Assembly: GCF_038025025.1 (NCBI RefSeq)
Contig: NW_027117338.1
Coordinates: forward strand, 2,728,001 to 2,792,000
Length of the DNA: 64,000 nt
DNA from: Phyllosticta citribraziliensis
Taxonomy: Eukaryota
Direction: 5' to 3'
The notes under the pieces are model-generated. The model was not told the origin of the DNA. It did not search any database and saw only the letters and a program-made list of their open reading frames with translations. Positions within the stretch are counted from its first letter, which is position 1. Each line of letters starts with the position of its first letter. A program made the translations under genes and the position numbers. This document shows, piece by piece, positions 1 to 64,000 of the stretch.

Positions 1-620
1 GGCTCTTCCTTATCCCTCTCTTCTTATATAGGTAAAGGATAATAATAATAGTAAAGGTAATAAGGTAAAGGTAAATAGTTAGAAGGACTAATAATAGTGC
101 TAGTAGAATTATATCTATATAAATAATAGGAAGGACTAATACTAGGACTAGAATACTTAGGCTAATAGGCCTAAGAATAATAGTAAGTAGTAGAAGAGGT
201 ACTATTAGAGGGAGTAATACTACTATATAGTATAATATATATAGATATAGTAATAGAATATATAGGAGTATATATAGGACTAATAGTACTAGGATAATAA
301 CTAGGAGTAGGTATTAATAGATATAAAGGTATAGACTCTAAAGAGCTACTAGAGGATCTATTACTACTAGCTATATAAGTTATTAGTACTAAATACCTAA
401 ACCTTAAAGATAAGGCTTTACTTACCTAGTAAACTACTATCTATACTACTAGACTAATTAGAACTACTAGAACCTATAGGATAATTAATTAGGGTAAAGC
501 TAGTTATAATAAAGGTCTTAGATTATTAGTTAGTTAAGGCTATACTATAGGCTAAGGGTAAACTTACTAAAGAAGATAAGAGGTAGGGTATAATAAGTAT
601 AGTAATAAAGATTAGAGCTA
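1..620 (-). pseudogene. RIP-degraded intron-containing gene fragment running off the left edge, product unknown
   Basis: Two fungal-type introns on the minus strand: 567-517 (GTAAGT...CTAAC/CTAAT...AAG) and 425-371 (GTAAGT...CTAAT...TAG). The start is approximate. Confidence 0.4.
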
Positions 621-1606
621 GAGGTAGGGGTAGAAAGCCTTTATACTAGACTTATACCTACTAGAGTACCTACTCTAGTATCCTAGATATATAGAAGCTT
701 TAAGATAACTAACTCCCTATATAGAGCTAAATACTTAAGCCTAATCTATACCTATTAAGGTACTAAGGTATAATACCTAGATAATAAGATTATTCTTACC
801 TATAGGTATACCTTAGGCTAAACCTAGAGGGGGGTAATATTATAGGTTAGCTAAAAACCTATAATTATATTAAATACTACTTAGTATTAAGTACTAGGTA
901 TACCTATACTATAACTACTAGCTATAACTATAAGCTATATATACTAAAGTTACCTAACTTTCTAAGAGCTATAGCTACTTAGATAATTTAACCCTAGTAC
1001 CTATATATATAATACTAATATAATAATAGAAATAAGAATAGAGCCTCCTATACCTATAGTAGGGACTTAACTAAGTAATTAGTTTTAAGAAGTATATTAT
1101 TACTAATAAGCTAGTAAACTACTATATAATATAGAATTAAGATAAGGTCCTATTCTCTTATAGTACCTACCTTCCTTCTACTATAATTCCTAAGGTAATT
1201 TAGGTAATAGAATATAAAAGGACCTTATTATATAGATACTATAGATAGCTATCTTTATTTTCTTATAATTAATACTCCTAAGTAGACTTACTACTAATTT
1301 AACTTTTACCTTATTTATATACCCTTCTTACTTAGCTTTATCTCCTATACTTATATACTATAGTATTAGATAAATAGTTACTTAGAACTAGCCTACTAAT
1401 TAGGTAACCTATTAGCTTATAATATATACTATACCTCTAAGAAGAAGGGTACCCTAAGTATATTAGCTAGTACCTTAACTACTAAAGGTACTATAATCTA
1501 ATACTCTACCTAGTTAACTAATACTAATAAGCCTACCTTACTTAATATAGTACCTTACTATATTATAAAGCTAAAGAAAGGTACTAAAAGTAGTAGTATA
1601 GGCTTA

Positions 1607-1811
1607 TATTAGGCCCGCACCTATATAAGGACTAGTTTACTAGAACCTAACCTGGTATAAGTAAGTATATAACTATATACTTACTTAGTAGGCTAAATAA
1701 CTAGCCTATTATAACTATATTTCTATCTTCTTCTTAGTACTACTTCTCCTTTTCTCTTTACCTTAGACTTTTAGTTAGCTAAATATAGTATTTACCTCTT
1801 TAAGCCTTATA
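1607..1811 (+). repeat. 5' LTR of element A
   Basis: Near-identical to 7945-8030 joined to 13900-14018. TA...TA ends are consistent with RIP-mutated TG...CA. Confidence 0.93.
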
Positions 1812-4800
1812 TAAGTCTAAGGTCTCTTTAACTTTACCTAATAACTTTATTACTATATTTAAAGTAGCCCCTACTTCCTATTTTAGAAATCTACCCTATT
1901 AATTAGTACCTAAAATACTATATTTCCTAAAGTCTCTAGCTCTTATTTATACTACTCTATAAAGTATTTATACTATACCCCTATTATCTACTCTTAATTA
2001 GTCTTATTCTAGGCTTGCTCTACTACTAATACTCTAATAGATACTACTTAGAATACTTTAAATAAATTAGCCCCTTAAACCTCTAATATACTTAAACTTA
2101 ATATTAATAAGATTAAGGTAATAGCCTCTAGCTACCTACTCTTTATTAATAAATAAGGACCCTAATTAGATAAGGGTAAAGGCCCTTTTACTATATATCT
2201 AGATATAAACCTAGTTAATATTCTACTCTCTAGCTTAGAAACTACTAGTATTAATAATAATAGTAACTCCTTATTTAATTATACTACTATTCTAGTTATC
2301 TATTCTAGCTTAAATCTTACTAGCCTCTCTATTTATAATAGAGGAGCCTATTATTTATTTCCTTTAAAATAGGAATCCCTATATACCTTTAAGGATTTTA
2401 TTATTAAAACTCTAAATACTACCCCCTTCTTATTTACCTTTCTTTAAGACCTTATTAAGGACTACTACTAAATACTTTATTATATCTCTACCTCTAGAAT
2501 CCCCTTATCTATTATAAAGGAAATAACTACTTTTAAATACCTCTAGGCTTCTTATAATAGTATAAAGAGTATCTTTAATAAATTTAGAAAGAAGAACTTT
2601 AATCTTAGCTATACTATTAATAGGCTCCTTACTAGGATAGAAAGATAAGATACTACTATATTAGCTTAAAAGGTAGACTATTAAATCCTTATTAAGGAGA
2701 TTTATATCTTAAAGATTAAAGCTATCTCTTTATAGAATTAGCTCTCTAATAAGGTTACTAATACTCCTTATATTAAGGTTATTAGTAATAATAAAGACCT
2801 CTCTTTTTATTACTTAATCTAGCCCCCTTACTTTATTATAATCTAAGAACCTATAAGCTAAACTCTTAATAATTATATAATTATTATTTAACCCCTAATA
2901 TATAACTATAAAGAGACCCCCTTCCTCTATAAAGACTCTATTACTACTTAGGTTAACCTATCTAAATCCTTTTAGAAGTCTAGTATATACCTATTAAAGA
3001 AATTTAATAGTATAAACCCTAATAAATATATCTAGTAGTATTTTATTATTAAGATTAAGTTAAAAGTAGATATATCTTTTTACTTTATAAAAAAGAGGAA
3101 GATACTTTATACTCTTTACTTTCTTAATAATTCTCTCTTTATCTTTATATAAGAATAGTTTACTTATTATAATTAGAAAGGCTACCTTATCTCCCTTTTT
3201 AACTTTTTCTATAAAATTAAATACTAGTCTAGTATATTAGATCTAATTAAAAGGGCCTATACTAAACTCTACTCTATCTATTAGAGAGGAGATAAAAATA
3301 CCTTCTAGTTCTATATAAGACTCCTTACTCTTTAGTCCTAAACTAGTTATATAAAGGACTAATAGCTCTATAGCTTTATTTATTCTCTTTATCTCTCCCT
3401 CTTTTATTATATTCTCTATCTAACCTTTATCTAGACTTTTAAAGCCCTTAAAATTCTCTAGAATATTAAAAGGAATACTCTTAATATTAATATCTATTAG
3501 TCTTATATCTATTCCTCTTACTAGTAAAACTAGCTAGCTAAAAATAACTCTATCTATCCTACCTCTTATATACTAGCCTTAAACCCTAATACTAACTCTA
3601 GCCCTAAATAGAAGCCTACTACTATAAGGCCTCTAAATTAGACTAGAGTTTAGTATAAGTCTAAACTATCCCTTAAAAAGCTTAATTTAACTAGCTATAT
3701 AAAGCTTACTACTTAGGACTATTACTTCTATTATTAAGATTCTAGATACTATACTAATAATACTATCTATTCTACTTAGGATACTAGCTCCTACCCTACT
3801 TATATAAACCTTATAGATATTAGTTTATCTAAAGATTCTTCTACTAATAAAGAAACTAATACTAACTCTAAGTTAAAAGATTAAATCTAGAGGATAGTTA
3901 CCCTCTAAATTCTTAGCTAGTATAGCTTATATCCCTCTATTCCTTCTTTATTAAATAAGATTTAACTCTTAGCTTACTATCTTATAAGATTTTAATACTA
4001 GATATTATTTAACTCTAAATTAGGGGCTACTTAGTCTTTTACTCTTTAATAGATAGTTCCCCTATAAAGATCTTACTTAATAGTAGTACTAAAGTAAATA
4101 TAATTAATAAGAACTATATATATAAATATTATATTAATATATCTCTACTCTAGTTACCTATAAAGCTCTTTAATACTAATAGATTAATTAACTCTATCCT
4201 TAAATATACTACCTTAATAAATATAGTACTAGAAGACTATATTAGCTAGGTCTTCTATTATATTATTATTATTCTATAAATTCCCCTTATCCTAGAAGAC
4301 CCTTAGCTCTTTAAATATAATACTACTACTAATTATAAATAGTACTTAATTACTCTCTCTTCTAAGGACTACCTCTAAGCTAGTTATCTTATTAAAGAAA
4401 AACTAATCTAAATCCTTACTATAGATACCCTCCTACTATAATAAGGTATAGAGTAATTAGCCTTTAATATAAAATTTATTAGTATTATATCCTTCTACTA
4501 ACTTACCTATAAATAAGATTATAATTTAGATATTCTCTTTTTAATTAACTCTACTATCTAGCTCTACTTTATAATAATAAATACTATTACTCCTAAAGAC
4601 TTTAAGAAGTTTAAGAAAGGAAAACCTAAGCTCTTACTTTTTAAACTTAAATTATAAATTTTTAATTACCTCTATAACCTTATCTCTATCTTTAATTAGG
4701 ACTAGGCTAAATCCCTATTTAATTACTCCTCTAAAGACTATAAAATTACCTTTAAAGCTAAGAAGGATCCCTTATTTACTTATAGCTATTAATCTCTTAA

Positions 4801-7800
4801 CCTATAAGAGATAGAAATAGTCTACTACTATATTAATAACCTTATATATAAAGGATATACTTATCTTAGCTCCTCCTTAGCTATAGCCCTAGTACTTATT
4901 ATCTAGAAACCTAGTAGAGGCCTTTAGATCTATATTAATTATAGGGACCTTAATAAGATTACTATTAAGAACTAGTACCTAATCCTAAATATAGTTAAGA
5001 TACTCTAGTACCTCTAGGGCTATAAGTACTTTATAAAGCTTAATATTATTACTATCTTTAATAGAATTTAGATTACTATAGGAGATAAATAGAAAATAGC
5101 CTTTATTATCTACTATAGTTAGTTTAAGTACCTAGTAATACTATTTAAACTTTATAATACTTCTAGAACCTTCTAAAGCTATATTAATAACTCCTTTAAG
5201 GACTATCTTAATCTTTAGGCTATAACCTATCTTAATAATATTCTTATCTTTAGTAAGATACTAGAGGAATATAAGAAATATATCTAAAAAGTTATTATCT
5301 ACCTACTTAATTAGAAGCTCTTTATTAATATCTATAAGTATAAGTTCTATATAGAAGAAGTTAAATATCTTAGTCTTCTTATTAGTACTAATAGTATCTA
5401 TATAGATCCTAAAAAGATAGAAATAGTACTAGACTAATAAACCTTAAAGTCTATTAAAGATATTTAGGCCTTCCTTAGCTTTACTAACTTCTATTACTAC
5501 TTTATTAAGGACTTCTCCTTACTTACTTAACTACTTATAGAACTTATTAAAGGGGAACTAAAGACTATTCCTTTAAAAAAGAAATACTATATCTATACTA
5601 CTCTAAATTAGACCCCTAAATATAAATATACCTTTTAGGCTCTTAAAACTATATTTATTTCTACTCTAATACTTACCTACTTTAACCCTAAGTAGGAAAT
5701 ATAGATTAAGATAGATATTTCTAACTTTATTATTATTAGAGTTCTCTTTTAAGTTATTAATAGATAACTTTACCTAGTAGCCTTCTTCTCTAAGAAGATA
5801 TTCCTAATAGAGTATAATTATAAAATCTATAATAAAGAGTTACTTATTATTATTAAGGTACTAGAGTCCTAGTACCTTAAAGCTATTAATATAGAATTAG
5901 ATAATCTAGTAAAGATCTTCTTAGACTATAAGAACCTAGAATAGTTTATAACTATTAAGAATCTTAACTACTAATAGGCCTACTAGGCTAAGTTTCTATT
6001 TAAATTTAACTTTAAAATTATAAACTATTCTAGTAAGTAGGGTAAGAAACCTAATTCCCTTATTAGATACTCCTAGGACCTTCTTTAGGATAACTCTAAT
6101 ATCTACTAATTATACTAATACTAGACTATTCTAAAATAATACTATTTAGATTTAATCTTATAGTTAGTTATCTCCTACTTCTTTACTATACCCTATACTA
6201 TAGACTAACCTATCTCTACTATTCCTAACTTATCCCCTCTATCCTTACTAACTACTCTACTAGAAGAAAGCTATAGAGCCCTTAGTACTACTTATCTATA
6301 GGAACTTATTATTAAAGCCTATAAGACTAATAAGGATATATAATACCTTATAATAGCTATATAGAACTAGGATTTAAAGATCCTAGCTCTCCTTATTAAA
6401 AAGGGCTATTACCTTTATATAGGATACCTAAAGGTTAAGGATAGCTACCTTTTTATAAAAAACTAACTCTTTATTTTTAATAACTCTAAACTATATCTTA
6501 AGGTTATATAGGCTTATTACCTCCTACTATATCTTAGTTACCCTAGTTATAAATTAATAAGTAAGCTTATTAGCTACTCCTATTACTAGCCTAATCTAAA
6601 GAATAACTACTTAATCTTTACTTATATATATACCTAATACTACTAGTCCTCTATTAATACCTAAAAGAAGTAAGGTTTTTTCTAACTACTAGAACTACTA
6701 GCCTACTACTAGACTAGTATTAGCTTTAACTTTATTAAGTATCTCCTAGGCTCCTATTTCTATAATTAGGACTACTCCTATATCCTTATTATAATTAACT
6801 ATCTTATAAAGGCTATTATCTTAGAAGGACTTCTAGATAATAGGGTTAACTCCTTATATAAAGCTATTACCTATTACCTCTTCTATATATAAGGTTTCTA
6901 TAAAGAATATATTAATAACTATAGTAGTACTATACTTACCTAAGTTTAGTACTATATCTACTACTATTATAGTATTAAAATTAAGTACTCTTTAGCCTAG
7001 TATCCTAAGACTAATAGCTAGACTAAAGTAACTAATAAATCTATTAAGAATATCCTCTATACCTTTATTAACTACTACTAAAATAACTAGATATTCTAGC
7101 TCCCCTATATTAAGTTTACTCTTAATAACTATATAAACTCCTTTATTAATATATCCCTATTCTTTACTAACTATAGATATAACCTATATATTAGAATTAA
7201 GCCCCTACTTCTAAATATTAACTAAGACCCTTAAATTAACTATACTAACTATATTATTACCTAGACTTATACTATTACCTAGTAACTTAGTATACTTATT
7301 TAAGCTATATAAAAGGACTATACCTACTATACTAATAAGTACTAAGCCCTATACCTAAACTATAAGGTTAGAGACCTTATCTATATTAATATATAGGACT
7401 TCTCTACTATAAGGCCTAGTAAAAGTTTAGACTAGAAATAGTATAGCCCCTAGCTAATTAAGTATATTATTAATTATAAGGCCTATAAGCTTACTATTCT
7501 AGAGGATAAGCTTATTAATAGCCTTATACTAATCTTCTATCTATAGAAACTTTACCTTATTCCTACCCCTTTTTCTAGTTAAATTCTTAAACCTACTAGC
7601 CCTAATATCCTTACTTATAATAACCCTAAAGATAAGCCTTATAGTAAATAGGAAGTAGCTAAGATTATTAACTTCTATAAGATAAAGTACTTTAGTATCT
7701 AATATAAGGCTACCTTTATTAGTAATTAGGATAATTAGAATACTAACCCCTAGTAGCTTCCTTAGACTAACTTTATCTATTTAAGGAATCTTATCCTAGA

Positions 7801-7944
7801 ATATTACTATCTTAACCTAGGTAAACTACCTTCTCTAGATAATTTAATTTACTAGATAGATCTAGAAGAAGATCTATTAGGTACTACTATCTCCCTAGCT
7901 TAAGAGACTTTACCTAGTAAAGGGGGGGGGGGGGGAGGGGGTAG

Positions 7945-8030
7945 TATTAGGCCTATACCTATATAAGGATTAGTTTACTAGAACCTAACCTAGTATAAGT
8001 AAGTATATAACTATATACTTACTTAGTAGG
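7945..8030 (+). repeat. 3' LTR of element A, left part
   Basis: Matches 1607-1692 and follows the PPT. Confidence 0.9.
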
Positions 8031-8264
8031 TAAGATAAATTAATATAGATAGAGTAGATAGGTAGAGGAGTAGGCGCAAGGTCTATAAGGATACTAAGGT
8101 ATAGGGGATAGCTAAACCTTAGTTATATAGTAGTATATACACCTAAGTAAGCTATAGGCTAAGTTAGCTATAGCTCTATATCCTCCCTACTACTCTACCT
8201 TATAATTATTAATTATTAGCTAATTAACTTACCTTACTAGGTACTAATTTACTACTTTATAATA
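8031..8264 (+). repeat. 5' LTR of element B
   Basis: Direct repeat of 13661-13894. Confidence 0.93.
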
Positions 8265-11200
8265 TTATTATAAGGTTACCTTATTATCTCCTTAAGTAAG
8301 AGCCTAGGTTTCTATCCTAGCTAAAGACTTAAGCTAATAACTCTTCTTTTACTCTATTAGGTAGGTTTAGATTAAAACTACTATATATATATATAATATA
8401 TAAAACCTAGTTGCTATATAATACTAACTAGATAAATATAAGGACTAGTATAGTAAACTTAATACTAAGCTTTACCTTAATATACTTACTTAGGATAATA
8501 ATACTAAAGTTACTACCTATATCTTATCCTACCTCTCTACTAAAGTAGGTAAAGCCTTTATTAGATATTAGAAGGATAGTATTATTACTATCTTATCCTT
8601 TAAGCTAAAGTATAAGCTTAATTCTATATATAGTATTAAGAATAAGTAAGGTAATACTATTACTAAGCTTAGTACTCTTATATAAAGTATAACCCTACTA
8701 AAAGAGTTCCTTATTAAGTTTTAGTCCCTTATTATAGCTACTAGCTAGGATAATATAACTATAAAGAAAAGTCTATTAGTTAAGCTCTTATATAGTAACT
8801 ACTATCTTATACTTACTTAATATAATAACCCTCTTAATAATATAGTCTTATTCCTTATAGAAATAGCTAATACCTAGGCTACTTATAACTATACCTTTAG
8901 TACTAAGGCTTATAAGGATAGTAATAATAATATATATACTAGTAAATATACCTCTTATAGAGTATATAGTAGATATAGAGGATTCTATAGTAGCTAGGGT
9001 AGTAATAGTACTAGTACTAGTACTAATACTACTTATATAGATAATAAGGATATAGATAAGGATATTACTAGTAAATATAATATATCTATAGTAAAGTACT
9101 ATAACTATAATAAGATAGGCTATATCTCCTATAACTACCTAGATAAAAGTAAGGATAAGATTTAGTCTATTTATATTATTAATACTAATTTAGAAAATAA
9201 GTAGCCTTACTTAAAGTTATAGAGTAGGGTATATAAGATAATAGTTTAGATAAGGATAAATTAAGTAATAATAAACTCTCTTTATCCTACTCTTATATTA
9301 TCTATATATATATTATAGGATAAGTTATCCCTCTCTAAGCTCTAGTAGATACTAGCTATAGAGGGTATATATATATTAATACTTTATTAGTAAACTATCT
9401 CTACTAGTATAGAGTATATAAGTAGCCTCTAGAAAAGCCTTATATTATAATAGGCTTTACTAGAAAAGACTACTATTAACTTATATACTAATTAAACTTC
9501 TACCTATAGGTAGGACTATATTATAACCTTTTTATACTATTTATAATTATACTACTTAGTAAGGATTATAATATATATATTAGCTAGGAGTACTAAAGGT
9601 AGTATAGCTTTATAATTAATATAGGAGCTAGTACCCTAGAGATCTAATAACTAGTAAATATAAATATAGGATTACTCTATAAAAATAGTAAATTATAGAT
9701 AATATCTAAAATCCTAAAGAGGATTCTACTAGTAGAATCTAGCTAATTAAATAATAAAGAAACTTACTAAATAATTCTACTAGTAGAATTAGACTAATTA
9801 GAGTATAAGTAGTTAAGCTAGCTAGTTCTACTAGTAGAACTAGATAACTAAAAGACTTAAGATAAAAGTAGAAATTCCCTAATAGAAACTAATACTAAGT
9901 ATACTTATAGTAAAGAATTAATTATAGTAATAATTAGATATAAGGCCCTATTACTATTACTATATAAGATATAAATAAAGTAGGATAGTACTAAAGATAT
10001 TACCCCTATCTTATAGTCTATATATAAAAAGATAGTTAAGAAATATAGCTTAAAGGCCTATAGTACTATATTCCTACTTATAGATAATAATAATAGAATA
10101 GAAATAATAGTTTATTATCTTATTAATACTAACTACCCTAAAGTAATTAATAGTAAATAAAATAAAGGAGTAAATTATATTAGTTAAGAAGACCTTAATT
10201 ATTAATAGACTAAATACTTAAAACTAGCTACTAATCTAAAGACTAGAGTACTAGAGGAGTATTATAACCTATTTAAGGTATTTTTTAAGGAAGTATCTAA
10301 TAAACTTCCTCCCTCTTATCTTAGATTAGACTTTAAAATTAAATTAAGTAGTAATACTACTAGTATTAGATATAGTAGGCTATTATATATATCTAAAGTA
10401 ATAGTAGGAGAGGTAAAGTAGTATATTTAAGAGAATAAGGCTAAGGATTTTATTAAGAAGAGCTACTCTCTTACCTTATTCTCTATTCTACTAGTTTATA
10501 AGCCTAGAGATAGTATATAGTTCTATATAGACTACTAATATCTTAATAGTATAATAAAGAAGAATAGATATACTATTTTATTAATTAATAAGACTATTAC
10601 TCTTATTAGAGGGGCTAAATAGTTAACTAAAGTAGATATTAGATAAGCTTTTAATTATATCCTAGTAAATAAAGGCTTATATAATCTTATAATATTTTAA
10701 ATAAAATTTAGTACCTATTATTATAAGGTAATACCCTTTAATATTACTAATAGACCTATAGTCTAGTAATACCTTATTAACTAATACCTTATAGAGTTCT
10801 TAAATAAGTTTTATATAGTATACCTAGATAATATACTTATCTATAGTAAGATACTTAGCTAGTACTACTAATATATCTATAAAGTATTAAAATATCTCTA
10901 AGATTAGGGCTTATAAGTAGATATTAATAAATATAATTTCTATATATAAGAAATAAAGTTTTTAGGAGTAATTATTACTACTAAGGGACTAAGAATAGAC
11001 CCTATAAAGATTAAAGTAATTATAGGCTAGTAAGCCCCTTACTTTATATATAATATCTAATTATTCTTAGGATTTATAAACTTTTATAGGTATTTTATCT
11101 ATAGATTTAGTAGTAAGGCTAAGCTATTAATATAGCTAATAGGAAAGGATATCCTATTTATATAGGGACTAGAATAGTAGTAGGTATTTAAGGCTCTTAA

Positions 11201-13660
11201 GGATATAGTAATAAGTATACCTATATTATACTACTTTAACCTAAAGCTTAAGACTATTATAGAGACTAATATATCTAATATTAATATTAGTAGGGTTCTC
11301 TCTTAGAAGATTAATAGATAGATATACCTAGTAGTATTCTTCTCCTATACTATAACCCTAGCTAAAATAAACTATATAATCTATAATAAAGAGCTATTAG
11401 CTATTATTATAGTACTTAAAGCCTAGGAGCTAGAGTTAAAGTTAGTAGACCTAGGACTATTTACTATATATACTAATTACTAGATACTATAATAGTTTAT
11501 AATAACTAAGAAGCTCTAAAGATATTAGATTTAATAGAATAAAGAACTAGTAGGATACTATTTTAAGATTATCTACTAATCTAGAAAAGTAAATAGTAAA
11601 GCTAATACTCTTATATACTAGATATAAGACTAAGTAACTAAAAATAATAATTATAACTAGTACTAGTATTAAGTACTACTTCCCCCTAAAAGGTTAGATA
11701 AGTCCTATAAATAGTAGGACTTAAAGCTCTTAAAAGAGGACTAGGCTAACTCTATTATAAATAAACCTAATAATAAGTATACTCCCTTCTATACCCTACT
11801 AAAGGAGTATAAGGATAATATTATTAAAGATGACCTAGGTAAAGATAACCTAGAGTATACTAAGATAAAGCTAGAGGATAAGTAACTAATACTACTTATT
11901 AGCTCTATACTTCCTCCTCTCCTAATATAATTTATAAATAATAATAATAATAACTATAAATAGGAAGAGTAGACCTTAATTAATAGGTTAGACTTAGGCT
12001 TAAGAGGAGTAGACTATAATACTCCTTCCCTACTTATCTTACTATCTACTAGTATAGTAATCCTAATAACTAGTAGAAAGAAAGATAATAGTACTATCTA
12101 GATAAAGAACTCTAAAGTTATTACTAGCTACCTAGTAGACCTAGAGGATATTATTAAAGTAATTAAATAGTATAATTATAAGATAATACTAGAAATAGAC
12201 TCTCTCTATAAGTAAGTAGGAGAGTATAAAGTATATATACTCTATAATAGCTTATTATATATAGCTAATAGGTTATATATCCTAGAGGAGGATAACCTAT
12301 ATATCTACCTACTTAGGTATATCTATAAGTAGCTAGTAATAGGATATCTAGGTATAGCTAGAATATACCCTATAGTATTAAGCTAGTATTATTTCCTAAA
12401 GATAAGAGAACTAATTACCTAGCTTATAAAGAACTATATACTTTATAGCTATAGCTAGAAGTATAATAAAATAAATAGCCTATTATAGCTATTACTAGTA
12501 GGAGAGTATCTATAGGAGGACCTTATTATAGACTTTATAACTAGCCTTAAGAAGATTAAGTAAGGTTATAATATTATCCTTATAGTATATAACTAGTTTA
12601 GTAAATCTAAGTACTATATTAAGTATAGTATAGAAGATAGTAGGATAGGAGTAGCTAAAATAGCTAAAATAATAATTAAGTAGGTCTTTAGCCTCTATAG
12701 CCTATTAAGGACTATTATCTTAGACTATAGCCTATAGTTTATTACTAACTTATAGAGGGAGGTATTATAATAATTAAAGATAATAGCTAAGCTAATAACC
12801 CCCTATTATCTATAATTAGATAGCTAAATAGAGTAAGCTAACTAAGAGCTTAAGAAGTACTTATATAGCTTTATTAACTAGAGATAAGATAACTAGGATA
12901 TATAGCTACTAATTATTAAACTTATAACTAATATACTAGTTAATACTTCTATAGGTATATCCCCCTTCTTTATATATTATAGCTTTAAACTATATATAAG
13001 CTTTAATTATAGTAAAGTAAGATTAAAGTTAAAATTAAGAGCTAAGGTATTAGCTATAGAATAGGTAAAATTAATAGAGGATATTTAGTTAAAGACTTAG
13101 TTAGTACTTATACTTATAAAAGAGAGATAAGTATACTAAGCTAATAAATACTAATATACTTATAATATTTAAGAGAATAATCTTATCTTTATTAAAGTAA
13201 AGTATATAGATACTAGATACCCCTAGAAGCTTAGATAGCCTAATTTAGGGCTATATTAAGTAGACTCTATAAGAGATAACTAGGTAATATTAGACTTATT
13301 ATAAGGTTCTTATATTATAAACTAATTTAATATAGAATAGTTATATTAATATAATAATAGGCTACTACCTAGTTAATAAGAGCTACCCCTACTACTAGAG
13401 CTAAATAATAAAAGTAAAGAGGAGTAGTATATATAGGAGGTCCTAGATATCTAGATAAATAAGTAAAGGGGAGGTATACTATAGTTTTAGATTTATTAGA
13501 TAGGATATCTACCTAATATAACCTAGTAGGATATTAATAATAGCTTATTTAATAGAGTAGTTAAGACTATCCTAGATTAGTATTAGATAAATAATAAAAA
13601 GGGACTATACCTACTTAATAGCTAGTCCTTAGGTTAAGGACTTAAAGGGGAGGGGGATAG

Positions 13661-13894
13661 TAATATAAATTAATATAGATAGAGTAGATAAGTAGAGGAG
13701 TAGATATAAGGTCTATAAGGATACTAAGGTATAGGGAATAGCTAAACCTTAGTTATATAGTAGTATATATACCTAAGTAAGCTATAGGCTAAGTTAGCTA
13801 TAGCTCTATATCCTCCCTACTACTCTACCTTATAATTATTAATTATTAGCTAATTAACTCGCCTTACTTAGTACTAATTTACTGCTTTATAATA
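13661..13894 (+). repeat. 3' LTR of element B
   Basis: Direct repeat of 8031-8264, preceded by the PPT. Confidence 0.93.
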
Positions 13895-13899
13895 GTAGG

Positions 13900-14018
13900 C
13901 TAAGTAATTAGCCTACTATAACTATATTTCTACCTTCTTCTTAGTACTACTTCTCCTTTTCTCTTTACCTTAGACTTTTAGTTAGCTAAATATAGTATTT
14001 ACCTCTTTAAGCCTTATA
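13900..14018 (+). repeat. 3' LTR of element A, right part
   Basis: Matches 1693-1811 and is followed by the TSD GCTTA. Confidence 0.9.
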
Positions 14019-16009
14019 GCTTACCCCTAGCTATATTAACTAAACCTAAGGCTATTATACTAAAGGCTATAATTATACCCCTAGAAACCCCTAATAATAT
14101 ATCTTTACTTCTATACCTACTAGAAATACTAACTATAACTAAGTAGAGTATACCTATAAGTAGCTTACCTACTATTACTAAGTAACTCTAGTATACTTAA
14201 GGTAATAATACTAAGGAAAGTAATAAGGAAGAGGTTATAGTTATAGGATAAAGTAATAGAGATAAGACCTCTAATATAAAGAAGAATAGTAGCTAGCCCC
14301 TAGACTATAATAGAAACTAACTAAATAGTACCTTACTAATAACTTTTACTACTCTCTTTAAGTATAAATAGCTTCTTATACTAACTAAAATAGCTACTAT
14401 AGTACTAGATACTAATAATATAGAGGACTTTATCCTAATCTCTAGTAATAATAATACCCCTATTATAACTTATTATAAAGGTAAAGGTAAAGCTACCTAT
14501 AATATTAAGGAATATAGTACTATAGAGGATAATACCTTAATACTCTATAGAGATAATAATACTAAGCCTAGTAAAGGTAAAGCTAGGTTAACTACTACTA
14601 GTAACTAAATATACTTAAAGGAGTCTTAGAAGCTAATACTATATAATATTAATACCTTTAAACCCTCTAATTATAAGAAGGGTTACTTTCTTTAGGAGAT
14701 ATATAACTAGCTACTTTTTAAGTATACTAGGGCCTATTACTATATTATCTATAATAATACCCTACTATTATTAGGAGTCTATTTATCTAGCTAGCTTATT
14801 ACTATACTACTTATAGTTATTTAGCTTTACTATACTAGTTATAATCTTAAGGACTATAATATTAAAAGCTTATATCTCTATTTCCTAATAGAGGGTAGTA
14901 TAAATAGACTCTATTACTCTATAGGTTTTAGTTTACTTATTATTATTAAGTAGGGATAAGTATATTTTACCTATCTTATAAAGCTAGGTAGATACTTATT
15001 CTATAGAGACTAGGGATACTAATAGTTTCTAGGCTATAAAAAGGAAGGGGACCCTAATATTAACTTTACTATCCTATAGTATAGTATTATAGTTAATTTA
15101 TATAAGTACTATAGTCTATTTCTAATCCTAGACTATATATTTAAGGTCTCTAAATTTATATTAGACTATATATACTTAATTATCCCTATAGAATTATAAT
15201 TCTACCTACTAATATTAGACCTAGCTAACTTTTACTAGTTCTCTATATAATAGCTCTAGAAGTTTATAAAGTACCTAGTAGAAAGGGATAAAGAGTATAT
15301 TATTAGTAATAAGTACTATACCCCCTAGGTAGATAATAGGAAGAACTAGTAGGCCCTAGTAGTCCCTATAAAGGATAAGGACTTTATCTACTATCTATAT
15401 ATAATATCTAATATTAACCTAAAGGATATTACTATAATTATATATAACCCTAATTTTCTTAAGATATATAGTAAGGATATATTAGAGGTATAACCTAATT
15501 ACCTATTAGCTATTCTAGGTACCTATAATAGCTAGATTTATTATATCCCTAAAGAGATATTAGAAGAGATATACTAGTAGTATAAATAGACTAATAATAA
15601 AGCTAATATATAAGCTACTACTATCTTTAATAAAGAGGAAGCCTACCTTATAGCTAGTAGTAGCCCTATTAACCTAGGGTAGGGTATAGTTACTACTAAA
15701 GTACCTAATAACTATTTTACTACTAGGTTTAATAATAATAAAGCTATATTAACTAGGATCTATAATTACCTTATAATAAGGAACCCTAAGACTATAGGTA
15801 TTAGAACCTATACCCTATAAATAGATTATAATATCCCTATACTATTAAGTATTATAGACCCTATAATAGTTACTTACCTAATTATAGGTAGTCCCCTTAC
15901 CCTATATTTATAGAATAAGATAATTATTCCTATATTATAGTTTAAGCTTAGTATAGGCTATTAACTTACCCTACTCTCTAAATATAACCCCCTTTAGTAT
16001 AAGTATAAG

Positions 16010-16432
16010 TGTCACAACTCGCAGATTTCTCATTATGCAGGTGAGGGCTAAAGGTAAACTGCTAGAAAATGCATATATATCTTAATTAAATATAATAAGT
16101 TAAAAGAATAAAATATAAAAGATACTTACTACCTATATATTTCCTAGTCCTTCCTTTATACTATTCTACCTCTTATCCTTTATATAAGGGTCCTTAGTTA
16201 TTATTAGGTGAGTTATAAAGGTGAGGTATTAATAGGCTATTATATAGTATCTTCCTAAGGCTATAGTAGCTGGTGCTAGGCTATAGTAGCTAGTACTAGC
16301 CTATAGGTTTTAGCCTGAGCTGTAGTGGGCTGCTACCTAAGGTAAGGCTTATACTTCCTGTAACCGCGCGACGCCGGGTTTGTCTGTGCTGGCCCTGGTG
16401 CTTATATAGGCGCGTGTATGCCTATCATGACA
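16010..16432 (-). repeat. 3' LTR of element C
   Basis: Direct repeat of 23860-24282. Confidence 0.93.
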
Positions 16433-16680
16433 TGGATAGGTGCATGTACGCCTATTATGATATGCCCCCCCTAAAGAGAAGCTGAAATTATGGGAATTGG
16501 TAGCTGCAGGCGCTTATATAGGTGTAGACTTATGATATATAATGGTGGTAATTCAGTAATTTAAGCATTCTATATAGTTATAAAGTATAATTATTAGTCT
16601 AGGTCTACTACTATACTATCTCTTTCTATTACTATCTCTTTTACTATATAACCTATAGAAGGTTACTATCTTACTTAGCT

Positions 16681-18149
16681 ATATCTAAAGCTCCCTATTA
16701 AAGTATATTATTATCCTAGTCTAATTTAGCCATAATCTAGTGAACTGACTATTACACATAAAGGTTCTAATAATTTAAATAATTTATACCCTACTAATAG
16801 TAAAGTAGACATTCCTGGCTACTATATACTTAATATATCTACTACTTATTATAGTCTAGTCTATTAGGACTTATTACTATTATATAAGAGTTATAGTATT
16901 AAGTTATTATTATATAGTATTATTTATAATCTATTATAGTTACTGCTTACTTAGAGAGCTATTTTAGCTAGTAGTATCTATAAGGACTATTATATAGAGT
17001 CCTAAGGTAAGTAAACCTTCTATCTCTTTAAACTATTACTAATTATTATCCAGGCCATTAAGTAGTATTATATATCTAGGTTTTACTACTTTATTATCCC
17101 ATCCTACCAACTAATATAATTATAGAGGAGGACACTCATATAAATACTTAGTTAGGCTAGGCTTTACTTATTTAGCTAGGAATAGCTATAGGCTTATCAC
17201 TTTACCTATAGCATACTATAGTATTAGATTCTACTCAATTAGTATTATTAGTTATCGCACAAGGTTCATCATCTATAGCTATATAGCCTACTACTAACCA
17301 GCCTATTATACTACATTACTGCCAGTTTACTATTATGCAGCCTATTTTAGAAGAAGAAGGTAAAGAGCCTACTCATATATACTATTATTATAATCCTACA
17401 GCTTATTAGGTTCTGGCAGCTAAGTACTTACTACCTACTACTTTATATAATAGTAGTAATAGTGAGATTTATATTACAGCATTACTAGTTAGCTCTAATA
17501 AGGTACCTATTAAGTAGGACTTTAAGTTAATACTTTATATCCCTTATAAAAATATAGAGAGTATTATATAAGTAAGTTTATCTTACTAATATAAGGGATT
17601 CTTATCTAACTAACTATATAGGCATACCTTAATAGTTCTAAAGTATAAGAGCGCGCTAAATATATCTTAGCCTTAGATAATAGTATACCTTACTTATATA
17701 TTATAGTTTCTACTTAGTAATTTAACTACTTATTAGTTAAAATCTAAGCTAGCTCATATAATGCTTTTCTTATCTAGTATACTAGAATTAATAACCCTAT
17801 TAGCTATACCAAGTATTATAATAATACTAATACTTATATATTTATTAGTTATTACCACCTACCTAGTTTCTTATGGGGCCGCTGCACTAACTACCTTTAG
17901 GGTACAGGTAACCTTAACTATACTATAAGTAACTTAAAGGGTGCTAAGCTACCTACTTATTATAAGAGGTATAAAGATAAGATTTATATAGAGGAGTTTT
18001 AAAGCTTATACTACTAGGCTAGGTTAGAGGATTAAACTAATTAGGCTTTAACTAAGTAGGATATCCTACCTAATAAGCTAGAGGATCTAGAGGAGATAGT
18101 CTTATATAATAACTATTATAATAAGAAGAAGGGAAAAGGAAAGAAGTAA
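16681..18149 (+). pseudogene. Antisense, spliced accessory gene inside element C with a DUF3716-like Cys-rich domain (RIP-mutated)
   Basis: Introns at 17007-17053 (GTAAGT..CTAAT..CCAG) and 17572-17621 (GTAAGT..CTAAC..TAG), plus a tentative one at 16740-16800, join exons in one frame. The last exon reads NAFLI*YTRINNPISYTKY...FISYYHLPSFLWGRCTNYL*GTGNLNYT, which de-RIPs to an A-x-x-I-Q..G..CxxC..FxxC..GxCxNCxW..C pattern. Confidence 0.7.
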
Positions 18150-21100
18150 AGGGTAGAAATTAAAGAAGAGGATAGTAGGGAATAAGTAGTAAAAAGGAGA
18201 GACTAGAGAGTAGAAGTTAAGATTAATAGTATTTATATAAGGGTAGATAGTAAACTAATTAGTCTACTTTCTATATCTTTATAATATTTACTATAGGCCT
18301 AAGTAACTTATTTTATTATTACTTTCTATTTTAATCTATAGTTCTTCTTAGAGGAAGGTAGCCTTCTATTTTTCTAGATTTTTTAGTAGTCCTACTATAG
18401 TAGGGTATAATAAGTAGAATTCTTTAATTTTCTATAGTATACTACTAAAAGAACTTATATTATACCACTAGTCATCTTAGTTATATCTAGTCTATTTAAC
18501 TTAGTATTAAAGCTTCCTATATAAGACTTAACTAGCTTAAATATAGTCTACTTTCTACTTAGGCTTATCTTAAATAATCTTAGGTTTAGGTTTAGTATAT
18601 TCCTAACTAGGAAGCTATTCTATTTTAGCCTTATATAGCCTATTAGTATAGAAAAGGTTAACCATCTTTATATATAAGGGAAGATTAAGGATATAGGAGG
18701 ATCTTTCTATTCCTATAATCTTAAAAGGTCTAGTATTAGGAAAGTCTAATTTAAGGTTTAGCTAATTAGTAGACTATCCTATTTTCTTAATATAGATATA
18801 ATCTCTAATTATAAAGTCTGGTGTATAATGGTACTTATTGGCTTATTAGTATATATACTCTTAGGATTTAAGAATAAGATTCTTTATAAATTTAAAAGCT
18901 TCTTATTTTCTCTTTTATAGTATTTATACTACTATATAAGCTATCTTCTCTAGTTACTAGGGGGTCTTAGTTCTTTATTACTAGTTATAGTATATTTAAG
19001 GGGAATATCCTAACTTAATCTTAAAAGGTAAAAGTCTAGTAGCTTTATAAGGAAGTATTACTTGTGTAAGGTCTATTAATGGTAGAAGATTAGACTAATT
19101 ATTCTGAAAGTAATTAATAAAAGGTCTTAATCTTTATATAAGATGCTAATTAATAATCTCTATAATACTATTAGTTTAAGAGTAGTAGGATGAGTTAAAA
19201 TACTACTCTATACTAGTTAGCTTATATAGTTTATTTATAAATACTAAGATGAACTGAGGGCCTTAATTAGATAGGATAAACTTAGGGTTTCTATAAATAT
19301 AATAGATATACTTATAAAAGAGCCTAGAGACTCCTTTAGTATTAATCTTCTTTATATAAGGTAAGCTAAAGGTTCTTTAACTTAACTAGTCTATAATAAC
19401 TAGGATTATATTATAGCCTTTTTAATCTTTAGGTATCTCTTTAAAATCTATAGCTAAGTATTACTAAGGTTAAGTAGGAATCTCTAGGGGTTATAGAAGG
19501 CCTAGGTCTTTATTATAAAACTCTTTTATTTAGTAGTAAATATAGTATCCTTACCTATAAATATTAATTATATAATTTATAGCTAGCTAGTAGTAATATT
19601 ACTTAAGGAGTTTTTATATCTTTATAATACTAGGATAGGTAGTTATATAGGTAGTATATAAAGTATTAAGTATTCTTATATAGAGGTTATTATAATCTAG
19701 TATAAAGAGGGTACTATATTATAGTAAAAGACTATCTTTTAGTTCCTAACTATTTCTTTATTTAAAGTCTTATAAGAGGGCTTTCTATCTCTAGAGTTCT
19801 AATTTAGAATCTTCTCAGTTTATATAGAGGAGTTTATCTAAAAATAATACTAGAGGAGGAAGTTCTTATTTTAAAATAGAAAGAGGGATAATAGTCTCTA
19901 ATAGGATAAGATATATCTCTTATATAGCCTTTACTTTTTCTTTCTAAGTCTTTAGGTCTTCTTATTTTTAAGTAAGGTAATTAGTAATAATATTTTCCTT
20001 TCCTAGTTAATAAGAGAATTATATATAGAACTCTATAAAAAACTTAGACTATCTAGCTTATTATTAATTAAGTTATTATTTAGTAGAGTAGTACTCTAAT
20101 ACCTAATAGTCTATAATTATAAGAAAAGATTTTTTAAGGCTAATAAGTATTAGTCTCTATTCTTCTAGTCTATTCTTAATAGCTAGCAGTTCTTTATTAG
20201 ATATTCTATAATAAAGTTCTATATCTACTATTACCTTAGAGTAGAATACTACTAGTTTCTAATTATATAAAGGTTACTAGAGCTATATTAAGATGCTAGT
20301 AGTAACTCCATTACTTATATTAGTCTCTATATAAGTATTAAGAGTAGGGTTATAGTTAACTAGGAGTATATTACTATATATCAGCTTCTTAAGTTATTAA
20401 ATTACCTCTTCTTCTAGGGGTCCTAGTTATTACTATTTTACCTTAGAGTATAGTTTCTCTAATAGCTAGCTAATTTATCTATAGTTAGGGAGAAATTATT
20501 AGTAGAAATTATAGAAACCTAGGAAGGATTAAAGAGCTTTAAGGGTTTTTAGTATTAGCTAGTTTTATATAGGTTCTACCTTATCTAGGTCTATTTAAAT
20601 ACCTTCTATAGAAATAATATATCTAAGAAACTTTATATAAGTAACTAAAAACTTACTCTTCTTTAAATCTATCTATAGTCCTACTTTTTATAGTCTTACT
20701 AGTACTTTTTTTACTTATTCCTTATACTCTATAGGGTTTTTAGAGATAATAAGTATATTATCTATAAAAGCCATAATAAAATTATCTAAATACTTAAAGA
20801 GAACCTGGTTAATAAAATATTAAAAGGCTATAGGTCTATTACTTAATCTAAATAGTAAGATATAGTATTTAAATAACCTATATCTTATATAGAAGGTGGT
20901 TTTATCTTTAGAATCCTTAGTAAGATAAATATAGTAGAAAGCTTATTAAATATTAAGCTTAGTATAAATCTTACCCTTTCTAATACACTAAAGTAACTCT
21001 ATAATAAGAGGGAGGGGGTGTAAATCCTTAGTAGTTTATTTATTAAGCTATTAGTAGTCTATATAGAATCTCCATCCCCTACTAGGCTTTTTTACTATAA

Positions 21101-23859
21101 GAATAGGAGAAGTATAGGTAGTAAAGCTCTCTATAATAAAGCCTTTTTAAATATTCTCAATAATATACTCTTTTACAGCCTTAAGCTGCTCTAGAGACAT
21201 TCTATAGAGAGGACTAGGTAGAAGCTCTAGTAGACCATTATATATAAGAGATATTTTATAATTAACCCCTATATAATATAGTAGTAGCTCATTAGACTCT
21301 ATTTTAGAAAACACATCTTAAAATTCCTTATAAGCAGCTAGTAGCTTAGAAGCTAGTAATTCCTTAGTTTCCTTATCTTTAAGAGCCGCTTAAACTTATA
21401 TAAGGTTAATAGTATAGATCTCCATTAGCATAACTTATATTTTATAAATAGAAAGCTTAAATATATCTTAAGTTTAGAATTTAATTCCCTTAATAACCTA
21501 TACTAAGGGAAGGAGGTATTTATTAAATTTTTTATCTCTATAGTCTACATCTACTTAGTATTTTTTCTATAGTTCTTTACTTCACATAGAGATTTTTAGT
21601 AGGTATAGAAGATGCTAAAAGGACTAGTTAACTAGTAGCTATCTCTAGACTAGTTTACATCATTTATAGTCTAGGAGGATATTATACTAGTCAAAAAACT
21701 ATTACCTAAGAATTATATTATTATAGCCAATATTATAAATAAAAGTATAAGTAGAAACCATTTAATCCTAGAAATAGAGTTAAAGATAAAAGTAAAAATT
21801 AACCTTCTTATTTATACATTAGTTAAACCTAGTAATATTAAGCCCTTTACCTATTATTCTCTTTTTTATAGTACCTATAGACTAGAGAGTTAGTAGTAGC
21901 TTAGAGTAAATAAAACTCATACCTCTAGTACTAGTATTAGCTAGGGCACAAATTTCTAAGGCGCGGCTATTAGATATAATTAAGGTTTATATAGTAAAGG
22001 GTACACCTCTAATAAAGTAACTAAGATTTATATAAGAACCCTTAATATATATTACTCTAAGTTTAGACCTAAGGTAGGAGACTTTACCTAGGTCTTATTA
22101 TTTTCTAATAAAGACTAATCTCCTTTATTTATATAGATATCTTTAGCACTTTCTTCTTCTACTAACTCTATTACCTTTATCTCTAGTTATAGGTATTACC
22201 TCTATAAATAGCTAAACTAGCCATAGTAATTATATAGTCTAATCTCTATATAGACTTCTACTTTACCTTTATAGGTTATATTATATAAGGGAGCTCTAGA
22301 TATAGATCGCACCTATATATAACTAGAAGATAAAGTAATTATACCACCTAAGGTAGTTATCTTTACTCTTTCTTATTATCTCTTCTTTACTCATTCCTTA
22401 TATAACGTGAGCATTAGTTTTCTATAGTTAGAATAGTAGTTACTAAGACTTTAAGTAATAGGGTAGGCTTATTAGAGGTACTTATAAAAGTTAATATCCT
22501 CATCTTACTCTATAGTAACTATATAGGTTTAAAGGAGAGGATCTATTATATTATAAAAGTCCTCTTTCTACTATTTCTAGGGAAGATCTATATCTAAGGC
22601 TAATTATATAAAGTTTAATTAAAACTTCTAAAGGTCTATAGGAATATAGTATATAAGAGAGTATAACTACTTCTTTATATCCTTATATTTATATAGACTC
22701 TAGAGGAGGTTATCTAGGAATTTAAAGATATCCTTATCTAGAGTAACTTTATTAGCCTTTATATAAGAAGTAAGAAAAGGAGTTAGGTAATATAAGACTT
22801 CTCTACTAATATAGGAAATAATATAACCTATAATGTTTTATTTAGTCTCCTCTACTATATCTTTAGTAAAGTAATTGTAGTTTTATTTAATTTTATTTTA
22901 TATAAGGAGGGTCTAGTATTTATATAAGGGGTCTTCTCTATTAGTAAGAAGAGGAGAATTAGGAACCTTACTACTTTAGTATTTCTTACTACTTAAAGAT
23001 AAAGTAGAGGTTTTAGTAGTAGTTTCCCTTATATAGGTTAGAGGAGGTCTAAGAGTCCTTATTACTCTACTAGTAGAAGGATCTTAAGAGAGGGTAATAG
23101 GTCTTAGGTACTAAGCTAATAAAGAGGGCCTAATATATCCTTCCCTTAAGGCTTCCCTTAGTCTATTAGTATAGTTTAAGAGTATTTACTTAAGAGCCCA
23201 GTTCTACCTTTATATATAGTTTAGTTACTACTGCACTTAAGACTTATTTAAGGATATAATCTTAGATTTAAATTAATTAATATCTAAGTATAGTACCTTT
23301 ATAAACGCCTCTATAACTAGAGCTTAAATAGTATAAGTTAACCCTAGGTCTTAGGTATATTCTTTCACCTCTACTACTAGAACTAAGTAGAAATTATATA
23401 AGAGAATAAGGGTAGGTCCTCTCTTATTATTATTTAATAAGTATCTAGTATTATATAAATCTTTAGTACCTTTATATAAATCTTATCAAGTTAATTAACT
23501 AGTACTAATACCTTTAGTAGTACTAGACATATTAGCTTTATTCTTAGCCATACTATCTTTATAGTCTTCTACTTAGAATATCCCTTAAGTAGGTTATAGA
23601 TAAGATGCCTCCTAGATATTTATATACTACCCTATAGCCTTAACTAAAGACTTCTATAGTTAATATATACTTAATACTCCTTAGTCCTCAGATAATACTA
23701 ATATACCTAATAAAGACAACTTAGGTTTACTAGGGAAAAGTAATAAGTAGTCTTATATAAGACTATAGCTATATATAATATTACTTAGGTTAAATATTAT
23801 AACACCTTTATAGGTAAAGAAGTAGGATAGAGCTAAAACTTAGAATAATCTTTTATATC

Positions 23860-24282
23860 TATCATAACTTATAGATTTCTTATTATATAGGTAAGGGCCA
23901 AAGGTAAACTACTAGAGAATACATATATATCTTAATTAAATATAATAAGTTAAAAGAATAAAATATAAAAGATACTTACTACCTATATATTTCCTAGTCC
24001 TTCCTTTATACTATTCTACCTCTTATCCTTTATATAAGGGTCCTTAGTCATTATTAGGTAAGTTATAAAGGTAAGGTATTAATAGGCTATTATATAGTAT
24101 CTTCCTAAGGCTATAGTAGCTAGTACTAGGCTATAGTAGCTAGTACTAGCCTGTAGGTTTTAGCCTAAGCTATAGTGGGCTGCTGCCTAAGGTGAGGCTT
24201 GTACTTCCTGTGACCGCGTGATGCCAGGTTTGTCTATGCTGGCCCTGGTGCTTATATAGGCGCGTGTACGCCTATCATGACA
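23860..24282 (-). repeat. 5' LTR of element C
   Basis: Direct repeat of 16010-16432; ends in catgaca followed by the TSD ataag. Confidence 0.93.
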
Positions 24283-24894
24283 ATAAGTAGCTTATATACC
24301 TAAGGTATATACCCTCTATCTATTACTACTACCTTACTAAGTCTAAGGCCTTTATTAAAGGTTTTAATATTAATATTAGTAATAGTATAGTAGTATAGGT
24401 AGCTTCTATAGTTATATATAGACTACTATTCTAGACTTTCTAGGATAACTATAATATTAATATCTAGTATATTTATATCCTACCTACTAATAATAATATT
24501 AACTCTAAGGTATAGAATAAACTACTTAATAAGCTCCTTAATAATTAATAATAGTATAATACTAATATTAACTATATAACTAAATACCCTACTAGCTATA
24601 GGAGCCTTATAGCCTATAAGATTTATATTACTAATATTCTATATTAGATACCTAATAATTAGCCCTAGGAAGTATTAGAATAATAGAGACTAATAGAAAA
24701 GCTAGTATTTTATATATAGGAGGATAACTAGATTTTATAATAAGGATATTATTAGTTTATAGCTACTATTTTATTATATATCTATATATCTTTACTTAGT
24801 ACCTAGCGCGTTTAGTATAGCAGCCCTAGGTTAGGTAGGGGCCCTAGCCTATATAGTTAGCCCCTAGCCCTAGCTAGGGTATTTAGACTAATTA

Positions 24895-26060
24895 ATATAT
24901 ATTTAGCTTACGTGCCTGTCTATAGGACGAGTTATAGTATAGGACTTAGAAACTAAGGAGATAACTAGCTTAGTACATCCCTTAGTTATAAATTCTTTAG
25001 TAAATTTATCCCTTATTTTCTTAGGGGTAGGGAGTCTAAAAGTTACTACCTAGAGTACTAGTACTAGTCTCCTATTAGGGGACTTTTTTAGTTTATATAT
25101 CTTCTAATTTAATAGACCTATATTAGGAGCTATATTATTATACCTATCTAAAGCTATATTTTATATATTCTTAGATTTCTTAGTTACTAGGGTTAATTCC
25201 TTTAAATTTTTTAGATTCCTTAATGAGGCTATACTAACCTAATTAGGTATAGTAGTTAGCTTATTAATAGGATTTTTTTTTAAATTTTTATAAATTTTTA
25301 AATTCTAGGAAGGTACTTAGGAGGGTTTAAAACTAGCTAGTTATAAATTTTTATTTTATATATTTTACTTATTTAGGGAATTTACCTTATTTCTAAGTAT
25401 TTTAACTACTCTTTTAATTTCTTTAGTACTTCTAGATAGTATAAAGCTTACTATCTTAGTAATACTAGTCTCTAGGAGTTCTCTAAAAAGTCCTATAAAA
25501 TCTAGGCCCTTTAATTAGTTAGATTAGGTAGTAGTAAGATTTATAGCTTTAATAAATAGGGACCTAGCTAAATTAATTACCTTATAGAAGATTAGGATAT
25601 TAGGCCTAACCCTATTTATTTAGCTAGTAATTTATTCCTAGCTAGGCTAATTCTAGCCTACTATAGAAGGGCTAAAATTAAAGGTCTTAGCTAAATTAGG
25701 GATAAATCTAGGGGTAGTCTTAAGTTTAGAGGAGTTAATAGGGATAGTATTAACTATCTTTAAATTATCTAGTTTAATTCTAGGGTTAGGGGGTCCCCCT
25801 AGGTACCTAGAAGGAGGTAAGGGGGTATTTTCTATACTCTTTCTATAAAAATTAAATAGACTAGTAGAAAAATAACTAATATAAAATTACTAGCTTTTAT
25901 TTTATATAAACTAAGCTATAAATAAACTCTACTATTACTTAGTAAGAGCTAGCTACTTAGAGAACTAGTAAAGTAGGTAGTTTTAGATAGTTCTAGGTAG
26001 TTTTTATTATTTCTTTATTTTTAGGGAGGTTTTTAGGGGGAAGATAATAGAATAAAAATA
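24895..26060 (-). mobile_element. Putative LINE-derived remnant (5' UTR, ORF1-like N-terminus and a 3'-end-like motif), RIP-mutated
   Basis: A minus frame from ~25835 reads (M)ENTPLPPSR.LGGPPNP. The minus strand at ~24935-24895 reads ggcacgtaagctaaatatatat, similar to the LINE end gggacgttaaactaaataaata at 27155-27176. Boundaries are approximate. Confidence 0.4.
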
Positions 26061-26544
26061 TTCTAAGGGTACTACTAGAATTATCTTACCTAGATAATTA
26101 AAATAGTATCCTTATTATCCTAATCTAGCCTAATCTTACTAAGGTTATATAACCTAAGGTTAAATCTAGGTATAGCTCTAAAGTAAGGTATAGCTCCTAG
26201 CTATAATATTTACTAAAGACTAGGGGAAGTATAAAAATTTAAAACTAATCTCCTAGCCTTATTTTCTAATATTTTTTAATAATATAAGTATTAGGTATAA
26301 TAGAACTAAGTATAGGCTTTTAATTAGTATACTTTTTATCCTAATTAGATAAGTATTTATAGAGATATAGGGGGTATAAAGTTATATCCCTTTTCTTATA
26401 ACCTTCTACCCCTTTCTATATAATAGTATATATAGTTTAGGAGCTAAAAGTTAGAGCCTTAGGTATATTAACTATACTCTTTTAAATAGTAGTACTCTTA
26501 GCAAGAAATTTAGAGGTTAATTTATTTTACTAGATATATATTAT

Positions 26545-27186
26545 ATAATATAGATCCTTTAAAGCCTACCTATTTAATATTAAACAGTCACCTACTAGTA
26601 CATATAGGTATAGTAGTCCTAAGGAAACTCCCCTATATACCTCCTACTATCTTATAGGGAGTATAGAGAATAAAGAAAATTACTTAGAGAAGATATCCCC
26701 TCCCTAAGTATTAAAAACCTATTTAAAAACCTAGAAACTATAAAGGCTACCTTAGCCTTTATTGAAAAGACTAATATAGCTAGTAAATAGTAGTATATTA
26801 AAAGAGAACCTACTATATAGTAGGGTTAAGGAGTTATAGGGATATATATATATATATATATATCTTTATATATCTTACTCCCCTACCTATAAAACCTAAC
26901 TATATCCTTTATAAACCTATACTCCTTCAGGTTTTACTTATTTCTACTTATATTACTAGTTTAGTAATTTCCCTACAAGGGCTAGGCCTAAAATATCTAA
27001 TTATAACTACTAAAAAAATAGCTAGGAAAGACCGGCAATATATATATATATACTCCTAATATAGTTATAACCTAATAGGATATATAATATATAAGCTATA
27101 TAGAAATACTAGGATAGCTATTATTATCTCTTATAGTCAGTCTTAGACTTAAGAGGGACGTTAAACTAAATAAATAAATAAATAAA
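26545..27186 (+). mobile_element. 3' end of a Tad1-like LINE (ORF2 C-terminal CCHC region, 3' UTR and (TAAA)n tail)
   Basis: De-RIP reading HGSFKAYLFNIKQSPTSTCRCG..KETP.HLLLSCREYRE...ATLAFIEKTNIAS resembles the C-terminus of fungal LINE ORF2. The element ends in (TAAA)5 at 27167-27186. Confidence 0.75.
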
Positions 27187-28315
27187 CAGTAGCTATTAAA
27201 TAATCACGCAACGAGATAGCCTTCTTAATATAATCTCCCATCTTTCATTCAGCATCAGAGGGATAAAACCTGGCCAGGTGTCGCGCACGTGAGCGAGACT
27301 GATGCGCTAAGTATTTGCAGGAGAGGATGTCATGTCACATAGAACATAAATCTGGGAACAAGTACCGTGGTGTCCCATACAGCCTCGAGGTGGGAAAAGC
27401 TTGTGATCGCGGCTCCCTTTCATCAAGAATACATGGTTCATGTTACCAAATTCTGTCCGCACCAAGGGCCGTTGCAGGCCCCAGCGATACTTGATCCAAT
27501 CAGTCCGAAGAGGACGGGGCGGCACGACCCGTTTCAACAGTCTTTTTGCACATGCGCAAGAGAGGGGAGATGGAGGCATAATTAGACGTTGATTTGTAGA
27601 TAGAAGAAAAACAGGACGACTTGCCACATGTGGCCAAGCAAGCGAGCAGACGGCGAAAAGAGAAGAACAGGCAGGTACGTCCAATAAGGACCTTCTGCGT
27701 AAAAAAAAGAACCAGTATCAAACCAAACCCCAACCTTTCGCAACCCTCAGAGAGAGACGCATGCGGCCCCAAACCCCATCCCCGTCCACTCCTCCCAGCA
27801 ATAACCACAAAAGAAAAAAGAGTCCAAAGGAAGGAAGCAGACGACAACGAAACAGAAGCAATGTTGAAGCAGGACGTAACGCAGAGCGACAACAAGGAAA
27901 TGTTTTGGGGGGAATATGACAAAGTTCGGAACCCAGCCTGCACCATGGGACGCGAGACCGGAGACTTTCAAAATGCTCCGCTGCCTCCCTCCCAATGGCA
28001 GATTGAAAAAATAAAACAAGAACATAGGAAAAAGCAATAAGTACCGTGTAGAGCCAATATCTGTCCGCGTCCTCCTGCAACGAATAATGTACTCATGTCT
28101 GCAACAAGACCATTGACCTGCTGTGCTAAATTTCGGGCTTGAAATGTACAGACCCGCCTCTGGGGAAGGTCGGAACAGTGATCTGTGATCTGCACTCGAC
28201 TTCCTAGGAGCCCATTGTTATGGAGGCCCTCGGTTGGTCCCTAGGGTTACGGCGATGGAACACCTCAAACCCATTTCCGGGGTCTAGAATATGATACTGG
28301 ACTCGTCCAGTTGTT

Positions 28316-30861
28316 TCAGAGCCCGCCGTCATTGTCGCCGTCGCCTCCGAGAAAGTTGGTTTCGAAAAAGGGGCCACTGTCATCATTGCTGTGAAGGAAG
28401 TTGTCAAAGTCGAAGCTTTCCAAGACATCAGCGTTGTCGAGGGCAGCGAAATCCAAATTCATCTGCATGTTGTTAGACTTCGATGCTGATCAAGATAGGC
28501 TTTAGACTCACATCGCCGGTGTTTCCGAGTTCTCCAAAGGGACCAGATGCATTGAGATCGACTGGCTGGGCCATGGGTTGCGATGGGTTTGAAGGCGCTG
28601 CTGGCTGCTGCTGCGGAGGTTGGTTGGGGGGTTGTTGTGCTGCTACAGGCTTGTTACTAAACGACTTTGAATGTCTTGGCGTTATTGGCGTACTGGGCGT
28701 TGGAGTTGGCGGTTCTGCTTCCGACGCTGGCGTAGCACCTGTTGTAGACCCCTTCTTGGCGGGCTGTGCTTTTTGCGGAGCCTGTAGGGTTTTAGTACGT
28801 AGCAAACCCGAGTTTGCGGCCTCCCACTTACGGGTTTCTTCTCATCTGCCTTCTTGGCCTTCTTCGGATTAGGTTTGTTGGCCTGGGAGGGGGTCGGAGG
28901 GGCATTCGACTGAGTTGCAGGAGAGGATGGTTGGGTGCGGCCGTTCTCAGCGCCTTGTGCTGGGGCAGGCGGAGGTGGCATCTGTTGACTTCGCTGCTGA
29001 GGCGTGCCCATTGGCGGAGGCTGATGTTGGTTGGGCTGAGGGCCTGCTCCAGGCTGGGGTTGCTGCTGTTGTCCAGGCTGTCCAGGCTGCTGAGCCTGCT
29101 GCATCATTTGCGGTGGTCCCTGCCACATCCCACCAGGCATGCGGCCACCGCTGCGCTGGAATATTTCCATTTGTTGCGGTGTCATCTGTTGGCCTGGAGC
29201 GAAACCGGGGTGTGAGCTCGGAGGTCTCATCATGCCGTTTGCCCCCATCTGTTGCGGGTAAAATTGCGGTGGCATTCCCGGCGGCATCTGTCCCTGCTCG
29301 AATCCATTCGGCATGGGAGAACTCCGATTCTGCGGCATTGTCCCATCGGGCATAGGAGAGCCAGGCAGACCGGCCTGTCCCAACTTGGGGGTCCCGCGCT
29401 TCATTTGTTCATTGGGGTTTGGCGAGGGACCGGCTCTGCTACCCTGAGGCGACATGGCCGGCGGAAAGCCAGGCTGGCCGACAGGGCCTTGGCCAGGATG
29501 CTGGGTGATGTTGTCCTGCTCCTGACGCGCCATCAAGAGCCTCTTCTTGTTTTGTTGTTCCAGGAGCATCAGCTGCATTTGGTAGTCCTGGAGCGCATGG
29601 TTGCCGCCAGCCTGCTGGCCCGGCGCAACCTGCTGAACGCGAGCTTGAGCACCTTGGAAGAAATCCTGATTATCTGCGCTTTGTTGACCCATTGGCGAGT
29701 TTTGCATGCCGGCGTTATTCATGTCCTTTGCCAATTGAGTGTCATTAAGCGCTGCTTTATATTGCAAAGCGAGATTTTGAGAATATACCTGAAGATTCTT
29801 CGCCTGCACATTCGGGGTCTGGTTCTGGAAAGCACTGAACTGCTGAGCTGTCATGTTATTGGGGTCCATTCCGTTCGCGATGAGCATTTGATTGGTCTGC
29901 GCGGCCGTGGCAGCTGTTGCTCCCATCTGCTGCGGCTGCATGCCCTGAGTCCTTGCGCCGGGAGCCATGGGCTGATTGTTGATGCCATTGTCGAGGCGCG
30001 GCCGTTTGTTGGGCGACGGCGCATTTTCCGCGGAGCCGGGGGACTGAGGACGGTTGTTCATGTCCATCTGCGAGCCATCTCTCTGCATTTGCTGGTTCTG
30101 CATCATCTGTTGCTGCTGATTCTTCATCTGTTGGAATTGCTGCGCGCTCCTGGCCAACAGTCAGTATCTGAATTGCAGCCACGCGCGATCAAACGTACAT
30201 TGGGCCCCTGCCGTGCATTGCTCGTTTCTGCATTTCCGCAAAATTGGCAGGCATGCCTATCATGCCCTGGTAGGGTCGAGCGTTGTTGGTCATTAAAATG
30301 CGCTGCTGGCTCTCTTGTCGCAGCTGCGCTTGTTGCTGCAATTGAGTTAGTTTTGATTCGTTTTTTGAATGACGAGCGAGAGAATACTCTTTGGTGCTGG
30401 AGATATTGGAACGAGGTCTTGGTCCCCGGCTGCCTCTGACGTTGAGCGTTGAAAATATCCCAAAATTGACTCCACCAGTCAAAAAGGAACGAATTCTCGG
30501 TCGCGTCGCTGGGCACCGCAGCCTGGGGCAAATCGTCCGGGCACTTGTGAAGGTCGTCTTTGCTGTCGGTATCCATGGCATCGTCGACTCCGTTGACATC
30601 GCGCCGGCCAGGGCTTGGTTTGGGGCCAGTCACGGGTTTAGTGTTGGGGTGAAGCTCGTTTTTGACCTGGCGAGCCAGATCCCAATGGTGGTTCTTTAGG
30701 AAATAGTCGTAAATGTACGTGTTCAACAGCGTCTGCGGGTCGCTGGGGCCGCGCGCCCCGCCGTTATTTGCGAGCGGAGTGCCACCATTGTTCATGAGCG
30801 GAGTGCCGCCCACGGGCCCTCCTTGGCTATTCATGGTGACCATGTTTGGTGGTTGGTTCAT
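28316..30861 (-). CDS. SOM1: Som1/SomA (Flo8-like) LisH/LUFS-domain transcriptional regulator of the cAMP-PKA pathway
   Basis: LisH motif LLNTYIYDYFLK, FLFDWWSQFWDIF and LQDYQMQLMLLEQQNKKRLLMARQEQD; Q/P/M-rich. Exons 30861-30388, 30335-30199, 30149-28832, 28781-28512 and 28462-28316, with GT-AG introns. Confidence 0.9.
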
Positions 30862-31861
30862 CGTGGGCGTCGTCAGTCGTTGAGGCGGTCAGAGGCGATG
30901 CGATGCGGTAAGAGTGAGTCGCGTCGAGGAGCGTCAGCGGTTTCGCAGGGAAGGGGAAACGCCGGGCAAAGCAGTGAAGAAAGCCGCCTCAGAGGTCGAG
31001 GATGCAGGGCTTCGGCATGAGAGAGCGGCCGGGTCTGATGGAGGCGGAAAGGGCAGCAGAGTTGGGTGGTGGAGGGCGTCGTCGGCAGAGGCGAGGTCGC
31101 GCGCAGCGCTGGCAGAGCTTCGGGTCGACGCCGACGGCCGAGGACTGCGACAGAAGTAGAGCGACTCGAGCAGGTTGGTGGACCAGGGCGGGTGGTGGCA
31201 GCCGTGCGTGTGCGGCTCTGGGTGTGCAGTGCAGCTCAAGGCAGTTGGGCGATCACGGCGGCGGCGGCGGCGGCGGCGCGGCGGCGGTGATGATGGACAG
31301 GGCGGGAGGGTCGCTGTGGTGGTGGTGTTCCAGGATGTGGTCGAGGTATCGGGCGATTTGCGCGCAATCTAATGGCTGTGGGTAGCGAAAGGCGCAACGG
31401 CAGCAGACGGGCGGCGGCAAAGCACAGGAGAAGGAGGAGGAGAAGTGGAAGAAGAGTAGCAAGTCGAAGGTATCAAACAGGTCGCAACTTTGGAAAGCTT
31501 AGGTAGGTCGCGGACGGCGGAGGAGCAAAGCAAATGGATGCTCCGGGGGCGCGCGACCTCAGATTGGATGCTCATCACGTGCCCGCCTGTGAAGGTCGCC
31601 CGCGGGCGGTCCCCAGGGCAGGCCACCGGCCATCCCCAACCCCCCCCTTCTCTGTCCGTTCCAATTCACCGCGACCGCCTCTCCCTCTTCTCGCCCGTCC
31701 GAGCACGCTGCGTTTGCTGTTGATTCATGTGCAATTCAAGCTCATCACGTGACTATCTCTCTGCCCCGTACCGTACCGTAGGTAGTTGCGCCTCCACCGG
31801 CTGCCCAGGACTCCCCTGTTCAAGGCCATCAGGGTCCCATGCGACCCATATCACCCCCAGC

Positions 31862-32831
31862 TTACTCGTCGTCCGGCGGCAGCTCGTCCTCGATGAACCG
31901 CACCAGCGTGATTCGCATCTCAGTCGAGTCGTTTCCTCGCAGCACGTCACTGACGAAATGCGCCTCGACTTGCATCCCGACCTAGACTTGCGCTTAGCTA
32001 CGTCATTGTGAGCTTAATTGTCCACTCACCATTTCCAATGCGCCGCGCAACACGCCGCAGAGGATGTTTGAGTACCACAGCTCGTCCTGTGCCCGCCCAT
32101 CGTCGGGCAATTCGACAAAGTCTGCCAGTGGATTCTCATCCAACACGAGCGAGAACTGCTTGTTGTCGCTGGTCCAGTTCGCGACGGTAGGTGTAATGTT
32201 GAGGAAGATTTTGAAGCCAACCTGGAAGCACGTTAGCCGGGCCTGTGACTAGCAAAGGCAAACTTGTCATAAGCTTGGCGCCGTCCATGAGAGTGTTCCT
32301 TTGATGGTGACCAAGCCAGAATCACGAGCGGCCCGTCGTCCCCATGGCTTCGGCCACAAGCGTGCCATAGCAAAGCGAATTCCCCCAGCCCAGGATATCA
32401 ATCCCAGGACAGCGATGCGAAGAAAAGAGACCAAGGGGGCTGAATCGAAATGTAGATGCCTACCTTGGATATCATTTCTGCAACCTCTCGAAAGTTTGAG
32501 CACGACGTCGTGTTCGACTTTGCGAGAAAATCTTCCACCAAACGCAGCCCAATGTTGTAGCCCATCTTGTCCAGTTGTCTGTTTACTTCGACGTAATCGC
32601 TGTCAAAGTCCTTGCATAGCTGCGCGACGATGGTGCCATAGGTGAGGGTGACGAGCTCGGCGTTGACCTTGTCCACGCGGGTTCTTTTATCGACAATTAG
32701 AGTCGCTGATGCATCCTATGTGCAGCAGACTTACTTACTTCCAGACCCTGTAGAGGTTAGCTTGGTAGGTTTCCGTCAACGGGCCAAGAAGCTCACTCTT
32801 CGCCCAAACGGGCGGCCTTGGTGGATGCCAT
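31862..32831 (-). CDS. BET3: TRAPP complex subunit Bet3
   Basis: [38 protein letters not shown]...[16 protein letters not shown]...[11 protein letters not shown]...[11 protein letters not shown]...[17 protein letters not shown]...EDELPPDDE*; multi-exon. Confidence 0.95.
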
Positions 32832-33135
32832 GGGGCGCGCGTGGACGCGCAAGTTGCGCCTGCTCGATGGTCGCGGAGGAAACGAGTGCGCGAGGCTCAG
32901 CGCATCAAGGTTTGGCAGCCGTCAGAAGGTCCTTTTGTCGTTTGGTGGGTTGAGAGAGGAGGTGTCGTTGAATTTGGCTGAGGAGCAGCCGGGGGGGCGC
33001 TTGGAGCTGCCGTGCTGCCCTGGCTCGACTGCGTGTCGTCAGAGTCGGTCGATCCCGAAACTTTCGCCGTGCCCGTAACCAGCCAACAACACCAAATACC
33101 TCGACCCTCACCCTTGCCCCCTCATCCTCGCCACC

Positions 33136-34478
33136 ATGTCATCCGAAAAACGCCCTGCTGCCGATTCGTTTGGCTCGAACCAGCTCGTCAAGAGGCAGCG
33201 CTCCGACGCGGAATTGGGCGACCAAGTTGCTCTCGCCAATGGCACTGCGCAGAATGGCGCTCTCATACAAGCAGTACGCACTCGTACAATCCACGACATT
33301 GCGCGTAGCTGATCTGGGGCCTAGGTGTCGCGCACAAGCGGGCTGCAAGCTCCCATCATGGAGCTAACTGGTAAGTAGCTGACGACACCGACCACACACG
33401 CACTTCTCACGCGTTGTTTTGCGCAGGACACTCGGGGGAAGTATTTGCGGCCAGATTCGATCCTACTGGCCAGCATATTGCATCGGGATCCATGGACCGC
33501 AACATCTGTGAGTGCATCGCCTTGCCTTCAATTTGCTTGCTAACGACACAAACAAGTGCTGTGGCGGACCTACGGTCAGTGCGAAAACTATGGGATTCTG
33601 AGTGGACACAAAGGCGCTGTGCTCGACCTGCACTGGTCTCGCGACTCGCACGTGCTCTACTCCGCTTCGGCGGACATGATGCTGGCAAGCTGGGACCTCG
33701 AAACTGGCCAGAGGATACGGAGGCACGTTGGGCACGAGGAAGTAATCAACTGCATGGACGTCAGCAAGCGCGGTGAAGAGATGCTCGTCAGTGGATCTGA
33801 TGATGGAACCATTGGGGTAGGCAAACTCGATCGCTTACAGCGTACCGTGCGTGCAGAAGCTGACGGAAGAAACAGATTTGGGACCCGCGGCAAAAGGCAG
33901 CCGTCGATTACATTGAGACCGAGTTTCCCGTCACAGCCATGGCGATCGCAGAGGCTGGCAACGAACTGTACACTGGTGGCATAGACAACGACATTAAGGT
34001 GTGGGACATGCGCAAGAAAGCTGTCGCCTACTCGTTAATGGGGCACACCGATACCATCACTTCATTGCAAGTTTCCCCAGATTCCCAGACGTTACTGTCC
34101 AACTCGCATGATTCGACCGTCCGAACGTGGGACATCCGACCATTCGCCCCCACCGAACGACATGTCAAGACCTATGATGGTGCGCCGACTGGGATGGAGA
34201 AGAACTTGCTCAAGGCCAGCTGGGATCCCAAGGGCCAAAAGATTGTGGCAGGATCAGGGGACCGTAGCGTTGTGGTCTGGGACGCAAATAGCGGCAAGAT
34301 TCTGTTCAAACTCCCAGGACACAAGGGCGCTGTGAACGACGCCCGGTTTTCGCCTTGTGAGGAACCGATTCGTAAGTGGCCTAGCGAATGGATGTTGCTT
34401 GATATACTATGCTGACCGCTCACAGTACTGTCTGCCTCATCCGACGGGACGCTGTTGCTTGGGGAGCTGGGCAAATGA
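33136..34478 (+). CDS. SNRNP40: WD40 protein, U5 snRNP 40-kDa subunit (SNRNP40/Spf38/Cwf17) homolog
   Basis: LQAPIMELTGHSGEVFAARFDP...LWRTYGQCENYGILSGHKGAV...WDIRPFAP...EKNLLKASW...KLPGHKGAVN...DGTLLLGELGK*; several short introns. Confidence 0.9.
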
Positions 34479-35447
34479 ATGCGAAGACTGCTGTTGGCTG
34501 GCCGAAGACGGCGTGAGGCTCCAAGTGCGACAGCATTGAAAACCGTTTTTGCCACAGGATTACATCGTCATTCAATGCGCACGCGCTTGGTTCCCACTCA
34601 TCCGCTTGAAAGAAAAGCGCCTGCCGTGCGCAAGACGACGGCTGGAGGACATTGGTGCGAGGCAGCGCGAGACGTGGAGGACGAGAGATACGTGATGAAA
34701 TAGAAATGTAAGTATCGCTGATTGTCCAGTCCCGCGGCGCTCAAAAAAGCCCATTAGCAGGGCTGCAGCGGTCCAGTGTCGCTTGGGTTTCAAGAGGCGT
34801 CAGCCGTTCGCGATTGGTCTTCCATGCATACGCCCACACTTTGCCAACGCGACAAGACGGGCGCGTCAATTCGTTGGCCTGCGTTGGCCGCGTCAAGTCT
34901 CGCAAGCTGCTCATTTTCGCAGCAAATGTGGAACCTCTTACTCTTTTGCTTCTGTCTTTCGATTTTCCTTTGTCTTGTACCAGTCCGTCACAGTCTTCCC
35001 TCCTGCTTGAAACCCCCGCGCTGCCCTGCGTCGCTACAAAGCTCCCCGGACCCATGGATTCGGGCAAAAGCTAGATGCCGATTGTCATTCGTTGGCGTGT
35101 ATGCCGCTAACTTGAACTCGGAAGACCCTGAGTCGTTGTCACCACGCTGTGTGCTCAACAACTAGCCCCCACACTTTGGAGGTCGCCTGGTGACCTATCA
35201 GGCTCGCCCGCGGCGTTAAACCTGCTGGGACGGCTGCTATTGTGCATCAACGAGGAAACCTATACACGTGGCGAGGCCAATCGCGTACTGCGGACGTTAT
35301 ATGCTAGAAAAAGAACCACTCCCCAATGGGCGAGAAAACATTCTTTCAATCTTCCCTTCCATAATTGTCCTCTTTCACTCTGACCAGCAGGCCAATCTCG
35401 ACACGACAAATCGATCCGCCAACAATCAATGAGCGCACGCGGTCACA

Positions 35448-37265
35448 ATGCCTCCAACGCCGCCTTTGCCAGAGGATGTATCTGCGACGTCCACCATGAT
35501 ACAACAGAGAGTACGGTCAATCCTCGAGGATGGCGACTCGGAGTCCATATACGCTCTACCACTGCCAACCTCGTCTCAAAATCGTTCCACACATGCAAGT
35601 TCCAGACTGCCGTTCAGATGGAATCCCTTTCGGCGGACCAGACGAACATCAAATTCGAAGACGAGCGCGAAGAACGATTCTGTTCCCCGCTCATCTGCCG
35701 ATTCCAGCGGTTCCGCATGGCCGATTGTTCCCCACCGGCCGGGAGCGCTGCAGCAGCGGGACGGGAATACTCCACGTACTCCGCCAACGGCTCGAGTTGG
35801 CCGACGAGTGTCGATTGAGCATGTGGATCTTGAGGCGGCGCCGATCCCGATCGAGACTCAGAAAGAGTCAAGACAACGTCCAAGGAAGACGCACAAGCAG
35901 AGGCGACGCAAGAACAAGCGCTGTTGTGGCATGCGAGTCTCGCCCAGGCGGCAAAAAGTGGCTCTGATTATGTGCAGCGGAATATTCCTTGTCGCTGTGG
36001 CCTCGCTCTGTGCGTAGCAGTCCAATCTGTGTTTGCTGTTCTGGTTCTGACAGCGAATAGACCTCTCGATTGGCCTCACCCGCCCTGTTCCTCGAGAACT
36101 CCATATACTGTTCATCCTGTTGATTATGGCTGCCACCATGGTGTTTAGCCATAGCTCAATTCGCCTTTTCATGCTTACCCGGCCTCTCCACTCGTCATCC
36201 TCCCGCCGCCACAACCGCCACATCCCTGACCCTGTCGGCCCGCCTTCTTTTAATCCAAGCACGCCTATACGGGTTCATCTCGCACGCGACGAATATCTCG
36301 CCGCAGGTTCCTCTACAGCTGCCGCCCCAGGAGTGTCCGCTAGGTCTTCCGCAGAACTGACATTTTCTACGCCACAGGCGCGCCAGACATACAGCGCGCC
36401 CGCAACACCGCGCCCCTCTGTCAGCCCTGCGCTGAGCATCCCTCCCCCCAACTTTTCTCGCCCCTATCCCCGCCCTCCCCCTCCCAGCTACGGTGTCTGG
36501 CGCACGAGCGTCCCATTGGATCCAAATCTCTTGCACTGGCAACGTGTGTCTACTACTCCTCCACCTTTGCCAAACTCGCTCGCCGTCTCCCTCCCCGTGT
36601 CGTTGTCGCCACCTCAAATCGGACCAATGTCGCACGAGCAAGGGCACGTGAAGCAGCAGTCTCAGCAGCAACAAGAGCAAAGGCGTCAGCTTTGGGAAGT
36701 CGAAAGTGGCAGGGCAAGAGGCTTTGGCCGCACCAGCGTAAACAGCAGCAGGACGGCGTCGCGATCGCCTAGTGACTGGCAGCGGCAGCAACAACAAGCC
36801 GAACCAAGCCGCCCTCCCAGCTACATTTCGGGAGATGGCATGGCCGATGATTTCAACCTCTCGCCGCCTCCACGTCCGTGGCCGGGCTTCCAATCAAACC
36901 ACGTCTCTCCACTTCCTGGGTTTCGTTCTTACTACAGCTCCCCCTCCCCGCGGTCCTTCCCTACTTTCCCAGTTCCCCACCAACAGCAACTGCCGCCGTT
37001 CGTCCACCAGCCGCCATTCCACCAATATCAGCACCCTCCGCTACAGCTCCAGCGCTCTGCCAGCGTCGGCACTGGACTAGGCATGCGCAACAACATGTAC
37101 GTGCACCCCGCGGAGCGTAAGCGGTACGGTGGTACAGGCCGCGTGGGCGATGCTGGCCGCTACCCGCTGTTTTCAGAAAGAGAAAACAGTCCTGGGGAGT
37201 GGATCGCGCAGCGTATGCGCATCAGCGGGCTCAAGCCGGAGGATGTGCATCCGGCATATCGGTAG
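35448..37265 (+). CDS. Hypothetical membrane protein with two hydrophobic segments and a Pro/Ser/Gln-rich tail
   Basis: ORFs 35448-36017 and 36120-37265 are joined by intron 36010-36060 (GTGCGT...CTGAC...TAG). Contains PPPPSYGVWRTSV and SRPPSY motifs. Confidence 0.75.
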
Positions 37266-38536
37266 GGAGGGGATTGGGTCGTGACGGAGCGGGTTGCGAA
37301 GGTGTTCCCCTTTAGTTTTTGATGTCGGTGCTGCTGTTTCGCGACGAGCTTGGTCTTCTCATCCGATTGACGGCGTGGACCAGCAGGGCGCGGCACGCGA
37401 GGCTGAGATGATTTGCTACAAGGCGCTCGGAGTTGGATATACCAAGCAGTGTGTTTTTTGCGGCCGCTTCCAAAACGAATTTGGTTGCTACTGAGACTGG
37501 CGCTCAGTTTTTGATCTGTCTGCTTTGGGCACGCAGTCTCTCTCTTCATCACTCTTCTTCCCTTCTCTATGGATGTCGTCCCTCTCTCTCTCTGTTTACT
37601 TTTCGAGCCTCTATCTTTCATTTTCCATTGCGTGCGTGGCGCCTAGACAGACGAGAAGAGGGAGCGGCGGAGATTCACGCGGTGGGTTCGACCAAAAAGG
37701 TACTCACGCAACGACTAGCTGCAGCAAGCTGGGGAGCCGGCGCAATATACTGGCAAGCGATGCAGAACTCATTTATTGGTCGTCTTATTTCCTTGGGTTG
37801 TAAACCAGATGGTGAAGCCTTCCGGTTGTGGCTAAGGCGACTCGAATGCGATGAGCCAGAAGGGGGGGTTCTAGCTGGACCATGGGTTCTGGCGAGGGAG
37901 AAGAAGACTGGATGTGTTGAATTTTGGTCGCCGGAGAGAAGACCAGTATCTGACGGGTGGGCGGACGCTTGCAAACAATCTCAGTATACCGGAGCCTAAA
38001 GCAACCCTGAAGCTTGATTTGACGTACATGCTTGAAGGCTTCCCATATGCATCTTGGTGATGGCCATATATGCTCCCCGACTGCTCTTCTCCGTTTCTGC
38101 CGTATGCTTCAACTCGCTCCTAGCAATGGGCTCCATGCAGTTGGGGTTTCCTGGTGGTCCTGATGTTTAGTTGGAGTTCACGCATTTGCATGCCCACAAT
38201 GTCCCGTCTCCCTCACACTCCATTTTTACCACATTTCTCGAATCAACCATTATGTTCTCCGATCGATATCTATGTACCAAGCCCGAAATTCGCAATTTCG
38301 CTCCTGTGCGCCAATCCCAATACCAATGCCAATGCCATCGCCATTGCCGCACTAATGCCAATAGTCCGTCTATCATCTCAATCTAGATATGTCGTCAACG
38401 TTGCGCGTCGTCATGTTCGTTCCAAGTGCCCCGTCCAACTCTGTCTCGTTCACCGGGAGGCAAAATCCAAGATAGTCCACCAGTTGCACTCGTTTTATGC
38501 TCCGCTCCCTTTTTCACTCCCGGAGTAGGGTTTAAC

Positions 38537-40307
38537 TCAATACTTGACGCTCAGCTTCCAGCCCGTCTTCATGACGCGCGCGCCCACGAACGAGGCCAGC
38601 GCTACGGCGTAAGTCGCCGCCGTAAAGAGAACCACGGCCCAGTATCTGTTGCCAGCAGTCTTGATCAATGCGCCTGCGATGGGAATACCCGTCAAGGTGC
38701 TAGTACTTCCAATTAGCGTCCCTTTCCTTCCCGAAGAGTATGGAGATGTGTGTGACTAACCCGACACTGACAATGGTGTAGCAACATGTGTAGTATTTGC
38801 CATAGTCCTCGGTGTCGCCTACATGCGAGGTCAGTATGTCAAACCATCTGTTTGGCCCATGGCAAGGACTCACATAGTTGACCGACACAAACTGGCGTCA
38901 GTGAAATATTCGACCCGCTGGCGATGCCAAACAAAAAACCAAAGACAATTGTGACACCTTTGATTGCGGCTTTGTGGCTCTCGTTGTCGTTGATGTCCAT
39001 GGGCGACATTAGCGCAGCTGGCAGCCACAGCCCTACGTTTGTCACTAGGCACAGCACCAGCGCACAGATTTGGCAGTTGAAGCGGCCTACGTGGTCGGCG
39101 ATGTAGCCGGGACCCCAGCGGCCGATGCAGCTGCCGGCATTCAGAATCGCAATCAGCTGGTATGAGAACGTGTCGGTAAAGGCGCGGCTGTCAAGAGCAA
39201 AAGATGCGAGGTACGTGATGGGGATGAAGAGGCCCCATTCCATGCAAAAGGTGCCGACTGTCACGAGTGCAAAAGATCTAGAAAGCGTCAGTAAGAGATG
39301 ATTCACCGGCTGAGGGACGCGCTGGGAGAACTAACGGGTCTCGGAGAATGGTGAAATCAGGCCATAACGTGGAGCCGGGCTTAGGGGGCAGACGCGAGCG
39401 GATCAGGAGCTGGTCGACTACGCAAAGAAAGAGGAAGATGAAGCCAAGATATCTACAGGCCCACGAGAAGCCCACTTTTGGGAAAAGGCTCTGAAGCATC
39501 AATGGGAAGATTACGCCCCCAATGCTCCCCCCAGCCGCAGCAAATCCAGTGGCGACGCCTGAAGAGAGGACGTTAGCAATGTTTTAGAACATGGAAGTGG
39601 GAGTAGCTAACCGCGGCGGGCGCAGAAAAAGTGCGCGATGGACCCCACGCTCGGGGTGAAGACGAGAGCCGTCCCCGTGCCAGCCATAACACCAAAGACG
39701 AGCAAGAATTGATAGTATGAATGGCATACGGACAACAAAAACATGGATGCAACGAGCAAAATGTTGCCGCCCAGAATGAGCAGTTGGGGCCCATGGACAT
39801 CGAAGAAGGGCCCGATCAAAAGGCCGCAGAAGAAGGCGAGGAACGTGTAGAGGCTGAAGATCCAGCCAATGGTGGATTCACTGTACTCCTTGAGCTCGTT
39901 CGTGGCGAGGTAGGCTTGGAAGATACCCACGCTGTTCCTAGGATGGGTTAGTTTTTCGATGCCACGACGATGAGGTTGTAGACGCACATCAAGCCAAAAC
40001 CTGCTGTCATTCCGCTAAACGACCCAGCTACCACAAGCCAAGCTCTTAGTCCGCCTTCTGGATAAGTGACTTGATCAGAAAGACCCTCGGGATGGGCTTG
40101 AGTCTCGTCTTGATCAAATCCATCTTCGACTGATGGATGAGGAGCCCACTCTGTGTCCGCGTTCAGACTCTTTTCTTTGGATGCTTCGTGGGCCTCTCTA
40201 GAGGACTGGGGATAGAGACAACCGCCGCTGATCGATGTGGATCCATGGTAGGGCGGCTCTTCGATTGGTCGGGGTCCCAAGTGGGTGCCAGAAGATGGTG
40301 CAGTCAT
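38537..40307 (-). CDS. MFS monocarboxylate-porter family transporter (Mch-like)
   Basis: [82 protein letters not shown]; multiple introns. The start codon choice is tentative. Confidence 0.88.
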
Positions 40308-43300
40308 TTGCAAGGCCGCACTGCCTCGGAAGACAAATATCCCTTGCTCTTGTTTTGGCACACGGCAACTCTCGCTTCCTCTCTCAGCACGTCGTGAGGG
40401 AACATGCGAGGTTGTCGAAGAGATGAGGAACGACTGAGGAGAAAATTGGAAATCAACGGCGACGCCCTACGGTCCACATTTCGTGCAGGGTGCAGGGCGA
40501 TCCCCAGGAAACCCCGCCGCCGGCTACATGGCTAGGTTGCCGATGATGCCACTTGCAAAGACACTTGTCAATCCACGAGGCGTCCGGAGGCGGTAGTGAT
40601 TCCAGGGATTCGTTTTGTTCCAATCTTACGCAGCTGGCCGAAAGACGGACGGATCCGTCAAAGTGACGGTATTGTCGGCATCATCTGGTGTTGACAGCGG
40701 TTGAAAGAAAAACCGTCGTTACGCAGTGAAGCGAATGGTCTGCAAGGATGGACCGTGCACGGCTGCCCTCGCTTCGGTGTTCGGTTCCTGCGGTGGTGGT
40801 CGCCCTTCGCCGCTCTCCGATTCCACCTCTTTCTTTACCCACCTCATTCAATCTTAAGCTTGACACTATTTGACGCTCTTACATCTTCTGCTCTACAGTT
40901 CATGCATATCGGTACAAGGTCGAGAATTGCCAAAGACGCTTGGTCAACCATCCGCCGCGCTTGTAACTGCAGGCCGCCCAATCCTATCGGACTTGATTGC
41001 GAGACTGACGAGGCAAACGGGCGGAAAGCCACTCTTTTCGGAATTTCTACTACTGCTTATGTTTTTGCGCCTTTGACTATGCTTGTTAATCATTGAGAAC
41101 ATCGGCCTTTGACATGATTGCTGACTGCACCTGGAAAAACTGCGCACATCAGCAGTAACACGACCGATCTGCCGTTTCATCGCCGCACTTTCTCTTTGTC
41201 AACGCTTCCTCCATTACACCAATCAGTCATGAGGAGCAATTCATTCTCTCTCCGATTCGCTGCCCTCAAAAAGAAGTCACATTTCCACCAGGCTGAGCTT
41301 CCGGACTACTCGATGCCGAGCGAGCGAATATGGCGCCGTTTCTTACTTTCTTTTTGCCGCGACCCTAGTGCTGCCGCCATTGACGCGGCCCGTTTGCCTT
41401 AAAGCTTTCACCGCTGCTTAGGCTTGTCCAAAGACCTTGATGCGTCTTCGAAAACCCGCAAGCGACAATTGAGGTCTAATGGCTTGCTCGGGGTAGATGG
41501 CCCAGATCTAGAAGCGCTCGTCGTCTCCGGCAAACATGATTGGAACGGCATTCCGCCTCAAATGTTCGGTGCTTTCCCGACATCCGACCCCCTCTCGCGC
41601 GAAGATTGCATGTTTTGTTTTTCTTTAAACAGTCCCGGAGAACAGCGAGACGTCGGTCTGGTCTGGAAGGTGTGAGGCTTTGCCGCTGCCGAAATCCTTT
41701 CCAACCACCTCAACACGTGTGCCAATGTGCCGCCAACAGCGCACTGCCCCCCGCCGCGTCAGTCTTGCTGTTCGTGTGCAGAGACGGTGTATGGTTTGCT
41801 TGTGTCTCACTTTACAGGTTGAGGAGGACTCTTGTCCGTTTGGATTGGCTCTATGCTGAGATCCTGGTTAGCGGAATCCTGCTCGAAGACTGTGCCTATT
41901 TTGATTTGCAGACTACCAATGTGCTCTCTTTGCGATCTTGTCTATGTCATGTCAGGCGCGTGACCCGCCGAAGTCGCCTTGGACGTATGAAGGCTGGGAC
42001 TGAGCTCAAGTAGAAGCTTCTCTTGAGTATGGCCTTCCGAGAGTGCGGACTGCAAATCTTCAACAAGTACGGCAGATGTCAGAACACCAACTATTAACCG
42101 CAAGCGCTGCAAAACCCACTGGCCCAGGCAAAGAGCACAAAGACCACGACGCGAGAAACCAAATAGCCAGCTACGCTTAATGAAGTCGATACCCCGGACG
42201 AGTCTGAAGACGACATGACCGCTGGACTGAACGTCCTCGTTGCAACGATTTCGCGGGTCGGTAATCCCGTCGCAGGCGTTGTGTCTGTCCGCGACGGGAG
42301 GCTGTTGAAGTCATCACGGGCGAAGCTGAGCAGTCTCTTCCGCAAGATTGTCAACTGAAAGCAGATTTGCTGGGCTGCTGAACGTCTTGTGTTTACGCTC
42401 ATGTGGGAAGGGGCCCGTCCATGTCACCAGTGCATTGCAGGGAAGCATGAGGGAGGGCAGGGAACGATACCCACAGGCACCGCGTACAACACAGTTGAAT
42501 GCCACAGCGTTGTCGAAAGAATGTTGCAAGCGAGAGAGGAAGTGTGAGAGAGCACCAAAGGAGGGCAAGTCGGGTTGCCATATACACCGTGACAGGACAA
42601 GCATACCTCATCTTGCCAATTTATTTCTCGTATTACAGCCAACGTATAGTCGCCAGCTCAGTACTCTAAAGCGAGACAAGTCGAAGCCACCAAACAATCT
42701 ACTGATCCATTTCAGTTCTGTCCAGACACAATTTGTTCCCTGATCTTCTCCCACGTAGCACACCATTCAATTCTCCCCACAGTAACATTCGCCAATCTGA
42801 CCACAGTTTCGTTCTGGGCGTGAGTGGAGACGCATTTATCCTGAAACCAGAGCAAGCAACGTCGGAAAAAGAAGAAAAGATGAGACCTCGCCAAGGAAAA
42901 GATTGAAGCAAGAGAGGAGATGAGCAATCTCAGGCCGACAAAAGGTAAAGCAGAGGGACAGAACAATGTGGTACCACCTTAAAAGAGGAAAATAAGGTAG
43001 CAAACTGATGTAACCGAGAACAGGCCTTTTTTTTTTTTTTTTACATTTTTTGAGTGGGAAAGAACCAAGAAGGACGCAAGAAAGCAGCCAAAAACGCCAG
43101 TCGTCGTAGTTTTGGGTTGGGTTGGGATGTGCTGAGCGAGTTGACGAAGCAGCAGCAAGCCAGGGGTATAAGTATCGTTACAGCATATGGGTACAGTGCA
43201 AATGGGAATGGTAAGAAACGAAGACACTAGTCAGGAGATGGGGCCAAGGGAAAAGTTTAGAGGGGGTTTTGAAGCAATGAAAGGGGACAGGGTTGAGGAT

Positions 43301-43379
43301 TCCAAACGCCCCGTAGCTGCCCGTCGAGAAGAGAAGAGATGAAGCAAGCGCTGCAGCCTCGGAGCGTGATGGTGGCTGC

Positions 43380-44366
43380 CTAGTAGCGCGGTCTCTTTGA
43401 AGATGCAAGGTCGTCCTAGACAGGCAACAGACGCGTCAGCTACCAGGCACAAACTTCGAACATTGAACACATCAAGACAATACGTACCATGTGATTGACC
43501 ATGGAAACAAACAGGTCAAACCAGAGCTTGCCGCCTGCCTCCATTTCCGTCTGCATGGTGCCACTGCGCTTGAACGTATGCCTGCTGCGGATGATTAAGG
43601 CAAGATAGTGGGCGCGCAGGTTGCTGTCATTGTCGGGCGTGTTTGCATAGGCAAAGCGTGCCGAGGACAGAATCGTGCTGCACTGGATGCCCGATTGGAG
43701 ACCCTGTTTCTTGAGGGCCAGACGCTTGAGTTCTTGCAGGCCGTAACGCTCAGCGGCACACTGCGTACTCGTCAGCAACAGGCGGACTTGGGCGTCTACA
43801 TGGATACGTACGTAGATGACGCTGTCTTTGAGGACCGAGACGCCATTCACGGAGACGATCGACTCGGCCGCTCCGGCATGGAAGCCGTCCTCCAAATACC
43901 AAGTGTCGCGTTTCCTGTCGTGCTGCAGCCGCGGGTAATAATCGCCTTTGTACAAAAATTCCAGAACCGAGCTGAAGACTTCCGGCTCCTCCTCAGGGAG
44001 CTCGATGCGTCGGGTGGTTGACTCGAAGAATTGTGTGCGGCAGGCATCGTGGAAGAAGGGCGAGTGGGAGAGGACGTCTTCGTGGGCAGCGAAGAGGCGC
44101 TGGCTGCGTCCGATGGAGATGGTGATGATAGGCGACGTGAGTGATCTGCGCTCGTTAGTACTCATTTGATGCAAAGGCAATTCGCCGGCTGCTCACGGGC
44201 TGGTTTGAGCGGACGGAGGGGAAGTGTTGGGCTTGGCCATTTCCCGTTCGACGCAACGCGAGGTAAATGACGACTTCTTGAAAGATCGTTTCTGCTTGTT
44301 CGAGTCCTTGGCAACCCTGTGCTTCGAAAAGCTGCCAGTGTGAGGTTTCCGGCCGTAGGTGAACAT
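43380..44366 (-). CDS. BTB/POZ-domain protein
   Basis: SLTSPIITISIGRSQRLFAAHEDVLSHSPFF...IELPEEEPEVFSSVLEFLYKGDYYP...CAAERYGLQELKRLALKKQGLQSGI; three introns. Confidence 0.88.
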
Positions 44367-45267
44367 GATGGGCGAGGTCGATGGTTGGGTGGAGGGCTGG
44401 CGACACGGCAACGAGACGACGGGGGTGGACAGGTCGGATGGCGGTGGTTTAAATAGCACAAGAGGGACAACCTCAGGCAACAGAGCAAGGCTGAGAGAAG
44501 CAAAATGGGAAGAAAGGACGCAAACGCGGGCGGAGGCGTCTCATGGGGGAGATGGGATTGGCGGAGAGGCATGCAGTTGCAAAGCCAAGTCGGAAGAAGA
44601 CGTGTCGCGCGTCGAAGCCGACTCGCGCAGTCACGTGTGCCACTCCTCCCAATCGGGCGGAATTTAGGTTAGGTAGGCCTGGCGTTTCACTTGCAGCCAA
44701 CCACAGCAGACACGCGGCACTCTTGCGACCTTCGACACTCCGGAGTCATCGCCCGCACAGTCAATGCCATCAACTCTCGACCTTGTTGGATTGCGGCCTT
44801 GACTTCTTGGGCCGCACCGGACGCTGGGGACATGGATTGTGCCTGGAAGCCATCTGCCCCTTGCAGGCGTATGCATGCCATGCCGTCTGGGTCCCGCATC
44901 CCCGACTGTGATGAACAGTGCTGTCTTTTCTTGTGCAACACCAAAAAACAATGGCCACCGTTGGATCCGCACCTGGTCAATTTCCCCAAAAAGTCTCCGA
45001 TCAGAGTGGAGAAGGGCAACACAGTCGACATGGTCCCATGGGCTGATCAAACTGCAACGGACAAAAATACGTATTGCCGCATGTACGGACGAAACTAAGC
45101 CAGCGCTGGACCGACTCCGCCTCACCGACCACTATGCAATGGCCCGTGCCCTCGCAGTGACGCAACGGCCCGCGGCTCACCTCTGCTTGGCCTCGTCCAC
45201 CTGCAGCCGCTTCACCTCACCGCCTCTAGTCCATCCCTCTCCCGCCATCTGCCCGCCTGCCCGCGCC

Positions 45268-46178
45268 ATGGTCAAACCGTTGACCTTCAAGGGCGACAAG
45301 CCGAAGAAGAAGCGCAAGCGCCCTACCGCCGCCGCCGCCGACGACGACGACCCCACCGAGGGCTCCTCCACCAAGACCCTGGCCAGACCGCATGCCAACA
45401 ATAGCGACAATGAAGAAGGCGACTCGTGGGTGACGGCTGAAGCCGTCAGCGACGTTGCCGGTCCCGTCACTGTCGTCCTGCCCACCGAAGCGCCGTCCTT
45501 CTTGGCCAGCGACGCCAATGGCAAGGTGTTTGCGAGCGCCGTGGAAAACATGATTGAGGGTGACGCGCTGACGGCCGAGCCTCACGATGTCCGCCAGGTA
45601 TGGGTAGCAACACGGCCACCCGGAACGGAAAACTTTAGCTTCAAGGGCCATCATGGCAAGTAAGTGCGTGCAGCGAGGAAGATGCAACCTTCAAAACCCC
45701 CGGCGTATTGACAATGCCCAGATACCTCGGCTGCGACAAATATGGCGTCCTCTCTGCGAACCGCGAAGCAATTTCGCCCGAAGAAACCTTCATTTTGATC
45801 CCCGTTGCCGACAACCCAGGCACCTTTGCGCTGCAAACACCGCGCGACACATTCGTTTCCGCCACCACCAGCACCAACACGTCAGCCAAATCCAAGACCA
45901 GCGCCGCAGTCACGGACGTAGTTCGCGGCGACGCCGAAACAATCGACTTCACGTCGTCGCTCCGCATTCGCATGCAGGCGCGCTTCAAGCCGCGGCAGAA
46001 GGTCAAGAAGGAGCAGAAGGCTCTGGAAAAGATTTCGCGCAAGGAGCTCGAGGAGCTGGCCGGCCGTCGCCTGAATGACGATGAGGTCAGAGCGTTGAAG
46101 AAGGCCAGGCGCGAGGGCAACTTCCATGAGAGTATGCTGGATCTCAAGGCGAAGAGCAAGCATGACAAATTTGCATAG
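45268..46178 (+). CDS. FRG1: FRG1-like (fascin-like, actin-crosslinking family) protein
   Basis: MVKPLTFKGDKPKKKRK...AEPHDVRQVWVA...SFKGHHGKYLGCDKYG...IRMQARFKP...REGNFHESMLDLKAKSKHDKFA*; intron 45660-45721. Confidence 0.9.
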
Positions 46179-46572
46179 GCCTGTCCAATGAGGGCGGAGC
46201 CAGGGAACTATATGGGATCCAAAGCACTAAGGCTCATAGCGGATGTGGTCGACTCATCACATGGTGCGAATGAGGATCTGACAGGGAGAAAAGCAAACCA
46301 CTCTTATGAAGCCTCCGAACCAGTGACGACCTCCGGATGTCAAAGATCGGGGAGAGCAAAGGGATCCAAATTGTGGGCTGATCACACCACGTTCTCACAA
46401 GCATATGATCAAAAACAAGAACCATTGTCAATGTTGAATGAAGTTTATTCTGCATGGTATACTGCTGATTAAAAGCGCTAGAGCAATGCCCTCCATAATC
46501 CCATCAAGACGCCGACATGCATATCGTACAAAGACCCCATTTCCGCCCGTGCTAGCGTCAACAACAACCCCC

Positions 46573-48855
46573 TCAGTACGCAACCTGCGAGCTCAAGCCA
46601 TCCAACTCGCGGTCAAAGTTCTTGTGCTGCGAAATGGCAAAGAAGTAAGCGTCGACAAAGTCCTTTGCGCCCTTTGCCATCTGGAACGCCTCCTTGAACG
46701 AGCTGGGTTGCGTCTGAGCCGCCGTGACGACGCCGTACGAGTCGACAACGTCGGCCGAAGACGAGAGGGAGAGGCCAGGAAGGCCACATGCGTCACGGAC
46801 GAACGCGACGGCTTCGCCAACGGCACCAATGGCCTTGAGGTGGCCGAATGCCTCGCGGACCCAGTGAAGTGCGCGGCCGTTCTTGCGCAGCGTTGAGATG
46901 CTGTCGGCGCCGCCGGGGATGAAGATGCTGTCGAACATGGTGCTGCGCATGCCCTCGAGGTTGTGGTCGGGCTTGACGCCCTTGCCAGACGAGCGGTCCT
47001 CGCCGGCGGCGAAGATGGGCGTGCGGCGCGGCGCAATGGTGAAGGGGAGGGCCTGGGCGGCCTGCAGCGCGGCCTTGATGCCTGCGTAGGCAACCGGGTC
47101 GAAGCCGTCGGCGATGATGATGGCGACCCGTCGGGTCTTGATGGTCGGCTCCTTGGGCATGAAGTCGAGCTGCGAGAGACCCTTGCTCTTCTTGCCGTGG
47201 TTGGCGCGCTTGGTCGACTGCGGGATGACTCCACCAACAGCCTCGGCCACTTGCTGTGCGAGGCCCAGGTCGATTTCGGCCAGGCGCTCGCACATGCGCT
47301 CGTAGACGATGGGGTCGTCGCAATGGTCCAATTCGAACGAGTACGACGCGATCACGTGGGCCTTCTCAGGCTCGGACAGCGAGTTCCAGAAGAGCTGCGC
47401 CTGGCTGAAGTGCTCCTGGAACTTCTTGCTGCGCAGGCGCTGCTTCAAGCCAACCACCTTCTCCGGGAAGTCGATGTACGCGCCCTCGGCCTCGCTGGCC
47501 GGCGGCACGGCGCTGTAGCGGTTGGGCCAGTAGTTGACGGTGCCCTTGGTGATGGTGTGGCGGCCCTGGCCGTCGCGGTGGTTGTTCATCACGGGGCAGA
47601 TGGGCCGGTTGATGGGCAGCTCTTGCCAATTGACGCCCAGACGCGAGAGCTGCGTGTCAAAGTAGGAGAAGTTGCGGCCTTGCAGCAGCGGGTCGTCTGA
47701 GAACCCAATGCCCGGCACCACGTGCGCCGTGCAAAAGGCGACCTGCTCCGTCTGCGTGAAGTACTCGTCCGGGTTGCGGTTGAGCTCGAGCTCGCCAATG
47801 TACCTGATGGGGACAAGCTCCTCGGGCCAGACCTTGGTGGCGTCGAGAATATCAAACTCGAAGTTGTGCTCGTCTTCCTCGGGGATCGTCTGGATGCCAA
47901 ACCTCCACTTCGGGTAGAGGCCGGCTTCGATGGCTTCCCACAGGTCCTTGCGGTGGAAGTCGGGGTCCTGACCTGCAAGCTTCAGGGCCTCGTCCCAGAC
48001 GAACGAGTGAACGCCGAGCTCGGGGGTGAAGTGGAACTTGACAAAGTGCCTCTTGCCCTGCTTGTTGACCAGGGTGTAGGTGTTGACACCGAAGCCCTGC
48101 ATCATGCGGTAGGAGCGGGGAATGGCGCGGTCAGACTGCGTCCACATGGCCATGTGAGTGGCCTCGGTGTGCAGGAATTGAAAGTCCCAAAAGTTGTTGT
48201 GGGCGGTCTGCGCCTGAGGGACCTCGTTGTGCGGCTCGGGCTTGCCGGCGTGGATGACGTCGGGGAACTTGATGGCGTCCTGGATGAAGAAGACGGGGAT
48301 GTTGTTGCCAACGATGTCCCAGTTGCCCTCTTCGGTGTAGAACTTGAGGGCGAATCCTCTCACGTCGCGGACAGTGTCGGCGCTGCCTCTGCTGCCCAGG
48401 ACGGTGGAGAATCTGAGAAAGACTTCGGTCTCCCGCGAGGTGTCGGTCAAGACACCTGCGGAGGTCACGTCTTCGGCGCTCTCGAACAGCTTGAATTTTC
48501 CAAAAGCAGCGGCACCTCTTGCGTGCACAACCCGTTCAGGAATCCTCTCATGGTCAAACTTCATAATCTATGACAAGAGTCAGCCAGGTTCCAGTGGCGG
48601 TCGACGCAGGCGGCGTACCTTTTCTCTTGCGAAGCCATCCTCGAGAAGCTGGGGGCCAGTCTTGTCCTCGGTGGCGACCTTGAGCCAGTCATCGGTGTTG
48701 TTTTCCTTGACTCCCCAGTCCGAGGTGATGCGGTTGCTCTGGTCGTGATAGTCCTTGGTGGAGCGGGCAAGGTCTGCGTTCTTGGAGCCGAAACCCATGG
48801 GGCAGCCGCCGCCAGTTGCTCTAGCGAGGCCGGAGGTCAAAATGTTGGAAGCCAT
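46573..48855 (-). CDS. catA: Large-subunit monofunctional catalase (CatA/Cat-1 type, C-terminal DJ-1-like domain), about 743 aa
   Basis: FDHERIPERVVHARG active-site motif, RFSTVLGSRGSADTVRDVRGFA and heme-ligand motif LQGRNFSYFDTQ. No signal peptide seen. Intron 48618-48568. Confidence 0.95.
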
Positions 48856-49029
48856 TGTGTTGCGGAGAAGAAAATCAAAGTCGAAAAGGGTATCTCAAGA
48901 AGGACGGAGGCGGTGGCAATGGCGAGAATGGCGAGGAATGTGGATGGTAGTTCAAAGTGCGCTTGGCTTGGCGATGTCGAGTGCAAGGCATGTTGGCGAA
49001 TGTGGATATAAAGAAGGGCGGTTTCGCGG

Positions 49030-49312
49030 TGACGTATGAATTGAGCAATGATGAGGATTATTCAGGCTGGCCAGAAGTTGCAGTTCGTCATAGCAAGCCA
49101 CCTGGACGCGTTTGCGTCCTGCACGGGGAGCCGTTGACCAAGTGGGTGCGGGCGCGGCAATCAGCCAATGAAGGCGGGGCGATTGCTAAATCAGCTGCAG
49201 GCGATGATGGCATTCATTCATCGGAGAAGGCCAATTGCCCATGAAGTTGATCGAACAACACAAACGTCATCATCCACCACCACGGCAGACCACAACCAAC
49301 GTCTATGACGCA
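49030..49312. promoter_or_regulatory. Cluster of CRE/ATF-like half sites upstream of catalase
   Basis: TGACGTAT at 49030, ACGTCAT at 49264 and ATGACGCA at 49305, lying 175-460 bp upstream of the ATG. Confidence 0.3.
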
Positions 49313-52300
49313 CCCCGCCGATCACCCCCTGCTGGCTGAGAAAGAGTTGGCGTCTCGACTCCAGTCCTCTCGCATCTCACCATCTTGCTGCCATCTTTAC
49401 TAATGCCATCATCCATCTGCCCACAGTCTCCTCCGAGCCCTGTGCGAGAAGCCGGCTATCCGTCCTCTCTCTCCGCCTCCTGCTCTTTCTGGCAACCCCA
49501 TCCAATGACAAGCTCCCGCCCTCTCGTTGTCGCTTGTTGGATGCCGTCCTTACCAGCCGCCACATCCTTGTCAATGTCAATGCCGTGGGAACCAAAAAGT
49601 CATGCCACACATGACAGCCCAAGAGGGAAGAGGTGGAGGGAAAGAGAGAGGTAGAGACGCAGGTCCTCCGTCCAGACTCCATACGTCCTCCTGGCGTGTG
49701 CACGATTTCCACCTCGACCTTTGGGCTTCAACTCGTCGCCCGCTCGCAAGCACTGGAAGCGTAGTCGCGGACGGACAAGGACGGCCCCTTGGCCCGTGTC
49801 AGCCTCGTTGCGCCCAAACTGTCAGAAAGGCATCGAAAGCAAATGGAAGAAGTCAAAACCACGGGGAAGACCACACACGACCCGAAACTGAGCCAATTGC
49901 AGCGGCCGACGCTGCTTCCGGAGACTTCCATTTCCTCTCGGTCGCTTTTTCGACATGTCGCAAAAACACGACGTCGTTGCGGCGCCAGGCCATTTCAAAA
50001 GACTAACTCTTGGATCCCTCGACCCAAGATGAAAGGGCAGCGACGTTTATGGAAGGAGGCGCATGTTCGCAAAGCTTCTTCTGCCCTGTTGCGTCTTCCC
50101 CGCGACCACCATCCATGCGAGCCACATCGAATCGACAGATCTGCCTGCGCGACTGCGAGATTGCATGTGCGCTGCATGCGTGGAAAAAAAAAACAAAAAC
50201 AAAAAAAAAACATCGACTTCGAGCAGTGCAGTCCGTCACGGGAAGGAGACTGACTCTGCCTGCCGATGCTAACATCGCAACGTTGCAGGGAACAAAATGC
50301 CTTCATTGCTGTCGGTAGTCAATCAACCTCTCGCTACGCTTACTCTACCTGAAGACCCATGTGAGCTTCCGCCTTCGCTTTGGCAAATTGCGACCGTCCA
50401 AGGTAAGTACAAAAAACATGCCGGGCGAAGCTGGGTTCTCGTCTTTTTCTTCCCGGCGGGGCTCCAGTCGAACAGGACCCGAGTCAGGCATCTCCCGTCA
50501 ACGCGTGATGAGCAGCAGGGTATAGTACTCTACTTCCGAGCGGCGTTGATGATCCTCCAACCGCACCCCTTGGATGTGGCATTTCGCTATTCTTACCTAC
50601 TCAATCAGGAATGATCGATTCCACGGTGTTTCTTGCCCCACAAAATTTTGAACATTGTCGCGTTCCAGAAGGCCCAAAAGAGAAGGTTGCCAAATTGAGG
50701 GCCAGAGATCAAGCGTTCGGCTCAAAGTCAGTCCAGGATGTGCTATCATTTCGCCAACAAGCCTTGTGCATCGAAGGTGAGCATGGCATCGAAGCAGGTG
50801 ATAAGTCAGCAGGTCAACGGGCCCTTCCCTATGGGATATTGCCTGCAACGTCGGTTGCAGCCGGTTCCTGAGCTAGATGACGCAAAGAAGACGTTTCAAC
50901 GCGTGAATATGCTGCCCTTTTGCAGGGAGGGAGACATGCCCAGCGTCGAGCAACGGCTCCCTCAAACTCAATCACTGGAGTCAATCAATCAATGAACGGC
51001 AAGCGCCTTTCACGAGAGCCCTTCCTGGCTTCGGCTCACCGTCAACCGAACGTCTGCCAGTATCCTCCTTGCGTCGTGGGGATTTTCCCCAGGGTCCGAG
51101 GCCAATGCAGCTCTGCCCATGAGCCGCCGCCTATCGCAAACGCGCGTCTTTTCTGCATCGCGACGAATTTGCTAGTCATACAAAGTCGGCACATGGAATA
51201 AAAGAGTTCAAGTGCCGCGAACGATTTCGAAAATTAGCCTCTCCAATCGCAAACGCCATGACTTGTTCAGTGCAAATGGATCATTCAGCGTCAGAGCAAA
51301 ATCAAGTGAGCTCCGCGACTTAAACATCCAAGTGTTTCGGAGCGGCCTTCCGGTGGCGTCAATCGCGAAGACAGTTGAGCGAAGAACAAGCGCCTGACTT
51401 TTTCCGTGAGCGCTGGATGGCTGTGTCCCGGCGAAACAGGATTTGGCGGCGCTCACTGGCCCGCCTGCTCGCTTGCCCGCACAACTAAAAGGTAAGACAA
51501 GTCATGACTTGGTGGCAGACTGACTTGAGGCTGGCAGGGCGTTGGTGGGTGTGGTTTGATCTGATAACTCTTTGCCAAAAAGTATCAGGGACATTGATGC
51601 TTCCCTCATCAATCCGACGCGAAGATAAGTGTTTCAACCGGGTCCTCGAGGCATGAGACGGGTTTCACAGTTTCGACCACCAAGCTGCTCGTCTCGTCCA
51701 CCATGCTAACAGGCGTCGCATGCGTCGCGTGTAGGGAGAAAACGCCTTGGTGCCTCAGACTTCAGGCCACGAATCTCTTATCGTGGTTGAGGCTGCCAAT
51801 TTTCTGTTGTCGAAGCAAATGCCATCTGATCAGATCGGCAATTACGCCTCTCCTCGAGTCGAGACAAGCCCCGTGCCGAGATGGGTGAGCTTGTCTGCTT
51901 GCTCATGCGAACGAGCGGGACAGCCGGTAAGGCAGAAAAGATGAGCAGGCAGGGCAGAGAGCCAGCGACTCAAACGCGACTTTCCCTGCCACCGCCTCGC
52001 TTCCCTGGATCATGGGGCGCTCATTCCCCTGCTGAGCCAGTCAGGTAATAAGGCGGGCACTGCAAAAAAGGGACGGTCGCGATGAGAACGACGACGACAA
52101 AGAGTGCCAACCCGAACGACCACATGTCAGTGTCGAAGTGCCTACCTTGATAACACACACGCATCCTCGACGGCACATTCTCCTTCTCAAAGCCTCGCTC
52201 CTGACATACTTGCAAACACTGCTCAGCCAGCCATCATGCACCACCCATGCAAAACACTCGACACCTCTTCACCCAACGCCTCGTGGCCGCCATACCTGTT

Positions 52301-53910
52301 CCTATCTCCCTCTCCCTCTGCCGAGCACCCGCACCGCTCCACTACGTCACGCACAGCTCAATGCCCGGCTGCCCCCCCCCCTTCCCTTCCCTGGTCGAGG
52401 CGGGCTCGGGCTTGGCCAGGCTAAAGCCACCGGCTAAATGCGGGACGCTGGTTCGCTCGCTCGCTCGCTTGTGGGAGGCGTGTGCGGGCAGGCGGGCAGG
52501 CGGGCAGGCGGGCAGGCGGGCGTTGGCGCGAGTGTCTGGAAAGGGCAATGTGGCAGGGGAAACGAGCGTGGGTACCCTTACCTGCTGGGGGCGTGGATGT
52601 GGCTGTTGCGTTGGCTGGGAGTGCTGGAGATGGTTTGGTTTGGTTTGGAAGAGGCGGGCGGAGAGGATGGTGGTGCGAATGGTGGATTGATTTGTCTGGT
52701 TGATTGAAGAGTTGTACGGCTACTCACTAGCTGGCCATCAGTCTGACATGACAAGCAGACAACGAGCAGAGTCGAGATGAAAAGCGCGTAGGTAGACGAA
52801 AGAGTGAGTGGTGGAAAAAGGAGAGAAGCAGGAGCACATGAGCAGATGAATAAAAGAGCGTATAAACAGCCAGGCGAACATACGGCGCACACTGTTTTCT
52901 CATCCTCTGCTACACACCGTCGCTCAGCAGCATAGCGTACAACTTGACTGGCAGCATCCTGTTCAATCACTCGCTCAACTTTCCAACGAGATGAGACAAG
53001 GCGAGACCAGAGCACGAGAACGGCAAAGTAATCAGGCACGGGCGCCAATCGACCGAGCGAACAAGAAGTCTTGGAAAAAGTAGATGTATTCACAGCCCAA
53101 CCTATTTTCGACATGAGAATGAGATACGCAGATATATTGCCAAATGCTTGTCTGCTAGCATAGTCGCAAGTTGTAAAGGCTCAGATGGCCACCATCCACA
53201 TCACGTATTCCCGATGCCGCGTCCCCCTGACCGACGCCCAAACCCGATAATACCGAGGGATACAGGACCAAAAGAGGAAAAGGAGTAAAGGGAGCAAAAG
53301 CAAAGAGCGACCATCCACACGGCAACGCCAGGTAGGTACGTAGACGAGACGAACATGTAGTTGTATGAGTGAGCAAAGCCACCCGTCAGCGAGCCGACGG
53401 CCCGCACCTCCGCCTCCCCAAGCCAGCGCATCCGCTCATCCGGCGGTCCGTACGATCACCCTCGTTGTCGAAGACGTTATCATCTTCCGTTGGTCCGTTC
53501 GCACGCAGCGCGAGCCGCTGTACGGTTGCGGGGAGGGTGAAAAAGCAAAAAGGGGACAGAAAAACAAACAATGATGGAAAAAAGAAAAGATCATGGAAGG
53601 TTCGACGGAATCTGAAACCCAGTGCGAAGGCGCAGGAGCGTTAGATAAGAGATGTGGAGCCGTGCAACGGCGACGGTGCGCCAGGGGGAAAACGGTCAGA
53701 CAGGGAGTCAGATGGGCGTCTCGGTGGTCGGCGATGGATTTGTGCTTGCGAAGCCCGTCTCCCCGGTCGTCCGTTGTTTTCGTCGAATGGAACCAAGTTC
53801 GGGGCGCGGAAACCGTTGCGGAGAAGCAAAAAAAGACCGTCCAGTCCGATCTGGTCCAAGTGGCATACAATGTCCTGGCCCAACCTCACCGGCCATGATC
53901 GCAATGCAAC

Positions 53911-54348
53911 TCAAGCAGGAGAAAAGTCGTCGGGACCGTCGCCCCGGCCGTAGTGCACAGGACAGACCTTGAGAAATCTGGGCGTCTGTGCAGCGGTAGC
54001 GGTAGAAGAAGAGCTGCTCGACCGGTTGCTGCTGACGCTAGGGGAGCGTGCCTTGGCGGAGGCATCCATCACGATTTCGGACCTGGCGGTGACCGGTGTC
54101 TCAGCCGCTGGGATGTACTCTGAGGTTGGCCTCAACTTGAGATCTGCCATGATGGCGGCCAAGTGTTCGGAAGAGGTGTTTTCTTTGCGAAAGGTGGAGA
54201 GCGTCTCGGCCCGATGGGCGTACGGGTAGTTGGAGGACGTCTCGGGACAAAGCACCAGGAAACCCATGGAGACCCTTGCAGTGGCCGTGGAGATGATGTC
54301 GAATTGCTCCTCGCCCTCGGTGTTGACGGGGTTGGTATGGTTGGCCAT
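53911..54348 (-). CDS. Small hypothetical protein (145 aa)
   Basis: Single exon with AAAATGG start context. Ends with an RSSSSSS tract and RFLKVCPVHYG..D. Followed by a long UTR-like region. Confidence 0.7.
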   Translation of the reverse strand: MANHTNPVNTEGEEQFDIISTATARVSMGFLVLCPETSSNYPYAHRAETLSTFRKENTSSEHLAAIMADLKLRPTSEYIPAAETPVTARSEIVMDASAKARSPSVSSNRSSSSSSTATAAQTPRFLKVCPVHYGRGDGPDDFSPA

Positions 54349-55932
54349 TTTGGGTTGAGGACAGGTGTCACCGGTTGATTGTTGAGATGAGCGGGTTTGT
54401 AGTTGCAATGGCAGTAGCTGGATGAGATGGCCAAGAAAGAAGGCAGATCGGCTCGCGTTTTTATGTTCAAGAGGTATTGCAGTTTGGACCAATGAAGCAA
54501 CACGTGGGAGCTATTCGTCTATCTGACCTCAGCTCGGCGACGGCGACTGGACAACGGAACAGCGAAATCCGGTTCAGGGAGTTTGGATTTGTGCGACCCT
54601 GGGATCCCGACGTGAGTCAACGACGACCGAGTCCGTTCAACGTCGGCGATGGCAACAGCGAAGGGTCGAGTTTAAATAGCGGTAGTTGGCGGTAGTCGCG
54701 ATTTATGGATGGATAGGCTACAGATCGGCCGCGGCAGGCGCGGGCCTCACCGGAGCAGCGGAAGGCCGTGGAGTTGACCCATGGGCTATGCGCGCCATCC
54801 GCTCTTGCTCGGAACGGCCGCTAGAGAAGTGACGAAGATATGTCGGGGACGACGCGGGGCTGCAGAGGCGAAACATGGCGCCAGTGTGGAAGAGGCTTGT
54901 TTCGGCGCTAGAGAGGAGGGCTTGCGACGCGGGATTGTGTCAGTTTGACGGCGACGAGGGCAGGAGGAGAGCCAAGACGGTGGACATGGCGCAAGGCACA
55001 GTAGTCGTTCGGGCAGTCGTGTGATGGTGTTGAGTTTTGAGAAGAGCGGCGGCCACGACTTTGGGGGGAGGTCGAGCGAGCGTCTTGCCGGATTGGGCCT
55101 AGCGAATGTTTGACCCCTGAACCTGAACTTGACGGCTGCGGGGAACTCAAACACCCACAGACCACGGACGCCCCAATTGACATGTCGTCTCGCCGTTTGA
55201 ATGTGCCAGGTGGTGGCCAGAGCAAAGAGAAACGACAAATGAAAAAAGGAAAAAGGAAAAAGGAAAAAGAAACGACGTGGAATGATGACTGCGGCGACCA
55301 GGGCCAGCTGTAAGGGAGAGGGAGAGAGACGTCTCCGGCTGTCCTTGCGTCGTCGTACGGCGCGGAAGTCGGGCTGCCTCGTGGAGACATGGCCTTTGAC
55401 AGGAAGCGTTTGTTATTTGATTGACTGGCGGATGACAATGGGGCGGTGGCCGTCGGTCCGTCTGAGCTGCGGTGCGGTGCGGTGCGGTGCGGTACGGTAC
55501 GGTACGGTCCTGTGGATGACGGTGCGGTGGTGGGAGCGGACAAGCCAGTCGACGGCAGGGCATGGGCATCTGAGTGAACTGAGGTTGTCCGCTCCCTGCA
55601 GCTTCGAGCAAATCCATGGTTCCTTGCCTGGTTCCCGCGCCTTCACGACGGGCACAGTAACTGTCCTGTCCCAACGCCTCTGTCTGTACCTACAGTCGTC
55701 CTACGACGGTATTTTATTAACTACCTAGCTTCTCTCCCAATCTGTCGGGCTGCCTCTGAATCCTTAAAAAAGACGTCTGCCTCTCGCCTCTCCCGCTTCC
55801 GCTCGCAATTTTCGACACGCGTCGCCCTTTGTCCAACGCCATTCCACCCGCAATCCATCTGTCCCTTCTTCCTCCCCTCCCCTCCCCCCCTCCTCCCCTC
55901 CCTCTCTCTCGCCCACCTTATCGTACTCGACC

Positions 55933-56079
55933 ATGTGCACCCGATTCGTACACACCTACGGCTGCGGTCACCAGGTCGTGGAAAAGGCCCCCTGCGCCAC
56001 TTCGCGGAGCGCCCCCTGCGGAGTCTTGAAAACAACCCATGTCAAACACGACGAAAAGTGTGACAGCTGTGATGGATGA
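55933..56079 (+). CDS. 48-aa Cys/His-rich microprotein, MCTRFVHTYGCGHQVVEKAPCATSRSAPCGVLKTTHVKHDEKCDSCDG
   Basis: ACCATG start context after a pyrimidine-rich leader; MC..CGH..C..C..CxxC pattern; UTR-like 3' flank. Too short to appear in the ORF track. Confidence 0.75.
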   Translation: MCTRFVHTYGCGHQVVEKAPCATSRSAPCGVLKTTHVKHDEKCDSCDG

Positions 56080-57232
56080 CCGGAGCGTGCGTCACTTCCA
56101 ATTTACATAATCTCCCTACCCTCGTCGAGACTCACACCTGACTTTCTTCCGCGCAGCCTGCCCACTACAATCCATAATACAACCACCAAAGCAACAACGC
56201 GGGCCGTTCTTCCTTTTTTCCACCCCTCTGCCGGCTTGCCCCCAATCACAGGGCAGCCGACCGGCCTCGCAGGCCCCCCCAATTCAGCACGACACGAGCA
56301 TATCACCGGCGTCACGGAGACAAAAAGTGCAGGCGTTTCAAGGGCATGGGAGTCCGTCTCGGATGATGACGATGCTGGCGTTTTGAAGGCCTGGGGTTTT
56401 GTGTTTCTTTTCATTCTGGAAATTTTCCTCGTCACTACCAATCCCGTCCTGGAGATTTTTTTTTTTTCTCTCTCTTTCTTTTTTCTCCCTCTCTTTCAAC
56501 ATTTCGTTCTGATAATGTCTCATCTTGCCCGCCGGTGGGCTGTACTGGTACCCATTCTGAGGGCGACGAGGGCCTGGGCGGAGGTGGGGTTTCGCAGCGG
56601 GACTGGGTCTGCAAGGAGAACTACCACGGCGCTGGCGAGCTTGAATGCAGTCATGTCCCGATTGTACTCGTTTTGTTATCCCCTCCATGTCTTGGAAATC
56701 TCAGGCAGAAATGACGGAGGACGGGCGGCTTCGGCGAGACGTGCGCAGAGCCCGCGAATCAAGCTCTGGACATGGTTTGTTGTGTGGGACGTCATGTAGC
56801 CGCGCAGAGAGTCATGTTGATACGTTAGAAGGCAGCAGGCGGACAAGAACAATGCATGTAGATTTTGCTCTCGTGAGAAGCAACAAGAGAAAGAAAGAAA
56901 AAAAAAAAAAAGTGGAGGAATCGAGGGGATGCAAAGGGCGCGCGAGGTTGGGCAGCCAACGGTGCTGCATGCATGCATGCATGCATTGCAAAGCTAAGCG
57001 CGTCGTCCGGAGCTGCGCAAGGTGCTGCCGATGGGATGGCGGCATGGCGACATGTACCTTAGCTGAATCGTCGATCATGCAGCTCCACCAAAGCGGATGC
57101 CACTGACATCAAGCTCATGTCGTCTCCTCGCTGAATTGAACTGAAGCCTCTTTCGGTCAAGAAGCGCCAAGCCTCGGCCCAAACTGAGCTTGTCGAGGCC
57201 GCTTCTGGACTTCCTCCATCAACGACATCGCC

Positions 57233-58504
57233 ATGTCCATTGACGTCAATTGGTCAAAACTCGCCGGCGGCGAAGAAAAGGTCCGCCAATTCATCCACGA
57301 CAAGTTCCAGCAGGTATGTACCCGCCGTCACTCGCAGCCGCCCGCCCGCCGCTTGACGCTCACCGTCAAGGTCACCCTACCACGCTTCATTCGCTCCGTC
57401 AAGGTCCACTCGTTCGACTTTGGCAGCGCCACTCCAGACATTGAGATCAAGGACATCTGCGACCCGCTGCCCGACTTTTACGACGACGATGATGACGACA
57501 ACCAAGACAACGACAGCCAACACGGCGACGACGATGATGAAGATGAAGAAGCCAAGACGCTGCGAGACCGCCGCCATCGGCCGCGGGAGCTTGCGGCGGA
57601 GCAGAAAAACCAACGCCCGCCTCCGCACGCAGACCCCAGACTTTCTTCGGCATCGCGGACAGGGCTGGCGCTAGGCGAGCCCCCGGGGAATCCGCTCTCG
57701 AGAGCTCCCACGCCCGCCATCCCCGGTGGCACTTCGAACATAAGCTACTTTCACTTGCCTCTCGGCGCCGGCTTGTCTGGTACCACCACTCCCTTTGCCG
57801 CCGTTGCCGGCGCACAGTTTCAAAACGGATGGCACGACCACCATCAACAATCCCATCATGCGGATCCCCCGCAAACTCCACCACGCAACCACTCGGCCTC
57901 CATCAGTTCCAACACACCGCCCTCGAGCACCGATCTCGACTCTCGCCCCCAAAGCCAGCACCAGCACGATGCTGCAATGCAGACTGCAGACGACGACTTC
58001 TCCGACTCGTCGCCTTCGACTCCGCCCATTCGTGAAGCCAGCCCCGAGGACATTCAGATTGTCTCCCACGTCCGCTACTCGGGCGACATCAAAATGGTCC
58101 TGACGGCTGAGATCAATCTCGACTACCCCATGCCCAGCTTTGTCGGAATCCCACTCAAACTGACCGTCACGGGGCTGACGTTTGACGGTGTTGCCATCCT
58201 AGCCTACATCAAGAAGCGTGCTCACTTTTGTTTCCTGTCTCCCGACGATGCCGACGCGCTGATTGGATCCGACGGCGGAGACGGGAGGCTTGCCGATGGT
58301 CAAACGGCGGTGAGTGGCAATCGGCGGCCCGCGGCCGGCGGCCTGCTCGAGGAAATCAAGGTCGAGAGCGAGATTGGCCAAAAAGAGCACGGCAAGCAGG
58401 TCCTCAAGAATGTGGGCAAGGTTGAAAAGTTCATTCTGGAGCAGGTGCGGCGGATATTCGAGGACGAGTTTGTCTACCCAAGCTTCTGGACTTTTCTGGT
58501 GTGA
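57233..58504 (+). CDS. MDM12: ERMES complex subunit Mdm12 (SMP domain)
   Basis: MSIDVNW...[26 protein letters not shown]...[12 protein letters not shown]...[15 protein letters not shown]...[34 protein letters not shown]; intron 57314-57370. Confidence 0.95.
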   Translation: [423 protein letters not shown]

Positions 58505-60337
58505 TGTCTCAGGACCGCGTGTTGTGCTGCCGTGCCCATTCCTGTCAGGAGATAGGGAGATTTGCAGTGCAACTTGTGAGCTGTCACCTGCATACTAGAC
58601 GGGAGCAACGAAGCGCAGCAGCGGGAGAGGCGCACAGCCGTGCAACGCCGTCAAGTCGGAAGGACGAGCCGGGCGCACGCACGCCATGCAGGGAGGACGA
58701 CCGTTGAAGTCAGACGATGGAGGGTTGCTTGCAGCACAGTCAACGGTGCTGCAGGACGCAGGTAATCTGCCACTGCCGACGTATCACCAATGCGACCCTA
58801 TAAGGATTATCGTCAGTTTTCAACTTGTCGACTTGCTTTCACTATGGCGGTGAGATCAGCAGGCCAACTCAATCCACTTGCACGGCTTCTTGTCCTTGCT
58901 CCAATCTCCTTCTTCCAACGCGCCCATTGGATCCCCGTCGCAGCATCGGCGACGCGCAAGAGAGCAAAAAAAGTCTCGCTGGAATGTTGATTCCATATGC
59001 TTGTGCGACCAGGAGAAATGCGGCCAAGGCGCGTCACCAGCGGGGCCTCGTGAGTTGGACTCCAACGACAGATACCAAAGCCGTAGCTTTGGAGCACGCA
59101 AGCCACCTTCCGTCGCGCAGGAGGGGAGAGAAAAAAAAAATTAAAAACTGTCATGACCTGCTTGACAGCTGCGGTGCAGCCCTGTATCCGTTGTCAGGAG
59201 ACGTCTTCCCTGTGTCGTATCGTCCGGCCCGAGCTGATCCTTCCGCTGTCTAGCCCTACGCGCAGACGTGGCAGGGCATCTCGCGAGAAAACACCCTGAC
59301 TACCCTTGGAATCCCCAACTCACTTCGGCTCGTTTCGCTCCGTCGCGGCGTCATCCGTCTTGCGTATTCAACAACTGGCGTCGAGGAGAGGGCGCCTGCA
59401 GGCCGATCACCCTGCCTGTTTCCCGTGCCCTGCCCCTGTCTGTCCTGTCTGCCCTCCCTTGTCCTCCCCCTGCCGGCCGGCCGGCTTGCGCTTTGCTCTG
59501 TAGAGCATAGCATAGCGACAGACGTCGGCGTAACGTGGGCACCTTGATGGCTGACCTGCCTTGTGGGCTTCATCTTTGTTGCGACCTCGGCTTGCTGGCA
59601 GCCAGACGCGCAAGGTGCCCGCCGCAGTGCCTTGTTATTCCCCTTATGGACTACCACTGGAGCACGGGGGTCTAGTTGTTTGTACAGCCTGGCTGGCAGG
59701 CAGGCTGTCTGGCACGGAATACCCATCACATCTCATCAAGCGCCATATCCTGATCTTCATCCATCCCCCCCACCGTCGGCCTTGTGTGTGCATGCACTGT
59801 AGCTACCTCGGGTATTCAGGCCTGTAGGTCGGCGCCATTTCGTCCGTTCTGCCAGCCAGCGGCGCCTCACACTCGCCGCATCAGCGACCTGCCGCCTACT
59901 CGCATGCCCACCTAGCCACACACATGCTTTGGATGGACGTCGGATAATATCGCAGACTGCCTAGGCCGACACCCGCTCGTTCCTCATGCCACATACGATA
60001 CGCCATCATTTATTACATACATGTGTACGTACATACATCATGTCCATGTCCAACACGGCTGTCAAGTAATATGTCCCGCGCTCCCCACCCCCAGCCCTCG
60101 CCCCACTCCCCGGCCAATCACGTCGATCAGCGCATCGCAGCGCAGTGCAGCGCGCTACTGCACGTCGCAGCAGCCACTCGACATGACGGGCATGACAGCG
60201 CAGGACAGCGCAGGCCGCAAATCAAACGGCCGGTGGAGTCGTCCAATGCCCTCCCCTCGCTGCCCTGCCCTGCCCTGCCCTGTCCGGCTTCGTTGACTGC
60301 CGCTTCCGCTGCCGCGCATGTCTGCCGTAAGGTGTCT

Positions 60338-61147
60338 TCATCTGGCTGGCTGGCTGGTGCTCTGGCCCGGCCGAATGGCTGTCCGGCCCGACGGCGAACT
60401 TGTGGGCCGACGTCGACCTTTTAGCACGCTTTCTTTGTCGTCGTAAATGTGTATGTCCATGGTGGAGTCTTTGCTCACTGCGCCAGAATGAGCGAGGTCA
60501 AGATCATCTTCTACGCTAGTATCTTTGTCTGGAAGCCTGTCTGCCTTTCTGGGAAATTGGAGCTGCTGCGGGAGGAGGTCGTGACGAGGATTTGTGGTGG
60601 CAGAGGGCGTGGTTTGGATTTTACGAGTTGATACCTGAAAACGGCGGGGAGCGAAGGATGGAAGACATTTTGTGTGAGTCCACCACAAAAATTTATGTTT
60701 CCTGTCTCTCCAGCCATACGTCTCTCTCTTCTCTGTCTCGCTGCCCTGATCACATTCTTGCCTCCGTCCTGTTTTGCTGTTGTCATAGCTTTGCACGGTG
60801 TTTGTAGAGTTGCTTCCAGGAGGCGACGTGCTTTTCGTTAGAACTATCCTGGCGAGTGTCGCGCTCGATTCAACGAGACCAAGAAACGCTCCGTCTTCTT
60901 CGTCGATGTGACTCTGAGCGTGGTCAACGCAGACAGCCATGGCCTTTGCCGAACCGCGCGGAGGATCGAAGACGCAGATGAAAGAGAAGCGACTGGAAAC
61001 CGCTGAGTTTGGGTCGACCTCTTTCCATAGAAGAGCATGGGCCATAGATGTCTCTGAGAATTGATTCTCGACTAAACTCAGGCCTTTTAGTTGTGGGTGA
61101 AGGAGTGAGTACATAAACAGTTCGCAGTAGGACTTCAAGTCATTCAA
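60338..61147 (-). CDS. Possible orphan ORF (269 aa), no recognisable domain
   Basis: ORF length and ATG start only. Confidence 0.25.
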   Translation of the reverse strand: MNDLKSYCELFMYSLLHPQLKGLSLVENQFSETSMAHALLWKEVDPNSAVSSRFSFICVFDPPRGSAKAMAVCVDHAQSHIDEEDGAFLGLVESSATLARIVLTKSTSPPGSNSTNTVQSYDNSKTGRRQECDQGSETEKRETYGWRDRKHKFLWWTHTKCLPSFAPRRFQVSTRKIQTTPSATTNPRHDLLPQQLQFPRKADRLPDKDTSVEDDLDLAHSGAVSKDSTMDIHIYDDKESVLKGRRRPTSSPSGRTAIRPGQSTSQPAR

Positions 61148-61426
61148 TGGATCTCAGACAGCCTGAGGTTGGACGTCGAACAAGTCCACCCAGCGCCTTC
61201 CACTCACGACAAACAGGGTAGGCCGCCATCTCAAGGCAAGTGCTCGCGCACAACCTGGCACCCCGACTTGCTGTCGCCTTTGTCCCACCTCACACCTCAC
61301 TCTTTTCATCCAAATCTCAATCCAGTCATTTCCCAGCCAACTGCCACAACATACAAAGTCACCCGTGAGCGGCTTCAGTACAGATTTTGTTTCCAATTCA
61401 ATGCTGACCTCCGAGCCAAGCAGAGC

Positions 61427-62818
61427 ATGTCTCGTCCAATGAAGCCTCCCGATGATGCGCGCTCCGCTCCTTCTCAATCGCCGGGATTTTGGTCGCAAAA
61501 CCACCTGCATATGCGTCCGCAGCAGGAGCTCCCATTATACCCAATGCTCATTCATGGCCACGGAGAAATCCAGCAAGAACGTTTATTGTACCCAAATCTC
61601 ATTCATGGCCATCATGACACCCAACAAGAGCGGTCGCAGTACCGGTCGACGAATTCTCACGAATACTACCGTGAGCAGCCGATCTATCAACAGAAGCCTC
61701 GCACAATGGCGCCGAAAGCCACGTCCCCAGCTCCTGTGCTGCCTCAGCTGAATGGCGAGCCATACATTCACCCCTCACGTATTTACGGTCGCCGGGCTTA
61801 TCCGCCCGAGTTCCCCTCTTCGTCAGAGTACTTTACCGAGGGAACAAGGACTTCGCGAAACACTCAGCCGTACACCTCGCAATACTCGGGCCTTCCTTAC
61901 GCTGCCCGTGAACAAACTGGTCGCGTCGGTGCCTACTACCGGCAGAACTACCCAAGGATGGAGTCAGAGACAAAGCCTTATGGCCAGCATGAGACTCTGC
62001 CTTATGCAGAGCCTTATCCACAGCCAGTCCGCTCAATCGAATCTGACCATGTCAGTCCGGCTACGCTCACCCGCAGCACTTCGGACACTACCTTGTCTGA
62101 GAAGAAACTTGATCTTGATGAAGATGATGCAACCCAACCCGAGGCTGTCATCACACCAGACTTGCCGGATGTCGACATTTGCGATGAGCGTTTGCCTGTG
62201 GATGTCAGGATGAATGCATGGCGGAAATTCAAGTCAGCCATGGACAAAGGCAAAAACAAATGGGTGAACAATGGTTGCCCACCCTGCCCGAACAACCACT
62301 GCCGGGCAATTCATCCACCTCCTTGCCGTACAATGAAGGCACTCAAGAAATTCACCAGAACTCTCGAGGCTGGACGGTGGCTTGAGGCTCACCAAGGCAA
62401 GCCTCCCTGCCTCAAATGTGGACAAGTTCACAAGGGTCCCTGTGTCGCTCCTCAATGCAACGAGTGCAAGGGCCACCACAAGGAAAAGTTCTCTTGTGAG
62501 ACTTCCCGGAAGAGAGTCAAAGTGGCCGAAGAGATGCACAGGAAGCTCGGGCAGTTGCAGATGCAGAAGTATGAGAAGCAACTGCAGCACCCGCTACCAC
62601 GGAAGCCCATGGCCGATGATCAGGACTTCGTCGCGTCTGCATTTCGAGGCATAATGGAGGCTCGCTTGTCCGGCATCTCCAGCGAAGAAGAAAAGAATCG
62701 TATCACGAGAAACTTCTTGGGCGAATTCGCGCAGTCCCTCCAGTCGAAACGCAAGCGCGACAAGGACGAGGATGAGGATGGCGGAAATCCTGCCCCCAAG
62801 CTGATCAAGTACGAGTAG
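61427..62818 (+). CDS. Hypothetical protein (about 463 aa) with Cys/His zinc-knuckle-like clusters and a C-terminal basic NLS-like motif
   Basis: Single long ORF, open from 61169 with the first in-frame ATG at 61427. Contains CPNNHCRAIHPPPC, CLKCGQVHKGPC, CNECKGHHKEKFSC and SKRKRD...PAPK. Confidence 0.7.
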   Translation: MSRPMKPPDDARSAPSQSPGFWSQNHLHMRPQQELPLYPMLIHGHGEIQQERLLYPNLIHGHHDTQQERSQYRSTNSHEYYREQPIYQQKPRTMAPKATSPAPVLPQLNGEPYIHPSRIYGRRAYPPEFPSSSEYFTEGTRTSRNTQPYTSQYSGLPYAAREQTGRVGAYYRQNYPRMESETKPYGQHETLPYAEPYPQPVRSIESDHVSPATLTRSTSDTTLSEKKLDLDEDDATQPEAVITPDLPDVDICDERLPVDVRMNAWRKFKSAMDKGKNKWVNNGCPPCPNNHCRAIHPPPCRTMKALKKFTRTLEAGRWLEAHQGKPPCLKCGQVHKGPCVAPQCNECKGHHKEKFSCETSRKRVKVAEEMHRKLGQLQMQKYEKQLQHPLPRKPMADDQDFVASAFRGIMEARLSGISSEEEKNRITRNFLGEFAQSLQSKRKRDKDEDEDGGNPAPKLIKYE

Positions 62819-63918
62819 CTGTGTGCATACTGCACAGTCGAGATGACATCTTCAGCTATTCTGTCGGACACACAACTCGGAGAACAGACAAGAGTCCCTC
62901 CCATCACAAGGCTAGTGGGGATTGGGGGCAGCCGAGCACTTGCGCTTGGTCGTTCGAGATATCCCAGAGGCTTCGGAAAAGTTTCGTCAACCTTCTATTT
63001 TCTTTCCAAGCTCATACATGTCCTCAGTCAAGAGAACTCGCAACTTCAGAACCCAATTATGATTGCCCTTCAGTCTTGTCTTGAACCGGACTTCCTTCTC
63101 GCATGTTTCGAACGCAGTGGGACATCGTGGAATGACTTCAGGAGTGGACGAGGACTCTCGATCGACGACAACTAAACCACATTATTCGACATGGTTGAAT
63201 GCTGCGACGCGATGTTGAAGGGGTTGATGTCTGCTAGACAGGGGAATCGAGGAAGGCTTGTCGCACAGTCCGGTTGCGGCGACAACGACGGGAATACCGA
63301 TGGTGGGATCCGAGGGCTGAACTCTCAGGCTTGATGCGATGAGATGGTAGGGCCTTGGAGTTTCTGAGGACACGGTGATTCGAAAGGAGGCGATGAAAAT
63401 CAGGTCGATTGAGGAGATGGTTTGGAAGTATTCAAACAACTCCAGCTATGTGGACAGAAAGACATCAAGGACACGAAAGAGTTTCGAATCATGGAAGCCA
63501 ATAGAGAAACATCAGAACTCTCATTAAAAGGTCGCGGACAACTATTCATTCCACACAGCGCGCACCACACCGGAAAGGCGAGCCAACCAATCTCACGACG
63601 CCGTCGTATCGGCCCAACGAAGCTTCCCCCACAGACCCCTGGCGATGGGAGCAGGGATAAAATAGTGCCCCAGACTACCTTAACCGGACATCATGGGAAT
63701 TCCACGTCTCACGCTCGCATCTTTGACCTATTTCTCTAGATCTCCCCATTTCCCCCGCGCCGGATGTTCCATATCGTTTGTCGTGGGCCGGTACAGCGGC
63801 GGGCTGACCCTGGCGATGCGATACCGAGCATCAATCGAGGAAGACGTGTGGCGTGAGGGAGGGCAGAGGCGCGGCGCGGCGGCAGGGCGACCCGCCCCGC
63901 TGTAATGGGAATAGTGCA

Positions 63919-63946
63919 AGTGGTGGTGGTGGTGGTGGTGGTGGTG
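63919..63946. repeat. (GTG)n microsatellite
   Basis: About nine tandem GTG units seen directly. Confidence 0.8.
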
Positions 63947-64000
63947 ATAGTGATGGCTGGGATACTACCGCGAGGATTCGTAAGAGCGGATGAGTGGGGA

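Follow-up and report, generated by a model that had tools for sequence, protein, structure and literature searches.

We favour, with some reserve, the explanation that element C, an LTR retrotransposon of Phyllosticta citribraziliensis, is a RIP-killed copy of a multi-copy chromovirus family that carries an antisense, two-intron accessory gene in the spacer that separates pol from the 3' LTR. The element lies in a stretch of 64,000 nucleotides that was analysed as a whole (the window). The spacer probably holds a spliced coding region on the plus strand, antisense to pol; the evidence for this comes from coding statistics that are independent of stop codons, not from homology.

Architecture and setting of element C

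Positions 1-27000 of the window form an AT-rich block of ~25% GC. The remainder, at 50-64% GC, carries ordinary fungal genes, including those for a catalase, a WD40 protein and a BTB protein; the host genes are GC-rich (55-60% GC). Both the AT-rich block and element C are RIP-saturated. The RIP indices TpA/ApT and (CpA+TpG)/(ApC+GpT) amounted to 1.73 and 0.33 in the spacer, and to 0.50 and 1.29 in the gene-rich half. The main features are as follows.

23860-24282, minus strand: 5' LTR of element C, 423 nt, TG...CA, direct repeat with 16010-16432
18315-21386, minus strand: pol (RT, RNase H, integrase, chromodomain), RIP-saturated, located by tblastn to P0003
16433-18314, no strand: spacer of 1.88 kb from the end of pol to the 3' LTR
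16465-16472, minus strand: polypurine-tract-like G-run, read directly, putative function
16010-16432, minus strand: 3' LTR of element C, 423 nt, TG..CA ends
46573-48564, minus strand: catalase gene (Catalase, Catalase-rel, Catalase_C), a long ordinary host gene in the GC-rich half

The LTRs of element C start with TGTCA and end with TGACA, the upstream copy being altered by RIP, and the element is flanked on both sides by a 5-bp target-site duplication, CTTAT (24287-24283 and 16009-16005). The empty site was found in one contig of the public sequencing run X1, which fuses 16004 with 24283; the 8278 nt that it skips are accounted for by the element together with a single copy of the duplication. 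Element C thus represents a single clean insertion, and the other repeat that it entered must also exist without element C.

Alignment of pol to P0003, an intact chromoviral protein that carries PF00665 and PF00385, yielded one tblastn HSP over residues 284-1304 with 35% identity and no frameshift. The alignment is colinear over 1032 columns and reaches residue 1304 of 1318. The Pfam search identified RVT_1, RT_RNaseH and RT_RNaseH_2 in the pol frame and missed integrase (rve) and Chromo of this RIPped copy. We collected 337 Pol relatives; among the 120 matches listed, integrase is present and chromodomain families occur in many, and the closest to the Pol of element C are metagenome proteins. 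The LTR pair, the target-site duplication and the RT-RNase H-integrase order with a C-terminal chromodomain classify element C, on sequence grounds, as a Ty3/Gypsy chromovirus. The first-pass annotation had already placed a Gypsy chromovirus on the minus strand, with pol ending near 18270. Both statements hold in view of the tblastn alignment, which runs to 18315, the Pfam domains and the domains of the relatives.

A RIP-altered partial copy of the LTR start (first ~24 nt) is located immediately upstream of the 3' LTR, at 16433-16463. Before it comes a stretch of seven G resembling a polypurine tract (window 16433-16472).

The spacer and its other copies

The gap before the 3' LTR, earlier put at ~1.7 kb, is real and measures 1.88 kb (16433-18314). 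No second copy of the spacer is present within the 64-kb window. We placed contigs from four public runs (X1, X2, X7 and X9) on positions 15900-24400 at 80% likeness, which gave 3305, 703, 35 and 33 pieces in the four runs; those of run X1 are spread across all likeness classes (1161, 1366, 689 and 89 pieces). Diverged contigs of all four runs cover the spacer, and in runs X1 and X2 it is covered in six of six bins. Among the contigs listed, seven cover or bridge it (records 2, 3, 17, 18, 25, 26 and 27). The pieces listed differ by 4-14% from the window and comprise 16535-16867, 16597-16805, 17110-17363, 17511-17737, 17578-17742, 17917-18210 and 18100-18292, the last of which links the candidate gene's end with the pol tail.

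Neither a breakpoint nor a cluster of loose ends was found at the spacer borders in the contigs of the four runs, and the spacer itself contains no terminal repeats and no second target-site duplication. A one-off insertion, which the first-pass annotation had named as an outcome that would speak against its reading, is not what we observe, because diverged contigs from other public runs cover the spacer. Contig depth does not equal copy number, and the spacer is therefore assigned to several diverged copies, not necessarily to all. Its position inside one LTR pair with a target-site duplication, together with the diverged contigs that bridge it to pol, supports the conclusion that the spacer belongs to the element family.

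Two candidate introns join an antisense frame

On the plus strand of the spacer, the candidate gene consists of the following parts.

16802-17006, plus strand: candidate upstream exon in frame 2; the codon model weakly prefers frame 2 over ~16620-17000
17007-17053, plus strand: candidate intron 1, 47 nt, GTAAGT..ACTAAT..CCAG, leading from frame 2 to frame 1
17054-17571, plus strand: candidate middle exon in frame 1, best of six frames over ~17126-17725 with margins of up to 15 bits
17572-17621, plus strand: candidate intron 2, 50 nt, GTAAGT..CTAAC..TAG
17622-18149, plus strand: candidate last exon in frame 0, best of six frames, with the stop TAA at 18147-18149
18123-18146, plus strand: basic tail KKKGKGKK, the C-terminal end of the spliced frame

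The two introns are found exactly where the first-pass annotation had drawn them, at 17007-17053 and 17572-17621, each with the order GTAAGT...branch...YAG, and by these motifs both are canonical for filamentous fungi. At position 17051 of intron 1, other copies have T, and the YAG is preserved. With introns of 47 and 50 nt, plus-strand frames 2, 1 and 0 combine to a single reading frame of 416-417 codons (16802-18149). The earlier description of a single frame of ~435 codons is thus correct as to the joining, with 417 codons counted from 16802, and unsupported as to a start at 16681 and a third intron at 16740-16800. The third intron is unsupported because the codon model prefers frame 2 on either side and 61 nt would shift the frame. 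No in-frame ATG occurs in the spliced frame, including the upstream exon and the start at 16681; an ATG could have been destroyed by RIP. The tail KKKGKGKK, also described earlier, is present and is followed directly by TAA.

Seventeen intron-like motifs were counted in the 27-kb block; six are on the plus strand, and two of these six belong to the candidate gene. For splice-consistent coding, intron 2 has the top rank among the 17, and intron 1 and the first exon have poor flanking coding scores. No contig that skips either intron was seen among the contigs listed for the four runs, and in the piece 17511-17737 (record 2 of run X1, a diverged DNA contig) intron 2 is kept whole.

The spliced frame is interrupted by 25 internal stops (17 TAG and 8 TAA, no TGA) and encodes 51 Tyr and only 2 Cys. 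In this copy the candidate antisense gene is a dead pseudogene and hence has no present function in the P. citribraziliensis genome. That the frame is interrupted only by RIP-type stops, as noted in the first-pass annotation, carries no weight, as nearly all stops in this DNA are TAA or TAG in every frame.

Coding statistics on RIPped DNA

In this RIPped DNA the stop count does not reveal the reading frame. The true pol frame of element C contains 202 stops in 1841 codons (0.11 per codon), a density equal to that of the off-frames. Because the true frame is as stop-rich as wrong ones, stop counts and frame openness are uninformative, and stop-codon density was rejected as coding evidence. We used instead two models: a position-specific base model, with one half of pol for training and the other for testing, and a codon log-odds model, for which elements A and B served as training data and the pol of element C as test. 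The former selected the correct pol frame out of six in 18 of 18 windows; the latter found the correct frame in all 30 element C pol windows. The spacer was excluded from all training sets of both kinds of model.

Applied to the spacer, the codon models rank three plus-strand frames best in turn: frame 2 (weakly, ~16620-17000), frame 1 (~17126-17725) and frame 0 (~17576-18250). The frame 0 peak reaches +12.7 with a margin of 19 bits, which is within the range of real pol windows, and the switches from frame 2 to 1 to 0 fall at the introns 17007-17053 and 17572-17621. The spliced frame scores +8.5, compared with -34 to -91 for its five other frames and -48 to -60 for the unspliced frames. When any three segments in any frame on either strand were allowed, the best score was 13.8; second-order Markov simulations based on this DNA gave -14.3 +/- 8.3 for this quantity, with a maximum of 6.6, and none of 200 reached the observed value. 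The score of the last-exon window was matched in 1 of 300 simulations. When elements A and B were the sole training data, the score of the spliced frame was -1.8, yet this is 48 bits above the next frame.

These scores bear on a simpler explanation, namely that the spacer encodes nothing and is a 3' untranslated or regulatory part of the element, in which the frame, the introns and the motif described below arose by chance in RIP-saturated TA-rich DNA. The stop density of the proposed exons, 0.06-0.07 per codon, would agree with it, since it ranks only near the 9th percentile among the frames of the block, as would the weakness of the first exon and intron 1, the post hoc definition of a Tyr-for-Cys motif, and the fact that Pfam, phmmer and word searches returned no homologue of the product. 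In addition, the codon model favours a plus-strand frame at 21601-22140, in the gag/protease part, where weak protease matches are on the minus strand; this call is probably a false positive, or perhaps a second antisense reading, and its size is comparable to that of the spacer signal. Chance would nevertheless have had to produce frame switches that match two canonical introns in both place and phase, together with a segmented score and a last-exon score reached by 0 of 200 and 1 of 300 simulations, respectively. We regard a non-coding spacer as rather unlikely.

Codon-position statistics trained on RIPped pol recover reading frames where stops and profile searches fail, and such statistics may help to annotate AT-rich isochores.

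The predicted product and the DUF3716 lead

The last exon contains the stretch from which a zinc-binding module had been proposed.

17805-17921, plus strand: Tyr-rich stretch, proposed former Cys motif, with one Cys left, in WGRC

The first-pass annotation gave a Cys-rich string for this exon. The reversals behind it (Cys for Tyr, Gly for Ser, Val for Ile, and Trp or Gln for TAG) all correspond to G-to-A changes of the kind made by RIP and are in this respect compatible. The string itself is absent from the sequence, which reads YTKY..F..Y..GRCTNY..Y with a single real Cys. The Cys spacing so obtained would resemble the signature of the fungal DUF3716 family. A single instance of the pattern [CY]xx[CY]-Fxx[CY]-GX[CY]xN[CY]-[CY] is present in the 27-kb block, and 0.5% of simulations contain it, figures that apply to a pattern written post hoc with the presumed family signature in mind. 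In pol, the effect of mutation on such residues can be read directly: the 52 Cys positions of five intact relatives appear in element C as 30 Tyr and 0 Cys, and only ~7% of the window's Tyr in pol align to Cys, most of them deriving from Tyr, His, Arg or Phe.

Pfam DUF3716 (PF12511) comprises 59 positions and has a cut-off of 22 bits. Searching the RIPped spacer with Pfam, an assay of low power on such a copy, gave no match at E<=1 with whole X-read frames or at E<=10 with four short segments. A search of 1.84 billion representative proteins by phmmer yielded no genuine relative of the spacer product. Word-index protein searches confirmed none of 14 candidates for the last exon and none of four for the Cys region; a metagenome scan with the last exon produced 435 pattern matches, of which none was confirmed; and a PDB sequence search with the product returned noise only. 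PF12511 had no match in five MAGs with fungal contigs or in 14 control genomes.

One phmmer candidate, P0002 (E 2e-4), was rejected as a homologue, since it is a tandem-repeat protein without a Pfam family and its score is the sum over three repeats.

The DUF3716 match proposed in the first-pass annotation thus finds no support in the Pfam, phmmer and word searches or in the 98 related loci described below. These tests have low power here because the conserved Cys of pol all read otherwise, mostly as Tyr, and Pfam misses the element's own integrase and chromodomain. The DUF3716 identity derives from a presumed family spacing and assumed Tyr-to-Cys reversals; it is a lead only, and unlikely to be correct.

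In the literature found on DUF3716/PF12511, no report places the domain on a retrotransposon. Excerpts of one study describe REP9-1 and REP9-2 of Zymoseptoria tritici as DUF3716 genes on an IS3EU-type DNA transposon (PMC8232023), that is, on a class II element and not a retrotransposon such as element C, for which DUF3716 is a candidate only. The excerpted literature also names DUF3716 for a Fusarium gene that is described as orthologous to a Neurospora protein binding telomeric sequence. Were the DUF3716 reading true, element C would be a second case, after REP9, of this domain on a fungal mobile element. A more far-reaching version, in which the spliced antisense accessory gene of a high-copy chromovirus family encodes a zinc-binding nuclear protein of DUF3716 type and the domain was repeatedly recruited by unrelated fungal elements, is quite unlikely in our estimation. 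It would make DUF3716 common to a chromovirus, the Zymoseptoria REP9 DNA transposon and the Neurospora telomere-repeat-binding protein, and would identify it as a DNA-binding module whereby mobile elements control their own chromatin or expression.

Related chromovirus loci

We assembled 98 Pol-relative loci with 24-58% identity to P0003 (79 from metagenomes, 4 from a viral collection and 15 from prokaryote MAGs). No conserved or similar antisense ORF was found behind pol in any of the 98, nor was the C..C...C...C.NC motif. Comparison of the spacer with these loci by tblastx gave a best E of 0.012, to AT-rich DNA of locus L044; this match was judged compositional and was rejected as a spacer homologue. 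The long post-pol stretches of L009 and L048 turned out to be other elements.

As a separate observation, the 15 loci filed as bacterial or archaeal MAGs (L084-L098) carry fungal-type chromovirus Pol, and the protein P0117 is named Thaumarchaeota. These are likely eukaryotic contamination of prokaryote bins.

The absence of anything similar in relatives with 30-56% Pol identity could indicate that the plus-strand coding region is a passenger without a role, such as part of a host gene or of another mobile element that was transduced by, or nested in, an ancestral member of the family and then copied along. Cellular genes typically have introns, the excerpts of PMC11963269 discuss transduction for plant aORFs, and DUF3716 genes, if that identity applies, ride a Zymoseptoria DNA transposon according to those of PMC8232023. 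The many diverged contigs that cover the spacer, the borders free of breakpoints and loose-end clusters, and the spacer's lack of terminal repeats or a second target-site duplication argue against a passenger, and we consider it very unlikely. It differs from the accessory-gene explanation only in function.

Antisense genes of similar layout and a possible mechanism

We return to the preferred reading, an accessory gene of the element family. The candidate gene is convergent with pol, and ~100-170 nt separate the two gene ends. Element C has a probable opposite-strand coding region lying between its pol and its 3' LTR, an arrangement termed aORF-3R; the position is certain and the coding statistical. 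The layout is already known, from brtn of Boty and from Grande, RIRE2 and Retand, and by analogy the gene of element C is a probable case of the aORF-3R type.

Introns that are antisense cannot be removed from the sense genomic RNA, and reverse transcription copies them. The first-pass annotation's argument that antisense introns survive reverse transcription is accordingly sound and established knowledge, and the retention of intron 2 in other DNA copies fits it. Transcription of the candidate gene would be driven by a promoter inside the element, close to the polypurine tract or the 3' LTR. The introns would persist in the element family because they are antisense in the genomic RNA and would never be spliced before reverse transcription. 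The predicted product would be at least ~415 residues long and would have contained a Cys-rich module, since lost, and a tail rich in lysine. Judging by this tail, the possible Cys module and the analogy with plant aORFs and retroviral antisense genes, its most plausible role would be on nucleic acid in the nucleus, modulating the element's own expression. The zinc binding, the nuclear location, the promoter close to the LTR and the anti-silencing role put forward in the first-pass annotation are all hypothetical.

HBZ of HTLV-1 is spliced. It offers an analogy, mentioned in the excerpts of PMC11963269, in that it is expressed from the 3' LTR side, antisense to gag-pol, and regulates its own element. 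It differs in being a bZIP protein of an animal retrovirus and has no sequence relation to the product of element C.

The earlier statement that antisense ORFs at this position are described mainly in plants needs correction, since Boty elements of Botrytis and Sclerotinia carry brtn, as the excerpts of PMC7264820 and PMC8365987 indicate. In the former, this antisense gene is located between pol and the 3' LTR and is traced to work of Zhao et al. 2011 (Virology 417:248). Later Botrytis work, in the parts available, draws brtn in the BcGypsy1 subfamily and reports, for an element resembling Boty, 'brtn-106' in addition to gag, zinc knuckle, protease, RT, integrase and chromodomain (PMC8365987, PMC4227169). 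As far as these excerpts go, Boty resembles element C as a fungal chromodomain Gypsy element with an extra gene antisense to gag-pol before the 3' LTR, a likeness in layout. Element C differs in that its host genes are GC-rich (55-60%) and that its Pol is closest, among the matches listed, to metagenome proteins.

In plants, antisense ORFs between pol and the 3' LTR are listed in the excerpts of PMC7264820 for maize Grande, rice RIRE2, Silene Retand and Phaseolus PvRetro13. According to the available part of PMC11963269, the antisense TRP28 gene of Retand is nearly always present and is thought to be DNA-binding. Plant aORF-3R elements (Grande, RIRE2, Retand) share the antisense position with element C, and their products are suspected in the same excerpts to be DNA-binding or nuclear (PMC11963269, PMC7264820). 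They belong to non-chromovirus lineages and have spacers of 2.9-6.6 kb with TRP28 or other domains, whereas element C is a fungal chromovirus with a 1.88-kb spacer, two candidate introns and no recognised domain.

If the antisense gene is real, element C would add another fungal lineage to that of Boty in Botrytis and Sclerotinia, the second with a Gypsy antisense gene, in this case an intron-bearing one. That would favour the view that accessory regulators recur among LTR retrotransposons and are not peculiar to plants, and the family would offer itself for functional tests of an antisense accessory gene.

Other elements and the mutation pattern

Several observations were made beside the spacer. 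Contigs of runs X1 and X2 skip 1603 nt of pol (19170-20774) and carry the same 19 other letters instead, apparently a family derivative that has lost an internal part and is presumably non-autonomous. Further along the AT-rich block, three related LTR-like repeats (1607-1811, 7945-8274 and 13660-14018), spaced by 6.3 and 5.6 kb, bracket two plus-strand Gypsy elements with RT at 4736-6019 and 10266-11576. These two elements seem to share LTRs in tandem.

In the RIPped pol (18315-21386), stops correspond in intact relatives to Arg (109), Gln (103) and Trp (58), and Tyr is aligned to Arg 76 times. By these counts the mutation process in pol seems to hit CpG besides CpA.
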